Source: an uncultured virus (IMG/VR IMGVR_UViG_3300025402_000005) (lineage: Duplodnaviria; Heunggongvirae; Uroviricota; Caudoviricetes). Taken from it: a DNA stretch of 64,000 nucleotides. The notes beneath the pieces were generated by a model. That model made no database searches. It was not told the origin of the DNA and saw only the letters and a list, made by a program, of their open reading frames with translations. Positions 1 to 64,000 of the stretch are shown piece by piece. Position 1 is the stretch's first letter; the number at the start of each line of letters is the position of its first letter. Where the stretch lies: the IMG/VR virus record IMGVR_UViG_3300025402_000005; one strand, written 5' to 3'. The translations under genes were made by a program, and so were the position numbers.

Positions 1-1083
1 ACAACCATTGTTGGTGGATTTAATTCTGGAAACTCCAGCGCAATAAACTCTGCCAACGCAACTGTGCCAATTTTTAAGGTAAAAAATGCAGCATCTCAAA
101 CTGCCGATATTCAACAAAATCTGAACTCATCAAATACAGTCCTTTCAGGAACAAATGCCGCTGGACAGATATACGCAGGTACAACTGCAAGCGTCGTTGG
201 TTCTACAACAACTGCACTAACTTCTGCCGCGTATACATCTGCAACAGTTGCAGTCTTTACCTACGGCGGAACTTCACTTATAGCAGCAGGTCAGACCGTG
301 ACGGTGGCTGGAGTGACTGGCGGAACTTACAACGGCACTTGGGTTGTATCGGCTGCAACTACGACAACATTCACCGTGCTTGGCTCAGGATTTACAAATG
401 TGGCTGGCTCAGGTGGTACGGTACAAATTTCTGCTGTTATTTCTTCTGTTGCAAATACTGCTGCAGTTACTCCTTTGATTCTTAAAGGCGCAACCTCACA
501 AGCTGCCAATCTTCAAGAGTGGCAGAACTCTGCGGGTACGGTGCTGGTAGCGGTAGGAGCCAACGGGTCAATAACTGCACCATCGATTAACGGTGCAACA
601 ATTCCATCAGTTTCAGACACACTTGTTGGTAGAGCAACTACCGACACCCTCACTAACAAAACCCTTACATCTCCAGTAATTAACGGTGGCGTAGTAACCA
701 GCCTTCTTGAAGGTGCTAACACGGTAGCCTCAGCCGCAACGGGAACAATTAACTTTGATGTGATTACCTCATCCGTTTGGTATTACACGACTTCGGCTTC
801 CGCTAACTTCACACTTAACTTTCGAGGCAACTCAGGAACAACCCTTAACACGCTTCTTGCTAATAACCAATCAGTCACCTGCGTATTTCTCAACACTAAC
901 GGCGCAACGCCTTACTACGCTTCAGCAATCACCATTGACGGAACCTCAGTCACACCTAAGTGGCAAGGTGGAACCGCACCTACCGCTGGTAACGCCTCAG
1001 CCATTGATGCTTATTCTTACACGATCTACAAGACCGCCTCAGCAACTTATACGATTTTCGCCTCTCAAACAAAGTTTGCGTAA
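1..1083 (+). CDS. Tail fibre/virion appendage protein, 5'-truncated by window edge
   Basis: Frame is open from base 1 (TTIVGGFNSG...). Ser/Thr/Gly-rich, with LKGATSQAANLQEWQNSAG and TDTLTNKTLTSPVI repeats and a C-terminal PKWQGGTAPT..IDAYSY domain typical of phage fibre tips. Confidence 0.7.
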   Translation, partial: TTIVGGFNSGNSSAINSANATVPIFKVKNAASQTADIQQNLNSSNTVLSGTNAAGQIYAGTTASVVGSTTTALTSAAYTSATVAVFTYGGTSLIAAGQTVTVAGVTGGTYNGTWVVSAATTTTFTVLGSGFTNVAGSGGTVQISAVISSVANTAAVTPLILKGATSQAANLQEWQNSAGTVLVAVGANGSITAPSINGATIPSVSDTLVGRATTDTLTNKTLTSPVINGGVVTSLLEGANTVASAATGTINFDVITSSVWYYTTSASANFTLNFRGNSGTTLNTLLANNQSVTCVFLNTNGATPYYASAITIDGTSVTPKWQGGTAPTAGNASAIDAYSYTIYKTASATYTIFASQTKFA

Positions 1084-1085
1084 AA

Positions 1086-1679
1086 ATGCCATTACTACAA
1101 ACAAAAGCGGATGCTTCAGCGTGGGGTTATGGATTTTTAGGAGCTACTGCCTCAACAAGTAACTTTTTTTTGATTAGCCAACAAGTGCTTGGCTCTACAT
1201 CTGCAACTGTTACTTTTTCTTCTATACCAAATACATATAAATCTTTACAGTTGCGTGTTTTAGCAAGAGATACGGGTGGCGGAGCAGCGCAAGATGCTGG
1301 GTATCTTGTTAATTTTAATTCTGATACTGGCAATAACTATACTTGGCATAAACTTCAAGCATTTGGATCTGGAAGTGTAAGCGCTATAGGTTATGTCTCT
1401 GAAAATTTAACATTTTCTTTTGGAAATGCTTCTAATGGAACAACATCAGGAGTTTTTGGTGTTTCTGTTTACGACATTATTGACTATTCATCTACATCTA
1501 AATATAAAACAACAAAATACTTTGGTGGAATGAACGATAATGGCACTACCGCAGCGGCATATATGGGACTAGGATCTGGTTTGTGGATGAATACATCTGC
1601 TATAAATAACATTTTAATAACTGCTGGCGTAACCGCTTTTGCAAGTGGTTCTAAATTTTCACTTTACGGAGTATCATAA
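1086..1679 (+). CDS. Virion structural protein, paralogue 1 of a triplet
   Basis: FLISQQVLGSTSATVTFSSIPNTYKSLQL...FSLYGV motif shared with the next two ORFs. Confidence 0.6.
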   Translation: MPLLQTKADASAWGYGFLGATASTSNFFLISQQVLGSTSATVTFSSIPNTYKSLQLRVLARDTGGGAAQDAGYLVNFNSDTGNNYTWHKLQAFGSGSVSAIGYVSENLTFSFGNASNGTTSGVFGVSVYDIIDYSSTSKYKTTKYFGGMNDNGTTAAAYMGLGSGLWMNTSAINNILITAGVTAFASGSKFSLYGVS

Positions 1680-2173
1680 TGGCAACAGCCACATTCGTAC
1701 CAATCGCCACTCAAACGCTTGGATCTGCTGCCGCCTCTATCACTTTCTCATCAATCCCTGGCACCTATACGGATTTGAGGTTGGTGTTGACTTGTACGAC
1801 ATCGGTAGCGGATTCAGTAATCGTTCAATACAACGCGGATACGGCAACCAACTACTCAGCAACACTTCTCACGGGTAGCGGTGCGGCGGGGGCTTCAACC
1901 AATACGACATCAGCAACTTCAATTCGCCTTCACAATGTCGGGCAGACAAGTACTACAGTTTCCAAAACTTTTAGCCTTGATGTTTTTTCTTACGCTGGTT
2001 CAACCAATAAGACTGCGCTTGCGACATCGGCAACTGATACCAACGGCGCAGGTTCGGTGGAATTGACTGTCGGACTTTGGCGATCTACTTCTGCGATAAC
2101 TCAAGTCACTCTAAAACTCCTCGGCGGTAATAACTTTGCTATCGGTTCAATCGCAACACTTTGGGGTATCTAA
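1679..2173 (+). CDS. Virion structural protein, paralogue 2
   Basis: PIATQTLGSAAASITFSSIPGTYTDLRLV...ATLWGI; TAATG coupling with upstream gene. Confidence 0.6.
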   Translation: MATATFVPIATQTLGSAAASITFSSIPGTYTDLRLVLTCTTSVADSVIVQYNADTATNYSATLLTGSGAAGASTNTTSATSIRLHNVGQTSTTVSKTFSLDVFSYAGSTNKTALATSATDTNGAGSVELTVGLWRSTSAITQVTLKLLGGNNFAIGSIATLWGI

Positions 2174-2700
2174 TGGCTAATCCAACTTTCACCCTTATCT
2201 CATCTCAAACCCTCGGCGGTACAACTGCCAGCGTAACTTTCTCCTCGATTCCAGCGACCTATAACGACTTGAAGTTGGTTGTGAGTGCGAGGGGGGATAC
2301 GGCGGCATTTCCAGTCGCGGTAAAGATTGCGATCAACGGAGATTCGGCTACCAACTATTCCTATACAAATCTGCTCGGCAATTCGTCAGCGGCTTCATCT
2401 ACTAGAGCCTCAAGTGCCACCTCTGACTTGATAGCGAACGTGGATGGCGCGAGTGCTACGGCTTCAACTTTCGGAGCGTGGGAAATCTACATACCGAACT
2501 ACAACTCAACGGGAAGCAAGCCGTTCTTTGGAATTGATGTAATTGAAACTAATGACACGACAGCGAGCCATGCTGAGATTCAAGCGAACGCTCATCTTTA
2601 TCGTGGCGCGAGTGGAATTACCTCAATCGTCTTAACGCCTAACTCTGGCAACTTTGTTCAGTACAGCAATTTTTATTTATACGGTATCAAAAACTCATAA
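2173..2700 (+). CDS. Virion structural protein, paralogue 3
   Basis: TLISSQTLGGTTASVTFSSIPATYNDLKLV...FYLYGIK; start moved to ATG 2173 (TAATG overlap). Confidence 0.6.
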   Translation: MANPTFTLISSQTLGGTTASVTFSSIPATYNDLKLVVSARGDTAAFPVAVKIAINGDSATNYSYTNLLGNSSAASSTRASSATSDLIANVDGASATASTFGAWEIYIPNYNSTGSKPFFGIDVIETNDTTASHAEIQANAHLYRGASGITSIVLTPNSGNFVQYSNFYLYGIKNS

Positions 2701-2712
2701 GGGAGATAACAA

Positions 2713-2937
2713 ATGGCTGATGTTCTAATCGTGGATTGCACAACAGGAGAAGTGACAACTCGCCCACAGACGGCTGAGGAGATTGCGGCTCAAGAGGTTG
2801 CGGCACAAACGGCACAGGCGCAGGCGGATGCTAAGGTTAAGGCTGAAGCCGATGCACAAGCCGCTAAATCAAGCGCAATTTCTAAGTTGGCTAAGTTGGG
2901 TTTGACTGATGAGGAAATCGCCGCATTGGTAGGCTAA
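2713..2937 (+). CDS. Small helical protein, putative fibre assembly/chaperone
   Basis: GGAG RBS; VDCTTGEVTTRP..EEIAA, Ala-rich coil, KLAKLGLTDEEIAAL tail. Confidence 0.55.
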   Translation: MADVLIVDCTTGEVTTRPQTAEEIAAQEVAAQTAQAQADAKVKAEADAQAAKSSAISKLAKLGLTDEEIAALVG

Positions 2938-3022
2938 CCCAATGGCTAACTACCGCTAAAGCGTAATCCCCGAAAACAACCAAGTAGTATCCACCGTACT
3001 AACTAACAGAAAGAGAAATAAA

Positions 3023-3253
3023 ATGGCAATAGATTACTCAGCACTACTTACAGACGAGCAGAAGCGCAACCTACTACAGCAGCGCATTACTCAGTTTGCT
3101 AGTGAGGCATACCAGCATGACCTTAATAAGCAAGTAGCTGTTTCTTCTGGAAACACAGAAGGCGTTACCGCAGCTGATGAAGCTTTGACAGTTCTTGAAA
3201 CAGCTATCAAAGTCCATCAAGATGTTCTATCAGCTTTGCCTGTTCAAGAATAA
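3023..3253 (+). CDS. Hypothetical helical protein
   Basis: 76-aa ORF in the structural operon. Confidence 0.55.
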   Translation: MAIDYSALLTDEQKRNLLQQRITQFASEAYQHDLNKQVAVSSGNTEGVTAADEALTVLETAIKVHQDVLSALPVQE

Positions 3254-3278
3254 CAATAACCTTTAAGAAAGGCTACCC

Positions 3279-4763
3279 ATGTCTCAATTAATGTACTATG
3301 ACACTGGCTCAAGCCAATGGCTTCCAGTTGTCGTGGGCGCGCAAGGTATTCAGGGTACTCAAGGCTCAGTTGGAACGCAAGGACTTCAAGGAACGCAAGG
3401 ACTTCAAGGCGTACAGGGCTTGCAAGGACTACAAGGCACTCAGCCAACAGTTTCTATGCAGACTTGGCGTTACACCGCAACAGGTGGCGAAACAACTCTA
3501 AGCGGCACAGACGGCTTCTCTACGACTCTTGCCTACACAGTCGGCGCAGAGCAGGTATTCATCAACGGCGTTCTTCTCGTTCGCGGAACTGACTACACCG
3601 CTTCAACAGGTACTTCGATCACAGGGCTTACTGCTCTTGTCGCAGGAGATTCTGCCGAAGTCGTATCGCCTAGCAGCTTTACAGTCGCTAACGCTATTCC
3701 GCTTGCAACAATCGCAGCTAAGGGCGACCTTGTTGTCGGTACTGCATCAGGCACAGTCACCAACCTCGGCGTAGGCGCTGACGGGTCAACACTCGTGGCA
3801 AACTCTTCTGCTGGTGGTGGGGTAAGTTGGTCTGGGCCTAGCGCTACGGCTGGCAAAAACGCAGTTATCAACGGTGGTATGGATATTTGGCAACGAGGCG
3901 CAGGTTCATTTACCTCATCTGGTTCTGCTACTTACACCGCAGACCGCTGGTACACGGCAACATCAAATACCGCTATTTCTCAAGAAACAACAACAATCCC
4001 TAGCGGATTTAGATATTCTATGAAAATTGCATCAAGCGCAACGCAAACTTGGTATGTAAATCAAATTGTTGAAACTGCTAATGCGCTTCAGTTTGCTGGT
4101 CAAAATGTCACCGTTTCTGGATTATTCTCTGCATCTGTTTCAACTGGTATGTCTATCGCAGTTGCTTATTCAACAACAGTTGATGCTCCAAACTCAACAA
4201 GTTGGACTGGAATGAGCCTAATAAGTGGTGGCTCTGGAACGGCAGTCAGCGGCTCATTTACCAAAATAAGCGGAGTATTCGCAGTTCCATCTACCGCCAA
4301 AACTTTGCTTGTATATTTTTACCCATCAAGCGGAGTATCAAGCGGAACAAACATTTGGGTTAGCGGCGTACAGTTAGAAGCAGGTTCAGTTGCTACCCCA
4401 TTCAGCCGTAACGCCAGCACACTTCAGGGGGAGTTAGCCGCTTGTCAGAGGTATTACTACTCAGCGGCATCGGGTAGCCCAACCCCACTTGGAAACTTTA
4501 TCTACATCACCAGTAGCCAAGTGCGCTCAACAATCCCATTCCCAGTTTCAATGCGTACCACGCCAACCATCGTCAATGCCGCTGGTGCGTACTACACGCT
4601 AGAAACAACCGCAGCAACAGTCAGTTCGTTTGGCATAAATGTAGCCAACCCTAATATGGCAAACATCTATGGAACTGCATCAGCCACTTCAACAATCGGC
4701 TATTCATCAACTATCTACATCAGCAATGCTGCTGGTTCATTAGCCTTTAGCGCGGAGTTATAA
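3279..4763 (+). CDS. Tail fibre protein with collagen-like repeat and CBM-like C-terminal tip
   Basis: Gly-X-Gln repeats; GKNAVINGGMDIWQRG...ADRW...GVQLEAGSVATPF...ELAACQRYY...FSAEL. Confidence 0.75.
   Translation: MSQLMYYDTGSSQWLPVVVGAQGIQGTQGSVGTQGLQGTQGLQGVQGLQGLQGTQPTVSMQTWRYTATGGETTLSGTDGFSTTLAYTVGAEQVFINGVLLVRGTDYTASTGTSITGLTALVAGDSAEVVSPSSFTVANAIPLATIAAKGDLVVGTASGTVTNLGVGADGSTLVANSSAGGGVSWSGPSATAGKNAVINGGMDIWQRGAGSFTSSGSATYTADRWYTATSNTAISQETTTIPSGFRYSMKIASSATQTWYVNQIVETANALQFAGQNVTVSGLFSASVSTGMSIAVAYSTTVDAPNSTSWTGMSLISGGSGTAVSGSFTKISGVFAVPSTAKTLLVYFYPSSGVSSGTNIWVSGVQLEAGSVATPFSRNASTLQGELAACQRYYYSAASGSPTPLGNFIYITSSQVRSTIPFPVSMRTTPTIVNAAGAYYTLETTAATVSSFGINVANPNMANIYGTASATSTIGYSSTIYISNAAGSLAFSAEL
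3372..3407 (+). repeat. 18-bp tandem repeat GGAACGCAAGGACTTCAA x2 in the collagen-like region
   Basis: Read directly; encodes GTQGLQ x2. Confidence 0.85.
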
Positions 4764-4765
4764 TT

Positions 4766-4939
4766 ATGACTAGAGAATATACAGTTGAAACCAACCCATC
4801 GGGTCAGGAACTTATCTCCTACGAGGAAAACGGCCTTCGCTACTCTTTCCTTGCCGACCCTGCAAATGCCGATTATCAGGCATACCTCAATAAAGACACA
4901 CTCGTATCCAACTCTTCAACACCACAGGCAGGTGCATAA
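4766..4939 (+). CDS. 57-aa putative tail-fibre chaperone (not in ORF track)
   Basis: MTREYTVETNPSGQELISYEENGLRYSFLADPANADYQAYLNKDTLVSNSSTPQAGA; fills the gap exactly and overlaps next start (TAATG). Confidence 0.7.
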   Translation: MTREYTVETNPSGQELISYEENGLRYSFLADPANADYQAYLNKDTLVSNSSTPQAGA

Positions 4940-5943
4940 TGTCACGCGCACAACTTACAAGTACGGTAGAGCAGTCAAGCGGTGGGGCAGTAGCTCCGTT
5001 CGTTGCTGGCAAGAACAAGATTATCAACGGCGATTTCGGCATTTGGCAACGCGGTACTTCGTTTAGCGGAATTGGAAATTTGACCTACACCGCAGACCGT
5101 TGGTTCACCGAAACAGGTGGAACTGCGAATGTGACTCAGCAAGCCTTTACGCCCGGAACTGCACCAGTAGCAGGGTACGAAGCGCCTTATTTCTTGCAGT
5201 ATGCAACCGCAACCACAGCAACAGTTCACGGCCTTGACCAGCGAATTGAAGATGTAAGAACTTTGGCTGGCCAAACCGTAACAATATCAGCGTGGATGAA
5301 AGCAAATGCCGCAACCACAATGACTGTAATTGGCTCTCAAGCATTTGGCTCAGGTGGTTCTGCTGGAAATGATATTGGTTCAACAACTTGGACTTTGGGA
5401 ACTTCTTGGCAGCGTTTTACTTGGACAGTAACAATGACTTCGGTAGCGGGTAAAACTATCGGCGCTGGCTCATCAACAAACATCCGATTCCTAAACCTAA
5501 CAAATGCTGCTTTTACTTTTCAGATTTGGGGCGTACAGGTTGAGGCGGGTTCAGTAGCCACTCCATTCACCACCGCATCAGGCACACTCCAAGGAGAGTT
5601 AAGCCTCTGCCAGAGGTACTATCAACGCTTTACCGCTGGAAGTGCGGCTGCATACTGGCGTATTGCTATTGGGCAAAATTTGAATACAACTCAAAGTCAA
5701 TTTGTGTTTCCCTTGAGAACAACGATGAGAGGCGTACCTGCTTACAACGCTTCTGGTTCATTTACAGTTCGCCAAGGAGATTCTGCAATCGGTACTTCTG
5801 CTCCAATTTTACAAGGTGATGGAACAACTGCTGATTCAGCAGGTTTAATTGCGGCAGTATCGGGAGCAACAGTTGCTTATGGTTGCTATCTGCGAACCGA
5901 AAACTCAACATCAGCATACTTAGAGTTTAGTGCGGAGTTATAA
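4939..5943 (+). CDS. Tail fibre tip protein, paralogue of the 3279-4763 C-terminus
   Basis: GKNKIINGDFGIWQRG...ADRW...GVQVEAGSVATPF...ELSLCQRYY...FSAEL. Confidence 0.75.
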   Translation: MSRAQLTSTVEQSSGGAVAPFVAGKNKIINGDFGIWQRGTSFSGIGNLTYTADRWFTETGGTANVTQQAFTPGTAPVAGYEAPYFLQYATATTATVHGLDQRIEDVRTLAGQTVTISAWMKANAATTMTVIGSQAFGSGGSAGNDIGSTTWTLGTSWQRFTWTVTMTSVAGKTIGAGSSTNIRFLNLTNAAFTFQIWGVQVEAGSVATPFTTASGTLQGELSLCQRYYQRFTAGSAAAYWRIAIGQNLNTTQSQFVFPLRTTMRGVPAYNASGSFTVRQGDSAIGTSAPILQGDGTTADSAGLIAAVSGATVAYGCYLRTENSTSAYLEFSAEL

Positions 5944-6110
5944 TGAACGAATACACATACACAATTCCAACTGACCCAATAACAGGTCAGCCATCAACAT
6001 CGTTAATCATTCGCTCAGATGGTTGGCAAATTCCCACCGACCCTTCTAATTCTATGTATCAAGCTTATCTAGCCACACTTGCAGCCAACTCTTCTACACC
6101 ACAGGGGTAG
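5943..6110 (+). CDS. 55-aa putative tail-fibre chaperone (not in ORF track)
   Basis: MNEYTYTIPTDP...IPTDPSNSMYQAYLATLAANSSTPQG; shares DPxNxxYQAYL and NSSTPQ with 4766-4939. Confidence 0.7.
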   Translation: MNEYTYTIPTDPITGQPSTSLIIRSDGWQIPTDPSNSMYQAYLATLAANSSTPQG

Positions 6111-6269
6111 GGAACACTCCACAGAGAGTTAGGGTATAATAAACTGTCCACTGGGTTGTTCTCAATGGAACTACGAATCTGACTCGCCGTTACAGCGGTG
6201 AGCAGTCGTACCTGTTACCCTTGCAACATGGATTTTAGTCAAACTTTATCTGAGGCTCTTGAAACATAA

Positions 6270-6839
6270 TTAACCTATATTCTTTATATTGTTAAGGCAA
6301 GCTTGGATATATTCATCAACCATAGAGTACTCGTTTAATAAATGGCGGAAAAGGTATCTACTCTCATCCGGTCTTCCGATCCACCACCCACTTACCGCCT
6401 TCTCAAATAAGAGTACGTACTCCCCAAAGTATCCGACATCCGCAGGAAGTTCTGGAAAATGAGACCCTTTGCGATCTTCAGCAGCTAGTCCCATACAAGC
6501 CCAGCTATATGCCTCTTGCCAAGCCCCAGCTGTTTGAAAGTAGTTAGCCATCTTGAAGTAAGCCTCTGGGCGTTCAGGCCAAAAAGCCACAGCTTGTAGT
6601 AAAGCATTAGTGACGCTGTGCTCTCTCCCACTCTGGTCGTTAAAGCACCTAGCTACCTTTAAAAGAGAGGTGTAAATAACGGAGGCATCTTCTTCTTTTC
6701 CAAATTCAATAGCCCTTAGGTAAAAGGAAACCGCGGACGCTGTTTGATTAATCTTTTCATACTCAATAGCGGCATCGAAGTTCTTTTTGGAGTTAAATGG
6801 ATCTTTAGAGAGTTCGATAACTAGATCTTCAATTGCCAT
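6270..6839 (-). CDS. TPR-like helical repeat protein
   Basis: AVSFYLRAIE, PERPEAYFKMANYF TPR-like patterns. Confidence 0.6.
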   Translation of the reverse strand: MAIEDLVIELSKDPFNSKKNFDAAIEYEKINQTASAVSFYLRAIEFGKEEDASVIYTSLLKVARCFNDQSGREHSVTNALLQAVAFWPERPEAYFKMANYFQTAGAWQEAYSWACMGLAAEDRKGSHFPELPADVGYFGEYVLLFEKAVSGWWIGRPDESRYLFRHLLNEYSMVDEYIQACLNNIKNIG

Positions 6840-7827
6840 AGTTAAGCGCCTCCTCTACCAACTCATCTACTATAGACCCGGGTGTGCGAAGAACAAAAGC
6901 CGCATTATCTTGAAAGCCAAAGCTAATAAGAAGATCGCCATTATGACAAGCAGCTCCAACACAAAACTCTATAAGTCCGTCCAAAAACTTAAACTGTTTA
7001 GATATCCCTATAAGGTTCATGTCGTCATCCCAGACCAACAACCGATGGAAGTAATGCCCATCCTTTTGGTTTAGGTAATTCTTAAACAAGTTAACATCAT
7101 GTGTTATAGATATGTAGTGGTCTTTCCATCTAATCACATGAGAGCTACCGCGCTGATCCATGGGGGTTACAAGCCCTTGTCTAACAGAGACCTGCTCAGT
7201 CTTAGGCTCATTAGGGTCGGCTTTTACAATCTCAACAGGGCTAGTCCATTTAACAAAGTGATACGGCTTGTGAAGAATAGGAACCCAGTTCTTCTCACAA
7301 TAAGAGGTATCTGGAGCAGGTGCTGGTATGCGCACACGCTTAGTTTCTGTAGCCACCCAGTTCTCTTTATCCAAAGTAACATGGGAATACTCCATGCGAC
7401 CTTGACCATTAGTGGTGGTATCTCTACGAACACCGATCAAGTAGTACTGCCCCTCCCATTGAACAAGGCGGCAATCCTCTAGACCAACAAATTCCCAGAT
7501 AGGCTCGTGGAGTTTAAGCATATCCACATGAGCAAAGTTGGTCATGATTAGATCGTCGTTAAGACGGCAGATATAGTTCTCTGTTACTAGCCGCTGATCC
7601 TTTTCAGGATGAAGGTAAGAAAGAGGACCCCAACGAGAGGGGAACAGTTGGCGGTTTTCAGAATGATACAGAGTGTAATTAACATGGCGAAGGTTGACAA
7701 GGATATCCCCGTCGTCATCGATATAGATAGAGGGATTCATGAGGCCGGTGCCAGAAGTCAGCCCTTTAGGAATAACAAGAGGAGCTAACTTACCTCCTTG
7801 AGAAACTGATCTTTGTACCAAATTCAT
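6829..7827 (-). CDS. Five-bladed beta-propeller, glycosidase-like (GH43/GH130-like clan)
   Basis: NPSI, GLEDCRL, CEKNWVP, RGSS, IEFCVG, SFGFQD motifs. Confidence 0.6.
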   Translation of the reverse strand: MNLVQRSVSQGGKLAPLVIPKGLTSGTGLMNPSIYIDDDGDILVNLRHVNYTLYHSENRQLFPSRWGPLSYLHPEKDQRLVTENYICRLNDDLIMTNFAHVDMLKLHEPIWEFVGLEDCRLVQWEGQYYLIGVRRDTTTNGQGRMEYSHVTLDKENWVATETKRVRIPAPAPDTSYCEKNWVPILHKPYHFVKWTSPVEIVKADPNEPKTEQVSVRQGLVTPMDQRGSSHVIRWKDHYISITHDVNLFKNYLNQKDGHYFHRLLVWDDDMNLIGISKQFKFLDGLIEFCVGAACHNGDLLISFGFQDNAAFVLRTPGSIVDELVEEALNYGN

Positions 7828-7847
7828 GAAAGAAGTTTATCAGAGTA

Positions 7848-9185
7848 TTAAAGCTCTGCGCTAAAAGACGTACGAGCCCCCACCCTTACATACCCAGACC
7901 ATCCAGCAGTTTGAGCGGCTATAGTGTAAGCAAATGCTGCGCTTTGGGTAGTTATTTCATCTAATGTAACAGCAGTGGGTACACTGCCCGCGCCATTTAT
8001 ATACACTGCTGCGTTAGCTATAGAACCTGTTACGGTTGGAGGTACGCGCATTGTTACAGGAAGATGTACTGGAAAATAGCATAATGTAGTTGTGTACATA
8101 GTGCCTGTAGTCCTAATACCAATAGGGGTTTCCCAATAGTATCTTTGACATAAAGCTAATTCGGCACCATAAGTCGCTCCTGCGCGAGAAAAGACAGTAG
8201 CTGTTGTTCCATTTTCTAGTTGAACGCCAGTTAGTTCAAAATAATCATTAGCTCCAGCTGTGCCTGAGGGTGTGTAAGCGAACACAATTCCAAGCTCAGT
8301 TGCAGCAGACGGCACTAAGAAAGTGGTAGAGAATCTTTGCCATGATGTAGTTAATGTTACGCTAGTAACGGTTATATTAGTTTGACCCGTGAACCCAACG
8401 ATGATACTTTCGTCGGAGCCTGTTCCGTAAACAACAGCAAGTCCAAACGCACTCGCTGCACTTGAGTAGTTAGCACCAGCTCGTGCGTAGTAGCTAATAG
8501 TAGCCCATTGACCAGCAAATCTTAATGCGTCTCTAGATTCAATGTTGTGTGCAACTATAGTTGTCTGCGTTGTTACCGTATCTCCAGCATTTCTTTGAGC
8601 TCGCAAGCACCAGGTAAACCCGCCTAACCCAGAGTACTGTTGTGTAGTTGTAAGGCCTGTTGTGTAGTTTCCTCTAACCGATATCCATCTATCCGCTGTA
8701 AATGTATTAGGTTCTACAGTTGGATTAGTGTAAACATTTAAACCATATGCAGTTCCGCCAGACGTCCAAGTGCCTGTGGTGGTGGCGGCTATAGTAAAAC
8801 TTGTACCTGAAGCTGCGGTCACTACCCCAGCGGCGTTAAGAGTAGTAGGAACTGCGCTTAACACTTGAACGAATTGTCCAACTACAAAAGTGTTAGCTGC
8901 AGTGTAGGTAGTTGTTGTCCCAGCAGTAGCCCCAGTTATAGTCGCGGTAGTTTGGGTGTTTCTTTGCCAGACGTCCATCCCGCCATTTAAAATGTAATTT
9001 TTACCGGCAGCGGCTGGGCTAGCTGCTTGATACCCCAGAGAATTCCAGAGGGTTACCCCATCACCTATCTTAAAGTTGTGGGTGTCGGTCTCATAGCCCA
9101 TTTCGCCTACGGCAAGAAGGGGGTTAGTGGTAGTCCATACGGCAGCTGTAGAGCTACGCTGTTGAAGGGTAGTTTGTAGCGCCAT
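7848..9185 (-). CDS. Tail fibre protein with Mtd N-terminal-like domain and paralogous CBM-like tip
   Basis: N-term QQRSSTAAVWTTTNPLLAVGEMGYETDTHNFKIGDGVTLWNSLGY (Mtd_N/hyaluronidase N-terminal type); GKNYILNGGMDVWQR...ELALCQRYY...FSAEL. Confidence 0.75.
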   Translation of the reverse strand: MALQTTLQQRSSTAAVWTTTNPLLAVGEMGYETDTHNFKIGDGVTLWNSLGYQAASPAAAGKNYILNGGMDVWQRNTQTTATITGATAGTTTTYTAANTFVVGQFVQVLSAVPTTLNAAGVVTAASGTSFTIAATTTGTWTSGGTAYGLNVYTNPTVEPNTFTADRWISVRGNYTTGLTTTQQYSGLGGFTWCLRAQRNAGDTVTTQTTIVAHNIESRDALRFAGQWATISYYARAGANYSSAASAFGLAVVYGTGSDESIIVGFTGQTNITVTSVTLTTSWQRFSTTFLVPSAATELGIVFAYTPSGTAGANDYFELTGVQLENGTTATVFSRAGATYGAELALCQRYYWETPIGIRTTGTMYTTTLCYFPVHLPVTMRVPPTVTGSIANAAVYINGAGSVPTAVTLDEITTQSAAFAYTIAAQTAGWSGYVRVGARTSFSAEL

Positions 9186-9311
9186 TAAATAAATCCTCCG
9201 TATTTTAGTGCCTATCTAGTGTATCAGAGGGGTACCACTATTAAGGCGGGTTAGGTAAGACAAGAAGGCTAGGAATGGGGATAATTTAGGCACAGAGATT
9301 TAAGGAGCAAC

Positions 9312-9647
9312 ATGGCAACCGCTTATAAAGTTTTGGGGCAATCAAACCCAGCAGCTACAACAGAAGCTACTCTCTACACCCCTAGCGGAAGCACCGCTAC
9401 CGCCGTAGTCTCAACCATTGCTGTCTGTAACCAAGCCGCTACTTCAGCCACTTATCGCATTGCAGTATGGCCTAACGGAACAGCCTCTTCTAGCGGACCT
9501 AACTGGCTTGTATACGGAGCCACAGTCAACGCTAACGACACCACCTTTTTAACCCTTGGTATCACTCTTGAGCACGGCGCGACTATTCGTGTGTACGCTT
9601 CAAGCGCAACTGTGTCATTCCATGCTTATGGAAGTGAGATCTCGTAA
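9312..9647 (+). CDS. Small beta-sandwich virion protein
   Basis: AAGGAG RBS; YKVLGQSNPAATT..LYTP...FHAYGSEI. Confidence 0.6.
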   Translation: MATAYKVLGQSNPAATTEATLYTPSGSTATAVVSTIAVCNQAATSATYRIAVWPNGTASSSGPNWLVYGATVNANDTTFLTLGITLEHGATIRVYASSATVSFHAYGSEIS

Positions 9648-9721
9648 TGTCTACTTCTAAGGCTAGCACCAACGGCCTTTCGGGTCATAAGTACGAGGAC
9701 GCACAAGCTAAAGATAACTAA
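9647..9721 (+). CDS. 24-aa mini-ORF resembling the N-terminus of the downstream FN3 protein
   Basis: MSTSKASTNGLSGHKYEDAQAKDN vs MIKKASRLNTLNSNKYRNAMAGN; TAATG-coupled. Confidence 0.4.
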   Translation: MSTSKASTNGLSGHKYEDAQAKDN

Positions 9722-9733
9722 GGAGTATAAGTC

Positions 9734-11482
9734 GTGATTAAGAAGGCCAGCAGACTTAACACCTTAAATAGCAACAAGTACAGAAACGCTATGGCGGGTA
9801 ATACCCCGAGCGCGGATGTGCCTGACGCGCCTACCTCAGTATCCGCTGCTGACGTTGGAACAGGTCGTGCGTTTAACAACGGAGCTGCCACAGTATCCTT
9901 CACCCCAGCTGCGACTGGTGGATCTGCCGCTTCCTTTACAGCTACTTCTACTCCAGGCGGATTTTACGCAACTGGAGCCAGTAGCCCAATCACTGTGACT
10001 GGTCTTCAATCTGGTATCTCTTACACATTTAAAGTTGTAGCGAACAACGCCAGCGGATCTTCTGCCCCTTCACCAGCTTCATCTTCTATCACAGCTACAA
10101 CAGTACCTAGTGCCCCAACTATCGGAACCCCAACAGTTGCTACAGGTCAACCGTATACTGGATCTGCTGGCGTATCTGTGGCATTTACCGCACCATCAAG
10201 TTCTGGTGGAAAATCGATTACTTCCTACATAGCCACATCTTCTTCAAGCAACACAGGCTCTGGTTCTTCAAGCCCCGTGTCCGTATCAGACACAGTAGGA
10301 ACTTCTAGGACTTACACAGTAACAGCCACTAACGCTAACGGTACTAGCACCGCGTCTAGCGCTTCTTCCTCTGTAACCCCAGCTTCTGTGCCTCAAGCGC
10401 CTACGCTTGGAACAGTTACCGTTGCTAGCACAACTTCGGTTTCTATCCCATTTACTGCTGGAGCTACTGGTGGCGCCTCGATCAGCTCTTACACCATTAC
10501 ATCATCTCCAGCTTTGTCTCTAAGCTACACGGTCGGATCTTCCCCAGTTACTGTCACAGGAACATTTGCTCCAAGCACCGCCTATACCTTTACCATGACT
10601 GCTACAAATGCTGAAGGCACATCGGCGTCCTCTAATACCTCTAACGCGGTTACCCCACTCCCTGCGATCTCAGATAACTTTGCCCGTGTAACAACTGGCG
10701 GTCTGGGAACCTCCTCTTCTGGTGCTCCGTGGACAGCAATCAAAGGAACATGGGTTGCTAATAACGGAGTTGCGCAGACAAGTGACGCAGCAACTAATAA
10801 CTCTATAGCCACAGTAAACCTAGGAAGCCCTCTGGTTACTGTGACGGCTACCACTACTTCTCTTGGCGCGGGTATTGCCTTCATGGTTCAAGACGCCAAT
10901 AACTGGTGGGCTGCCGCGGGTATTGAGAATGACTCTTACACTTACGCGTACACCTATGCCTATACGTATAGCGGAACCTCTACCAGGGGAACTGGTATTT
11001 ACTACTACACGTACACCACCTCAAGCTATACCTACACCTACTCCACCCCAATTTATGACAGCTACACAGGCGGGTACTACTACCACTACGGCACAGGTAC
11101 TGGGTTCACAACTACCGGTCCAAACGGCCCTTACCAGTACTACGCAACTTATTACTACTCTGGAACTGCTTACGCCAGCCCAGCCCCAAGCCCATTAGCC
11201 GTAACCCAGTACTACTTGAATCTGTACCAGTCTGTTGCTGGAACTGTTAGCACGCTGGCTACTACCGCAGCCACAGCTCTGATCAATTCACTAAAGGTTG
11301 TGGTTCACGGCACAACTGTGACCGCTACTGGTTATAGCGATGGCGCCTTCAATGTAGTAGCTGCTACTAATTCAGCAACCGCGGCTACCCCTACGGGTAA
11401 CCTGCATGGTATTATTCTTACGTCGTCAACTCAAAATCAAGGTAACTCGATTGGACCGTTCTCGGCAGTTGTAACAAACTAA
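9734..11482 (+). CDS. Fibronectin type III repeat virion protein with lectin-like C-terminal domain and Tyr-rich insert
   Basis: Three FN3-like units (PDAPT...YTFKVVANNASG; PSAPT...YTVTATNANG; PQAPT...YTFTMTATNAEG), then DNFAR..LG...W domain. Confidence 0.75.
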   Translation: MIKKASRLNTLNSNKYRNAMAGNTPSADVPDAPTSVSAADVGTGRAFNNGAATVSFTPAATGGSAASFTATSTPGGFYATGASSPITVTGLQSGISYTFKVVANNASGSSAPSPASSSITATTVPSAPTIGTPTVATGQPYTGSAGVSVAFTAPSSSGGKSITSYIATSSSSNTGSGSSSPVSVSDTVGTSRTYTVTATNANGTSTASSASSSVTPASVPQAPTLGTVTVASTTSVSIPFTAGATGGASISSYTITSSPALSLSYTVGSSPVTVTGTFAPSTAYTFTMTATNAEGTSASSNTSNAVTPLPAISDNFARVTTGGLGTSSSGAPWTAIKGTWVANNGVAQTSDAATNNSIATVNLGSPLVTVTATTTSLGAGIAFMVQDANNWWAAAGIENDSYTYAYTYAYTYSGTSTRGTGIYYYTYTTSSYTYTYSTPIYDSYTGGYYYHYGTGTGFTTTGPNGPYQYYATYYYSGTAYASPAPSPLAVTQYYLNLYQSVAGTVSTLATTAATALINSLKVVVHGTTVTATGYSDGAFNVVAATNSATAATPTGNLHGIILTSSTQNQGNSIGPFSAVVTN

Positions 11483-11496
11483 AAATCGGAGCACTT

Positions 11497-12177
11497 ATGA
11501 AGATGATTAAGTTCATACCCAATTTCAGCATTGACAAGTCGTTTAAACAGCCAGTGCCTATTAAGAACTTGATACCTGAGTGGTACACGAAAGCGGAACG
11601 CTTTTACTACTCTAAGCATGGTGAAGAGTTCCCGGGTCTAAAAACATGCGTACCTTTTCTAGATGGAATGATCTCTGGGTACGCCCTAGTTACACAAGAA
11701 GACATTTATGTGTCTAAAGATGAAGACGGTAACTTAAAAGTCGAATGGGCTTCTGGTAGTAACTTCATCGGTGAGCGCAAAGGTATGTCAGGTCACACTA
11801 TCCCACGACCAGCGGGACATGAGCAGAACCATTTAGTATGGTCTGGTAACTGGGGTTGGAAAACTCCAAAAGGTTACAGCACCTTAATCACTCACCCACT
11901 TAACAGATTTGATTTGCCATTTACAACACTCTCAGCGATTGTTGACACTGATGAGTACAACGCTTGGGGAAACATCCCTTGGTTTATTAAAACTGGTTTT
12001 GAGGGAGTCATTCCCGCGGGAACTCCATACGCACAACTTATTCCTATTAAAAGAGATAAGTGGGTATACGCTCAAGACTGGACAGCCACTGAAGGCGTAG
12101 TTCAGCAGTCTAATAAAACACGCAGAGGGTCTGGAGTTTACAGAAAGCTTTGGCGTAAAGAGAAGGACTATTCATGA
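11497..12177 (+). CDS. Conserved phage protein of unknown function (beta-rich)
   Basis: IPEWY, KTCVPFLDGMISGY, WGWKTPKGYS, THPLNR, GTPYAQLIPIKR. Confidence 0.6.
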   Translation: MKMIKFIPNFSIDKSFKQPVPIKNLIPEWYTKAERFYYSKHGEEFPGLKTCVPFLDGMISGYALVTQEDIYVSKDEDGNLKVEWASGSNFIGERKGMSGHTIPRPAGHEQNHLVWSGNWGWKTPKGYSTLITHPLNRFDLPFTTLSAIVDTDEYNAWGNIPWFIKTGFEGVIPAGTPYAQLIPIKRDKWVYAQDWTATEGVVQQSNKTRRGSGVYRKLWRKEKDYS

Positions 12178-12341
12178 AGCGTAAGGAGCAACAGGAGCCG
12201 ATTCCTGAAAAAGTAAAAATCCCTTCTATCCCTATTGGTATTGTGGTAGATGGTCAGGTAGTTGAGGTGTTCTATGTTAGTACTCCCCGCCTAGCTGCTT
12301 TGTTCTTGAGTAATCCAACCTTTACTGAGGTAGTTAAGTAA
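12174..12341 (+). CDS. 55-aa hypothetical protein (not in ORF track)
   Basis: ATGA and TAATG overlaps at both ends; MKRKEQ...GIVVDGQVVEV...AALFLSNPTF. Confidence 0.6.
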   Translation: MKRKEQQEPIPEKVKIPSIPIGIVVDGQVVEVFYVSTPRLAALFLSNPTFTEVVK

Positions 12342-13318
12342 TGTCTATTTACATAGCTATACCTAGCATGTACGACAATCAGCTTCCCTACACAGTAGAG
12401 GAGGCTTTGAAGTTTGCGGATCACCCAGAAGACCTTTCTATATCCGTAGTCTTTATGGATGTAACTGACGAGCGACTAGACCACGATAAGTTCTTTTCTG
12501 AAAAGGTAGAGCCCCTCACCTCTCAGAAGCAGGTAAAGGTCAAGCGCTTTAAAGTCGGAGAGTACGAGCCTAGCGTTGGCTTTGGGCGTAATGAAGCACT
12601 CTCTCTGTATAACGATGAAGACTATGTTCTACAGATAGATTCACACACGAAGTTTGAAAAGCACTGGGACACAATCTTGATCAAGATGTACACAGAGGCT
12701 TTACAAGAAACCAAAAACGAGTTGACCATCTTAACTACGTACCTACCTGCATACGAGCATGATGATGCTGACTCTCGCGGTTACTTTGGCAGACACCGCC
12801 TAGCTAAATACCCATTCTTTATGTTTAACTTCAGGTGGGCGGGTAACTTACCTAGCTGGCACGATCTAGATCTAGTTCACCACAAGGTGACTAGAGAAGA
12901 ACTTTATGTTCCTTGTGTTAAGTTCAATGCTCAATTTGCTTTCTCAACCAAAGTTTTCTACGAGTATTCAGGTTTACCTAAGTCAACCGTTTTCTGGGAA
13001 GAAGAGTTACTTCAAACCATGAACTTGTTAGGAGAAGGTTTCTCTTTGGTATTCCCTAATCAGGTAATGCCGCTAGCTCATCTATTTCATTCTGAAGTTA
13101 ATAATGATGTGCGGTCTTACAGCTTTAGAGTGAGCGGGGCTAACCCTAAAGGGCTAACAGCGGATGAATACCATAATGAGATCCGCGATTCATACTTTGC
13201 TTTTGTAAATGACCCAGAGAATAAAAGTAAGGTTGAGCGATTCTTTAAGTACACCCGCGTGCATCCAACCTTTGGTCCTTACTTAGAAGGCTATATCCCA
13301 GCCGACTATAACCGTTGA
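12341..13318 (+). CDS. Polypeptide GlcNAc-transferase-like glycosyltransferase (GT60/Gnt1 type)
   Basis: SIYIAIPSMYD, GFGRN...LYNDEDYVLQIDSHTKFEKHWD, F.EE and HLFH motifs. Confidence 0.75.
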   Translation: MSIYIAIPSMYDNQLPYTVEEALKFADHPEDLSISVVFMDVTDERLDHDKFFSEKVEPLTSQKQVKVKRFKVGEYEPSVGFGRNEALSLYNDEDYVLQIDSHTKFEKHWDTILIKMYTEALQETKNELTILTTYLPAYEHDDADSRGYFGRHRLAKYPFFMFNFRWAGNLPSWHDLDLVHHKVTREELYVPCVKFNAQFAFSTKVFYEYSGLPKSTVFWEEELLQTMNLLGEGFSLVFPNQVMPLAHLFHSEVNNDVRSYSFRVSGANPKGLTADEYHNEIRDSYFAFVNDPENKSKVERFFKYTRVHPTFGPYLEGYIPADYNR

Positions 13319-13377
13319 TACTGACAAAACAGGTCTCTTTGTAGATACTATATAGATATCTATTTAAGGGGCCTGAA

Positions 13378-13818
13378 GTGACTGAAGCTCATAAAGACCG
13401 ACTTAATCTAAATCTGGTTGTATCTACGCCAGAGCACGAACCAAGAGAAGACGATCCTCACTACCATCTATTTAACAGCGCCAAGACTCGCCTCAAGAAG
13501 TTAGGGCTATGGAAGTGCGTCATTAATGATGAACTCTGCTCTGGAACCCCAGAGCTTCACCACTCCCACATTGAGTTCTCTCAGGTCAATAACATGGATC
13601 CAAAGAAAGTGGAACAGGCGTTCGGTGCCCACTTTGATAGTGATGAGGACTTTCAGGTGTGGATTGAAAGCCCAGGAAATCTAGAAGTTCTTTGCACCTC
13701 ACACCATAGAACCCTCTACGGGATCCACGCTATCCCTGCCCCTCTTTGGGAAACCTTTAGATATCGCAAAGCTGGAACAGAACCTGCCGCGAAACACGTT
13801 ACAAAAGAAGATAAATAA
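13378..13818 (+). CDS. HNH-like protein
   Basis: CVI...C...ELHH...NLEVLCTSHH...GIH. Confidence 0.5.
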   Translation: MTEAHKDRLNLNLVVSTPEHEPREDDPHYHLFNSAKTRLKKLGLWKCVINDELCSGTPELHHSHIEFSQVNNMDPKKVEQAFGAHFDSDEDFQVWIESPGNLEVLCTSHHRTLYGIHAIPAPLWETFRYRKAGTEPAAKHVTKEDK

Positions 13819-13832
13819 GGGATACTAGGACT

Positions 13833-14363
13833 ATGCGCGGATACACCCAAGGCGGTCGGTTTAACTCTGACTTCGAGACCTTCAGTATTAAGGACGGTAT
13901 CGATACAGAACTCCGCAACCCCGTAGGTACTGTGGGGGAGTGGTGGTTCTATGACTCCGCGGATACTTCTATTGACCCTATCTATGATGTAGGTGACGGC
14001 GTTACTACCTCTGGCGGAGGTAGGAAGTGGTACGGTCCATACAAGATACCTTTGGTAAGAGCTGTTATCTCTCAAGGAACCGCCAGAGCTTCGGAAGCTG
14101 GTTTCTATAAGTCTGATGAGCTCCACTTAACCATCAACATCGATGACCTTAACAAGATTGACCCGGGACTTGAGGCTCAGATCTACAACATTGGACAGCT
14201 GGATAAGAGCCGTGTGATCTGGAAAGGTCAAGTTTATCGCCCATATTTGACTCAGCAACGCGGTATAGTTGCTGAGAACTACACATTAATTGCCATTGAT
14301 TGCGTTCAGGTTATGCCTGAAGAGATGGTCAATGACCCTCAATTTGCTCAGTACGCCAACTAA
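13833..14363 (+). CDS. Head-tail connector/head closure-type protein
   Basis: Position before neck/sheath genes; IDPIYDVG, VMPEEMVND. Confidence 0.45.
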   Translation: MRGYTQGGRFNSDFETFSIKDGIDTELRNPVGTVGEWWFYDSADTSIDPIYDVGDGVTTSGGGRKWYGPYKIPLVRAVISQGTARASEAGFYKSDELHLTINIDDLNKIDPGLEAQIYNIGQLDKSRVIWKGQVYRPYLTQQRGIVAENYTLIAIDCVQVMPEEMVNDPQFAQYAN

Positions 14364-14371
14364 GGAGACCC

Positions 14372-14686
14372 ATGGCACTAACACATTCAGTGGTTACGCT
14401 TAACTCGTCAACCGCTACCGCTCTTAACACAGACGCCAACATTACAAACCCAGTAACTGGAGAGGTCTACCCTACTTGGGGAGCCGGTACTCTTTCTATT
14501 CAAAACATTGATGGAACCATCACCGTTTACATCGGAGCGTCTGGCGTAACCTCTTCTTCTTACGGAGTTCAGCTAATTGCTGGCGCCTCTGTTACCTTGG
14601 ATAGCCTTAGTCAGAATGAAGTTGTATACGCTATCGCGGCCTCTGGAAGCCCTAAGCTAGCTCTCCTTCAGGTGACAACTGCGTGA
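14372..14686 (+). CDS. Small virion protein
   Basis: AAGGAG RBS; IQN...VYIG..GVTSSSYG beta-rich pattern. Confidence 0.55.
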   Translation: MALTHSVVTLNSSTATALNTDANITNPVTGEVYPTWGAGTLSIQNIDGTITVYIGASGVTSSSYGVQLIAGASVTLDSLSQNEVVYAIAASGSPKLALLQVTTA

Positions 14687-14782
14687 GTATTCGTATTTGT
14701 AAAAAGGGGGAGCCTATCTCTCTTAAGTCTACTGGGTCTTCTTCTAAGCCGAAGTCTTCGATTACGGTAAAGAAGTCCTAAA

Positions 14783-14917
14783 ATGCCGTTCAAGTCCCGC
14801 GCTCAAGAAAAGTGGATGTACGCCACCCACCCAGAGATGGCGCGTCAATGGCAAAAAGAAACACCAAAAGGTAAACTACCCAATAAAGTAAATAAAAGAC
14901 AAAAGGAGAAAAAGTAA
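14783..14917 (+). CDS. 44-aa basic protein (not in ORF track)
   Basis: MPFKSRAQEKWMYATHPEMARQWQKETPKGKLP...; TAATG coupling to next ORF. Confidence 0.6.
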   Translation: MPFKSRAQEKWMYATHPEMARQWQKETPKGKLPNKVNKRQKEKK

Positions 14918-15108
14918 TGTGCGCCACATGCGGATGCCGCGATAAGGCAAAGGACAAGAAGCAAGACACCAAGGTTATGAAAGGCATGACCCCTAAGCAG
15001 AAGTCAGCTTTTGAAAAGGCTGATAAGAAGATGGATAAGAAGAAGCCATCTGCTAAGGAAGATGCCAAGATGGACAAGGCTCTGGCTAAGAAGGTTAAAA
15101 AGAAGTAA
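14917..15108 (+). CDS. Lys-rich small protein with N-terminal CxxCxC
   Basis: MCATCGC followed by a very Lys-rich sequence; AGGAG RBS. Confidence 0.6.
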   Translation: MCATCGCRDKAKDKKQDTKVMKGMTPKQKSAFEKADKKMDKKKPSAKEDAKMDKALAKKVKKK

Positions 15109-15160
15109 GGTCTGAGCGTAGACCATAACTGCTCTGGTGCCTCTAAAACAACGCAGACTT

Positions 15161-15189
15161 AAGCACCCCAAACGGGGTGCTTTCGTTTA
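15161..15189 (+). terminator. Intrinsic terminator
   Basis: AAGCACCCC-AAAC-GGGGTGCTT hairpin followed by T-rich tract. Confidence 0.75.
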
Positions 15190-15259
15190 TCCTTATATAA
15201 GTTCCATGCGGGACTAGATTCACAACTGCGTAGTACACTGCCTCCTGAAGGAGATCACC

Positions 15260-15412
15260 ATGTATGGTAAGAAAATCGATGGCGCTTCCAGTGCGGAGTT
15301 TGCTAAAGCCATCGTTAAAAACATACCTGAGGCTCGGGAAGACTTGCTAGCGCAGATTAGTGAGACTTATTACCAAGCCAAGGTATTTAAGAATGTCCTT
15401 CGGAAGAAGTAA
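15260..15412 (+). CDS. 50-aa hypothetical protein (not in ORF track)
   Basis: AAGGAG RBS; MYGKKIDGASSAEFAKAIVKNIPE... Confidence 0.55.
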   Translation: MYGKKIDGASSAEFAKAIVKNIPEAREDLLAQISETYYQAKVFKNVLRKK

Positions 15413-15719
15413 TAACGCACAGGCTAAGGAAATAGCCGAATCCCTTGCCCCTGTATTTACTCAGGAATTTCGAGTAATCGCCAAAGCCTCTGGCTGGCCC
15501 ACTCATCTTATTAATGCCATTCAAGTTGTGGCACACCCAGATACTTCTATAGCTCTTGAATACCCAGGTGAACTTAAACAAGAGATTGAAGATCTAGAGT
15601 ACGGCCCTGAGTTCGGTGTCGCTAATACCGCTATCCGCGCTTTCATGTACCGCTGTGAGGCAACACTTCAATCCTACTTAACCCTGCCGATCCCTGACAT
15701 GATTGCGGAGGTGCTGTAA
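15393..15719 (+). CDS. Hypothetical neck-region protein
   Basis: ASGWP, IEDLEYG; ATG 15393 preferred; TAATG-coupled to next gene. Confidence 0.55.
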   Translation: MSFGRSNNAQAKEIAESLAPVFTQEFRVIAKASGWPTHLINAIQVVAHPDTSIALEYPGELKQEIEDLEYGPEFGVANTAIRAFMYRCEATLQSYLTLPIPDMIAEVL

Positions 15720-16360
15720 TGGGTAACCCATTCGTAGTAGCCGAGGATCTGGCGCTTAAAACTCTTCTTAGCGGGATCACCGTGTCTGATGACTCGAACG
15801 CAACCCGCCTCGTAAAGGTATGGTTTGGATACCCAGATATTGAAATTCGTGACCAAAACTTTCCTTTCATCACCATTGACTTAATCGATATCCTGCAAGC
15901 CCAAGAGCGCCAGACCTCTGGAAACCTAGTAGATAACGATTATCAAGGAACAATTACTCCACAATCAGGGTTTGGGTATAACTACAACATCCCTGTGGCA
16001 TATGACCTTATCTATCAAGTCACCTCTTACGCCCGTCACCCACGACACGATAGAACTCTCATCTATCAACTCCTAAATAAGTTTCCATCAAAGTACGGAT
16101 ACCTGATCGTCCCTAATGAATTAGGAACAGAGACAAGTAGCCGTTCTATGTTTCTTGATGGGTTTGTTAAAAGAGACGCCGTTAAGTCAGAAACTGGCGA
16201 CCGTCGCCTTTTAAGAAACGTTCTCACCGTAAGAGTGGTAAGCCAGATGACCCCTGCACAGGTCGCTGCTACACCTCTTGTCGATGAGATCGCTATTAAC
16301 ACTACCACTTCGTCCATCCCGTCTCGACTAACACCTCTGGCACCAAACGTTAATCCGTAA
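15719..16360 (+). CDS. Tail terminator/completion-type protein
   Basis: Immediately upstream of sheath; VWFGYPD, FPFITIDL, YQVTSYARHPRHDR. Confidence 0.55.
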   Translation: MGNPFVVAEDLALKTLLSGITVSDDSNATRLVKVWFGYPDIEIRDQNFPFITIDLIDILQAQERQTSGNLVDNDYQGTITPQSGFGYNYNIPVAYDLIYQVTSYARHPRHDRTLIYQLLNKFPSKYGYLIVPNELGTETSSRSMFLDGFVKRDAVKSETGDRRLLRNVLTVRVVSQMTPAQVAATPLVDEIAINTTTSSIPSRLTPLAPNVNP

Positions 16361-16384
16361 AACAAATAAGGAGATAAATCAATA

Positions 16385-18226
16385 ATGGCAACTTACAACC
16401 GTCCCGGGGTGTACGTTCAAGAAACGCTAAACCCTATTCAGCAAGTAGCTGGTTCCTCTACCAATACCGTTGCTGCTTTCCTTGGAGCAAATGACCGCGG
16501 CCCTCTTACTCCAACATTGGTGACCTCATGGGGTCAATACACTAGCTTGTTTGGAACTTGGAACAACACGGCAGTAACCTCTAACCCAAACAACCTTCCT
16601 CTTGCAATGTACCTCTTCTTTGCAAACGGCGGTCAAGCAGCTTATGTTACCCGCGTATTCAACGGAAGCGTAAGCTCTTCTACCGCTAACCGTTCATTCA
16701 ACGACGGTACTTCAGGAACACCTCAACCTACTCTTAAGGTTAGTGCTACTAACCCAGGTACTTGGGGTAACAACATTAACGTAAGCATTACCTCTTCGCT
16801 TAACGGATCATCTACCGTAACCGTAACAGCAGCTTCAGCTACTGGTGGCGTAGTTACCTACACAGCAAATAACTCGTTTACTTTAGGTCAAGCAGTCTCG
16901 ATTACAGGGCTTTCAACCACAGCCTTTAACTTGACTAACGTAATTATCGCGTCTGCTTCCTCTACCCAGTTCACAGTTTCAAACGGTGCTACGGGTACAG
17001 CTGTTACTACCGCTACTGCTAGCGCAACCGCTCAAGGTAACTACTTCGACCTTACTGTTTACTACAACGGAAGCAACGCTGCAAACATCGTAGAACAATG
17101 GTCTTCATTGTCTATGACAGCATCTGATTCTCGTTACGCTCCTACAGTAATCAACCAAGGTTCTATTTACATCACAGCAACAGACCTTGGGTCTACTGCA
17201 ACAGGTATTACCCGTAACCCTAGCGGTGCTGGTCTTTATGGCACACCTCTTACTAACCAAGCTCTGTCAAGTGGTTCAGACGCTGCGACAGCTGCTCCAT
17301 CTTCTGGAACAGCAAGCATCTACTCAACAGCTCTAAGCCTTTACGACGTAATCCCACAGTCTTTGACTTTGAACATCCCTGGAGCCACAGACTCAGCGAC
17401 TGTTAATGGAGCGATCGCTTACGCTACAGGATCAACCCGCTTGAACGACGTCTTCGTAGTAATTGACGCTTACCCAGCTCAAACTGGTCAGCAAACTATT
17501 ACAGACAACTACACGTCTACAGTAGCGACTCAGCTAACCCAAGCAGCTACCTATACAACAACTTCACAAGCTGCTGTGTACTACCCATCTCTTACTATCG
17601 CTGACCCAACAGTTACTGTTGGATCATCAAAGGGTCAAACCCTCGTAGTAGGCGCAGGCGCAGCGGTTGCTGGTCTCTATGGAGCTACTGATGCATCACG
17701 CGGTGTCTTCAAGGCTCCAGCTGGTCTTCAAACCCGTATTGCCGGTGCTGTAGCAGTTGCTCCTCTATCTAACGCTAACTTGGATCTATTGAACAGCTCA
17801 GTCCCACCAGTTAACGCAATTCGTTACATTGCAGGTTCTGGAATCGTTGTAATGGGTGCTCGTACCCTCAAGTCTGGTTATGTAGATCGTTATGTACCAG
17901 TCCGCCGTACCCTTACTTACATTGAGAAGGCTCTTCGTGACCTCACTCAATTCGCTATCTTTGAGCCAAACGATCAGGTTCTCTGGAACCAGATTAACAA
18001 CTCTATCACCGCCTTCTTGACTGGTTTCTGGTCTAGAGGTGGTCTCGTTGGAGCTACACCTTCTGCGGCTTTCTTCGTAGTCTGTGATAGCACAAACAAC
18101 ACCCCAACAACAATCGACAATGGATTTGTGAATATCCAAGTTGGTGTTGCTCTGCAACGTCCAGCCGAGTTCATTGTTCTCAACATCGGCCAGTACAGCG
18201 GTGGAACCGTTGTCACTGTTTCCTAA
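16385..18226 (+). CDS. Contractile tail sheath protein
   Basis: RPGVYVQE, RGP..PTLVTSW, FFANGG, RGVFKAPAG, GARTL, YVPVRR, FAIFEPND, RPAEFI. Confidence 0.95.
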   Translation: MATYNRPGVYVQETLNPIQQVAGSSTNTVAAFLGANDRGPLTPTLVTSWGQYTSLFGTWNNTAVTSNPNNLPLAMYLFFANGGQAAYVTRVFNGSVSSSTANRSFNDGTSGTPQPTLKVSATNPGTWGNNINVSITSSLNGSSTVTVTAASATGGVVTYTANNSFTLGQAVSITGLSTTAFNLTNVIIASASSTQFTVSNGATGTAVTTATASATAQGNYFDLTVYYNGSNAANIVEQWSSLSMTASDSRYAPTVINQGSIYITATDLGSTATGITRNPSGAGLYGTPLTNQALSSGSDAATAAPSSGTASIYSTALSLYDVIPQSLTLNIPGATDSATVNGAIAYATGSTRLNDVFVVIDAYPAQTGQQTITDNYTSTVATQLTQAATYTTTSQAAVYYPSLTIADPTVTVGSSKGQTLVVGAGAAVAGLYGATDASRGVFKAPAGLQTRIAGAVAVAPLSNANLDLLNSSVPPVNAIRYIAGSGIVVMGARTLKSGYVDRYVPVRRTLTYIEKALRDLTQFAIFEPNDQVLWNQINNSITAFLTGFWSRGGLVGATPSAAFFVVCDSTNNTPTTIDNGFVNIQVGVALQRPAEFIVLNIGQYSGGTVVTVS

Positions 18227-18241
18227 GGAGGAAAATAAATA

Positions 18242-18943
18242 ATGGCAACTAGCACACTAAACGCCTATAACTCAAGTCTGGCCACAGATCCTTTACGTAC
18301 GTTTAGGTTCAAGGCTGTCTTTAGCATCCCATCTACTGATACAGCATTGTTTGATCAGAGAATTGGAAACAGCAACGGAACCTCTTCTGTAAGCGGTGTT
18401 TCCACTGGTTGGGTAGGCGGATTCTCTACAATCTCTGGATTGTCTATCGCAACCCAGAACATCCCTTACCGCGAAGGCGGAATGAACACCACTGTTCACC
18501 AGATTCCTGGCATGACCACCTTCCAACCTTTGACCTTCACTCGCGGGGCAATCTATGGAAACGATCAAGCAATTACATGGATGCGCGGATTGTTCTCAGC
18601 CTCTGCTGGAAATGGTCTTAACAGTGGTGGAGGAGGTTTTCGAGTAAACATCGACATTACTGTTAATAACCACCCAAATACAAACGTTCCAAACGAGTTT
18701 GCTGCAATGAAGTTCTCAATCTTTAACGCTTGGATTACAAACCTAAGCTACACAGATTTGGATGCTACTAACGGCGCTCTTATGTTTGAGACCATGCAAC
18801 TTGTTCACGAAGGAATTAACATCTCGTTTACTGGCTCTACTGGTGCTCCTGTAGGAACTACCTCACAACCTACTGGAACATCCGTTCCTGGAAACCTTTC
18901 GTCTCCAAGCCCTCTATCTGGAACTTCAGCACGAGGTAACTAA
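18242..18943 (+). CDS. Tail tube protein (T4 gp19-like)
   Basis: DPLRTFRF, GFSTISGL, YREGG, PG.T.F..LTF.RG, NAWI, E...LVHEG. Confidence 0.9.
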   Translation: MATSTLNAYNSSLATDPLRTFRFKAVFSIPSTDTALFDQRIGNSNGTSSVSGVSTGWVGGFSTISGLSIATQNIPYREGGMNTTVHQIPGMTTFQPLTFTRGAIYGNDQAITWMRGLFSASAGNGLNSGGGGFRVNIDITVNNHPNTNVPNEFAAMKFSIFNAWITNLSYTDLDATNGALMFETMQLVHEGINISFTGSTGAPVGTTSQPTGTSVPGNLSSPSPLSGTSARGN

Positions 18944-18987
18944 TACTATACAATTAACTAACTGATCTACTTTTAGGAGAATAATAA

Positions 18988-19779
18988 GTGGCAGAAATAA
19001 TTAACGACCAAGACCTAATTAATAAGTTCGCTCAACATGCTGCTGCGGAACCCGAGGAAAAAGTAAGTACTCGGGCTCCGCTAGGCTCAGAAGTTTCTCT
19101 TCCCGGGGGACTTGTGGAAAGAGGAGACGTTATTAGAACTGTTGAAGTTCGAGAACTTACCGGTGTAGATGAGGAAGCAATCGCTAAAGCTTCTACAACA
19201 GGTAAAGCTCTAAACGTACTTTTACAACGTGGTTTAGTAAGAGTAGGCGGTAGAGAGGCTACAACAGACGATTTAGACAAGCTTCTTGCTGGTGATAGAG
19301 ATGCAATCCTTATTGGTATTAGAAAGATTACCTTTGGGGAAACTATTGACTTCCAGATTACTTGTCAGAGTTGCGCTACAGAGCAAGTTACAACGGTTCA
19401 CTTGGTAGACGATGTTCCAGTTCGTAAATTAGAAGACCCAACTGCGGATAGAACATGGAACGTAGAAACTAAGAAAGGTTATGTAACCATAACTCTTCCT
19501 ACTGGATTAACCCAAAAGAAACTCTTAGAAAATGCGGATAAGACGGCAGCTGAGATCAATACCTTGTTGTTGACAGGCTGTGTTCTATCAGTAAATGGAG
19601 AACCTTCCGTAGGAGCCTACACCGTCCTATCTTTAGGTATCGGAGACCGCTCAAAGTTAATTGATGAGATTTTAGCTAGAAACCCAGGCCCACGCCTCGG
19701 GGAGGTGGTTAAGACTTGCAAGGCATGTGGAGAAAAGATCGCACTCCCACTAAGTCTTGTCGATTTGTTTCGTATATAG
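18988..19779 (+). CDS. Tail assembly chaperone / baseplate hub assembly protein
   Basis: VRELTGVDEE, GDRDAIL..IR..TFG, two CxxC pairs; lies between tube and tape measure genes. Confidence 0.75.
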   Translation: MAEIINDQDLINKFAQHAAAEPEEKVSTRAPLGSEVSLPGGLVERGDVIRTVEVRELTGVDEEAIAKASTTGKALNVLLQRGLVRVGGREATTDDLDKLLAGDRDAILIGIRKITFGETIDFQITCQSCATEQVTTVHLVDDVPVRKLEDPTADRTWNVETKKGYVTITLPTGLTQKKLLENADKTAAEINTLLLTGCVLSVNGEPSVGAYTVLSLGIGDRSKLIDEILARNPGPRLGEVVKTCKACGEKIALPLSLVDLFRI

Positions 19780-19924
19780 AGAAGAAGATTACGAGCATTT
19801 GTTAGACCAGTATGAGTTCTTAACAAGAGTTTTTACTGGGTGGACTTTAGCGGATATAAAAAATATGTCCGCTAGAGAAAGATTAAACTGGATCGAACGC
19901 GCTAGAAAGAATAGGAGGTATTAG
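19769..19924 (+). CDS. C-terminal extension of the tail chaperone, probably via +1 frameshift
   Basis: +1-frame ORF FVYREEDYEHLLDQYEFLTRVFTGWTLADIKNMSARERLNWIERARKNRRY with no RBS-linked start; overlaps TTG TTT CGT ATA TAG. Confidence 0.65.
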   Translation, partial: FVYREEDYEHLLDQYEFLTRVFTGWTLADIKNMSARERLNWIERARKNRRY

Positions 19925-19928
19925 ACCA

Positions 19929-22121
19929 ATGGATGACAGCAAAGTTGGCTTAAACCTTGGTGGCGGGGGAAAGATCTCTCTTAGCATTACTAATATCAAA
20001 CGAGACATTCTTGGTCTAGCGAGTTCGATCACAGGCACTTTACAGCCAGCTGTAGACAAACTGGTTAAGTCCCTTAACTCTGTAAAGATCCCAAAAGTAG
20101 AAGCCCCTTCAGGTTCAGGACAAGGTGGCTCAGGCGTAAACAACAATGTGGTCGCTAGCAATGGAAGAGCGGCGCTCCCTCCCCCACCTCCTACTAGCGA
20201 CGCCAATACTGGCAGTGGTGGAAGTGGTGGCGGAGGGAACCAAGATAGAAACCGAGTTGCCGCAGTCAATGAAGGATTTCAAAAGTATGTAAGTGCTTCT
20301 TCTGCAATCAGCTCTGGCTTAGAAGCCAGCAAGCTTATGCCTAGCGTGCCTAACGCTGTTATGCAAGACTTACTTACAGTAAGGTCTGCTTTTTACGGTC
20401 AAGGTGGATTTAATGTGCCTTTACAGCAACAATCAGCAAATGTAAAAGCGCTTCAAAAATCTTTAGCTCACAATGGCCTAGCCACAGATGCTATGGACAC
20501 AACTAACGCTTTGGCTACAGCTAATGACTTAGGTCTTAGCGGAGCAACTAACTTTAGTGATGTAATGCAGGGGGCGGCTCAAGGTTCTCGATTTACCCCG
20601 GGTATTGGTATCACAGGGGCTACCCAAGCTATTGGTCAGACCTTAAACGCGCCTTCTACTGTCAACATGGCTCGCGTTATCGGTATTCAACTTCGTGGCC
20701 CAGACGGATCGCTACTCCCTTTAGATCAAGTTGTTGACAAGATCTGGAACTTCTTAAAACAACAAGGGCACAGCACCCCTACTAAAAAAGATATCCAAAT
20801 ATCTTTAATGCCTGGTAATGGTATTTACAACATGTTGAGTGGTCTTTTTAATGGAGACACAGCCATGATTCAAATGGTTGGAAACATGTTGCTTGCCAAA
20901 GCTCAATTTGGCGGAGCAGAGCTTAGTTCTTTAACAACAAAGCAATTAGTAAAAGCTGGTATTCAATCCCAAACTGCTGCGGACATTGGTCGTCAAACTG
21001 CTACTCAAACAGATTTAACAGTAGATCAGTCCTCCCAAATATCTGGTGGCTATGATGCCAGCACTAAATTTAATAACGCCGTAGACAAATTTGTTAGTGG
21101 CATCGATAAAGTAACTGGTGGTATTGGAGCCGTAAACGGGCTTAACCAAGGACTACTTGGTGGTCCATTGGGAACACTTGGGGGAATTTTTAGTAAATTA
21201 CTTAACTTGTTTGGAAACGCTGAAGGCGGACCAGTTGTTAGTAGAGGACCTGTGGGTAATAACAGAACCCCTTACATTGTAGGTGAAGAAGGTCCAGAAT
21301 TATTCATACCGCAAGTAGACGGTCAGATTATCCCTAACCATAAACTACCAGGACTAAATAGAAACGACGGCGTTGGAAAAGTAAAGTCTACTGGTGGGTC
21401 TGCCCAAGAGATTCAACAATATCTAATGAAGACTTTAGGAATTAGCGCAGATGCCGCTACTGGTGTTGTCGGTAACCTTATGGTTGAATCTGGTCTAGAC
21501 ACCCGCGCCGAAGGTGATAAAGATCCTAAGACAGGTAAATATACCTCTTACGGAATAGCGCAATGGCATAACGGTCGTTGGGATGAATTAAGAGCCTACG
21601 CAGCCAAACGTCATCTGGATCCTTGGAGCATAACAGCTCAAGAGGGATACTTAGCTCAAGATATTACAAAAACAGGCGATAAGTGGTCTAAAGGAACTTT
21701 GTTAGACGAGCTTAAAAAGAAAGGCATTACTGAGGGTAACGCTGCAGCGTACTTCATGAGTGACTTTGAACGACCAAACGATCAAAGTAAAAGTGCCGCT
21801 CAAAGAAGAGCTGATGCTGGAGTTAAAGCCGTTAAGGGTAACTATAGCCCAGCTGTTACTGGAGGTTATGACGCAAATAGTACGCCGGGTGGAGCACAAA
21901 GTGGAGGATCTACATATACGGGTAGTGGAACTACTTCTGGTGCCTCTGGTGCCTTAACCGCCGCTGACGTTGCTATACAAAAGCAACAGGCTCAATACAC
22001 AGGAGGAACTAATTACGGCGGTCTTACCTTTAACTTCAATGGAATTACTGACACCACAACTATTGTGACTAAAGTTAAACAATTAATTAATAATCCAACA
22101 GGAACAGTAGGTAAAGGCTAA
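19929..22121 (+). CDS. Tape measure protein with phage tail lysozyme domain
   Basis: Ala/Gly-rich helical body, AEGGPV..YIVGEEGPELFIP, then GVVGNLMVESG...GIAQW..GRW...FERP. Confidence 0.85.
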   Translation: MDDSKVGLNLGGGGKISLSITNIKRDILGLASSITGTLQPAVDKLVKSLNSVKIPKVEAPSGSGQGGSGVNNNVVASNGRAALPPPPPTSDANTGSGGSGGGGNQDRNRVAAVNEGFQKYVSASSAISSGLEASKLMPSVPNAVMQDLLTVRSAFYGQGGFNVPLQQQSANVKALQKSLAHNGLATDAMDTTNALATANDLGLSGATNFSDVMQGAAQGSRFTPGIGITGATQAIGQTLNAPSTVNMARVIGIQLRGPDGSLLPLDQVVDKIWNFLKQQGHSTPTKKDIQISLMPGNGIYNMLSGLFNGDTAMIQMVGNMLLAKAQFGGAELSSLTTKQLVKAGIQSQTAADIGRQTATQTDLTVDQSSQISGGYDASTKFNNAVDKFVSGIDKVTGGIGAVNGLNQGLLGGPLGTLGGIFSKLLNLFGNAEGGPVVSRGPVGNNRTPYIVGEEGPELFIPQVDGQIIPNHKLPGLNRNDGVGKVKSTGGSAQEIQQYLMKTLGISADAATGVVGNLMVESGLDTRAEGDKDPKTGKYTSYGIAQWHNGRWDELRAYAAKRHLDPWSITAQEGYLAQDITKTGDKWSKGTLLDELKKKGITEGNAAAYFMSDFERPNDQSKSAAQRRADAGVKAVKGNYSPAVTGGYDANSTPGGAQSGGSTYTGSGTTSGASGALTAADVAIQKQQAQYTGGTNYGGLTFNFNGITDTTTIVTKVKQLINNPTGTVGKG

Positions 22122-23356
22122 TGGGTAACTTATTAGTTGACTTAACACTAGCAGGAATTAAAAGTGCGGTAACCGGTATAGTACACGCCGTATCTGGATC
22201 CAGTAGTTCTTCTGGAGCAACTGTTAATGGCCCTGCTCCTACCCCAACAACAACATCTACAACTACAAGTCCTGGACAACCTAACCCTCAACCTAATATT
22301 ACTCCTCAAAAAGCAAAGTTTAATCTTCCTCCTCATGCTTGGAGTAGGCCGTTAACCCCTGAGGTATTGATGGCTGATGGACCACTAAACTACACTCCTC
22401 CAAATCAAGGTTGGGCAAGTAATGAAGCATACCGTCTTTCTCGTATGTGGTGCTATCAACCAATATCTAACAACCAGGTAACTGGTAGCTCTACTACAAG
22501 CTCTACTACAAGCTCTACTACAAAAACTAGCGCACCTACTAACTCCGGTTTAGCTAGAGGTTACTCGGCTCCTTTAACAAGTTTATCTGGGTCTTCTTCT
22601 TCAAGCACTACTACCCCTAGTGCTCCTGCCCCTGTTTTTGACTATGATTGGGGATTTCAATTTTTATGGAACCCTACAACCATTTCAACTAGCGTAGACC
22701 TAAATAACAATGTGACACCAAGTGCCGTAGACAAATATTCAGGTATTACCGGCCTATTTAACGCCGTTGAAAGTGTTACTTTTACAATAGTAATTGATAG
22801 AGTGAATGACTTTGCTTGTGCTAGGGGTCTTTTAAGTGCTCAGCAACAGAATTACGGTACAAGCGCGACCTCTTCAGTAAGTACTTCTAGCGGAACTTTT
22901 ATTGGGTTTTCTCCTATAGCTACAACGCTCTCCACAGCTGATGTAAACATTCTAACACCGTACTATCAAGGAGGCGCCAGAAGTACGTCTTCTCCAGCTA
23001 ACCCAGAGAAATTGTCTGATCAGATACTTACTCTTTTAAAATTAGGCACTATGGCTGATATAGAGTACCTTTACAGAATGATGAACGGATCTGGTACCGG
23101 TTTAAGTGGGGCAGCTGGATCAGCTTACTGGACTAACATGCTAGGTAAAAAAACAGCTGATATTTCTTTCATTCAGCCAACTCCTATTGCTGTTCAATTT
23201 GGACCTAGTATCCATAGTCTTTCATATGTGGGGTACGTAAGTAGCATGTCTATCAACCACACGATCTTTACACAAGATATGATACCTCTGCACACAGAGG
23301 TACAGGTTTCTATGCAAGCATTTTCAAAGACTACACTTGTTTCTGGAGGTCTATAA
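22121..23356 (+). CDS. Baseplate/tube initiator-type protein
   Basis: WGFQFLWNPTTI, GTMADIEYL, YVGYVSSMSINHT.F...MIP; follows tape measure gene. Confidence 0.6.
   Translation: MGNLLVDLTLAGIKSAVTGIVHAVSGSSSSSGATVNGPAPTPTTTSTTTSPGQPNPQPNITPQKAKFNLPPHAWSRPLTPEVLMADGPLNYTPPNQGWASNEAYRLSRMWCYQPISNNQVTGSSTTSSTTSSTTKTSAPTNSGLARGYSAPLTSLSGSSSSSTTTPSAPAPVFDYDWGFQFLWNPTTISTSVDLNNNVTPSAVDKYSGITGLFNAVESVTFTIVIDRVNDFACARGLLSAQQQNYGTSATSSVSTSSGTFIGFSPIATTLSTADVNILTPYYQGGARSTSSPANPEKLSDQILTLLKLGTMADIEYLYRMMNGSGTGLSGAAGSAYWTNMLGKKTADISFIQPTPIAVQFGPSIHSLSYVGYVSSMSINHTIFTQDMIPLHTEVQVSMQAFSKTTLVSGGL
22487..22522 (+). repeat. 12-bp tandem repeat AGCTCTACTACA x3
   Basis: Read directly; encodes SSTT x3 linker. 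Confidence 0.85.
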
Positions 23357-23637
23357 TGCCTATTTACAAAGGGTCTAGATACGAATATGCAAAAGTAGAT
23401 TATGTGTCTACAGAAGTAAATGGGCCAGCAAACCCTATCGTCTTTAGTACTATTCACCCAATAACTAGAATGTCCTATATTACCCATACTTACGTAGAGG
23501 GTGAACGGTTGGATAGCTTAGCTAGCAAGTACTACTCAAATTCTTCTGTTTGGTGGCACATTGTTATGGCTAATCCTATGATTCCAGATTTTACAAATAT
23601 TGATCCAGGAACAATTCTTAGGATACCTAGTGTTTAA
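23356..23637 (+). CDS. LysM-like baseplate protein
   Basis: YVEGERLDSLASKYY...WWHIVMANP...PGTILRIP. Confidence 0.85.
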   Translation: MPIYKGSRYEYAKVDYVSTEVNGPANPIVFSTIHPITRMSYITHTYVEGERLDSLASKYYSNSSVWWHIVMANPMIPDFTNIDPGTILRIPSV

Positions 23638-24961
23638 TTACCTTTACGTAAACTTTCCTAACACCTCTGTTGGACCTCAAGTAGTATCTTCTTTAAACTT
23701 GTATCAAAACAGGTATGAGCATGAAGTAGTTTCTATAAAGTTTAGGGACTGGGGAGTTCCTTATGAAGCTGTAGAGACAGGCTCACCTATATCTTTTACT
23801 ATAGGTTTTGGAGCGGACATCAGAGACTTTTATGGGTATGTTCACCACATCAATTTGACCAGAGAACCGGGGCATAACGTAACTGAGGTTGTGGCTGTGG
23901 GCGCCTCTATGATTATGAAGAATGAATCTCAACAAGTGTATAAAGGCATGTCCGCCGACGGCATTATCCAACAGATCGCTAAAAGAAATAACTTTGTGTG
24001 CTTTTCTGTACCCCACCCACGAATCTATCCGCAAGTAGCTCAAGCTGGCCATACTGACTGGGAGTTGTGTGTAAAACTAGCTAAGCAGTCTGGTTACTCT
24101 TTACGAACTCAAAACACAGAGTTGTACTTTCAGCCTATGCTATACGAGTACACAACAGCCAGATATCAAGCTCCTGTTTACACCATGAACGTACCCACTG
24201 ACCCAAACGGATCAAATCTTTACTCTTTTGAACCTGTTATTGCAGAGAGTTTGGAGTACGACGGAGATAAAAAGGGCGCCGTAGCAGTAGGCGGCGTGGA
24301 TAGAGCCACTACTCAAAGCATGTCTATAACTCAACAGACTAGAGCCAAAAATACAAAGTCAAACACGAAGCCTGAGTTCTTCGACCGATTTGCTACACAT
24401 GTAGTGGCTAGAGATGCGGCAACCGCGCAGTACGAGGCTGAAGCTGCTGAGAACAGAAACATTTTCCCGTACCGAGCAACAGCTGAAGTTTTGGGTAGTG
24501 CGACTTTGAGACCAGACCTTCCGATTTACATTGTAGGCGCTGGGTCACAGTACGATGGCTACTGGACGATTTTAGGCACAGAGCATAGAGTTGTAGAGAA
24601 GAACAGAAACGTGCAGATGTATACAACTGTACTAACTCTCGGGTCAGATTCTTTGGGAACTGCGGCTCAATGGGTAGACGGAAACACGGTAACCGCTCCT
24701 ACCCCAGTTGCTACAAGAGCACTAACCCCGGGAGTTACTCAGGTAGCAGTAGTCCCTGTAACAAATTTAAAAGTTACTGCTCCTACCAGTGGAGCATTAC
24801 CAGGAAGCAGCTTTAGCGTAGCCACTAACCGACCTGCCTCTAATGCTAGCTCTCCTGTTTGGGTAACTGGAACCGCCTCTTTAGATCCTTTAGCGCAAAG
24901 TTCAACTACGGCAACAGCCCCAAATAGATTGTTAAATAGCGTAGTATTGGGCGTCTTATGA
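23630..24961 (+). CDS. Baseplate hub protein (gp27/GpD-like)
   Basis: FYGYVH, IIQQIAK, Q..HTDWEL..KLAKQSGY, YDGYW.I...EH; GTG start at 23630. Confidence 0.75.
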   Translation: MFNYLYVNFPNTSVGPQVVSSLNLYQNRYEHEVVSIKFRDWGVPYEAVETGSPISFTIGFGADIRDFYGYVHHINLTREPGHNVTEVVAVGASMIMKNESQQVYKGMSADGIIQQIAKRNNFVCFSVPHPRIYPQVAQAGHTDWELCVKLAKQSGYSLRTQNTELYFQPMLYEYTTARYQAPVYTMNVPTDPNGSNLYSFEPVIAESLEYDGDKKGAVAVGGVDRATTQSMSITQQTRAKNTKSNTKPEFFDRFATHVVARDAATAQYEAEAAENRNIFPYRATAEVLGSATLRPDLPIYIVGAGSQYDGYWTILGTEHRVVEKNRNVQMYTTVLTLGSDSLGTAAQWVDGNTVTAPTPVATRALTPGVTQVAVVPVTNLKVTAPTSGALPGSSFSVATNRPASNASSPVWVTGTASLDPLAQSSTTATAPNRLLNSVVLGVL

Positions 24962-25245
24962 CCTACGATAAAAGATTTTATGGGATCTACGAGGGTATCT
25001 GTACTAATAGTTTTGATCCAGATAACAAAAGTAGGATAAAGCTACAAGTACCTCAGATATTAGGAACCGCGGAAACAGACTGGGCTCCAGCTTGTCTGCC
25101 TGTGGTTTTAACAAATCAATACGTAGGAACAACGACAACAGGAACAATAACTTTGAGCAGTACGCCATACATAGGTCAAAAGGTATGGGTAATGTTTATT
25201 GCAGGAGATCCAAACTTTCCAGTATGGGTAGGAGTTGAAGTATGA
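24958..25245 (+). CDS. Baseplate spike OB-fold protein (gp5/GpV N-terminal-like)
   Basis: FYGIYEG.C....DP....RIKLQVPQ, P.IGQKVWVMFIAGDPNFPVW. Confidence 0.85.
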   Translation: MTYDKRFYGIYEGICTNSFDPDNKSRIKLQVPQILGTAETDWAPACLPVVLTNQYVGTTTTGTITLSSTPYIGQKVWVMFIAGDPNFPVWVGVEV

Positions 25246-25658
25246 CAGTGACACCTAAGGCTATAACTTTGCCTTTTAGCTTTGACGTTAATGGATCTGT
25301 GGCTACCACTATTGACGAAAAGAAGATCATTCAAGACCGAGTTACAGCTGTCTGTATGACCCTATTAGGTGAGCGGGTTATGCGCCCTGTCTACGGAACT
25401 AACGCTAGAGGTCAGGTATTTCAAAACATATCTACCATCCCTGCGGCTATGGAACAAGAAGTAAGTATCGGTTTCTCTAAGTGGCTCCCGTACCTATCAC
25501 TAATAAGTGTTGAGTCAGGGCTGGATACGGACAGTAGCTCAATTATCACCTTAGTAACTTATAACTACGGACCTTCGACTACCCCCGTAACGGTATCGTT
25601 ACGCACTGCTATACTTGACAGAACTGGAAATATCATCTCGGAGGTTACACGTGGCTAA
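25242..25658 (+). CDS. Baseplate wedge gp25-like protein
   Basis: LPF, T..GERVMRPVYG, W.P. Confidence 0.85.
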   Translation: MTVTPKAITLPFSFDVNGSVATTIDEKKIIQDRVTAVCMTLLGERVMRPVYGTNARGQVFQNISTIPAAMEQEVSIGFSKWLPYLSLISVESGLDTDSSSIITLVTYNYGPSTTPVTVSLRTAILDRTGNIISEVTRG

Positions 25659-27483
25659 TAAGTATGTGCCGTCCATAGACTACACATCTAGGGACTACGC
25701 GTCAATCCTCTCGGATATGACAAACCTCATTCCTAATATTGCCCCTTACTGGACTAACCGAGATCCCGCTGACTTTGGTATTGCCCTCCTTGAGCTCTTT
25801 GCTTACATGGGTGACATCCTAAACTATTACATCGATATCTCGGCTAACGAGGCTTTAATAAATACAGCGACTCAAAGAGAAACAGTTCTTCAGTTGGCTG
25901 ACCTTGTTGGCTACACCCCCACCAATGCCACAGCCTCTACCGTAACTTTAAAGTTTACAAACGCTAACAACTCCACCATCAACTCTGTTGGCGTAGTTAA
26001 TGGCGTTATCACAATCCCTGCGTATACAAGAGTGTCTACTTCTGCGGTGGCTAACTCAACGACAACTCAGATCTTCTTTGAAACCACGTCCGCACTGACC
26101 CTCAATCCAGGCACTAACTCTACTGTCTCGGCTATTCAAGGTTATACAACAAGTGACACATTGCCTGCTTCCTCAGGTGCGCCTTATCAGTTTTACGCTT
26201 TGTCTACCCCTTCAGTAATTAATAACTCCATCTCCGTATCAGTTAATGGAGTACCTTACCAACAAGTTAATTACTTGATTGATTACTCTGGCGATGCCGC
26301 TGTATTTTCAATTAAGACGGATGCAAATAACTACACATATATTCAATTCGGTGACGGCATATCTGGTCGAATCCCACCAACTGGTAGCCCAATTATCGCC
26401 ACATATCGTGTGGGTGGCGGCACAGTGGGTAACGTGGCGGCTTCAACTATTAAATACATCACTTACTTCCCTGGACTATCTCAGACCCCAGTAGGTTTGA
26501 GCGTAATAAACGATACAACTCCAGCGACTGGAGGAGCGGACCCAGAGTCAACAGACTCTATTAGAATTAACGCACCTCTTAGCATACGTTCTATTAACCG
26601 AGCGGTGTCTATTGCTGACTATGCCAACTTAGCTGTTCAGGTGACTGGTGTATCTAAGGCAACAGCTAGTGCCTCTGTTTACTCTGCGGTAACTCTTTAC
26701 GTCTGCCCAAGTGGAGACCCGGGAGTTGGCGCAGACAATTACACCCCTAGTGCGGTCTTTAATAACACAGTTAACAATGTTAACTTGTATCTTGTCAATA
26801 AAGCTCCAGCAAACACTACAGTTGTGTACCAACCACCTACTTATGTAGGAACCTACATAATGGTTAGCATCACTGTTAGCCCTCAGTACTCTCAGTCTTC
26901 TGTTATCACAAGCGTTACAAACGCTATCAATAGCCTGTTCTACATTGATAATGTGACCTTTGGAGATACGATCGCAGTATCAGATGTCTATAACGCTATT
27001 TCTAATGTAGAAGGAGTAGCGTACAAGAATATTCAAATGATGGTTCGCGCGGACTCTGACCAAACCTATTTGATTACTAACGTAGCTTTGACCTCTAACG
27101 TAGCCACATTGACTACCTCGACTACTCACAACCTAACCGTAGGTCAGACTGTATTAGTAAATGGTGTAGTAGGTACTGGATTAACTATCTTTAATGGTAC
27201 TTATGTAGTTACTTCTACTCCAACATCTACCACCTTTACCTATGCTTTGATCGCGGCAAACGTAACATCTACCGCTGTAAGCGGACCTATTGCCGCCGCA
27301 CTTACTGTTAATAACATAGTCTGCGCGGTTAATGAGATCCCTACTATCAGCGAACTAGCTGCCGCAGGGGCTTCTCTAATTACCTCTACATCGTTATCTA
27401 CCTTCTTAAGCAACATCCAATCGAACACGCTTAATGGAATGGGTACTGTATTCATCAACGCTAGCGGAGGAATTAACAGCTAA
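25651..27483 (+). CDS. Baseplate J-like wedge protein
   Basis: IDYTSRDY, DFGIALLELFAYMGD, FGDG..GRIP, YRVGGG, GGADPES, RAVS..DY; GGAGG RBS before GTG 25651. Confidence 0.9.
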   Translation: MANKYVPSIDYTSRDYASILSDMTNLIPNIAPYWTNRDPADFGIALLELFAYMGDILNYYIDISANEALINTATQRETVLQLADLVGYTPTNATASTVTLKFTNANNSTINSVGVVNGVITIPAYTRVSTSAVANSTTTQIFFETTSALTLNPGTNSTVSAIQGYTTSDTLPASSGAPYQFYALSTPSVINNSISVSVNGVPYQQVNYLIDYSGDAAVFSIKTDANNYTYIQFGDGISGRIPPTGSPIIATYRVGGGTVGNVAASTIKYITYFPGLSQTPVGLSVINDTTPATGGADPESTDSIRINAPLSIRSINRAVSIADYANLAVQVTGVSKATASASVYSAVTLYVCPSGDPGVGADNYTPSAVFNNTVNNVNLYLVNKAPANTTVVYQPPTYVGTYIMVSITVSPQYSQSSVITSVTNAINSLFYIDNVTFGDTIAVSDVYNAISNVEGVAYKNIQMMVRADSDQTYLITNVALTSNVATLTTSTTHNLTVGQTVLVNGVVGTGLTIFNGTYVVTSTPTSTTFTYALIAANVTSTAVSGPIAAALTVNNIVCAVNEIPTISELAAAGASLITSTSLSTFLSNIQSNTLNGMGTVFINASGGINS

Positions 27484-27485
27484 CT

Positions 27486-30400
27486 ATGGCACGCTACGGA
27501 TTTGATTACTATGACGAGTCGTACTATGGAAATAACAACCCGCTAAAGCTTAGCGCTCTTCCTTTTACAGCGACCCCGGGAGCTATTATTCCCGTAGGGT
27601 CATCGAGCTCTTATAGTAATTATGGAACCATAACCTTAAACTGGACAGTGCCCAGTGGTCTTTGGGCTAATTTGGTAGTAGTTAGAAACGTTTATGGTTT
27701 TCCTGTAAACCCTTATGATGGAATACAAGTTTACTCTGCTTACAATGATGGGCGGGCGTTGCCTACGTTTATTGATACAGGTTTGACTGAAGGTGCGTTC
27801 TATTACTACGCAATTTGGATTTTTAACACACTTCAATACACATGGACTAACGCTGGAAATGTTATCGGTCTATCTGTAAAAGACTTCGGCAACTCCGATA
27901 AGATGTACTCTTACCTTCCAGACATTTATAAAATCACTGAGCCCTACACGCCTACCGCAGACTGGGATAACCCACTTCTGCAACAATTCTTAAATAACTT
28001 TGCATTCCAACTTGACTGGGATCAAACTCTAGCCGAGTCACTTATCAATCGTTATGACCCTACAAGTGTCAGCGGGCAATTAATCCCAGCCATGCTTAAT
28101 CAATTCGGTCAAACCTATGAATCCGCAATCGGTCTTCAACAAAATAGAATTTTGCTTAGAGACGCTATTACTTTGACTAAACAGCGCGGATCTATGGACG
28201 GCTTAACAGGTTTCTTAGAGGACTTTACTGGGTGGGCTATTCCTAACCCAACCCCTCAATACACTTTTGCATTAAACTCTAATAATGAAATCGTACCTGT
28301 AGCTCCTACTACAAGCGCGGCCCCAAACCCATCTCTTGATGGTCTGTACTACGGAATTAACTTAATGTTGGACTACAACGACTCTTCTTTTGAGGAAAGC
28401 ACTGGGCACTGGAACTCTGCTGATGGAACAGCTGATTTTGATCAGTTGGGTTCTTTGCTTATTTCAAGCGTATCAATTACATCTAACGTAGCTACTCTTA
28501 ACTTTAAAGTTCCATCTGTAACCTATACTGTTACTTCTGCGTCTATTACTAATAACGTAGCAACCATTACAACTTCGTTTAACCACAACTTAACTGTTGG
28601 ACAAGACATAACAGTGTCTAACGTAGGTGCTTTATACAACGGTAACCAAAGCATCACGTCAGTAACCAGCAACACTATCTCATTTGCATCTTCTACTGTA
28701 AGCGCAGCGGTAACCTCCGTAACAGGAACAGTCATCGGATTCGTTCATCAATACGACGTCGGTAACTGGATCACTGTAACTAACTTGCCTTATCCTATCC
28801 TTAACACTGCAACATCTCCTGTAACACCTGTTCAAATCACAGTCAAAACAGCGACATCAATCAGCTTTGCTTTAACAACCTCTAACTTAGCTTTAAGCAC
28901 TGGCTATAACGCATCTCTCGGGGTATACGGAAATATAAATGCGTATCCAACTCCCGCATCTTTTGACGCTAACGGAATCCTTAATGGGTCTACTTCTACC
29001 TTATGGCCTAACAAGACTACCGGAATACTGGGAGCATATAACTTGTCTGCTAGCCAACAAAATATTGATCTTTATTGCGGTGACGCGGCTCCAGTAACTC
29101 AAGGCATTCCAGTAACTGCGGGTACCTATTACACATGGAGTTTTTACGCGGCCATGGGTTATAGCGGAACCGCAAGAACAGTAACACCTATTATTAAATG
29201 GTATACAAGAACAGGAACCTACATTAGCTCCTCAACAGGAACTGGTGTTCTAGATAACGTAGTTACGTTCTCTTCCAGCTCTCGACCATTTGTGACCACC
29301 GTTGCTCCAGCAAACGCTTACTACGCTACTCCGGGCTTCTCGGTAGCCTCAGTCGGCGGAAGCGCTACTAACGAGCACCACTACTTTGACGCTGGACAGT
29401 TTGAGGCTACCCCAACATCTTTGTCTCCATCTACAAGTGGTAACGTAGCAACAGTAACCGCGGCCTCAGCTAGCGGTAGCGTTATTACATACACAGCTAA
29501 CAATAAGTTCTCACCTAACCAGACCGTATCTATCTCTGGGCTGAACGGATCTGTGGCGATCACCGCTATCGCTGCCTCTTCTGGAGTTGGAACTTACTCA
29601 ACCGCAAGCACAACTGGTCTTTCTGCCGGTCAAAGCATTGTGATATCAGGAGCCACCTCAGCTTCGTATAACGGAACATACACAATCGGTACCGTTACCT
29701 CTAACACTAACTTTACAGTTACCTACGCTGGAAATATCACAGCCGCTACTGGAGCTGCGGGAACAGTTACATACACCTGTTCAAATCAGTTCTACGTAGG
29801 ACAAGTAGTCACCATCACAGGTCTTACTACAACCACAGGATCTTCTCTAAACCTTCCAAGCCAGACTATTACAGCTTTAGTAGGTACCCCAGGCGCGTAC
29901 ACAGGGTTTAAGATCTCAAACGCTACAGTAGGAACTGCTACTGGAACTCAGACAGGTAAGGCAACTCCTGTAGGAACTACCTCAACCGCAACAGGAACTT
30001 ACACCTCTGCCCTCAACCTATCTGGAGCACTTGTAGCCTCAGCGACCACTACCTCGTTTACGGTAGCCAGCACAGTTACAGACCGCGCTGTTAGCGGAGC
30101 TTCTGGATCAGCCGCCTTTGCAGGTCAGTTGTTTGATGAAGCAAGAAACTTGCACATCACGTTTAGAGCTAACAGAATTAACGAGTTAGTAAATCCTAAC
30201 TTCGCAACCACCTCAAACTGGTACCCAACTAGCGCAACGCTGGGAACAGGAACCACACTGCCTTCACCAACAGGAACCATTTACTCGATCGCTAGCACGT
30301 CTATTACTTCAGGTTCACCTACTTCAACAGTTACTGTTACTTTGACAGAACCGCATACCATCCAAAATGGTAACTCTGTTTACATCACCTCTGTATCTGG

Positions 30401-31121
30401 AACAGGTGTTACGGCTACTAACTACAACGGAACTAGAACTCCAGTGGTTCCTGTAATCCCAAGTAACAGCACTACGTACACTCAGTTCACTTACACGATC
30501 ACAGGAACAGTATCTCAAGCATCCCTTCCTACATCTGGAAGCGTCTATGTATCAAGTAACTCTCTACAGGTTACTGCTACTGGAGCAAACGCCGCACTTG
30601 CTTCATGGGATGGATCTACAAACTCTCAACAGACTCCTATCTACTACCCAAATAACTCTTACACATTCAGCATTTATGCTCAAGCTGGAACAGCCACAGA
30701 GACACTAACTCCGTCTATTTCTTGGTACGACTCAACCCACGCACTGATCTCGTCCAGCTCTGGAACCGCAGTGTCTGCCCCAGTTGGGTCATGGGTACGT
30801 CCTTATGTAACTGCGACAGCACCCGCTACTGCGGCTTACGCGATTGTAAAAGTGAACTGGACCACTACAACAGGAAACGTAATCTCTTTCGATCAGGCGC
30901 TCTTTGAGAACTCAGGAGTACTTCAAGCGTACTTTGATGGAAGTGGTGGGCCAGGATTAGCTACCGACTTTAGCTGGGAAAGCGGAAACATTAACTCAGG
31001 TCGTAGCCACTTCTACAAGAACTACTACAACGTAAAGGCTAGATTGGCGCAAGGAGTAATCCAAAGTGCTCTTGTAGCGGGTCAGACTGCCGTAGTTTAT
31101 TTGTCTCAGCCACAGACCTAG
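27486..31121 (+). CDS. Large baseplate wedge/tail fibre-attachment protein with CBM-like and inserted beta domains
   Basis: N-terminal YLPDIY, KQRGS..GL..F....TGW (phage tail protein I-like); CBM-like repeats (NDSSFEE, NPNF, FDAGQFE, FDQALFE). Confidence 0.75.
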   Translation: MARYGFDYYDESYYGNNNPLKLSALPFTATPGAIIPVGSSSSYSNYGTITLNWTVPSGLWANLVVVRNVYGFPVNPYDGIQVYSAYNDGRALPTFIDTGLTEGAFYYYAIWIFNTLQYTWTNAGNVIGLSVKDFGNSDKMYSYLPDIYKITEPYTPTADWDNPLLQQFLNNFAFQLDWDQTLAESLINRYDPTSVSGQLIPAMLNQFGQTYESAIGLQQNRILLRDAITLTKQRGSMDGLTGFLEDFTGWAIPNPTPQYTFALNSNNEIVPVAPTTSAAPNPSLDGLYYGINLMLDYNDSSFEESTGHWNSADGTADFDQLGSLLISSVSITSNVATLNFKVPSVTYTVTSASITNNVATITTSFNHNLTVGQDITVSNVGALYNGNQSITSVTSNTISFASSTVSAAVTSVTGTVIGFVHQYDVGNWITVTNLPYPILNTATSPVTPVQITVKTATSISFALTTSNLALSTGYNASLGVYGNINAYPTPASFDANGILNGSTSTLWPNKTTGILGAYNLSASQQNIDLYCGDAAPVTQGIPVTAGTYYTWSFYAAMGYSGTARTVTPIIKWYTRTGTYISSSTGTGVLDNVVTFSSSSRPFVTTVAPANAYYATPGFSVASVGGSATNEHHYFDAGQFEATPTSLSPSTSGNVATVTAASASGSVITYTANNKFSPNQTVSISGLNGSVAITAIAASSGVGTYSTASTTGLSAGQSIVISGATSASYNGTYTIGTVTSNTNFTVTYAGNITAATGAAGTVTYTCSNQFYVGQVVTITGLTTTTGSSLNLPSQTITALVGTPGAYTGFKISNATVGTATGTQTGKATPVGTTSTATGTYTSALNLSGALVASATTTSFTVASTVTDRAVSGASGSAAFAGQLFDEARNLHITFRANRINELVNPNFATTSNWYPTSATLGTGTTLPSPTGTIYSIASTSITSGSPTSTVTVTLTEPHTIQNGNSVYITSVSGTGVTATNYNGTRTPVVPVIPSNSTTYTQFTYTITGTVSQASLPTSGSVYVSSNSLQVTATGANAALASWDGSTNSQQTPIYYPNNSYTFSIYAQAGTATETLTPSISWYDSTHALISSSSGTAVSAPVGSWVRPYVTATAPATAAYAIVKVNWTTTTGNVISFDQALFENSGVLQAYFDGSGGPGLATDFSWESGNINSGRSHFYKNYYNVKARLAQGVIQSALVAGQTAVVYLSQPQT

Positions 31122-31133
31122 TACACTTTACCC

Positions 31134-31409
31134 ATGTTCACACTAACACTTGTAGGCCTTTTCTCTGGTTTCTTCCTAGCCGTCTTAGACCCAATCCTTG
31201 AGTTTGTAGCTTTATACCTTGGTGGGCGCGTAACTCAAACGCTCTGCGCTTTACTTGCCTCAGCCCTAGGCACATGGCTAGCGGAAGATCTTTCCTTTAA
31301 GCCTTACGTTCTGCACGTCGTAGCTGGCGCTTTCTTAGGCGTTATGTTCTACACGATCGTAGAGAAGGTCGCTACTTACAGACCGACTATTATCAATTCC
31401 GCAAGATAG
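31134..31409 (+). CDS. Small membrane protein, possible holin
   Basis: About three hydrophobic segments in 91 aa; leaderless TACACT-N6-ATG start. Confidence 0.45.
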   Translation: MFTLTLVGLFSGFFLAVLDPILEFVALYLGGRVTQTLCALLASALGTWLAEDLSFKPYVLHVVAGAFLGVMFYTIVEKVATYRPTIINSAR

Positions 31410-31444
31410 TGGTAGGGTAAGTCCACCTTAACGGAGGAGGACTT

Positions 31445-32062
31445 ATGGACGAGAAGTATTACGTTCTAGTTGTAGGCAAAGGGCAAACAAGTCGCGCGAA
31501 TGTAGATGCGCTGATGGAAGACTATTACTACGCAAAGGGCGCTAACGGCACCCTTGTACTTGCCTTTGAAGGCCGCCCTAGTGATGGACAGGTCTATGCA
31601 GCTCAGTTAGCCAAGGATAAGAGCATCGATATCCTCGTATGGAATACGACCGTCGATGCCCCGGGGCTCCCCGCCTGTAGCGTTACCCAAAGCCCTAACC
31701 CAATCTACGATGCCATAGATCATTTCGACGGCGATAACTGCGCTGTCTTTTTCCTTTTTGACGACAATAGCCAAGAGGCTTTGGCATATTGCGGGGAAAA
31801 AGTCCCAGCCTACGACCTGACTGAGGGACTAAAGCGACTATCTCCAACCCCTAAAGTGGAACAAGAGGTTACCCATAGTCCGACTACTGAAGAGCTGGAG
31901 GAGATCTTTGCAGAGCCTGAGGAGACGGAAGAGGAAGACTCTGACTTAGAATCTAAAGTCCGCCAGCTGGTCACTACCCGCCTTTTAAGCCTAGTCGACA
32001 CTCTGACAGAGGACGTGCTGTGGCTACTATGTACCCCAAATTCGCCTTCTAAGGGGGAATAG
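31445..32062 (+). CDS. Hypothetical protein with acidic C-terminus
   Basis: GGAGG RBS; 205-aa ORF. Confidence 0.55.
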   Translation: MDEKYYVLVVGKGQTSRANVDALMEDYYYAKGANGTLVLAFEGRPSDGQVYAAQLAKDKSIDILVWNTTVDAPGLPACSVTQSPNPIYDAIDHFDGDNCAVFFLFDDNSQEALAYCGEKVPAYDLTEGLKRLSPTPKVEQEVTHSPTTEELEEIFAEPEETEEEDSDLESKVRQLVTTRLLSLVDTLTEDVLWLLCTPNSPSKGE

Positions 32063-32065
32063 AGC

Positions 32066-32893
32066 TTGTTTACTGCGGTACACCTAAAAGTACTCAAGGC
32101 CATGCTGTACAGCCCCGCCGGAAGGGGTTCTAAGGTCATTGCTGGGGATGTGGGGCTTGGCATCAATAAGACCCAGGGGATCATAAATAACCTTAGGGAC
32201 TTTGGGATGATTGAAACAAGAAGAGTTAGAGACCCTAACGGGACAATTCGTGGCGAAATAACGTTCACAGAACTGGGCTACCGTGCCGCGGCAATAGACA
32301 AGACGACTGCTGATGACAGTAGTCACTTAATAACTAATAACAGAAGTGACAGTAGTCATGTTATACAGTTAACCGAATATCTCGGCTACGCCGAGAAGGG
32401 GAAAGCGCGTATGGATTATTTCGAGTTTGAAGAAGATCGGCTAGCTGCGGCGGAGAAAGCCCGCGCGGAGAAGCACCGCGCCAAAGAGGAAGCCAACGCT
32501 AAGAAGGCTGAGGCGCAGCGCATGAAGAAGCGGGATACCGACCCCGCTAAGTGGACGATCACAGACACTGCCTTTGAGTTTGCTGAGCAGATGCACCAGA
32601 TATGGCACGTTAAGCCTTGGAAGGTAACCACGAGCCGTTTTAGGGTTGCTCTGGCTAATTCTAGAAACGAGCACGGTACTACCGGACCTATCGAGAAGGT
32701 CATGATCGATTTGTACTTTCAGCAGATAAAGCACAATACTCAGATCAATGACCCTGAGCATATTTGGAAACGCTTTATCCAGCAGTACTATAGCCTCATG
32801 GTAGAGGCTCAACGCTTGATGATTACTCCAGAAGATGTTAAGAGGGCTAAAGAAAAGTCCATGAAGTCAAGAGAGAGGTTGCGCGATGTATAG
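32066..32893 (+). CDS. Putative replication initiator (N-terminal winged HTH)
   Basis: IAGDVGLG..K...IINNLRDFGMI HTH; low-complexity middle with direct repeats; directly upstream of DnaC-like gene. Confidence 0.5.
   Translation: MFTAVHLKVLKAMLYSPAGRGSKVIAGDVGLGINKTQGIINNLRDFGMIETRRVRDPNGTIRGEITFTELGYRAAAIDKTTADDSSHLITNNRSDSSHVIQLTEYLGYAEKGKARMDYFEFEEDRLAAAEKARAEKHRAKEEANAKKAEAQRMKKRDTDPAKWTITDTAFEFAEQMHQIWHVKPWKVTTSRFRVALANSRNEHGTTGPIEKVMIDLYFQQIKHNTQINDPEHIWKRFIQQYYSLMVEAQRLMITPEDVKRAKEKSMKSRERLRDV
32314..32358. repeat. Direct repeat TGACAGTAGTCA x2 (putative iterons)
   Basis: Exact 12-mers at 32314-32325 and 32347-32358 separated by an AT-rich spacer. Confidence 0.6.
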
Positions 32894-33587
32894 TCTTGCA
32901 GACAAGGAAGTTGTAAAGCTTCGTCGTAGGCATTGGATCCAAGCTTCCAACATTCCTCAAGCTCGTATTGGTTGGCTCTTAGAGGATTGCTCAGAGGTAG
33001 AAGACGACGTCATGTCGGATGTAAAACTCTGGGTAAAGAAAGTCTTAGAGGGTAAAGTTATTCGGTCTATCGGTAGTAAAGACTGCGGTTTAGGTTTGAT
33101 GCTTTGGGGAACCCCAGGACTTGGTAAAACAACTCTTGCACTTTCAATCATTCAAGAGATGATGATTAATTTTCCTATCGAAGCTTTCGATGTTCGTGAA
33201 GGTAACACTGTTATAACACCTTGTTACTTTTCTACATACAACGACATCCTTGATCTCAAGGGTCGTACTATGGAAGAGACCGTAAATGACTTAGATATTA
33301 ATCTTTACAACGGTTTACTTGGCGAATGCCGTAACGATGCTTTCAATGTTCGTGTGCTCATTATAGACGACATTGGTAAAGAGCACGCTAGCTTAAGCGG
33401 TTGGCAAAAGAATATGCTTCATCATATTTTGAGGACACGCTTTAACAACGGATTGCCTACTATTGTTACCACTAACATTGAACTAGATGATTGGGCGGGT
33501 CTTTACGGTGATGCTACAGAGAGCTTTGCACACGAAGCATTTGTGTATCTACCGCTTGAATCTGGCGGGAAAGACCTACGCAAATGA
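32886..33587 (+). CDS. DnaC/IstB-like AAA+ helicase loader
   Basis: Walker A GTPGLGKT, Walker B LIIDDIGKE, R.....PTIVTTN. Confidence 0.85.
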   Translation: MYSLADKEVVKLRRRHWIQASNIPQARIGWLLEDCSEVEDDVMSDVKLWVKKVLEGKVIRSIGSKDCGLGLMLWGTPGLGKTTLALSIIQEMMINFPIEAFDVREGNTVITPCYFSTYNDILDLKGRTMEETVNDLDINLYNGLLGECRNDAFNVRVLIIDDIGKEHASLSGWQKNMLHHILRTRFNNGLPTIVTTNIELDDWAGLYGDATESFAHEAFVYLPLESGGKDLRK

Positions 33588-33892
33588 AGGACTTTACTGT
33601 GAGTGATAAGCGCTTGCTTCAGATCTTTCTTCCTGAAGTAAAAGACTCTTATGAAATTTCAGAGGTCTACGCTGATGACGCGGGGGACTTATCCTGTAAC
33701 TGTTCTACCTACGTTAAGCGTAAGTCCTGTAAGCATGTGCGACTCATTCAAGCTCGCGTAGACGCTAATGACGGTCGGTATGTCCCTGAGATTTTAAGAA
33801 GTGCATCCCAATCAGAGGCGGAGTTGGCAAAAACTTCTAATGATGCTTACAATCACTTCCTTAGAAGATACGGAAAAATAGAGGTTTACTAA
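33584..33892 (+). CDS. SWIM-type zinc-finger protein
   Basis: CNC...CKH motif. Confidence 0.6.
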   Translation: MKDFTVSDKRLLQIFLPEVKDSYEISEVYADDAGDLSCNCSTYVKRKSCKHVRLIQARVDANDGRYVPEILRSASQSEAELAKTSNDAYNHFLRRYGKIEVY

Positions 33893-34299
33893 TGCGCAAT
33901 GGGGATATAAGCAACGAGCTTCCCCGTAGAGTGCTGGTAGTTACTGATGTAATTACCGAAACGGAATTAGTAATTAAAAAGAAACTTAGATTTCTTAAAG
34001 TACCTGAATATAAAAAACACATACGTCGTGATGTGTTAAGTCGTTTTTACTTATACACAACCCACAGAGAAGTAACTTTAGAGTTAATCTCTTACGATCT
34101 AGACAGTCAAGAACTTGAGTCCTTCATGGATGCTATTGACAAGGCTGGGACTAATCCGTTTAGATACTTCTCTTCCTACGGATCAATAAATGATTTAATG
34201 GCTGAGCTACCTTACAGACCTGAGGTGGTTGGTGTTATAGATAAACCGGATAAACTGCTACGGTACGGACACTGGGGATTGGAGTTCAACCGACTATGA
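33892..34299 (+). CDS. Hypothetical protein
   Basis: Coupled ORF in the replication operon. Confidence 0.55.
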   Translation: MRNGDISNELPRRVLVVTDVITETELVIKKKLRFLKVPEYKKHIRRDVLSRFYLYTTHREVTLELISYDLDSQELESFMDAIDKAGTNPFRYFSSYGSINDLMAELPYRPEVVGVIDKPDKLLRYGHWGLEFNRL

Positions 34300-35540
34300 A
34301 TAACGAAGCAAAGCTACTTAGTAAAGTAGTAGAGGATAGAAACCTTGGCGACATTCTTGAAAAGGGAATTACTGAATCTTGGTTTTCTGACCCACAGGAT
34401 AAAAAGTTATTTCTTTTTTTAAGAGATCACTTTGTTAAGTACCAAGAAACTCCAAGCCTAGATGTAGTGAAAGAAAACTTTCCTACATATAAAACTTTGT
34501 CAGAGCAAGGGTCTCCAGTACAAGACTCTGTAGATTATTTAATTGATGACCTTGTAGCTAAGCGCCGTAAAAAGTTTATTTCAGATACTTTAGGAAGTGC
34601 TATCGACCACATTGATAGCCCTACTCCTGATCATGAATCCGCACTTCTTGCTTTACAAAAAGGCATACTAAAGCTTGAAGAGTCTGGTCTTAATAAGACC
34701 TCAGACATTGAAGTAACTAAGGCTGCTAAGAACGCGCGTGCTGAATATGAATTTAGAAAGACTAACCCGGGACTTCTAGGGTTACCTACAGGTTTTCCCA
34801 CTATGGACATCGCTACCTCTGGATTACAACCTGAACAACTTATTGTGATTATTGCTCCACCTAAAACTGGTAAGTCAACCTTGGCTTTGCAGATTGCCAT
34901 CACAGCTCACCTACAGAATAAGCGCCCACTTTTTATTTCTTTTGAGATGAGTAACAAAGAACAACTCAGCCGTTACTATGCTATGCGAGCTAAGATTTCT
35001 CATAAGCGACTTATGACTGGTTCCCTTACTCCTGAAGAAGAGGCTCGGTTCTACACAATCTCTAGAGGTATTGAAGCCATGAAGGAAGAACTTTGGTTTT
35101 CAGGATCAGCTGAAGGTCAAACTGTCAGTGCCATTGCCAGCAAGATTCAAGCAAAGCAACCAGACATTGTGTTTATCGATGGAACATACTTGATGATTGA
35201 TGAGCAGACAGGTGAATCAAACACTCCTCAAGCGATCACTAACATCACCCGTGCGCTCAAGCGTCTAGCTCAGAAAACTAAGCTTCCTATTGTTATCTCA
35301 ACTCAGGTACTTACTTGGAAGATGAAGGGCGGAAACGTAAGCGCAGACTCTATCGGTTACTCTTCCTCTTTTCATCAGGATGCAGACGTTATCTTTGGTC
35401 TACAACGTGAGAGCGATAATGTTGACGATACCCGTCTACTGCGAGTAGTGGCTAGTCGTAATGGCGGACTTGTAGATGTTTCATTAGTATGGGATTGGGA
35501 AACTGGACAGTTTAGAGAGTTGGAGGCAGGAGACCTATGA
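34296..35540 (+). CDS. dnaB: DnaB-like replicative helicase
   Basis: GLPTGF, APPKTGKS, FISFEM, VFIDG, LKRLA, QDADV. Confidence 0.9.
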   Translation: MNNEAKLLSKVVEDRNLGDILEKGITESWFSDPQDKKLFLFLRDHFVKYQETPSLDVVKENFPTYKTLSEQGSPVQDSVDYLIDDLVAKRRKKFISDTLGSAIDHIDSPTPDHESALLALQKGILKLEESGLNKTSDIEVTKAAKNARAEYEFRKTNPGLLGLPTGFPTMDIATSGLQPEQLIVIIAPPKTGKSTLALQIAITAHLQNKRPLFISFEMSNKEQLSRYYAMRAKISHKRLMTGSLTPEEEARFYTISRGIEAMKEELWFSGSAEGQTVSAIASKIQAKQPDIVFIDGTYLMIDEQTGESNTPQAITNITRALKRLAQKTKLPIVISTQVLTWKMKGGNVSADSIGYSSSFHQDADVIFGLQRESDNVDDTRLLRVVASRNGGLVDVSLVWDWETGQFRELEAGDL

Positions 35541-35686
35541 AGTACATGACTTACGGTTTCTTTGCCAAGGAGTGGTCTGGAGAATGCGGTGCTTGCGGTA
35601 CGGAGTTGTTCGCTCCCACACAGGGCGCCTACATCGTTAACCACAGCGCGCACACTCACTCAAATAAGTGCTTAGGTGGTTACTAA
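35537..35686 (+). CDS. 49-aa zinc-finger-like protein (not in ORF track)
   Basis: ECGACG...H..H...C; ATGA/TAATG overlaps. Confidence 0.5.
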   Translation: MKYMTYGFFAKEWSGECGACGTELFAPTQGAYIVNHSAHTHSNKCLGGY

Positions 35687-36615
35687 TGACTTCAGAAGAC
35701 ATGGAAGACCTACTAGACCGTCTAGGTATTGAGGTTATTGGATCTCGCGGTTCAGAGGTTCAAGGAGCTTGCCCAGCTCATTTAGAACGCACAGGTCATG
35801 TTGACCACAACCCTTCTTGGTTTATTAACTCAGATACCGGTGCTCACATCTGCTTCAGCTGTGGCTTTAAGGGGGGCTTGTATTCTTTAATCAGTTACAC
35901 ACAGGGTATTGAATACGAGAAAGCGCGAGAGTGGATTGGCGCTGAAGATGATCTGATTGTTAAGTACGACCGAGCTGTACGAGAGAAGAAGAACGAACTT
36001 CCAGAGCAGACGATTATCACTGAATCAATGCTTGCCGCTTTTGTAGAGCCTCCAGAAGAGGCTTTGCTCTCTAGAGGTCTCACTCCATCTATGGCGCGGG
36101 AGTACGGTCTTCTATGGGATCGTTTGCGCGAGTCTTGGATTATCCCCGTAAGAGATGCTGTGACAGGTTCCTTGTGCGGTTGGCAGGAAAAGGGTTACAA
36201 GACTCGTCACTTCAATAACTACCCTAAGGGTATGAAGAAAAACGTTTCCTTATTCGGCTACCAGCAATACTCTGGCGGAGACATGATTGTTGTTGAGTCT
36301 CCCCTAGATGTCGTTAGATTGGCTTCAGTAGGCATTAGAGGCGGGGTAGCCACCTTTGGTTGCTCAGTGTCAACGCCTCAGATTAATGTCATTAGAGGGG
36401 CAGATAGGGTTATCTTTGCTATGGATAACGATGATGCCGGTAAGCAGTCCAACAAGGAACTATTAAACGCTTGTAAGTCCTATTGGTTTGAGGCATGGTT
36501 TTTTGACTATTCCCATACAGACTGCAAGGATATTGGCGGTATGAGTAAGTCGGAGATTTTGGATGGGCTTAGAAGTGCTAAGCACATGCTACATGGAGAT
36601 AAGGCACTAGTGTGA
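35686..36615 (+). CDS. DNA primase (zinc finger + TOPRIM)
   Basis: CPAH...CFSCG zinc finger; VVESPLD, DNDDAG, KDIG. Confidence 0.9.
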   Translation: MTSEDMEDLLDRLGIEVIGSRGSEVQGACPAHLERTGHVDHNPSWFINSDTGAHICFSCGFKGGLYSLISYTQGIEYEKAREWIGAEDDLIVKYDRAVREKKNELPEQTIITESMLAAFVEPPEEALLSRGLTPSMAREYGLLWDRLRESWIIPVRDAVTGSLCGWQEKGYKTRHFNNYPKGMKKNVSLFGYQQYSGGDMIVVESPLDVVRLASVGIRGGVATFGCSVSTPQINVIRGADRVIFAMDNDDAGKQSNKELLNACKSYWFEAWFFDYSHTDCKDIGGMSKSEILDGLRSAKHMLHGDKALV

Positions 36616-37154
36616 TTATTGGATTAACAGGGTATGCCCGCGCAGGCAAAGATACTGTCGCACAAGTACTTATTGAAAGCTATGGATTTGAACGCGTGGC
36701 TTTTGCGGATCCTATTCGTGAACTTCTTTTAGAGATGAATCCAATTTTAGAAGACGGATTTAGACTCAACGAAGTTATTAAAGAATTTGGTTGGGAAGTC
36801 GCTAAGGGTAAATCGGAAGTTAGGCGCCTACTACAATCTTTAGGATTGGGGGCTAGAAACGTTATTGACCCTGATATTTGGATAATCAAAGCTCTTCGTA
36901 CCATGTCCGGTGAAGGGAACTACGTAATCACTGATGTGCGTTTTCAAAATGAAGCCGAAACTCTTACATCCCCTTTCAGAAAAGGTAAAGCGCAAATTTG
37001 GCGCATTGAGCGTCCAAATGTAACTGCTGTTAATGGGCATATTTCCGAGTCTGATCTAGACGGTTATCCTGTAGACGCCACTATTTACAACAACTCCAAT
37101 ATTGAAGACCTAGTAGCCACGGTTAAAGCCCGTATGGTAGGTTTACTTGCATGA
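36612..37154 (+). CDS. Deoxynucleoside monophosphate kinase
   Basis: IIGLTGYARAGKDT, AFADPIR, RRLLQ.LG, ITDVRF.NE, HISE. Confidence 0.9.
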   Translation: MIIGLTGYARAGKDTVAQVLIESYGFERVAFADPIRELLLEMNPILEDGFRLNEVIKEFGWEVAKGKSEVRRLLQSLGLGARNVIDPDIWIIKALRTMSGEGNYVITDVRFQNEAETLTSPFRKGKAQIWRIERPNVTAVNGHISESDLDGYPVDATIYNNSNIEDLVATVKARMVGLLA

Positions 37155-38818
37155 CTTTTACAGGGACGCTTCTCCCATATCAGCCTGAAGCCGTAGACCG
37201 CATGTGCGAAGAAGGCCGCATGCTGGTCGCCTACGATCTTGGTTTGGGTAAAACTGTTCTAACCATAGCTGCCATAGAAAGACTTATGGATGAGCAGAAA
37301 ATTAAAGAGCCAGGTCTTATCATTTGTTTATCTTCCCTGAAATATCAGTGGGCTAATCAGATTGAGAAATTTACCGATGGTACTTCACGCGCTTTGGTTA
37401 TTGACGGAACGCCAAAGAAAAGAGAGGAGCAGTACGCTGAAGCCCTTGATTGGCGAACCTCAAAAGTCGATTACATCATTCTTAATTACGAGCAGGTGGT
37501 TAATGATTGGGATCATGTCAAGAACCTTCCCCGGGGATTTGTAGTACTTGATGAAGCCACAGCTATCAAGTCTTTTAAGTCTAAGCGTTCTCGTTCTGTA
37601 AAGAAGTTGAGTAACGCTCCTTATCGATTTGCTCTTACCGGAACACCCATAGAAAACGGAAAGCCTGAAGAGCTGTACAGCATTATGGAGTTCGTAGAGC
37701 GACAGTTGCTAGGTCGCTTTGATATCTTTGACTCGACTTTTATTATCCGTAACAGCTGGGGCGGGGTTCAAGGGTATAGAAATCTTCCTACACTACATAC
37801 CAAGATGAAATCTGCCTCTGTGCGTAAAGCTCAGAAGGATCCAGATGTAGCCCCTTACCTTCCAGAGGCTATCCATAACGATCCTGTAAAGATTGTTCTA
37901 GATAGAAAAGCTTCTAAGCTTTACTTTCGCATTGTCGATGACCTTCTAGAAGAACTAGACAATGCTCAAACTTTATTTGGCGGGTCATTTAATCTGATGG
38001 CTCACTATGGCTTTGAGAGCAAACAAGGTGGTCCAGAGGATGAGACCCGCGGGAGAATCATGTCCAAGGTGGGATGTCTTAAGATGCTCTGTTCCCATCC
38101 AGACTTACTCAGGATTAGTGCTGCAAAGTTTTCTGCAGTAGAAAAAAATGTGCTTTGGGAAGAAGAATACGAGGATGGCAGTACCACTCGTTTTAGTGAA
38201 ATGATCCCAACACTAGGGACTAAAGGAGGATCTGCTTATGCCTATGATCTGGTTAGTACTGGCGCTCTTGACGGCATCAGTGGTTCACCTAAGCTGGAAT
38301 ACCTTATCCAGTATGTCAAAGACTTTCTTGAACAGGATGAAGCCAACAAAGTAGTTATATTTGCTACCTATGTAACCATGTTAGACATGATTGCCGAGGC
38401 TTTAGGATCAGAACAGTGTCGACTTTATTCAGGCAAACTAGACGCTAAAACCAAGGAGGATAACAAAATTGCTTTCAATACTGACTCAAGCGTTAGGGTT
38501 CTTATTTCTAGCGATGCTGGCGGGTACGGCGTTGATCTTCCCGCTGCAAATTTGCTCGTCAATTATGACCTTCCTTGGTCGTCCGGTACAGCCATCCAGC
38601 GTAACGGTCGAATCAAAAGAGCATCATCCACATGGCCAAGTATCGTAATTCAAGACATCATAATCTCTGGGTCTATCGAACAACGGCAATGGGAAGCCCT
38701 ACAGCATAAGAGTGCTGTGGCTAGTGCGGTTATCGATGGTGAGGGTATCGATGAAGAAGGCGGGATTCCTATGACTATTGGCAGCTTAAAGCAGTTTTTG
38801 GAGCTTTCTAGCGTATAA
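37151..38818 (+). CDS. SNF2-family helicase/ATPase
   Basis: DLGLGKT, DEA, LTGTPIEN, KVVIF, GVDL, YDLPW, QRNGR. Confidence 0.9.
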   Translation: MTFTGTLLPYQPEAVDRMCEEGRMLVAYDLGLGKTVLTIAAIERLMDEQKIKEPGLIICLSSLKYQWANQIEKFTDGTSRALVIDGTPKKREEQYAEALDWRTSKVDYIILNYEQVVNDWDHVKNLPRGFVVLDEATAIKSFKSKRSRSVKKLSNAPYRFALTGTPIENGKPEELYSIMEFVERQLLGRFDIFDSTFIIRNSWGGVQGYRNLPTLHTKMKSASVRKAQKDPDVAPYLPEAIHNDPVKIVLDRKASKLYFRIVDDLLEELDNAQTLFGGSFNLMAHYGFESKQGGPEDETRGRIMSKVGCLKMLCSHPDLLRISAAKFSAVEKNVLWEEEYEDGSTTRFSEMIPTLGTKGGSAYAYDLVSTGALDGISGSPKLEYLIQYVKDFLEQDEANKVVIFATYVTMLDMIAEALGSEQCRLYSGKLDAKTKEDNKIAFNTDSSVRVLISSDAGGYGVDLPAANLLVNYDLPWSSGTAIQRNGRIKRASSTWPSIVIQDIIISGSIEQRQWEALQHKSAVASAVIDGEGIDEEGGIPMTIGSLKQFLELSSV

Positions 38819-38827
38819 AATAGGGGA

Positions 38828-38980
38828 ATGCCTAACGCGCCTAAAACCCCTACGCGTACTATCCGCGTACCAGATGCCCTATGGTCTGACGTCCAGAAGA
38901 AGGCTGCCAAGAACGGCGTGACCGTTACCAGCGTAATCCTTAAAGCTTTGGAATCTTATCTCCAAGAGGTTGACAACTAA
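38828..38980 (+). CDS. Ribbon-helix-helix DNA-binding protein (not in ORF track)
   Basis: MPNAPKTPTRTIRVPDALWSDVQKKAAKNGVTVTSVILKALESYL; TAAAAT-N6-ATG start. Confidence 0.75.
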   Translation: MPNAPKTPTRTIRVPDALWSDVQKKAAKNGVTVTSVILKALESYLQEVDN

Positions 38981-38998
38981 CTAACCCCGTATTAGGTT
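38970..38998 (+). promoter_or_regulatory. Housekeeping-sigma promoter, leaderless into 39005
   Basis: TTGACA-17 nt-TAGGTT, ATG 7 nt after the -10 end. Confidence 0.7.
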
Positions 38999-39004
38999 CT
39001 GCCT

Positions 39005-39412
39005 ATGGACCTAACAGAGATCAAGAAAACCGTACGCCAATACCTTTCCCTTAAAGGGGAGGTTGAACTTCTATCTAAGCGCCAGTCCGAGCTTAAGTCT
39101 CGGCTTACAAGCGTTTTAGAGTCCGACGGAGAAACAGATGCCAAGGGACATATCCGCCTTACAGTAGAAGATGAGCTGGCTGGAGAAGTTACTCTTACCA
39201 AGCAACGCAAGGTATCCAAGAGCCTAGACATGGAAGTTGCGGAAGCCCTACTTCAAAACCGCGGTATCAAGGATAAGTGCATTAAGATGGTTCCTACCCT
39301 AGACGAAGCGGCAATTATGGCGGCTTTCTATGAGGGAGACTTAACGGAAGAAGATATCGATACCATGTTCCCTGCAAAAGTAAGCTACGCATTCTTGGTG
39401 ACCACCAAGTGA
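39005..39412 (+). CDS. Hypothetical protein (N-terminal coiled coil)
   Basis: 135-aa ORF downstream of the promoter. Confidence 0.6.
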   Translation: MDLTEIKKTVRQYLSLKGEVELLSKRQSELKSRLTSVLESDGETDAKGHIRLTVEDELAGEVTLTKQRKVSKSLDMEVAEALLQNRGIKDKCIKMVPTLDEAAIMAAFYEGDLTEEDIDTMFPAKVSYAFLVTTK

Positions 39413-39570
39413 CAAAGGTATTTGGGGTAGATGTAAGTTTAGACTTGCCTATCCTTCTTGTAGATGATGACTTTCTAGAGTATCTAGAAGAAGAAGACGT
39501 TTACGAAGATATTGATATCTCTGACTTTGAAAAGTATTTCGTTAAGTGGATGAAAGAAAATTGTGAATGA
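39409..39570 (+). CDS. 53-aa highly acidic protein (not in ORF track)
   Basis: GTGA/ATGA overlaps; ...VDDDFLEYLEEEDVYEDIDISDFE... Confidence 0.55.
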   Translation: MTKVFGVDVSLDLPILLVDDDFLEYLEEEDVYEDIDISDFEKYFVKWMKENCE

Positions 39571-40034
39571 CTGCTGATTTTATTGACTCTGCTTTTGCCG
39601 ATCTTGATGAGTACTACCCAGGTAGTAAGCGTAAGCGCAAGGCTGTAGTAAAGAAAGAACCTGAAATAAAGCTTGATGCTACTTGGGATTCACGACCTTA
39701 CAAAAAGCCTTTGCCTAACGGCACAGAGATTGATATGTTCACCATCGGGGCTTTAGCTCAAGCACTAGGACGACCAGTGATTACTGTGCGTGACTGGATT
39801 AAAAAGGGCTATTTGCCTCAATCCCCATACAGACTTCCTTCTAAAAAAAACATTAGAGGGGAAGACCATCAAGGCCGCAGGCTTTACTCCCGGGCTATGG
39901 TGGAGAAGTTGATCGAACTATTCGATAAGGCTGGCGTTTTACACACCAGTCGTATAGAGTGGCCTAACTACCGGCAATTAAGTAAAGAGATTGCCGAGGC
40001 ATGGATGGAAATCCGTGCATCCGAAACCAAATAA
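39567..40034 (+). CDS. MerR-like HTH DNA-binding protein
   Basis: FTIGALAQALGR...TVRDWIKKGYLP...RRLYS. Confidence 0.75.
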   Translation: MTADFIDSAFADLDEYYPGSKRKRKAVVKKEPEIKLDATWDSRPYKKPLPNGTEIDMFTIGALAQALGRPVITVRDWIKKGYLPQSPYRLPSKKNIRGEDHQGRRLYSRAMVEKLIELFDKAGVLHTSRIEWPNYRQLSKEIAEAWMEIRASETK

Positions 40035-40052
40035 ATCAAGGAGAATAAAACT

Positions 40053-40760
40053 ATGGCAGTAAATCGAGCAGAAGATTATCTTCCTACAGAAGATAAATTT
40101 GCAGGATCATCTATTGAAGATCGTCCAGCAGGTACACCGACAGTAGTCGCTTCAGAGGATAACTCTGGATGGGTTCAACCTAAGGAGTCCAAGCAAGGCT
40201 CTGGTGTATATGACAAAGAGTTTAAAGTTCAGGAAAATGTTTTCCAAGTAATTAAGTTCTTTGGAACAGGTCCTTTCTTCCGTTACAAGGAGCACTACAT
40301 TCGCCAGATCACATCTGGTAAGCGCTCATTTATCTGCCCTACTTCGGTAGACGCATCTGCAAAGTGCCCTATTTGTGCAACCAATGTTGGCAAGGTTCCA
40401 GATGAGTGCAATTATCCTTCAGAAAAGTATGCGTTCACCGTACTTAATCTGAGCTGGCCTGAGGGCCCTAAGCGTCAACAATGGATTGTAGGCGGTCAGA
40501 TCTACAACCTTCTTTTCCCATTAGAGCACGGTTCCACCGGACCTTTGTCTCGTAATTATTGGGCAATTAGCCGTACCGGTCCAGCAGGACTTCAGGCTAA
40601 GTACACCATCCAAGCTGTTAAAGGACGCGATCTTGCAGAAGATTGGCAACTAGATGAAGCAGTCGCTGAACGCGAAGTAGCAAAGGTGGTTCCTTTTACA
40701 GGTGCAGACATCCTTATGCCTACAAACGAACAGCTTCTCGAAGCAGCTTCATACCTTTAA
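40053..40760 (+). CDS. Single-stranded DNA-binding protein (gp32-like)
   Basis: IKF....PF..Y.EH, SFIC...CPIC, ISRTG....KY; upstream of polymerase. Confidence 0.6.
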   Translation: MAVNRAEDYLPTEDKFAGSSIEDRPAGTPTVVASEDNSGWVQPKESKQGSGVYDKEFKVQENVFQVIKFFGTGPFFRYKEHYIRQITSGKRSFICPTSVDASAKCPICATNVGKVPDECNYPSEKYAFTVLNLSWPEGPKRQQWIVGGQIYNLLFPLEHGSTGPLSRNYWAISRTGPAGLQAKYTIQAVKGRDLAEDWQLDEAVAEREVAKVVPFTGADILMPTNEQLLEAASYL

Positions 40761-40777
40761 TCTGTTTCGTTAGGATT

Positions 40778-40804
40778 TGGGGAGTCTTTTGGCTCCCCAT
40801 TTTC
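40778..40804 (+). terminator. Putative terminator hairpin
   Basis: TGGGGAGTC-TTTT-GGCTCCCCA followed by TTTT. Confidence 0.55.
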
Positions 40805-40818
40805 ATTAAGGAGTTACG

Positions 40819-42825
40819 GTGAACATTATTACAACTAAAGAGCAACTCGATGAGATGGTTGCCTATTATTTAAAACAAGACGCCTTTGCTTATGACGTGG
40901 AAACCGTTGGAGATTATCGCGGTGTTCCAGCAGTCAATGAAGTTTTATGGATCAGCCTTTCAACCCATGGTCGCGGTGATGTTATCCCTATGGGTCACCC
41001 ACATGGTGAGTTCGTATCCGAAGCGTATCCATTAACCCCTGCGGGTGAGACGCGGGTTGCTAAGGGTAAAGCCCCTACTGAGGCTGACTACTCACGCAAT
41101 CAGAAACTAGCTATCAAGACTTTTACAGAAGCCCCAATTCAACTATTTCCAGCAGAAGTGTTTGCGGCGCTTAAGCCTTTAATGTTTAACGAGAACATCC
41201 TTACCATAGGTCATAACTTGGCTTTCGACCTTTCATCCGTGGCTAAGTACTACGGTGGAGAGGTCCCTTCCGGTCCTTACTTTGATACTTTGATGGCGTC
41301 TTTCCTTTATGACAATAAGAATAGAGGCAAGCTTGGCTTGGATGACTGCCTCGAACGGGAACTAGGGTTCAAGATGACCAAGGGTATTGGTCACAAGGTT
41401 GAGATCTATTCCTTCAGTGAGGTGGCTAAGTACGCTTACCTAGATGCTAAGTACACATTCCTCCTTTGGAAAGTCCTTGCCCCTAAAATAGAAGCCGCGG
41501 AAGTTCAGAAAGTAATGATGCTAGAGATGGATGTACTACGCGTTCTCTGCGACATGAAACTAACAGGGGCTCCTATCGATATTGAAGCTCTAAAGATTCT
41601 TGATGAAAAACTCAATGTGCAGGTAGAAGCCGCAAGGAGCGACGTTTACCGTATAGCTGGTCGAGTATTTAACATGAACTCCAATAATGAGAAGCAGTAC
41701 ATTCTTTACGGGCCGAAGGAAGAAGGGTGTCGAGGGCTCAAGACTAAAGTTCTGACCGGTAAAGGGGAGAAGAAGTCTCTAACACAAGGAGAGCAGGCTT
41801 TAGATTACAACGATTATTCTGTCTCAGCAGAGGCGTTGGATGATCTTCGTGATAAGGATGAATTGGTAAACGCTTTACTGCATTACTCTGATCTTAGTAA
41901 GTTACAGAGCACCTATGTAATTCCTTACTTGGGCGGAGAAGTAGTAAAGACCGTTAACGGTAAGTCTAAGATCGAAGAGCGCGAGAGTATGCTGGTCAAC
42001 GGCAAACTCTACGGAGACTTCGTACAGTGGGGCGCTGAGACTGGTCGCTTCAGCTCTAGGAACCCTAACCTTCAGAACGTACCCGCTCCTGATAAAAAGC
42101 TAGACCCAGACCAAGATTATGGTACTTTGATTAGAAACCTTTTTGCGGCTCCAGAAGGTCATAAGCTGGTGGTAGCCGACTACTCACAGATCGAACCTAG
42201 AGTCCTAGCCTCTATGTCAGAAGACCCTATTCTTTTACAGACCTATAACACTCCCGGGGTTAAGGGGGATATCTATACCACTATCGGTGAGACTATGGGT
42301 GTAGACCGTAAGGCGGGTAAAGTTCTTGTTCTAGCCATGATGTACGGTGTAGGGCCAGACAAGATTGCTACTCAAATTCACTGTAGCGTTAAAGAGGCGA
42401 GGGGTCTGCTTTCTAGGTTCTCAGAGGAGTTTGAGAACGTGGAACGGTACAAGGCAAAGGTTATCGGTCTTTCTAGGAAACTTGGCTACATCACTACCAT
42501 CATGAACCGTAGGCGCTATCTTCCAGACATTAACTCTAAGCAGATGGGCTTTAAATCCAGCGCAGAGCGTCAAGCTTTCAACACGCGTATTCAGGGTTCA
42601 GCTGCTGACATCATTAAACTTGCTATGATTAGGGCTTACGCAGGGTTACCTAAAGAGGCAAAGATGATCCTTACGGTTCACGATGAAATCGTAACCATAA
42701 CTCCAGACCACTTAGTGGACGAGAGCTACAAGGCTATTCAAGATGCTATGGAAGGCATTAAGCTTCTTTCCGTTCCACTTATCGCAGACATCAAAGTAGT
42801 TCAAAAGTGGGGAGAAGCAAAATAA
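40819..42825 (+). CDS. polA: Family A DNA polymerase (3'-5' exonuclease + polymerase)
   Basis: DVET, GHNLAFD, YAYLDA exonuclease motifs; TGRFSS.NPNLQN, ADYSQIEPR, RKAGK...YG, IQGSAAD, VHDE. Confidence 0.95.
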   Translation: MNIITTKEQLDEMVAYYLKQDAFAYDVETVGDYRGVPAVNEVLWISLSTHGRGDVIPMGHPHGEFVSEAYPLTPAGETRVAKGKAPTEADYSRNQKLAIKTFTEAPIQLFPAEVFAALKPLMFNENILTIGHNLAFDLSSVAKYYGGEVPSGPYFDTLMASFLYDNKNRGKLGLDDCLERELGFKMTKGIGHKVEIYSFSEVAKYAYLDAKYTFLLWKVLAPKIEAAEVQKVMMLEMDVLRVLCDMKLTGAPIDIEALKILDEKLNVQVEAARSDVYRIAGRVFNMNSNNEKQYILYGPKEEGCRGLKTKVLTGKGEKKSLTQGEQALDYNDYSVSAEALDDLRDKDELVNALLHYSDLSKLQSTYVIPYLGGEVVKTVNGKSKIEERESMLVNGKLYGDFVQWGAETGRFSSRNPNLQNVPAPDKKLDPDQDYGTLIRNLFAAPEGHKLVVADYSQIEPRVLASMSEDPILLQTYNTPGVKGDIYTTIGETMGVDRKAGKVLVLAMMYGVGPDKIATQIHCSVKEARGLLSRFSEEFENVERYKAKVIGLSRKLGYITTIMNRRRYLPDINSKQMGFKSSAERQAFNTRIQGSAADIIKLAMIRAYAGLPKEAKMILTVHDEIVTITPDHLVDESYKAIQDAMEGIKLLSVPLIADIKVVQKWGEAK

Positions 42826-43307
42826 TGGCTTGGTTTAATACTTTGTTTAACCATCCTGATAGAGGAGAAGACAAGGACAAAGACGCTGATGAAGTTTCTG
42901 TGCCTTCCTCTACTATCTTTCGTTGGTACCTGTACGACACAGCGATTAGTGATCACAAAGTAATTGCTGAGCTCATGGGGCTAACACCCATTAGCGAAGA
43001 GGGAGAGATTAAAGAGTTAGAGGATAGTGCGGAGAGACTTGAGAAGTTATCCTTCATCCTTCCATTCATCGATGCTATGGCTGACGTAAGTTCGAACTTC
43101 ATGACTGCTGTCCACCTTACTGAGGCTAAGAAAAATAATGATGTGGAAGTAACTGACGAAGATACAGAAGCTATGCTGAGTGTTTACCGTCTAGTTGCGC
43201 TGTCCACCTTGGTAGGTTCTTTATCGATTGCCTTGACACTTGGCTTAGTACAACCAAGTGGTGTATTCTCAGAGCACTATGACGATGGAGGATCACTAGA
43301 TGAGTAA
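42825..43307 (+). CDS. Hypothetical protein
   Basis: ATG 42825 coupled to polA stop. Confidence 0.55.
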   Translation: MAWFNTLFNHPDRGEDKDKDADEVSVPSSTIFRWYLYDTAISDHKVIAELMGLTPISEEGEIKELEDSAERLEKLSFILPFIDAMADVSSNFMTAVHLTEAKKNNDVEVTDEDTEAMLSVYRLVALSTLVGSLSIALTLGLVQPSGVFSEHYDDGGSLDE

Positions 43308-43659
43308 CTCTAACTGGTGGGCTAATAAATTAGGTCAACAACAACCTCAAACTCAAGCTCCTAGATATGTAGCACCACAACCCGCTACTTATGTACAACC
43401 ACAACAGCCTCAATATCCACCAAGTCAGCAAGCCACACCCCAAGCGCCACGTTGCCCTGGCTGTGGTAGCAGTAACTATGGTGGCGCCACTCCTGAAAGT
43501 CGTCCTCGTTGTTACGACTGCGGTTACCCCATCCAACAATCTGGTTCGGGAGCAGGTAAAGGAATTACTGGCGGACCATCAGCCTCCGGTCCAGCAACCC
43601 CAGCTCGTCAAGTAGACGCTGGTGGTTGGAACCCAACTACAATCATTGGACACATTTAA
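43300..43659 (+). CDS. Pro/Gln-rich zinc-ribbon protein
   Basis: CPGCGS..Y...RCYDCGY. Confidence 0.6.
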   Translation: MSNSNWWANKLGQQQPQTQAPRYVAPQPATYVQPQQPQYPPSQQATPQAPRCPGCGSSNYGGATPESRPRCYDCGYPIQQSGSGAGKGITGGPSASGPATPARQVDAGGWNPTTIIGHI

Positions 43660-44699
43660 TGGCATTAACAGGTGAACTAGCAAAAGTATTTAGCGCAATC
43701 AATAAGAAGATGGGCGCTGACACTATTGTTCTTGGGTCAGAGATCACAGAGACTGGTGGACGATTTACCACTGGTTCTGTTGCCGTAGACGTTGCCCTAG
43801 GCGGGGGCTGGCCTGTCAATCAATGGCATGAGATCATTGGAGAAGCTTCCAATGGTAAGACTGCTCTAGCTCTAAAGACTATAGCCGCTAACCAAAAGCG
43901 GGATCCAGAGTTCACCACCGTGTGGGTAGCTGCTGAGGAATGGGTATCAGAGTACGCAGAGATGTGCGGAGTAGATACCTCAAGAGTTTACATTGTGGCT
44001 ACAAACATCATGGAGGAAGCCTATGAAGCAATTATTCAAATTACGGAATCTAAAGCTGTTGACTGTATTGTTATTGACTCTTTGCCTGCTCTTGTTCCCG
44101 TATCCGAAGATGAAAAAGAGATGGAAGAATCGACGGTCGGACGCTCAGCATTAATGACCAATAAGTTTTTCCGTAAGGTCGGAAAGGCTTCTAAGCGGTC
44201 TTTAACCAGCCCAGAACGCCCTTTCATTGGTCTAATGATTAACCAATGGCGTTCCAAGATTGGTGTTATGTACGGTGATCCTCGCACTACCCCGGGAGGT
44301 CTAGGTAAGGATTATGCCTTCTTTACCCGCATTGAGGTTAAGCGCGATGATTGGCTAGAAGAGGGTACGGGGCAAGATAAGCGCCGTATTGGTCAGACTA
44401 TCAAAGTTCGCGTACTGAAGAATAAGTCAGCCCCACCTACTCAGGTAGCGGTTGTTGACTTCTACTTCTCGGGTGCTATGGCTGGTGAGTTTGACTTTGC
44501 AAAGGAGATTGTTGCCATCGGAAAGATGAATAAAGTCATTGAACGCGCCGGTGCTTACTATCGGTATGACGGTAGACAATGGCAAGGTGAAGACGCTATA
44601 CTAGCTTCCATACGAGAAGAGCTTGACTTGAAAGAAACCCTTGAACGGGACGTTTTAGATTCAATTAAGGCTGGGTCTAAGCACGTTAATGAAGAGTAA
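43659..44699 (+). CDS. recA: RecA-like recombinase
   Basis: TGS..D.ALGGG, GEASNGKT, VIDSL, INQ.R.KIGVMYG.P.TTPGG, KNK. Confidence 0.95.
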   Translation: MALTGELAKVFSAINKKMGADTIVLGSEITETGGRFTTGSVAVDVALGGGWPVNQWHEIIGEASNGKTALALKTIAANQKRDPEFTTVWVAAEEWVSEYAEMCGVDTSRVYIVATNIMEEAYEAIIQITESKAVDCIVIDSLPALVPVSEDEKEMEESTVGRSALMTNKFFRKVGKASKRSLTSPERPFIGLMINQWRSKIGVMYGDPRTTPGGLGKDYAFFTRIEVKRDDWLEEGTGQDKRRIGQTIKVRVLKNKSAPPTQVAVVDFYFSGAMAGEFDFAKEIVAIGKMNKVIERAGAYYRYDGRQWQGEDAILASIREELDLKETLERDVLDSIKAGSKHVNEE

Positions 44700-45066
44700 G
44701 GGTCAGAAAGAGTCTCAGAAGCACGAGGCACGGTTAGCAAAAGTATTTGATGGTAAGCGTACAGCTGCCAGCGGTGCTTTCTGGAACCGTAAAGGTGATG
44801 TCAGAACACGCGATTACTTGATCGAACATAAGTGGACTGGCAAAGCCTCCTTTACCCTCAAAGCAGCGGTTCTGGAGAAGATTGTCAAGGAAGCCATTCT
44901 TGAAAGTCGTACACCTATCCTTGGTTTTAGTTTGAATAATGAAAATTATTGTATTCTTACTGAGGACGATCTCCTAGAACTTCTCCAAACTCTTCAGGAG
45001 ATCACTTGTACGACGATGACCTCGGACCAGAACCTTGGCGATACCGCGCAAAATGTCGCGGATTAG
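44689..45066 (+). CDS. PD-(D/E)XK Holliday junction resolvase-like nuclease
   Basis: HE.R.A, SGA....KGDV...LIEHK. Confidence 0.7.
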   Translation: MKSKGQKESQKHEARLAKVFDGKRTAASGAFWNRKGDVRTRDYLIEHKWTGKASFTLKAAVLEKIVKEAILESRTPILGFSLNNENYCILTEDDLLELLQTLQEITCTTMTSDQNLGDTAQNVAD

Positions 45067-45323
45067 ATACAGAACTTTGGTATCCCCCAAGAGATAAGAA
45101 TCAATACAAAGACGTAGCATCCATCTCAAAATCTATTTGTATGGGCAAAGATGGTTATCCAGAATGTCCTGTACGCAAAGAGTGTTTGCTGTATGCCGAT
45201 GCTAATGACGATACTCATGGTATTTGGGGGGGTATGAGTCATCGTGAGCGTAACGCGCTTAAACGTAAAGCTGCTAAAGCAGGACTCACCCTTGAGGAAT
45301 GGGTAAACACTCGCAAGTGGTGA
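45006..45323 (+). CDS. whiB: WhiB-family Fe-S transcription factor
   Basis: W...AKC, IC...CPVRKECL, GIWGG..ER. Confidence 0.9.
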   Translation: MYDDDLGPEPWRYRAKCRGLDTELWYPPRDKNQYKDVASISKSICMGKDGYPECPVRKECLLYADANDDTHGIWGGMSHRERNALKRKAAKAGLTLEEWVNTRKW

Positions 45324-45335
45324 TAGGGTGTGCCT

Positions 45336-46220
45336 ATGGCAAAAGCACCCAAATTATCTGGAAACTTTAAAAGTTTCGTAGACGCTAGCAAGAAACCTAC
45401 TCGTGTACTAGGAGCATTGGAACGTCATGTCCTTTCTATTCCTGACGATGTGCGTAGCCACACAGTCTTGCATCCTTCTGACATGGTTAGCGCCGATTGG
45501 TGCTACCGCGCTTCCTATTTTCATCTTTTAGGGGAAAAGCCAGTAAAGAAAGAAGCCAGTTTCAAGCTTCGTTCTGTGTTTCTACAAGGTCATGCGATTC
45601 ATGAGAAGTACCAAAACTGGTTTAGAGACATGGGTGTTCTTTACGGTAAGTGGTACTGCGATCATTGCGGTTGGATAGATGAATTAACTTTATCCTCAGA
45701 GTTAAAACATGAAAAAGATTGCCGTGGTACCTATGAGTACCGCGAAGTCCCTATTAACTATGAGCCACTTCGTATTGGTGGTAAAGCTGACGGCTGGATC
45801 GTAGGTCTTGGCGAACCTCTGATGCTAGAGGTTAAGTCCATTGGCCCGGGAACCTTTAGCTGGGAAGATCGTTCCGGTTATCGTGAGCTCGATTATAACT
45901 TTGAGAAGGCTTGGGACGCTTTAAGCTCACCATTTGCTAAGCACGTTACTCAAGTTCAGTTGTACATGAAAGTTGCTGAGTTGATTAGTCAGTACGACGG
46001 TAGTTATAAGAACTCCCCACAAGAAGCCGTACTTATTTATGAAAACAAGTCTAATCAAGATGTTAAAGAGTTCGTGGTGCGCAAGAGTGATTTTGCTATT
46101 GCACACTTACTTGAAGCTGCAAAGATGATTGTCGATGCGGTGAAGGTAAGAACACCACCAGCGTGTAATATAAGCCCAAACGGTTGTCCTAGATGCAAGG
46201 GGTATACAGATGGTAATTGA
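45336..46220 (+). CDS. Cas4-like PD-(D/E)XK exonuclease
   Basis: HPSD...C, G.AIHE, GKADG, LEVKS, QVQLYM, C-terminal C...CPRC; leaderless TAGGGT-N6-ATG start. Confidence 0.8.
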   Translation: MAKAPKLSGNFKSFVDASKKPTRVLGALERHVLSIPDDVRSHTVLHPSDMVSADWCYRASYFHLLGEKPVKKEASFKLRSVFLQGHAIHEKYQNWFRDMGVLYGKWYCDHCGWIDELTLSSELKHEKDCRGTYEYREVPINYEPLRIGGKADGWIVGLGEPLMLEVKSIGPGTFSWEDRSGYRELDYNFEKAWDALSSPFAKHVTQVQLYMKVAELISQYDGSYKNSPQEAVLIYENKSNQDVKEFVVRKSDFAIAHLLEAAKMIVDAVKVRTPPACNISPNGCPRCKGYTDGN

Positions 46221-46704
46221 ACTTCGCAAAGCAGAGGCTAGTGACAGAGCCATCGCTACATTAAAGTCGCAGGGTCTAACCTTGAATGAAGGTTTTTCCT
46301 ATGATGCCCCAGTCCTCCCACCTGATGTTACATCCATGGTGGATGAAGACCTTATGGATCTGTACGCAAAGTACGTAGCCTACCTAGAGTTCATTAACTT
46401 ACAGGTGTGGTGTGCTAACACAGATAAGGCTGAGGCTGAGAAGGACATGTCCCTAACTAGGGCTAGAAAAAAATTATCACTCAAAGCTTCTGGTGTAGCA
46501 GTAGCCTTAATTGATGCAGAGATTGAGGTAGACAAGGAGTACAGAACTAAGGCAGATAAGTACCAAGAGCTGGCTAACTACCACGGTTTGATCGAGATGA
46601 TGTCTGACCGTCTATCCAAGGACATTTCATTTATTAACCGTGAAATTACTCGTCGAGTAAATATTAACAAGGCAACTGGTCGTTCTACTTGGATGACCCC
46701 TTGA
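46210..46704 (+). CDS. Helical protein, possible recombination mediator
   Basis: Coiled-coil composition in the recombination cluster; REITRR near C-terminus. Confidence 0.4.
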   Translation: MVIELRKAEASDRAIATLKSQGLTLNEGFSYDAPVLPPDVTSMVDEDLMDLYAKYVAYLEFINLQVWCANTDKAEAEKDMSLTRARKKLSLKASGVAVALIDAEIEVDKEYRTKADKYQELANYHGLIEMMSDRLSKDISFINREITRRVNINKATGRSTWMTP

Positions 46705-47240
46705 AATCATTTAATGGCGGGTTAGACCTGTCTGATGATGCCCCTGTGTACATGGGAATAGACCAATCGTATAGCGGGTTCGGTATTACTTTACTTCGCG
46801 GGACTGACTACTACACCACTGTGTATAAATCCGAGTTTCGTGGCGTAGATCGTTTGCGGGACATACAAGCTCACCTTATGGAGCGTCTAGTTCAGCACCA
46901 CATCCAAGATGTAGCCATAGAAGGTTACGCGTTCGGTTCCCAGATGGCTAATATGCTGGGAGAACTTGGCGGTATGGTGAAGCTAACCCTCCTTGACTTT
47001 GGACTTTATCCCTTGATCGTTCCACCTACTAACCTTAAGAAGTACGTGACCGGTAAAGGCAATGGTATTTCCAAAGCTCAGATGCTATTGTTCGTATACA
47101 AAAAATGGGGAGCGGAGTTTACAGATGACAATGCTGCCGATTCTTACTCACTGGCTAGGTTAGTCTCGGGACAGCATGACCTAGCCTATGAGAAAGAAAT
47201 GTACGACAAACTACAAGACCCAAAGTTTAGGGAAAGATAA
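46701..47240 (+). CDS. RuvC-like Holliday junction resolvase
   Basis: GIDQS...G, IEGY, GELGG, P..LKK..TGKGN..K, DNAADS. Confidence 0.85.
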   Translation: MKSFNGGLDLSDDAPVYMGIDQSYSGFGITLLRGTDYYTTVYKSEFRGVDRLRDIQAHLMERLVQHHIQDVAIEGYAFGSQMANMLGELGGMVKLTLLDFGLYPLIVPPTNLKKYVTGKGNGISKAQMLLFVYKKWGAEFTDDNAADSYSLARLVSGQHDLAYEKEMYDKLQDPKFRER

Positions 47241-47407
47241 TGCCTAATTACGATTTCAAGTGCTCCAAGTGCGGAGGGTTTCAAGAGATTTACAAGTCTT
47301 TTGGAGACGATAGCCTTCCAGTATGTTGCGGACAATCGATGGATAAAATCTTTACCGTTCCAGGCGGTATTCATTTCAAAGGCGGAGGCTGGGGAGGCCA
47401 AGGATGA
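47240..47407 (+). CDS. FmdB-family zinc-ribbon protein (not in ORF track)
   Basis: MPNYDFKCSKCG...CCG..M.K......HFKGGGW. Confidence 0.8.
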   Translation: MPNYDFKCSKCGGFQEIYKSFGDDSLPVCCGQSMDKIFTVPGGIHFKGGGWGGQG

Positions 47408-47640
47408 GTAAGACACAAGACAAGAAGGCACAGCGCATTGCCGATGCTCAGGAGTTCGTAGCAGAGCGCCGTAAGATGCAGCTTGAGATCTTAGAACAGA
47501 ACTATGAAGCTGGGGTTCGTATTTATGAGGCTCAGAAGGACAAGCTTTCACCAGAAGAAATTGAGCAAATCGAGGCTATGAAAGCAGAGCAACGAGCTGC
47601 ATTGGATAAGCTGCGTGAGCAGATCAATCCGGGAGCTTAA
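47404..47640 (+). CDS. Hypothetical coiled-coil protein
   Basis: Coupled ORF, charged helical composition. Confidence 0.55.
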   Translation: MSKTQDKKAQRIADAQEFVAERRKMQLEILEQNYEAGVRIYEAQKDKLSPEEIEQIEAMKAEQRAALDKLREQINPGA

Positions 47641-47827
47641 GCCAGATTACACGGGCACCATGGACTATGCAGATCAAGTACTCCATGAGTGCCCAAAGTG
47701 TGAAAGTAACCTTTGGTTACTAAAGGTATCCTTTGATGACTATGAGATTTCTCAGTACCTCCTGCCCATGGAGTGTGCAATTTGTGGCAGTTACGCCACG
47801 GCTCCTACGCCACTTGATAGACCATGA
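47615..47827 (+). CDS. Zinc-ribbon protein
   Basis: CPKC...CAICG. Confidence 0.6.
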   Translation: MSRSIRELKPDYTGTMDYADQVLHECPKCESNLWLLKVSFDDYEISQYLLPMECAICGSYATAPTPLDRP

Positions 47828-48213
47828 CATGTAGTATTGAGGGCTGCACAACTTCTATAAAAGCTCGAAATATGTGCAACACTCATTATCACGCTTGGTG
47901 GGTTCTTCAACCAAAAGAACTTCGTAATCCCAAAAATGGAAGACCTAAAAAAAATAATGTTTCTTATTGGGGTATGCACAGTCGTTTAAAAATGAATAAG
48001 GGTTCTGCCTCAGACCATGCTTGTATAGACTGCGGTTCTCAAGCAAATGATTGGACTTGGGTTGGAACTTGCCCAGACACTTTTTATGGGACTGCTAAGT
48101 CGGGTAGACCTAGCCTTAACCCGTATTGCCTTCATTTTGAGCACTATGAGCCTAGGTGCACAGCCTGCCACATGCTATTTGACAAGGTTTCATCCAGACC
48201 TAAAGAGGACTAG
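47824..48213 (+). CDS. HNH endonuclease-like protein
   Basis: CSIEGC...MCNTHY, H.R....GSA, CIDCG, YEPRCTACH. Confidence 0.7.
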   Translation: MTCSIEGCTTSIKARNMCNTHYHAWWVLQPKELRNPKNGRPKKNNVSYWGMHSRLKMNKGSASDHACIDCGSQANDWTWVGTCPDTFYGTAKSGRPSLNPYCLHFEHYEPRCTACHMLFDKVSSRPKED

Positions 48214-48267
48214 CCCTCATAATTTATACCGCGGGACCACTACTAATCGTAAACCGAGGTATACAAC

Positions 48268-48549
48268 ATGTCAGAAGCAACAAAAGATGACGACGTTTTA
48301 CGCGTCAAAGCCAGTTCTAACCCACAATCCGTAGCATCAGCGATCGCCCACTCCATCTATGAAACCCACACCTGTAAGGTTCGTGCGGTAGGTGCGGGTG
48401 CGGTAAATCAGGCTGTTAAAGCCATTGCCATTGCTAGTGGGTACACAGCCCCACGCGGTCTAAGACTTGCCGTGATCCCGGGCTTTACCACTATCGATAG
48501 CAGAGAGGGCGAAATCAGCGCCATTGTCCTCACAGTAATCATCATTTAG
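48268..48549 (+). CDS. spoVS: SpoVS-family protein
   Basis: LRVKASSNPQSVASAIA...RAVGAGAVNQAVKAIAIASG...IPGF. Confidence 0.9.
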   Translation: MSEATKDDDVLRVKASSNPQSVASAIAHSIYETHTCKVRAVGAGAVNQAVKAIAIASGYTAPRGLRLAVIPGFTTIDSREGEISAIVLTVIII

Positions 48550-48608
48550 GCAGTATTTACCCCCTAAGTGCCGTACATTTATTTAAACCCCTTTGCAAAG
48601 GAAAACTA

Positions 48609-48929
48609 ATGGAAAAAGCTAAAAGCGATAAGCACATTGCACCAGCTTCGGCTAAGGTGTCAAGCGTAAAGTTCGACAACGCTTCTGCTGCCCCTTCTGC
48701 CAACACTAAGCTGGAGAAGAAGAAAGGCGCACAAGCCGGCGACCCAACAATCAAAAACCGCGGAACCCGCTCAAATGTCAAGGCAACAAGCGGAGCTCGT
48801 TACGGTGTTAAGGTCAAGTTCCAGAAGAGCGTCGCACCGGAAGCAGGCGCTACTCAAGGCAACGGTCGTCTTCTACCTTCAGTTATGGGCGTTCAAGCTC
48901 CAAGCTTTAATGCAGGCATGGCTGAATAG
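48609..48929 (+). CDS. Basic low-complexity hypothetical protein
   Basis: AAGGA RBS; Lys/Ala/Gly rich. Confidence 0.55.
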   Translation: MEKAKSDKHIAPASAKVSSVKFDNASAAPSANTKLEKKKGAQAGDPTIKNRGTRSNVKATSGARYGVKVKFQKSVAPEAGATQGNGRLLPSVMGVQAPSFNAGMAE

Positions 48930-48944
48930 CCTTTAATTACCAAT

Positions 48945-48989
48945 ACCCGCCCCTCTATCAGTTTCGGCTGTTAAGGGCGGGTTTTTTTT
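48945..48989 (+). terminator. Intrinsic terminator
   Basis: ACCCGCCC...GGGCGGGT stem followed by a long T tract. Confidence 0.75.
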
Positions 48990-49004
48990 ATGCTATATTA
49001 CTAC

Positions 49005-49053
49005 TAGATTGCCGAATGGGATCTAACTAACTTATATCGTCTAAGGAGATATA
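49005..49053 (+). promoter_or_regulatory. Structured 5'UTR of hsp20 (putative RNA thermometer)
   Basis: Downstream of TGC-TATATT -10; two hairpins, the second sequestering AAGGAG. Confidence 0.55.
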
Positions 49054-49055
49054 TT

Positions 49056-49547
49056 ATGCATGAGTACACTCATCCAAAGCCAAACACAGTTACTTATAAT
49101 TCACAATTTCCACCAGAGTCAAAAACTGTTACATATCCTTTACCTAGTGTTTTCAACGACATGTTTTTCCTAGGTTTTAGTGACCAATTAACTCGGTGGA
49201 CCCCACTAGCAAACACTAAGAAACCTACTTCATTTCCCCCTTACAACTTGATCAAAGAAGATGATGATAATTTCGTGATTGAGCTGGCGGTGGCTGGTTA
49301 CACGCGAGATGATATTGATATCACCGTTGAGAAGGACGTTCTAACTGTTCAGAACACAACCGAAGCTGTAAAGTCAAAAGATACCTTTATTCATCAAGGT
49401 ATTGCAGAACGCGAGTGGAAGCAGAAATTCGTTCTAGGTGAATATATGGAAGTGGGGTCAGCCTCCCTTAAAGAAGGTCTTCTAATTATTAGGGTAGAGC
49501 GCCACATTCCAGAAGAACTAAAGCCAAAGACAATTAAAATCAAATAG
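49056..49547 (+). CDS. Small heat-shock protein Hsp20 (IbpA-like)
   Basis: FPPYNL, IELAVAG, HQGIA.R, GLL.I...IPEELKPKTIKI. Confidence 0.92.
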   Translation: MHEYTHPKPNTVTYNSQFPPESKTVTYPLPSVFNDMFFLGFSDQLTRWTPLANTKKPTSFPPYNLIKEDDDNFVIELAVAGYTRDDIDITVEKDVLTVQNTTEAVKSKDTFIHQGIAEREWKQKFVLGEYMEVGSASLKEGLLIIRVERHIPEELKPKTIKIK

Positions 49548-49562
49548 TAATTGTCGACAATT

Positions 49563-49590
49563 AGCCCCGCTGAACACGCGGGGCTTTTTT
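49563..49590 (+). terminator. Intrinsic terminator
   Basis: AGCCCCGC-TGAACAC-GCGGGGCT followed by T tract. Confidence 0.8.
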
Positions 49591-49659
49591 GTACCTTTTG
49601 CACTGCTTTCGTGCTACGATTGAGTTACGATTGCTACTCAATGTAAGGGAGACTTAACG

Positions 49660-49905
49660 GTGCCGTTATTCACAGAGTTTCTTGAGGATGAGAAGTTCGA
49701 GTGCACAGTAAAAAAGTGGCTAAATGAACTTACTTCAGAAGATCAGTCAGAATATGCAGTACTTGAATCAATATACAGAGCTGGCGCAAAGATTGATATA
49801 TCCAAGGTATATAACAAATTGTTAGACGGAACAGATTCCCTTCCTTTTAAATTAACTTCTTTTCGCACCCACATTAAGGGAGTGTGCACATGTCAGAGAA
49901 ATTAA
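49660..49905 (+). CDS. Hypothetical protein
   Basis: GGGAG RBS; C...H..G.C.C pattern; overlaps phosphoesterase start. Confidence 0.55.
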   Translation: MPLFTEFLEDEKFECTVKKWLNELTSEDQSEYAVLESIYRAGAKIDISKVYNKLLDGTDSLPFKLTSFRTHIKGVCTCQRN

Positions 49906-51086
49906 ACCTTTTTGGGATTATAAATGCTGATCTAGCTAATTCTGGGTCTGATATCAAGTCCTCGAACGTCCCGCAAGAATTTAGAGCAAGACTAGATGTT
50001 GGACCGGATGGCGGTTACTTTGTTTCAACTCCGCGTACAGCAGGCGAGTTACCAGATGCGGTTGAGCTATTTAAAGACTTTGATTTAGACCCTAATCTAT
50101 GGCAAGTAGTAAGCGTTAGAAAGAGTCGCTGGCAGAAGTTTGATGGTGAATGGCTAGAGGCAGCTAGAGTAAGTGTAAAGCCCGCTACGCAATTAGGGCA
50201 TACTGATTTAGATTATGATCAATTAGTAAAAGAAATTAATAAATGGAAGCCTAGCAAGGTAGAAAAGCGCACAGGTGAATTGTTTGCTATTTATGCTATC
50301 GGTGACACACAATATGGAAAAGACGCTGGCGGAGGAACGGATGCAACTGTATCCCGGGTTCTTACGGCACTTGATGCGGCAGTAGAACGCCATAAAGAGT
50401 TATTAAAACTTGGGCGGAATATAGGAACAGTTGTACTTCCTCAACTTGGAGACTGTATCGAGGGTAGTACATCACAGGGCGGTCGCATTATTGGACGTAG
50501 TGATTTAGGCGTATCCCAACAAACTCGTATTGGTCGCAGAGTACTTACCGCATGGATTAAAGCTTTCGCACCATTGTGTGATCGTTTGATAGTTCCGGTA
50601 GTTCCAGGCAATCATGATGAGACTCACCGTATCATGATGACTGACCCTACAGACTCATGGCAACTTGAAATTGTTTCTGCCGTACAAGACGCCTGCGCCG
50701 AAAACCCAAATTTATCCCATGTAGAGTTCAGATATCCATCGGTAGATAACAGCACACTAGCTATTGATCTTGGCGGTACTATCGTGGGATTAGCTCATGG
50801 TCATCAAGGAAAAGATATGTCAAAATGGATTGCAGGACAGGCAACGGGTAAAACCCCAATCGGGTCTGCTGATGTCCTACTCACTGGACACTATCACCAT
50901 TTTAAAGCCAATCAAGTAGGGCCACGCCTATGGGTGCAGGTTCCAGCAATGGACGGCGGATCTGCCTGGTTTCGAGATAGAAGTGGTTTAGAATCCCCAA
51001 CAGGAATTGTTTCCCTAGTTGTCGGTGAAGGCTACGATCCACGGCGAGATTTAGCAGTTTTATCGGGGGAACAGCGCGTACCATAA
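49890..51086 (+). CDS. Calcineurin-like metallophosphoesterase
   Basis: DTQ, LGD..EG, PGNHD, AHGH, GHYHH. Confidence 0.85.
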   Translation: MSEKLNLFGIINADLANSGSDIKSSNVPQEFRARLDVGPDGGYFVSTPRTAGELPDAVELFKDFDLDPNLWQVVSVRKSRWQKFDGEWLEAARVSVKPATQLGHTDLDYDQLVKEINKWKPSKVEKRTGELFAIYAIGDTQYGKDAGGGTDATVSRVLTALDAAVERHKELLKLGRNIGTVVLPQLGDCIEGSTSQGGRIIGRSDLGVSQQTRIGRRVLTAWIKAFAPLCDRLIVPVVPGNHDETHRIMMTDPTDSWQLEIVSAVQDACAENPNLSHVEFRYPSVDNSTLAIDLGGTIVGLAHGHQGKDMSKWIAGQATGKTPIGSADVLLTGHYHHFKANQVGPRLWVQVPAMDGGSAWFRDRSGLESPTGIVSLVVGEGYDPRRDLAVLSGEQRVP

Positions 51087-51090
51087 GAGT

Positions 51091-51624
51091 ATGGCAAATA
51101 ACCATCAAAACGTTCAAAACCTTGGCGCGGGTGGAATGTATGGAACTAACACCAACTATGGTGGTGGCGGTGTTCCAGTTGCTCGCTCTGAGCTGGACTT
51201 CTTACGTCTTGGTGTAGGTCGCGCCCCACAAGCAGAATATCCGGATGGTTATTTAGGAACAATCCGTTCACGTCGTGATGATCGTGGACGTTCCACTGGA
51301 ACATCCGACAATGTATTGAACGCACTTAAGGTTCGTATCGGTCAGCGTTCCTACCAACGTGGTGTTCACCGCGGTGAGCGCATTGATGTTCAAGATTATT
51401 ATTATCCAGAAGGATTAGAAAACTCACGTGGCATTTCCCGTCAAATGCGCGGTAAGCGTGTGGGAAGCACTATTCGTACAAAGCGTAATGTAGAAGACGC
51501 AATGGCAGCTCCAGCACCACACCTTCCTAACGATGGTAAAGCTAACATGCGTAGCACATCCCCAATGGCGCTAGACAAGCGTCGTGTAGATCAAGTCGCG
51601 CGTATGCGCCCAGCGTGGAGGTAG
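51091..51624 (+). CDS. Arg/Gly-rich hypothetical protein
   Basis: AEYPDGYLGTIRSRRDDR, RSYQRGVHRGERID; leaderless TACCAT-N6-ATG start. Confidence 0.65.
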   Translation: MANNHQNVQNLGAGGMYGTNTNYGGGGVPVARSELDFLRLGVGRAPQAEYPDGYLGTIRSRRDDRGRSTGTSDNVLNALKVRIGQRSYQRGVHRGERIDVQDYYYPEGLENSRGISRQMRGKRVGSTIRTKRNVEDAMAAPAPHLPNDGKANMRSTSPMALDKRRVDQVARMRPAWR

Positions 51625-51626
51625 AG

Positions 51627-51953
51627 ATGGCAATATATCGTAAAGGTGAAGGTCAGTGGACTCCAGAAAAGCAAGCTGGTTTGATCGAGCACGCTAAGCA
51701 ACAAGGTGAAGCCAAATACCGCAGAGAAGGCATGAAGAATTACGATACCCCACCTAGAGAGTATCAAAAGGATTTACAAGAATCTAGAGGTTGGGCGATC
51801 GGCGTTAACCCACACATTAAAGCATCTAACGTAACTGGCCCAGTATCTGGCGCCGGTATTGCTAAAGGAAAAGCTGCTCGCGCAGAGTGGGATCCAGTCA
51901 TGGTTGAACGCCAGAACGAAAACATGGCAGCTAATCCTGATATGAAGGTCTGA
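51627..51953 (+). CDS. Hypothetical protein
   Basis: GGAGG RBS before ATG 51627 (MAIYRKG...). Confidence 0.55.
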   Translation: MAIYRKGEGQWTPEKQAGLIEHAKQQGEAKYRREGMKNYDTPPREYQKDLQESRGWAIGVNPHIKASNVTGPVSGAGIAKGKAARAEWDPVMVERQNENMAANPDMKV

Positions 51954-51954
51954 T

Positions 51955-52314
51955 ATGACACAGTTTGCTGACGGAGTTTATAACCGTCGCCCTTGGGTAG
52001 CTCCACCAGAGGCGGCAATGCCTCCACAAGAGTTTATTGGGCCTTTCGCGTCTAACCAAGAGCGTCTACTTAGTCAGTCGTTAGCTTCTTGGAAACTAGC
52101 TCGCGGTGAGGCTCAGACTTATGTCCGTCCTCCACTTCCACAGATCCAACTATTTCCACCAAAATATGGTTATACTGAATACGAACTAAGCATTGAAGAC
52201 ATCGCGCACTTACCAAGCCGTACAGCTACCGCACAGCGCGTAGAGTCCGACTTCAGTCAGACACCGAATACCACAGAGTCAACAAGCAGAAACGCATTAG
52301 GAGGATCAATTTAA
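51955..52314 (+). CDS. Hypothetical protein
   Basis: Tightly packed ORF, Pro-rich. Confidence 0.55.
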   Translation: MTQFADGVYNRRPWVAPPEAAMPPQEFIGPFASNQERLLSQSLASWKLARGEAQTYVRPPLPQIQLFPPKYGYTEYELSIEDIAHLPSRTATAQRVESDFSQTPNTTESTSRNALGGSI

Positions 52315-52481
52315 TGGGACGCAATATCGGAGATTTTACTGAAGGTCAGGGGCGTCTTCCAACTACTAAGCTTCCTAAAAGAGGCCCTATAACAACTATT
52401 AAAGATAAAATAAAAGGCACATACAATGGAAAAAAAGTTGACCATTCAGCAGTTGAGTGGGCAGAAATTACAGGGGAATAG
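52314..52481 (+). CDS. 55-aa basic protein (not in ORF track)
   Basis: GGAGG RBS, TAATG overlap; MGRNIGDFTEGQGRLP... Confidence 0.5.
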   Translation: MGRNIGDFTEGQGRLPTTKLPKRGPITTIKDKIKGTYNGKKVDHSAVEWAEITGE

Positions 52482-52484
52482 TTT

Positions 52485-52718
52485 ATGTCTAAAGATCCAG
52501 GTTTATACACAGATAGCACTGGAGACGGTATGGCGGGTGCTGAAGACGTCAGCCTAGAGACCCAAAATGCCCTTCGCACTAAATATAATGGAGATAATTC
52601 CTGTACTAAGTGCGGAACGGTCATAGACCCAGTACAATCATTACTTAATCAAAAGGTTTGCCCATCCTGCTCTAGGAAGGCGCAAATAACTAGAGTGAAG
52701 GGTAGGATGTCACAATGA
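52485..52718 (+). CDS. Zinc-finger small protein
   Basis: CTKCG...CPSC. Confidence 0.6.
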   Translation: MSKDPGLYTDSTGDGMAGAEDVSLETQNALRTKYNGDNSCTKCGTVIDPVQSLLNQKVCPSCSRKAQITRVKGRMSQ

Positions 52719-52924
52719 CAGTCCGCAAAGTACGTTCAGATAACGCTGAACTTCTAGAAGGCGCCACAGACGGCAAGTACCGCAAGCGCCGTCCAAATAC
52801 AACTGTTGCACCAGCAATGGGCGACGAGCTTATGGTGAAGAATCGTTCAGACTTACATCCTTATTGGAACTATGGCTTTGTTAATTCAGAAGAGCCATCT
52901 AAAGTGAATCCAGCAGGTAACTAA
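52715..52924 (+). CDS. Hypothetical protein
   Basis: ATGA overlap; EGATDGKYRKRRP. Confidence 0.55.
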   Translation: MTVRKVRSDNAELLEGATDGKYRKRRPNTTVAPAMGDELMVKNRSDLHPYWNYGFVNSEEPSKVNPAGN

Positions 52925-52925
52925 C

Positions 52926-53111
52926 ATGGCAGAAGATCGCGCACACGATCCAAAGAGAGTTCCTTTAAGAGCAGGCGTCCCTAATTACAACCCTCGTACT
53001 TGGAGTTCTATGGGGTATCGTGCGGATGACCCAGAGCACTCACCAAACCCAACTGGTGCTGGTTCTAGAGGAACAACAAGTGTTGTTGGCGTGACCCCGG
53101 AGGATAATTAA
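52926..53111 (+). CDS. Leader-array mini-protein 1 (MAEDRAHDPKRVP + unique cargo)
   Basis: Shares 13-aa N-terminus with the next two ORFs. Confidence 0.7.
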   Translation: MAEDRAHDPKRVPLRAGVPNYNPRTWSSMGYRADDPEHSPNPTGAGSRGTTSVVGVTPEDN

Positions 53112-53376
53112 CATGGCTAAAGATAGAGCTAACGACCCACGTAGAGTTCCAAGTATTCCTTCTGGGGTTACAGGAAAATACACATTTATGGAACTTCCTG
53201 AAGACCAACACACTACTGCATACATTCCGCGCAGAACAGATGCGTATGCTTCAGGACCTAGAACTGGCGTAGAAGCCGCACTTTCTGGTAAGGGCAAGGC
53301 TGGAAACATGGGCAAACTTTTGGGAGAAGTAAAAGAAGCGTTTAAGCCTAATGAGGATAATTAACATGGCTAAAGA
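53100..53376 (+). repeat. 24-bp direct repeat GAGGATAATTAACATGGCTAAAGA x2
   Basis: Exact copies at 53100-53123 and 53353-53376; degenerate third copy around 52914-52936. Confidence 0.9.
53113..53364 (+). CDS. Leader-array mini-protein 2 (MAKDRANDPRRVP + unique cargo)
   Basis: GAGG RBS within repeated junction. Confidence 0.7.
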   Translation: MAKDRANDPRRVPSIPSGVTGKYTFMELPEDQHTTAYIPRRTDAYASGPRTGVEAALSGKGKAGNMGKLLGEVKEAFKPNEDN

Positions 53377-53620
53377 CCGCGCAAGAGATCCACGCAGAGT
53401 ACCTTCACTAGGCATTTCAGAACCACTTAGCCACGTCAAAGCTGTACAACCAACAGAGCCTTGGTCACCTAAAGGAGAATCTACTTGGGCTGGAGACGGC
53501 AAAGTTTCTAATGATTTCCACGAGGAAGATTACGGCATGAAGAAGTTTTCTGGCGAGCTTTCAACCCCAGAATCTAGAGCTGCTGACATCGCTAAACATG
53601 AAGCGGAGCGTCCTAAATAA
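53366..53620 (+). CDS. Leader-array mini-protein 3 (MAKDRARDPRRVP + unique cargo)
   Basis: Start corrected to ATG 53366 by homology of junction and leader. Confidence 0.7.
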   Translation: MAKDRARDPRRVPSLGISEPLSHVKAVQPTEPWSPKGESTWAGDGKVSNDFHEEDYGMKKFSGELSTPESRAADIAKHEAERPK

Positions 53621-53820
53621 TGGCTGACGGTAAGATCAAGTTTAATAAAGAGAACCCAGAGCACGTCAAAGCTATCAAAGGCGGGGACGTAAAGATCCAT
53701 GCTGGCGGATACTTTTCTAAGTCCCCTAAGGGTGGACTAAAGACCCCAGTAAGCCCAAAGGCTAAGCTTTCTGCACCTAAATCCGCAAAGATGAAGGCAC
53801 CGTCGACTAAAAACAAATAG
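53620..53820 (+). CDS. Lys-rich small protein
   Basis: TAATG coupling; very basic. Confidence 0.55.
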   Translation: MADGKIKFNKENPEHVKAIKGGDVKIHAGGYFSKSPKGGLKTPVSPKAKLSAPKSAKMKAPSTKNK

Positions 53821-53855
53821 TATGTTAGACTCGTTGCACTACTTAGGAGCATAAA

Positions 53856-54410
53856 TTGTCAGATACAGATCTAGAAAATGAGTACATCCTTTTATTGGTG
53901 TGCAAAACCTGCAAGTCCATCCAAGAGATCCCGTATGTAAAGACGGGTAAATACCTTGGAGAAGGTAAGTACGACCAGACTGACAATCCTTTTCTAGCCG
54001 AAGTCAATGCTCCGCATGAGCGTAAGGGCTGTTACGGTGTTCTTACTGACGTTAACTGGGTTTACTGGATGACTCCGAAGGTTAAAGAGTCGATCGTAGC
54101 TCAAATCAAGGATCAACTAACTTCCGATAGCCCTCTAACCTCTGGGCTAGACGTGTTTGGAACTAACTTTTACGACCTCAAGGACACCTTCAGCGCGGAC
54201 GCTATGTCCTGTTGGAAGGTGCATAACAGCCCCAAAGGTCAATGCTCGGACTACAAGACTGACCGTAAGAAGCTCGATGCTGGCACTAAGCAAGATCGTT
54301 CAGACGCGGGTTTAGCTCAATCCACCATTAAAGTTTACCTTTGCGACTTCTGTCCCGTAAAAATGTACAACCAGCAGAAGGCGTACAAGGAAAAAGGACT
54401 TTACGACTAA
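53856..54410 (+). CDS. Cys-rich (zinc-binding) hypothetical protein
   Basis: AGGAG RBS + TTG; CKTC, C...H...C, CDFC. Confidence 0.6.
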   Translation: MSDTDLENEYILLLVCKTCKSIQEIPYVKTGKYLGEGKYDQTDNPFLAEVNAPHERKGCYGVLTDVNWVYWMTPKVKESIVAQIKDQLTSDSPLTSGLDVFGTNFYDLKDTFSADAMSCWKVHNSPKGQCSDYKTDRKKLDAGTKQDRSDAGLAQSTIKVYLCDFCPVKMYNQQKAYKEKGLYD

Positions 54411-54472
54411 ATACTTTAAAAGTCTGTATCTCAGGTGTACACTGTAAATACACTCAAGCTAAGGGGCAGACT

Positions 54473-54709
54473 ATGGCAACTCCTCGTAAGAAACCAGTCA
54501 AAAAAGTAGTGACGGTTAAAGACGAAGATTTAACTCCACTTGAGATTCACGCCATTCAAATCCACGAACTTTACAAAGCATTTCGCAAAGCGGGATTCGA
54601 TACATCAATGGCAATGGGTTTAGTTGTAGACCCGGGTACATATCCTGATTGGTTTTTTGTAGATGAAACAGGCTTTGAAGTTGTAGACGATGAGGATTTA
54701 GAAGACTAG
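54473..54709 (+). CDS. Hypothetical protein
   Basis: MATPRKK...LEIHAIQIHELYKAFRKAGF...YPDW, acidic tail; start moved to ATG 54473. Confidence 0.6.
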   Translation: MATPRKKPVKKVVTVKDEDLTPLEIHAIQIHELYKAFRKAGFDTSMAMGLVVDPGTYPDWFFVDETGFEVVDDEDLED

Positions 54710-54724
54710 CACTATACTAGTCAC

Positions 54725-55657
54725 ATGGACTTCTATTCTGCTTTATTTGCGCAAGCAACCCCAGTAGAAGTCGACCCGTCTGAAACATCTTACTTTAGTG
54801 CCCCACTTGGTGGGCTAGATCCACGACTATTTGCTAATGGAAAACTAATTCCATCCATTCGTGCATCAATACTTCGTATCTTGATCGATCACCTTAAAAC
54901 AATTTACAGCAGTCCAGAGAGCTACATTCATGTCTGGCTTGCCGGTTCTGGCGTATCCTATCAATGGTCAGCTGCTAGAAACCCTGCTGACTTAGACTGT
55001 TTGATCGGCGTGAACTATTTATTGTTCCGTCAAGCTAACCAGCAATATAAAGCTTTAAGCGATCAACAGATTGCTGACATGATTAATGAAGATATGCGCG
55101 AACACCTTTACCCATTAACGGAGAATTTCCTTGGGTTGTTTGAACTTACTTTCTACGTTAACGTGCGTTCAGATATACGATCGATTAAGCCGTACGCCGC
55201 ATACTCGTTAACCAATGATGACTGGGCTGTACAGCCTGAACTGAAAGCCCCACCAGTCAATAAAGCGTGGGACTCCAAGGTAGCTAAAGATACTTCAATA
55301 ACAAAAGAGATAGTGCAACGCTACAACAAGTCATTAAATGACATTAACGCGTCTCCCAACGTCACTGCTAGACGTAACGCAGAGGCTGCACTTAAGTTTG
55401 CTATTGAGCAAGGCGCCGCTTTATTTGAAGATATTCATAGCGGTCGCAGATCAGCATTTAGCCCAAGCGGTCAAGGATATTCAGATATTGCGAATTATCG
55501 CTGGCAGGCTGGTAAACAAGCTGGTACTGTTCAAGCTCTGAAGAAGTTAAAAGACATTAATACTAAAGGGCGTAAGACGTTTGAGGAAGCTACCTACGGG
55601 ATGGAGTTACCAGACGTTAGCGTATTAGTACGCCGAGCGTTAACCGGTAATAAATAA
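54725..55657 (+). CDS. Pol-beta-superfamily nucleotidyltransferase
   Basis: LAGS.VSY.W......DLDCLI (hGS...DxD), later ELTFY; leaderless TATACT-N6-ATG start. Confidence 0.7.
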   Translation: MDFYSALFAQATPVEVDPSETSYFSAPLGGLDPRLFANGKLIPSIRASILRILIDHLKTIYSSPESYIHVWLAGSGVSYQWSAARNPADLDCLIGVNYLLFRQANQQYKALSDQQIADMINEDMREHLYPLTENFLGLFELTFYVNVRSDIRSIKPYAAYSLTNDDWAVQPELKAPPVNKAWDSKVAKDTSITKEIVQRYNKSLNDINASPNVTARRNAEAALKFAIEQGAALFEDIHSGRRSAFSPSGQGYSDIANYRWQAGKQAGTVQALKKLKDINTKGRKTFEEATYGMELPDVSVLVRRALTGNK

Positions 55658-55795
55658 TGTGTATAGAGTGCGGTTCGTGCGATCACGAGCCCATACTTAC
55701 GGTAGATTCAGCGGCTGACTGGATATATAACGACATTATATTTGGCAAGAAGTTAATAAAAAAGTAAAAGCTTTAAACACATTGGAGTAACAGTT

Positions 55796-56257
55796 GTGAC
55801 AATAGTTATGTTTATCGACGGCGTTTTGCGCAGTCACACGGGAACCCCGATATACCAAGGTCTTGCCCTTTATCGCCTATTTAATGAAGGCAATAAGGTA
55901 ATGCTACTTGGTGAACACAAGGGCAAAGACGACATCTGGCTTCGTCAACACAAAATTAATAAGATTGATGACCTAATTGACCACACTATTCCAGGTATGA
56001 CCGATTTCCCAGAATGGCGTCAGGTAGAGTATCTTCGCGGTAATGGTGCTGTGGACTTAGTAGTTACAAGTGACCCTAAGGTTGCAAAAAAGTTATTGGA
56101 GGTTGGAATTACCACTATGGTATTTATGCAACCTGCCTATGTTAAAGAAGAGTTTCGTCCTGATAGCAGGATTGGAACTAAGACATGGAAAGACATCGAG
56201 GATGAGATCACCCGTCAACTTGAAGCCATTATTGAGGATCCAAGACTAAGCCGATGA
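55796..56257 (+). CDS. HAD-superfamily-like protein (degenerate motif I)
   Basis: IVMFIDGVLR, WLRQH, LLEVGITTM. Confidence 0.5.
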   Translation: MTIVMFIDGVLRSHTGTPIYQGLALYRLFNEGNKVMLLGEHKGKDDIWLRQHKINKIDDLIDHTIPGMTDFPEWRQVEYLRGNGAVDLVVTSDPKVAKKLLEVGITTMVFMQPAYVKEEFRPDSRIGTKTWKDIEDEITRQLEAIIEDPRLSR

Positions 56258-57735
56258 CTCGCCTAATTTACTTGGGCGCAGAGGTACCTTCTAACCGCAC
56301 CCTACTCGAAACCACATCTGCTAACTACGTTGGCGTGAGCTATTGGCGTTTAACCAAGCGGGGACTGCCTAAGAAGAGCAGTTACCTCCTAGAGAACTAC
56401 TTTAACCCTGATTTCCTAATCCATGTCCATCCCGGGATCCCCAAGGACACCACACTAGATCGTGTAGAACTGGAGACCTTTGCGGCCGAGTACGAGGGTT
56501 TTATAGCCGACAATATCGATCGACTTGAGACCTTTAATGACATCAACGCCGAATGGATAGACCCAGCTTTCGTTAAGGAGCAGCGTAATACTGTTTGGTC
56601 AGAGGTACCACCTGCCAAGTTTCAGCCTGTCTGGAGCCCTACAGAGGGTCTAAAAGCTTTGACTGACATGGCGGGTACCTTCTTAGATATCGCCATTCCT
56701 GGGGGTGCTTTAGAGGAGAATCCACAGCTTTCTGTCGTCATGCGTACACACATTAGGACTGGAACTAGGTTCCATATCCTAGGTAGCGCGAGACCGGATA
56801 GCCTACGACAACTAGCCGTTGAGACCATCAGCACACAGGCTTGGCTATCCCCTATGTTGCATGGTGAGACTATTGTATGGGATGGCACTAAACTAAACCG
56901 TTATCCCAAGAGGATGAAAGATCAAGCTCGATCACGATACCGTCACATCTATCAGAAGGCCGGTATCGATGCTGATAAGATTTTTGAAGATGACCCACAA
57001 GAAGTATGTCGTCTAGCCGTATGGTCATATACACAGTTTGAAACGAGGATGAACGCCATGAACCCCAACTCAGATGACGAACTGTTATATGATAACAGCG
57101 GTGAAACAGATGTAGATATAAGTGCGGAAAACACCCCTTCCGTATCTGATAATAAGGGTATTCAACCACGGAAACTTGAAGCCCGAAATCCTGCCGAAAT
57201 GGGGCATTTACCGGTCTTTGGAGTGCAGTATAAAGAGGTTGTAGAGCAGGATTCAGAGGGTCGGGACATCATTAAAGAAGTCCCTGTTTTACAGTCCCAG
57301 TCGGTCAGTCTAAGAGTTTGCGATACGTGCTTTGTTGCTGACAAGTGCCCTGCTTTTAAGCCTCAGACAGCTTGCGCATTTAACCTCCCAGTAGAGGTAA
57401 AGACCACCGATCAACTCAAGGCACTGCTTAATGCAATCATCGAAATGCAGGGTCAACGCATTGCTTTTATGCGTTTTGCTGAAGAAATGAGCGGTGGATA
57501 CGCAGATCCTAACCTTTCCCAAGAGATCGATCGCCTCTATAAAATCGTTTCTGAGGTCAATAAATTGGGAGAATCTAAAGACTATATTAGGATTACTGCT
57601 GAGCGTTCTAGCTCTGCTGGAGTGCTGTCTTCCATCTTCGGAGACCGTGCTCAAGCCCTCAGAGAAATGCCTAACGGGGGCATAAATGAGGAGCAGACAA
57701 CCAAGATTATTAGGCAATCTTTAGAAGATAAATAA
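56254..57735 (+). CDS. Two-domain protein: TGT/DpdA-like N-terminal domain plus Cys-rich helical C-terminal domain
   Basis: RFHILG....L......ISTQAWL resembles the H.LG...S.DS..W end of transglycosylase-like barrels; CDTC....KCP.F.....C. Confidence 0.4.
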   Translation: MTRLIYLGAEVPSNRTLLETTSANYVGVSYWRLTKRGLPKKSSYLLENYFNPDFLIHVHPGIPKDTTLDRVELETFAAEYEGFIADNIDRLETFNDINAEWIDPAFVKEQRNTVWSEVPPAKFQPVWSPTEGLKALTDMAGTFLDIAIPGGALEENPQLSVVMRTHIRTGTRFHILGSARPDSLRQLAVETISTQAWLSPMLHGETIVWDGTKLNRYPKRMKDQARSRYRHIYQKAGIDADKIFEDDPQEVCRLAVWSYTQFETRMNAMNPNSDDELLYDNSGETDVDISAENTPSVSDNKGIQPRKLEARNPAEMGHLPVFGVQYKEVVEQDSEGRDIIKEVPVLQSQSVSLRVCDTCFVADKCPAFKPQTACAFNLPVEVKTTDQLKALLNAIIEMQGQRIAFMRFAEEMSGGYADPNLSQEIDRLYKIVSEVNKLGESKDYIRITAERSSSAGVLSSIFGDRAQALREMPNGGINEEQTTKIIRQSLEDK

Positions 57736-57757
57736 CTTTCCTGTTATATGATAACAG
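57082..57757. repeat. 17-bp palindrome CTGTTAT-ATG-ATAACAG present twice
   Basis: Exact copies at 57082-57098 and 57741-57757. Confidence 0.85.
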
Positions 57758-57813
57758 GGCTTTGTAAGGCATGAAACAACACACCCCCCACCACGTAGAA
57801 AAGAGAGATATTA

Positions 57814-59847
57814 ATGGCATTGTCGTTTAAGCTAACCGAGGATTTCGTGGCGGGATACAGAGGTAAAAAGGTGCCTTGGGGATACCAAGATGCCGCAGGT
57901 AATTCTGTCGGTGAGATCACCTTCCTCCGTACTTACTCCCGTATCAAGGAGGATGGAACCAAGGAGACATGGACAGATGTCTGTGAGCGAGTAATCAACG
58001 GTATGTATTCCCTTCAGAAGGATCACGCTAAGCTGAACCGCTTGCCTTGGTCGGACTCCAAGGCCGCAGCTTCCGCTAAAGAGGCGTTCGATCGTCTATG
58101 GAACTTGAAGTGGACTCCACCAGGACGAGGACTTTGGGTCATGGGAACACCTATTGTTAATGACCAGCGCAACTCTGCAGCTTTGCAGAACTGTGCCTTT
58201 GTATCTACGGATTCTATGACCAAGCTTAACCCAGCTAAGCCGTTTGCCTTCCTAATGGAAGCTTCTATGCTGGGAGTCGGAGTCGGGTTTGACGACAAGG
58301 GCGCAGATAAAGACTTTACTATTTATGCCCCCGAACAAGGAGATACATATGTCATCCCAGATACCCGCGAAGGTTGGGTCGAGTCATTTGCCGCCCTCCT
58401 CAATAGCTACCTTAAGCCAGATACGAAGAGCCCAGTCTTTGATTACACCCAGATCCGCCCAGCGGGAACTACTATCAAAACCTTCGGAGGAACTGCAGCT
58501 GGACACGAGCCACTAGAAAAGCTCCATAACCACATTCGTCGTATATTTGACGGTCGTGGGGGGGAGAAGCTTACCCGTGTAGACCTAGCCGACATTGGCA
58601 ATCTGATCGGAGTTTGTGTTGTAAGCGGAAACGTCCGCCGTTCAGCTGAGTTACTCATGGGTCGTATCGATGACGATACTTTCTTGAACTTGAAGAACCC
58701 TGAGAAGTTTCCTGAGCGTAACTCCTATGACCCTGCCAACCCAGGCTGGGCATGGATGTCTAACAACTCTGTCGAGGTATCTGTTGGTCAAGATCTCTCA
58801 CGCATTGTAGATGGTATCTCACGTAACGGAGAACCCGGCGTAATTTGGATGGATGTTACACGCAAGTACGGTCGTCTTAAGGATGGAATAAACAATAAAG
58901 ACTGGAGAGCTATGGGCTACAACCCATGCGCAGAGCAGTCACTAGAGTCCTTCGAGTGCTGTACTTTGGTGGAGACTTACCTTAATCGTCATGAGGATCT
59001 AGAGGACTTCAAGCGCACACTAAAGTTTGCTTATCTCTATGCCAAGACTGTAACTCTTCTTCCTACCCATTGGGAGGAGACCAACGCGATCATGCAACGC
59101 AATCGCCGTATTGGAACTTCTGTCTCTGGTGTAGCTAACTTCTCAGATAACAAGGGCTTGCCTACTCTACGTAAGTGGCTCGATGCTGGGTACACCGTTG
59201 TTAAGGACTACGACAAGGGCTACTCAGAATGGCTAGGTATCCGTGAATCTATCAAGATGACAACTGTTAAGCCTTCCGGCACAGTCTCTATTCTTGCTGG
59301 TGAGTCTCCCGGGGTTCACTGGTCAGTAGGCGGTAAGTACTTCCTACGCGCGATCCGTTTCCGTAATGAAGACCCTATGCTCCCTCTCTTTAAGATGGCA
59401 CAATACACAGTTGAACCAGCTAGCGAGGATCCAAGCGGAACTTCTGTTGTGTTCTTCCCTGTGAAGTCTGATGCTAAGCGTTCAGAGAAGGAAGTCTCTA
59501 TCTATGAGAAGATCCACCTTGCCGCTACAGCTCAGTACGAATGGTCAGATAACTCTGTATCAGTAACAGTCTCTTTCGATCCTGAGACTGAGAAGGATGT
59601 TATCAAGAGCGTACTTCATATGCACGAAGGTCAACTCAAGACTGTCTCTTTCCTTCCATCAGGTAATACTATCTATCCACAGATGCCTTACACACAGATC
59701 ACAGAGGAAGATTACGAGAGTTATCGCATGAAGCTCTTCCCTATCGATCTCGTAGGTGTCTACGCGGGTATGGCAGCTGATGCTATCGGAGAGGCTTACT
59801 GCAGCACAGATGCCTGTGAAGTGAAGTTGATTAAAGACAACCAGTAA
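57814..59847 (+). CDS. nrdJ: Class II (adenosylcobalamin-dependent) ribonucleotide reductase, monomeric type
   Basis: RTYSR, PPGRGLW, LQNC, GVGVGF, GNVRRSA, NPCAEQ, VKPSGT, C-terminal CSTDAC; no beta-subunit gene nearby. Confidence 0.92.
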   Translation: MALSFKLTEDFVAGYRGKKVPWGYQDAAGNSVGEITFLRTYSRIKEDGTKETWTDVCERVINGMYSLQKDHAKLNRLPWSDSKAAASAKEAFDRLWNLKWTPPGRGLWVMGTPIVNDQRNSAALQNCAFVSTDSMTKLNPAKPFAFLMEASMLGVGVGFDDKGADKDFTIYAPEQGDTYVIPDTREGWVESFAALLNSYLKPDTKSPVFDYTQIRPAGTTIKTFGGTAAGHEPLEKLHNHIRRIFDGRGGEKLTRVDLADIGNLIGVCVVSGNVRRSAELLMGRIDDDTFLNLKNPEKFPERNSYDPANPGWAWMSNNSVEVSVGQDLSRIVDGISRNGEPGVIWMDVTRKYGRLKDGINNKDWRAMGYNPCAEQSLESFECCTLVETYLNRHEDLEDFKRTLKFAYLYAKTVTLLPTHWEETNAIMQRNRRIGTSVSGVANFSDNKGLPTLRKWLDAGYTVVKDYDKGYSEWLGIRESIKMTTVKPSGTVSILAGESPGVHWSVGGKYFLRAIRFRNEDPMLPLFKMAQYTVEPASEDPSGTSVVFFPVKSDAKRSEKEVSIYEKIHLAATAQYEWSDNSVSVTVSFDPETEKDVIKSVLHMHEGQLKTVSFLPSGNTIYPQMPYTQITEEDYESYRMKLFPIDLVGVYAGMAADAIGEAYCSTDACEVKLIKDNQ

Positions 59848-59858
59848 GCAGACAAGAA

Positions 59859-59894
59859 GAAACCCCCTAGGAATGATACTAGGGGGTTCTTTTC
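59859..59894. terminator. Bidirectional terminator between convergent operons
   Basis: AACCCCCTAG...CTAGGGGGTT flanked by A-rich and T-rich tracts. Confidence 0.8.
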
Positions 59895-60006
59895 ATGTTA
59901 AGGCGCAGATATAGCTAGGGACAGCAGGGCAGAAAGTGGACCCACCCATCATGACTACTCTTCTCGACTGACGAACGAGTATTATCGAGTTAACGCCTAT
60001 TCATGC

Positions 60007-60303
60007 TCACAGAAAATTAAGGGATGTTGCGAAGAAAGCTTCAGCGAAGTTACCAGCCATAGCCGATAGATCTCCTATGGAAGCCTCTTTATCTTTAAAA
60101 GAGGATTGTAGATAGAGTTTAAGTGAATCAGCGTACAGAGCTACGAACTCATCGATAGGCATAGAGTCACCTTTATCATTAAAAGGTACGTCTGATTGAA
60201 GCCATCCATCTTCAAACTTTTTAGCGAGTCTCTCTCCAGCACCGTCAAGGCTTTTCATTGCCTTTTCATACGCCTCTTCACGCGTAAGTCGTTTAGCTTT
60301 CAC
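60007..60303 (-). CDS. Hypothetical protein
   Basis: AAGGAG RBS on minus strand. Confidence 0.6.
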   Translation of the reverse strand: MKAKRLTREEAYEKAMKSLDGAGERLAKKFEDGWLQSDVPFNDKGDSMPIDEFVALYADSLKLYLQSSFKDKEASIGDLSAMAGNFAEAFFATSLNFL

Positions 60304-60487
60304 TTACTAACTCCTTATCCCATATCTTTTGTAGATCAGCCACGGTCAACTCTTTGTTCATTGTCTTGATGACAATAGTGGTAGTTACCTTAGTCGTTAT
60401 CGTCGTTGTTATCTTCATCTTCACTCTCTTCCCATGGGGTGAATGTAGGGTTAGTAATATGCCAGTCAGGTAGAGGATTATTAAAAC

Positions 60488-60769
60488 TCATTCTGCCACC
60501 TTATACATGACATCACCCATGAACTCTACTGGCTTGTCATTCTCTCCAAGCTTAGTGGCAACCATCTTGATCGATTTGCGACCGGTGATCTCCAGCAAAA
60601 TCTTTTTAACGTGTCGCTTAGCTGCCGATGGGTTTGACCAGGCTGTATAGTCCTGCACACCATTGCCAAGATTAGGCTCATCAATACGAGTCAAGGTTAA
60701 CCATGACCCACCTTGCGCGGTGTTCTTTGTGATCCGCGCATGAAATCTCTTTTCGATCTTTTTAGCCAT
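60488..60769 (-). CDS. Basic hypothetical protein
   Basis: AAGGAG RBS before MAKKIEKRFH. Confidence 0.6.
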   Translation of the reverse strand: MAKKIEKRFHARITKNTAQGGSWLTLTRIDEPNLGNGVQDYTAWSNPSAAKRHVKKILLEITGRKSIKMVATKLGENDKPVEFMGDVMYKVAE

Positions 60770-61253
60770 TTCTATCTCCTTTATAAGTAAGCGAACGTTC
60801 CCACTTAGTGCCATCGCCACGGTCTTTCCATGACAACTCCATAATCTCAGGGAAGTCTAGCAGACTCTCTATCTTTTGCTTAATAGCCGTCACGCTCGCT
60901 TCATCTTCTAGTCTTACCTTTAAATACACACAGTTTTGCCACTTAGGATCTTTGCGTTTAGGTCTCTCTCTCCTTATCTCTATTTCAGGTGGCTTGACTT
61001 GACCAGTTTCTTCATAGTACCTAAGCATCTCTATTCCAAGCTTGAGCATCTTTTTAGTACGCTCCGCGCTTATGCCGTGCACCTTTTGTATTTCTTGAAT
61101 ACTTTTAGGCATCCCATCTCTAAGCCCATAGCGCATGGAAATTAAACCTTGAAGTCTCACTCCTAACCCAGCCTTTTCCATAGTTAAGAACGGATCATCT
61201 TCATAGTCGAACGTGTAGCTCCAGTCGCGCAGGTTTGTTTGTGTTGAGATCAC
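60762..61253 (-). CDS. Stand-alone sigma-70 region 4-like protein
   Basis: LISMRYGLRDGMPKSIQEIQKVHGISAERTKKMLKLGIEMLR aligns with the primary-sigma region 4 pattern (MRFGL.DG.PKTL.EI....GVT.ER.RQ....LR). Confidence 0.65.
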   Translation of the reverse strand: MISTQTNLRDWSYTFDYEDDPFLTMEKAGLGVRLQGLISMRYGLRDGMPKSIQEIQKVHGISAERTKKMLKLGIEMLRYYEETGQVKPPEIEIRRERPKRKDPKWQNCVYLKVRLEDEASVTAIKQKIESLLDFPEIMELSWKDRGDGTKWERSLTYKGDRNG

Positions 61254-61474
61254 GCGCCCTCACCCCACTCCCGGGCTACGTCATAACTAGACTCTAACTT
61301 AACTATCTCAGTCTGATAGGTGGCGGGGATGAGCCCACCCATAGTCCCTACCTTCATAGGGCTATCGATCTCATCTCTTAGCCGTTCTTTCATAAACTCC
61401 AGCTCAGCGGTGGATAGGACTCTATCGGTTATAAACTCTATGTCTAGCTTGTATTTGCGAGCTTTTACTTTCAT
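61250..61474 (-). CDS. Hypothetical protein
   Basis: Coupled minus-strand ORF. Confidence 0.55.
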   Translation of the reverse strand: MKVKARKYKLDIEFITDRVLSTAELEFMKERLRDEIDSPMKVGTMGGLIPATYQTEIVKLESSYDVAREWGEGA

Positions 61475-62040
61475 GCTACTGTATCCTTTCCAGCGTTCAT
61501 CGCTTCCTCTACTGAGCCATAACCCCAGCAGGAGTCTATGACTTCTTTACTTGTGTGACCACAGCAGTCACACTTTGTATTCTTATAGGCGGTATAGCCA
61601 TAGAAGTCTCCTTGCAGATACTTGTCATAAATCTCTACCTCTTTACGGAGGATCTCCTCAGCGGTGGCAATATCGACACCTTCAGCCTTGATAGCTTCTT
61701 TAGTGGCATAGATATAACCAACCATTCCGCTATCCCACTCAGCGTGGGGAGCGCGTCCAACGAATGAACCAACACTCATAGATATACCACTATGGTCATA
61801 AAGGTATAGTGGCAGGACTACTAAACTATCCTTCTTAATAGCATCAAACAATTCCTCGGCGGAGTTGTAATCATTCAGCGAGTAACCAGTATTGCTATCA
61901 CCTAAGTTATAACGCTTGTGCCAGCACACCATCTTTCCCAAGTTGTCCCAGTCGCGCGGGTTCATAGGGTCAAGATCAGGCGTAACTTCAATAGTAATGT
62001 CGTCAATTTCTAAAGTATCTAGGCTCATTGTTAAATCCAC
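61471..62040 (-). CDS. Conserved early-type hypothetical protein
   Basis: NPRDWDNLG.M.C.H.RY.LGD, LPLYLYDHSG, WDSG.VG.IY, DSCWG. Confidence 0.65.
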   Translation of the reverse strand: MDLTMSLDTLEIDDITIEVTPDLDPMNPRDWDNLGKMVCWHKRYNLGDSNTGYSLNDYNSAEELFDAIKKDSLVVLPLYLYDHSGISMSVGSFVGRAPHAEWDSGMVGYIYATKEAIKAEGVDIATAEEILRKEVEIYDKYLQGDFYGYTAYKNTKCDCCGHTSKEVIDSCWGYGSVEEAMNAGKDTVA

Positions 62041-62255
62041 TCCTTAATATATTCACGGTAATTTTCATCATTCCACCATAGCCACTCCTCGATAGTAAAC
62101 TCTGTCTCGCGGAGTAACCTCTTTGTCCCATAAATAGAGAACGCATCTCTACCTTTGAGCTCAGGAAATACACTCTCTACACCTTCCCAGAACGCGTTGA
62201 GTCCAGCTTCGATGGCATCATTCACGCGCCGATCGTATTCAGTCATCTCTTTCAT
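62031..62255 (-). CDS. Hypothetical protein
   Basis: GGAG RBS; overlapping minus-strand operon. Confidence 0.55.
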   Translation of the reverse strand: MKEMTEYDRRVNDAIEAGLNAFWEGVESVFPELKGRDAFSIYGTKRLLRETEFTIEEWLWWNDENYREYIKEWI

Positions 62256-62389
62256 TCTTTGTTCTCCTTGTTCTCTAGATAGAATAAGTAATCTAGTGCC
62301 TTAGCTACTTTACCCTGCAATTCAGGCTGGTAGGTAAGATCAACGAATAACTGTGCCAGCGTGTCTTTCAATAGATCTTTATAGTCCAT
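62252..62389 (-). CDS. 45-aa hypothetical protein (not in ORF track)
   Basis: AAGGAG RBS; MDYKDLLKDTLAQLF... Confidence 0.5.
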   Translation of the reverse strand: MDYKDLLKDTLAQLFVDLTYQPELQGKVAKALDYLFYLENKENKE

Positions 62390-62503
62390 TTATTTCTCCT
62401 TCTAGTATTTCGACTCCATGCCATATGAAGCCCTCTTGATAACGTGTTACTTGCCCTAATATATCGAACCATTGTTCATCCACCTCAGCGGTGATCATAA
62501 ACT

Positions 62504-62704
62504 TCACCCTCTAATCTCCTCCAACTCTTCTTCATCAAGCGGATAGACTTGATCTCCCATGCCATACCCGATACCAGTCTGAATAACGATCTCACCCTCA
62601 GTAACTACCACTAGGCAATTAGGGAGTATCGACTCGAAGAACGCGCGAAACTCTGTGTAATCCTCTACTTGATTAAACTCTTTCATGCCATTACCTCCAC
62701 ACAT
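62504..62704 (-). CDS. Acidic hypothetical protein
   Basis: Minus-strand ORF; true start probably the internal ATG after GGAGG. Confidence 0.5.
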   Translation of the reverse strand: MCGGNGMKEFNQVEDYTEFRAFFESILPNCLVVVTEGEIVIQTGIGYGMGDQVYPLDEEELEEIRG

Positions 62705-62779
62705 TGATTACAGTACATTTCTACTTCGGTATCCCATTGAATAGGATGGCGGGCATCTCTGCACCCACACTCAGCACAC

Positions 62780-62974
62780 TTAGCCATTAGTTAACCTCTT
62801 ATTCAGATCGGCGCAGAAGTAATCCTCTATATCCTCATACTTAGATAGCCATTCTTGCGCATTCTCATCCCATATATGACCATTGTCATAGTTGATAGAT
62901 ACACCATCCCAGTCGATACTCCATGAGTTGGTCTCTGTGTCCCATATAACTACATAGTGATACTGCTTACTCAT
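62780..62974 (-). CDS. Acidic Trp-rich hypothetical protein
   Basis: MSKQYHYVVIWD...; packed operon. Confidence 0.55.
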   Translation of the reverse strand: MSKQYHYVVIWDTETNSWSIDWDGVSINYDNGHIWDENAQEWLSKYEDIEDYFCADLNKRLTNG

Positions 62975-63119
62975 GCTTCCACCTTCTCCACAGTATTTTG
63001 GATAACGCGGGTAATTACCTTGTGATTAGTGTCTAGATTATGAACCATGACCTCGAACCGTGATCGGCTGGTCTTGGTCAGGATGGCATAATCACAGTCT
63101 AAGCAGACAACTGCACTTG

Positions 63120-63323
63120 TCATTCTTTGTCACTCCATATCTCAATATGATTAATAGTTGCGCCCCACTCTGTCTCTGTCTTTACATCAATATCTACACC
63201 GTCTCTATCCCACGGTTCTAACACCTGGAGAGTAATTGAGCTGGCAATAGAGTCGATCTCATCAGCGGTAAGCTTCCTATCAGTCCTAAAGTTCATAACT
63301 ACTTGATACGCTTGCATAATCAC
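63120..63323 (-). CDS. Hypothetical protein; similar to 61250-61474
   Basis: F.TDR.L...E motif in both ORFs (FRTDRKLTADE vs FITDRVLSTAE). Confidence 0.55.
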   Translation of the reverse strand: MIMQAYQVVMNFRTDRKLTADEIDSIASSITLQVLEPWDRDGVDIDVKTETEWGATINHIEIWSDKE

Positions 63324-63502
63324 CTTCTAGATAATCAATTCGGCGGAGACTGTCTCCACTAAGAGGAACCTATACCCTAGAGAGGAGAAATAGAGGGATT
63401 TTTGATAACGATTAGATAACGATTTATACAACCCCTCAATACCCCCATAGAACCCAGTTTTGGCGGGTACTGTCTAATTAGGAATAGATATAAGGATAGA
63501 TA

Positions 63503-63529
63503 CTCTCTCTCTCCTCTCTCTCTCTCTCT
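63503..63529. repeat. (CT)n polypyrimidine tract
   Basis: CTCTCTCTCTCCTCTCTCTCTCTCTCT read directly. Confidence 0.85.
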
Positions 63530-63531
63530 TG

Positions 63532-63547
63532 TGTTTCACGTGAAACA
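63532..63547. promoter_or_regulatory. parS centromere-like site
   Basis: Perfect 16-bp palindrome TGTTTCACGTGAAACA, matching the chromosomal parS consensus, in non-coding DNA. Confidence 0.8.
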
Positions 63548-63776
63548 TCTCTCTCAGCTAGCTCACAGATAGCTCTCAGCCTATTATCAGATACCTCCCC
63601 AGCCAACTACCCCCAACTTCTGGTCATACATCCACTTATCGATTTGTCGACATTTGACAGTAGCCGAATTGCCCTAGCAGATCGGTGGCTCCGGTGTCAA
63701 TAGTCCCAGGCTGTGATTCCGGTCACATCTCTCTTGCATATATATTCCCTAATGGGGAGGGTGGGTCAACACAAAC

Positions 63777-63825
63777 AAAATGCCCGGTCAATCGCCGCCA
63801 CTACACGGTGATCGCCGGGCATTTT
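63777..63825 (-). terminator. Long hairpin/terminator downstream of the edge ORF
   Basis: AAAATGCCCGG...CCGGGCATTTT with an extended inner stem; U-rich tail on the minus strand. Confidence 0.6.
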
Positions 63826-63845
63826 GCCGGGGAAACAGCTGCTAA

Positions 63846-64000
63846 TTACTCTTCGTCCTCCTCATCCGGACCGTAAGTGAGCTTAGCCCAATGAGCTACC
63901 ACGCTATTGATCAGCCATAGGCATTGCCCATCTGTGTAATCCTCTCCAGGCATACCCGGGATATCTCCTATGAGATCTACTACCTCTCCATCCATGCCGT
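63846..64000 (-). CDS. Acidic hypothetical protein, 5'-truncated by window edge
   Basis: ...GMDGEVVDLIGDIPGMPGEDYTDGQCLWLINSVVAHWAKLTYGPDEEDEE*. Confidence 0.5.
   Translation of the reverse strand, partial: GMDGEVVDLIGDIPGMPGEDYTDGQCLWLINSVVAHWAKLTYGPDEEDEE

Follow-up and report, generated by a model that had tools for sequence, protein, structure and literature searches.

What does a short N-terminal peptide do when consecutive small genes begin with it and then diverge completely, and how is the content of such a locus varied? The question is raised by an array in an uncultured virus (IMG/VR IMGVR_UViG_3300025402_000005), of which a stretch of 64,000 nucleotides, here called the window, was analysed; its source is a roughly 96-kb myovirus-like phage of freshwater metagenomes, with a head module in the order portal, coiled-coil scaffold and N4-gp56-type capsid protein, the last being 72% identical to its counterparts in Streptomyces phages. 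Relatives of the scaffold and of the capsid protein number 1314 and 5232, respectively, in the protein collection. The array lies within a replication/nucleotide-metabolism operon, in a unit that extends between two terminator-like sites (49563 and 59861) and includes exonuclease, DpdA and RNR genes and no late genes, and is organised as follows (coordinates are those of the window):

52715..52924, + strand: p69, a conserved 69-aa gene that anchors the hyperplastic locus on its upstream side
52904..52963, + strand: junction 0, comprising the 3′ end of p69 (..KVNPAGN and stop), an ATG and tag codons; first copy of a 60-nt repeat
52926..53111, + strand: cassette A (ORF1, 61 aa), with tag MAEDRAHDPKRVP, a Pro/Gly/Ser-rich cargo and C-terminal EDN
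53091..53150, + strand: junction 1, second copy of the 60-nt repeat, including a 24-bp exact repeat at 53100-53123
53113..53364, + strand: cassette B (ORF2, 83 aa), with tag MAKDRANDPRRVP, cargo and C-terminal EDN
53344..53403, + strand: junction 2, third copy of the 60-nt repeat, including the 24-bp exact repeat at 53353-53376
53366..53620, + strand: cassette C (ORF3, 84 aa), with tag MAKDRARDPRRVP, a member of the commonest tagged family
53620..53820, + strand: Lys-rich 66-aa gene (net charge +12; N-terminus KFNKENPEHVKAIK), which closes the array
53856..54410, + strand: conserved Cys-rich gene of 184 aa, which anchors the locus on its downstream side

The start of cassette C was set at the ATG at 53366, and not at the upstream in-frame ATG at 53351 chosen by the ORF caller, because the same GAGGA precedes it as in ORF2. 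The start coordinate that the sequence-only reading of this DNA had given for the array, 52914, falls 12 nt 5′ of the first ATG, within the first junction.

The three back-to-back + strand ORFs have in common an N-terminal MA[EK]DRAxDP[KR]RVP (13 residues), hereafter the tag; its back-translated pattern is matched at exactly three places in the window, where none is expected, and a six-frame peptide scan of the window found no further strict copy. Junction and tag together form a direct repeat in three copies, the second and third being 72% and 65% identical to the first, within which the 24-bp exact repeat (0 matches in 100 shuffles) contains the ribosome-binding site GAGGA, the stop TAA, the ATG and the first tag codons. 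Beyond the tag the three cargos are unrelated, with pairwise Smith–Waterman z-scores of -1.18, -0.15 and +0.80 against 500 shuffles. The sequence-only reading had described three consecutive ORFs with a common leader, a 24-bp exact repeat at whose junctions ORF1 and ORF2 both end in EDN, a set of synonymous differences among the leader codons, and cargos that diverge completely; all of this was confirmed, the codon differences being correct as quoted.

The commonest tagged family, to which cassette C belongs, has conserved SLGISxPISHV, K.DAF..TD..R and VVKI.S motifs and a hypervariable middle, and the mean pairwise identity of 30 members falls from 0.79 in the tag to 0.62 over the 13 residues after it and 0.13 in what remains; ORF3 has the tag, SLGISxPISHV and a K.DAF..TD..R-like stretch, and the family’s usual C-terminal VVKI.S is missing. 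The N-terminus of the Lys-rich gene and cassette C have a PxxHVK motif in common (Smith–Waterman z = 3.7 against the ORF3 cargo), and orthologues of this gene in contigs L001 and L006 are 93–96 aa long, with Ala/Pro/Lys-rich tails. An orthologue of ORF1 was found in P0003; the gene is missing from L001–L003, L006 and the contigs of other populations.

Across 1.84 billion representative proteins, a profile search returned 30 sequences at E <= 1e-3, all of 56–143 aa and with the motif N-terminal. The back-translated pattern is matched by 13 stretches among IMG/VR viral contigs and by 104 in a metagenome pattern scan, for which tblastn, a search that short leaders rarely pass, confirmed three loci. 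The wide form of the tag across the lineage is [D/R/K]R[A/E/D/S]x[D/N]xxR, preceded in some proteins by 2–13 extra residues, and tagged genes are found also at other genomic sites, with different neighbours. Searches of PHROGs, Pfam, NCBIfam and PDB sequences gave zero matches for tagged proteins; cultured phages (50,697 records) gave none by blastn of 5 kb or tblastn of ORF3, nor did a tag profile search at E <= 10 in Streptomyces phage LuckySocke, a cultured relative. In the literature, the tag strings occurred only in unrelated papers, and a concept search returned nothing on such a phage tag. A single pattern match in 185,579 cellular species genomes was judged to be chance, since its position is internal to a long ORF on a high-GC contig and not N-terminal.

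Among 19 distinct leaders, residues D4, R5, A6, D8 and R11 are invariant, third-position entropy is 0.95–1.89 bits, and the arginines are encoded by CGN as well as AGR codons; the leaders were ascertained via the peptide motif, so that amino-acid invariance is partly built in and the independent evidence is the synonymous variation only. No conserved DNA was found upstream of the tag in the same set. Judged by this codon pattern, conservation of the tag is selection on the peptide and not on the DNA.

Some cargos also occur without the tag. Members of the ‘IKAAG..DWHKKNG’ family are untagged in L007 (twice), L010 and L011 and tagged in L005, L020 and P0027, where the tag appears as an 8–9-residue insertion after MA; untagged homologues exist for two further tagged cargos. 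These comparisons show, at the level of sequence, that the tag is portable between unrelated small proteins. AF2 models it as coil (pLDDT about 56–65) before a folded 60-residue domain or a single helix, one cargo family having a confident fold (pTM 0.64), and ORF3 in the ESM Atlas has a pLDDT of 0.32, with only other low-confidence disordered proteins as neighbours; the tag is thus predicted to be flexible or disordered. When the folded ‘IKAAG’ cargo was searched with Foldseek, no PDB structure matched at E <= 0.001.

The locus itself is hyperplastic. p69 lies upstream of it in 63 distinct syntenic contigs identified by tblastn among public viral contigs, and a relative of the Cys-rich 184-aa gene is encoded in 212 IMG/VR stretches; across the 63 syntenic loci the gap between these anchors ranges from 187 to 2936 bp; 20 loci lack a motif-bearing gene, 27 have one, 15 have two and a single locus has three. 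In contigs of co-occurring lake populations the locus is arranged differently. The wide motif falls within the first 22 residues of 60/167 gap genes and 14/623 ORFs outside (odds ratio 24, p = 9e-32), figures to be read with a motif defined after inspection of the loci and a naive, scripted ORF calling. Exchange of a single cassette is seen in cassette B: its cargo DNA (53121-53354) is 96.2% identical to that of L001, with 69/75 compared codons identical, whereas all flanking genes are at 65–72% (about 72% for p69). In the window this cassette sits between the 24-bp exact repeat copies, and in L001 it is bounded by a 31-nt junction repeat of 94% identity, the first 26 nt being identical by eye. 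This contrast demonstrates what is, by its sequence signature, a recent cassette transfer with junction repeats on both sides. In L001-type relatives the ORF2 tag is altered to MSAPDKAKDPRRTP, and its exact sequence would therefore be dispensable for this cargo.

Further proposals of the sequence-only reading can be set against these data. Its selection on the peptide is borne out by invariant residues and varying third positions in the 19 leaders, its variable copy number and cargo at the syntenic locus by the 0–3 motif genes across the 63 loci, and its recombination-shuffled cassettes by the history of cassette B. Its overall picture, a shuffled cassette of small effectors addressed by one tag, holds in part: the evolutionary half stands, the same cargo being found with and without the tag, and the destinations it proposed are unsupported, neither a prohead protease nor a RiPP enzyme having been found among the genes scanned.

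The reading that we favour, at a probability of roughly 50%, is that the tag serves as a portable docking motif at the N-terminus of small proteins that are mostly basic and disordered, and that these are encoded by a cassette array shuffled by recombination at junction and tag. The array would occupy a hyperplastic site in a myovirus-like lineage widespread in freshwater, and a cassette would run from the final codons of the preceding gene, where the ribosome-binding site lies, through a stop and an ATG with its tag of 12–13 codons to a cargo. The core D-R-A-x-D-P-x-R-V would act as a short linear motif, flexible and charged, at the N-terminus or close to it, maintained by selection on the peptide while moving between unrelated proteins, most of them basic and disordered, and would serve as an address label that docks every tagged protein onto one common partner. 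Such docking is the most likely role suggested by the pattern of conservation, the only evidence from which it is drawn; candidate partners are the prohead or virion, a host hub, and the 69-aa protein, whose gene is always adjacent and which would act as an adaptor. As junction and tag are the only stretch common to the cassettes, homologous recombination there would insert, delete and swap them.

A close precedent for the shuffling is offered by the PeSL of T4-type phages, repeated linkers that flank orphan genes in hyperplastic sites and recombine to insert, delete or replace them (PMC2839356). Cassettes here are likewise flanked by repeated linkers, to which indels between relatives map, and it is the contrast of 96% against 65–72% identity, together with the flanking junction repeats, that argues for a PeSL-like process. 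A PeSL is non-coding, combining an early promoter with a stem-loop terminator (PMC2839356), whereas the linker here is coding on both sides (C-terminal codons, then N-terminal tag), lacks a promoter, terminator or common fold, and is conserved at the peptide level. Polymorphic toxins also combine a constant N-terminal part with C-terminal parts diversified by cassette recombination (PMC3482391); they are large proteins that bacteria secrete, with toxin domains and associated immunity genes, whereas those considered here are phage proteins of 50–143 residues, among which no toxin or immunity family was detected.

Among other explanations, a T4-like capsid targeting signal, by which small basic proteins would be loaded into the prohead and injected with the DNA, for example for counter-defence, has most to recommend it, and we nonetheless consider it doubtful. 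The layout is that of the T4 internal proteins (IPI, IPII, IPIII and Alt), in which a short N-terminal sequence of about 10 residues (12–13 here) is all that diverse small proteins have in common, the repertoire varies among related phages, as it does for the tagged proteins, and the phage is, as here, a myovirus with modified DNA (PMC9026906, PMC3012670). In the main tagged family 29/30 members are net positive (mean +5.8), the array ends in the Lys-rich gene of charge +12, and the phage encodes DpdA-like, methyltransferase and ArdC-like anti-restriction genes, which make a defence conflict plausible. The T4 targeting sequence, however, ends in the prohead protease cleavage motif L/I-x-E (PMC9026906), and no such site is present in the tag or the following residues of the three ORFs. 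Nor did PHROGs or Pfam reveal a prohead protease, gp21-like or other, in the window and the 31 kb past its end, the latter covered by a near-identical viral record (G002), with about 3 kb of the genome unseen; Peptidase_S78 was missing in 4/4 related records, all of them fragments, and the search for Peptidase_S77 ran without a working positive control. The T4 likeness is further weakened by the N4-gp56-type capsid protein, by the lack of sequence similarity or PHROG matches for the tagged proteins, by an array placed with nucleotide-metabolism genes and away from late genes, and by the window’s own cargos, whose net charges of -1, 0 and -4 are not markedly basic. Co-folding of ORF3 residues 1-40 (30 alignment rows) with the scaffold (263 aa, 20 rows) and the capsid protein (356 aa, 15 rows) gave a score of 0.00, the mark being 0.32, and speaks neither for nor against the idea. 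A more speculative, and to our minds improbable, extension would dispense with the protease: an insertion of ~9 residues would load a small protein into the head, perhaps with the 69-aa protein as adaptor, for delivery with the DNA, and junction and tag would double as a recombination site trading counter-defence cargos.

Equally improbable is that no addressing is involved, the N-terminal peptide being itself active, for instance by blocking one target, or being simply the most constrained part of fast-evolving disordered paralogues. Detectable similarity is quickly lost in disordered proteins, the commonest family has additional conserved motifs around its hypervariable middle, and one of these recurs in the downstream Lys-rich gene, all of which would fit descent from a common ancestor; the clean insertion of the tag into a folded family that is otherwise untagged, the existence of untagged homologues of tagged cargos and the mutual dissimilarity of the cargo families all argue against it.

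A nucleic-acid function, in which junction and tag serve recombination as a linker, or else couple or initiate translation, and the peptide is a by-product, is very unlikely, although ribosome-binding site, stop and start are packed within a few bases at the junction, the upstream stop overlaps the third tag codon in L007 and L010, and the limits of the cassettes match junction and tag. It would not account for third positions that are free where amino acids are invariant, nor for arginines that switch between CGN and AGR; moreover, no RNA fold is common to the three junctions (z = -0.93, +1.13 and +0.04), Rfam gave no family at gathering score (its single match was a chance-level microRNA, and tRNAs numbered 0), no promoter-like or terminator-like site was found at the junctions, and promoter-like sites are not enriched (11 observed, 19.9 expected from shuffles).

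RiPP precursor arrays line up small genes in tandem, each pairing a constant leader, which has a cleavage motif, with a variable core rich in modifiable residues such as Cys, Ser or Thr. Two conserved neighbours here, of 184 aa (the Cys-rich gene) and 310 aa, belong to no known family and might include a novel enzyme, but that the tag is a leader read by a modifying enzyme, with the core then released, is highly implausible: the leader has no more than about 12 residues, the cargos, at 48–130 residues, are long, hydrophilic and often basic, those of the window contain no Cys, tagged genes at other sites have different neighbours, and neither PHROGs on 73 window ORFs nor Pfam and NCBIfam on the neighbours returned a RiPP enzyme, a recognition element or a precursor family. 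That the ORFs are not genes at all, short and without known family as they are, and with no RNA run listed among the 24 that contain the stretch, can be all but dismissed given an N-terminal peptide that recurs with synonymous changes in many diverged contigs, tight packing on the coding strand behind ribosome-binding sites, and one cargo family that is confidently folded.

If the tag is an address label, as favoured here, the T4 capsid targeting sequence would be its only clear forerunner in phages as a short, portable targeting peptide on exchangeable cargo, and the new case would lie in a lineage that is unrelated to T4 and environmentally abundant. The cassette design is one in which the recombination linker would be coding on both sides and held constant through selection on the peptide. 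A tag of 9–13 residues able to send proteins to a specific site in phage or host would be directly testable and potentially useful, and an address label would give a handle on function for a large set of orphan mini-proteins.

The array, which lies between two conserved genes (one of 69 aa, the other Cys-rich and of 184 aa), comprises three tightly packed ORFs on the plus strand between 52.9 and 53.6 kb:

52926-53111, plus strand: ORF1, 61 aa, beginning MAEDRAHDPKRVP, C-terminus EDN
53113-53364, plus strand: ORF2, 83 aa, beginning MAKDRANDPRRVP, C-terminus EDN
53366-53620, plus strand: ORF3, 84 aa, beginning MAKDRARDPRRVP

All three open with the tag MA[EK]DRAxDP[KR]RVP, after which the remainder of each protein (the cargo) is dissimilar to the other two (Smith-Waterman z = -1.18, -0.15 and +0.80 against 500 shuffles); the cargos contain no Cys, with a hydrophobic content of 21-29%. 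Exact copies of a 24-bp string that covers the ribosome-binding site, the stop, the start and the opening tag codons lie at 53100 and 53353, and 100 shuffles yielded none; taken together, junction and tag occur three times as a direct repeat of 60 nt. The back-translated tag pattern has three matches in the window, namely the three ORF starts, with none expected, and a six-frame scan of the 64 kb revealed no further strict copies. These checks of repeat, pattern, frames and cargos confirm in every detail the sequence-only reading, which had described a shared leader on three consecutive ORFs followed by unrelated cargos, and an exact junction repeat supplying ribosome-binding site, stop and start, with ORF1 and ORF2 both ending in EDN.

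Among 1.84 billion representative proteins, a tagged-protein profile found 30 at E <= 1e-3, all of 56-143 aa with the motif N-terminal, and no long protein carried the tag among these matches. In the commonest tagged family, which includes ORF3, the tag is followed by SLGISxPISHV, a hypervariable middle with K.DAF..TD..R and usually a C-terminal VVKI.S; net charge is positive in 29 of 30 members. The back-translated pattern located 13 stretches in IMG/VR, on which at least eight further cargo types carry the tag, some tagged genes lying at other sites in the same genome type, beside a methyltransferase and an ArdC-like gene or a transglycosylase and an endolysin. Several relatives have 2-13 residues ahead of the motif (e.g. 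MSAPDKAKD.., MSTVPDRAKD..), so a free N-terminus is not strictly required. The one pattern match among 185,579 species genomes sits within a long ORF and was set aside as chance; nothing matched among known families, solved structures or RNA families, and no relevant paper was found in a literature search for the tag strings. At a second hyperplastic site (L005:2216-2518; L007:4769-5032; L-numbers denote IMG/VR viral contig loci), DUF6321 proteins (E = 3e-20 for the L005 copy) and small Lys-rich proteins occur among the tagged genes, and L007 carries two copies, about 750 bp apart, of a unit that pairs an untagged 'IKAAG' gene with a tagged one. Tag-like stretches are also found within ORFs of L009 (2572-2727; 3166-3621), ..LAEDRATDMR.. 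at residue 29 and ..DRSTDTHRVV.. at residue 16, where either the true starts would lie downstream at alternative start codons or the motif would be able to act internally.

Selection on the peptide rather than on the DNA, as had been proposed from synonymous differences, is borne out by 19 distinct leaders, in which D4, R5, A6, D8 and R11 are invariant, third codon positions retain 0.95-1.89 bits of entropy and both tag arginines are encoded by CGN and by AGR; because these leaders were gathered via the peptide motif, the amino-acid invariance is partly built in and the synonymous scatter is the informative part. Conserved DNA upstream of the ATG was absent from the 19 leaders, as was a shared RNA fold from the three junctions, and mean pairwise identity in the main family is 0.79 across the tag and drops to 0.13 for the rest. 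Judged from alignment, the tag is portable between unrelated small proteins: a small family (..IKAAG..H.IKKNKKGEVIVDH..DWHKKNG) is untagged in L007 (two copies), L010 and L011, and tagged in L005, L020 and the protein-collection member P0027, where 8-9 residues are inserted cleanly behind the initial MA, and two further tagged cargos have untagged homologues. Structure prediction portrays the tag as flexible and disordered, with AF2 placing residues 10-70 of the tagged 'IKAAG' form in a sheet and helix (pTM 0.64) and the tag at low confidence; in the model of a full-length main-family member, a 47-residue coil (pLDDT about 58-65) precedes a single helix, and ORF3 has a pLDDT of 0.32 in the ESM Atlas.

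The content of the locus differs among eight loci read by eye between the 69-aa and Cys-rich genes.

Tagged genes between the 69-aa and Cys-rich genes
Window: 3 tagged genes
L001: 1 tagged gene (ORF2 type, altered tag)
L003: 1 tagged gene (ORF2 type, altered tag)
L006: 2 tagged genes and one related untagged gene
L008: at least 1 tagged gene (contig ends)
L009: 1 tagged gene
L017: 2 tagged genes and one with a variant motif
L021: 1 tagged gene

Relatives of the Cys-rich gene are encoded on 212 IMG/VR stretches, the best 80 of which were surveyed. The narrow motif marks 1-2 tagged genes in 24 of the 72 loci with both anchors, and seemingly empty loci show a wider motif (e.g. ..RRENDSKR.., ..RRERDTNRV.., ..RREKDETRV..). 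Once loci identical over the region were dropped, 63 distinct loci from these best 80 had anchor-to-anchor gaps of 187-2936 bp and carried no wide-motif gene in 20 cases, one in 27, two in 15 and three in one. The wide motif ([D/R/K]R[A/E/D/S]x[D/N]xxR in the first 22 residues) occurs in 60/167 gap genes versus 14/623 ORFs outside the gap in these loci (odds ratio 24, p = 9e-32), counts that are indicative since the pattern was written after seeing the data and ORFs were simple longest-ORF calls. Variation of copy number and cargo at the syntenic locus, anticipated from the window, was found both in the loci read by eye and in the 63 distinct loci. For co-occurring populations, contigs of four lake metagenome runs were read: X10 and X12 join the 69-aa gene straight to an ORF3-type start, X8 has the L001-type arrangement, and X10, X12 and X14 contain a relative (contig depth 33-112) with the leader ..DRARDDRRSVGS.. 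right after the 69-aa gene and then a different cargo. The window arrangement (52868-53129) has a contig depth of only about 2-6 in the same runs, depth not being an abundance measure.

Compared with L001, window 53121-53354 (ORF2 cargo) is 96.2% identical in DNA, whereas every flanking gene is 65-72% identical; 75 cargo codons comprise 69 identical, 3 synonymous and 3 non-synonymous differences, against 29, 21 and 19 in the neighbouring 69-aa gene. The near-identical block begins within the tag and stops where the 24-bp junction repeat starts; exact copies of that repeat flank the window cassette, and on both sides of the L001 cassette stands a repeat made up of the 69-aa gene 3' end plus ATG (31 nt, 94% identity, 288 bp spacing; first 26 nt identical by eye). 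On sequence grounds this is the signature of a single cassette recently transferred between diverged genomes by recombination in junction and tag, and the identity contrast and flanking repeats uphold the proposal of a recombination-shuffled cassette. Many cassette products have like endings (..KVNPAGN, ..TPEDN, ..KPNEDN, ..KINSGN) because their last codons belong to the shared junction with its ribosome-binding site. At L007:4545, L007:5299 and L010:3237 the stop of the upstream gene runs into the third codon of the tag (A ATG GCT AA = Asn-Gly-stop), so that the first tag codons also end the gene before it, an arrangement implying tight translational coupling. Such shuffling resembles the PeSL-mediated modular exchange of T4-type hyperplastic regions, as described in PMC2839356; unlike the PeSL promoter-terminator cassette of that account, the linker here is coding on both sides and is kept by peptide selection.

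The Cys-rich protein (53856-54410), whose gene invariably follows the hyperplastic site on its downstream side, has a CKTCK ... C ... CSDYK ... CDFCPVK pattern and no match in Pfam, PHROG or NCBIfam; the protein may bind zinc. The array-closing gene (53620-53820) is extremely Lys-rich (net +12 in 66 aa), and its N-terminus (K[FI][ND]K.NPEHV) has a PxxHVK motif common to the main tagged family; its relatives (93-96 aa; L001:10283-10573; L006:10766-11047) have Ala/Pro/Lys-rich tails with repeated AKK and PKK, which we take to resemble histone-H1-like DNA-binding tails. Between exonuclease and array (51091-52314) lie conserved low-complexity Gly/Arg-rich proteins of 177, 112 and 119 aa, 58-85% identical in relatives and without family; a faint likeness by eye of the L013 tagged cargo to the 112-aa protein had no BLAST support.

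By gene content the phage is myovirus-like, with tail fibre, sheath, tube and baseplate genes at 3-31 kb and a replication set of DnaB-like helicase, primase, PolA-type polymerase, UvsX-like recombinase and resolvases. Terminator-like hairpins at 49563 and 59861 enclose the block containing the array, which runs from an exonuclease (phrog_284) through small family-less genes and a DpdA-like gene (phrog_887) to a class II ribonucleotide reductase; the long (493-aa) DpdA-like gene (56254-57735) adjoins this B12-type reductase (57814-59847), and a SpoVS homologue (Pfam E = 1e-25) and an Hsp20 small heat-shock gene (48268-48549 and 49056-49547) lie just upstream of the operon. A viral record nearly identical to the window from about 53.2 kb on (G002) extends 31 kb beyond its end, with ArdC-like, methyltransferase, endonuclease, transglycosylase, terminase and portal genes, a 263-aa coiled-coil scaffold-like protein and the major capsid protein, and no further tagged genes. 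The Streptomyces phages LuckySocke, Alone3 and BRock have capsid proteins with 72% identity to this one, and in LuckySocke the annotation of the corresponding genes runs from portal through scaffolding protein to major capsid protein and includes no protease. Also lying beyond the window (L024:4483-5433, 12272-13721) are an ArdC-like gene of anti-restriction type and a pair of DNA methyltransferases, and the DpdA-like, ArdC-like and methyltransferase content suggests that the phage has modified DNA and is in conflict with host restriction. The lineage is abundant in metagenomes (1314 scaffold and 5232 capsid relatives), and all 24 sequencing runs with the stretch are freshwater metagenomes.

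The tag behaves like a short linear motif that is portable, disordered and selected as a peptide, carried by unrelated small proteins traded between phages, and its simplest general reading, given about an even chance (roughly 0.5), is an address label docking the cargos to one common partner. The closest known model is the T4 capsid targeting sequence: according to PMC9026906 and PMC3012670, the first 10 residues of IPIII are enough for prohead-core loading, and the T-even internal proteins have only this sequence in common. A capsid-targeting signal of the T4 type is a considerably less probable identity, suggested by the basic main family, the Lys-rich neighbour gene and the defence-related genes of the phage, but opposed by a tag without an L/I-x-E site, a window and 31 kb beyond without a detected prohead protease, and the position of the array in a nucleotide-metabolism operon. 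As a cleavage site is a defining feature, the tag falls outside the T4 capsid targeting sequence family, although by analogy it may work in the same way. Somewhat more doubtful still, the peptide itself would be the active part of one fast-evolving family, and conservation serving the nucleic acid is improbable, being contradicted by the codon pattern. RiPP precursors are very improbable given cargos devoid of Cys, no enzyme or precursor family found, and tags at sites with other neighbours; least credible of all, the ORFs would be non-genes. The tag, preferably read as a docking label, is a previously undescribed portable N-terminal tag, unrelated to that of T4 and with a cassette architecture of its own, in an abundant uncultured phage lineage.
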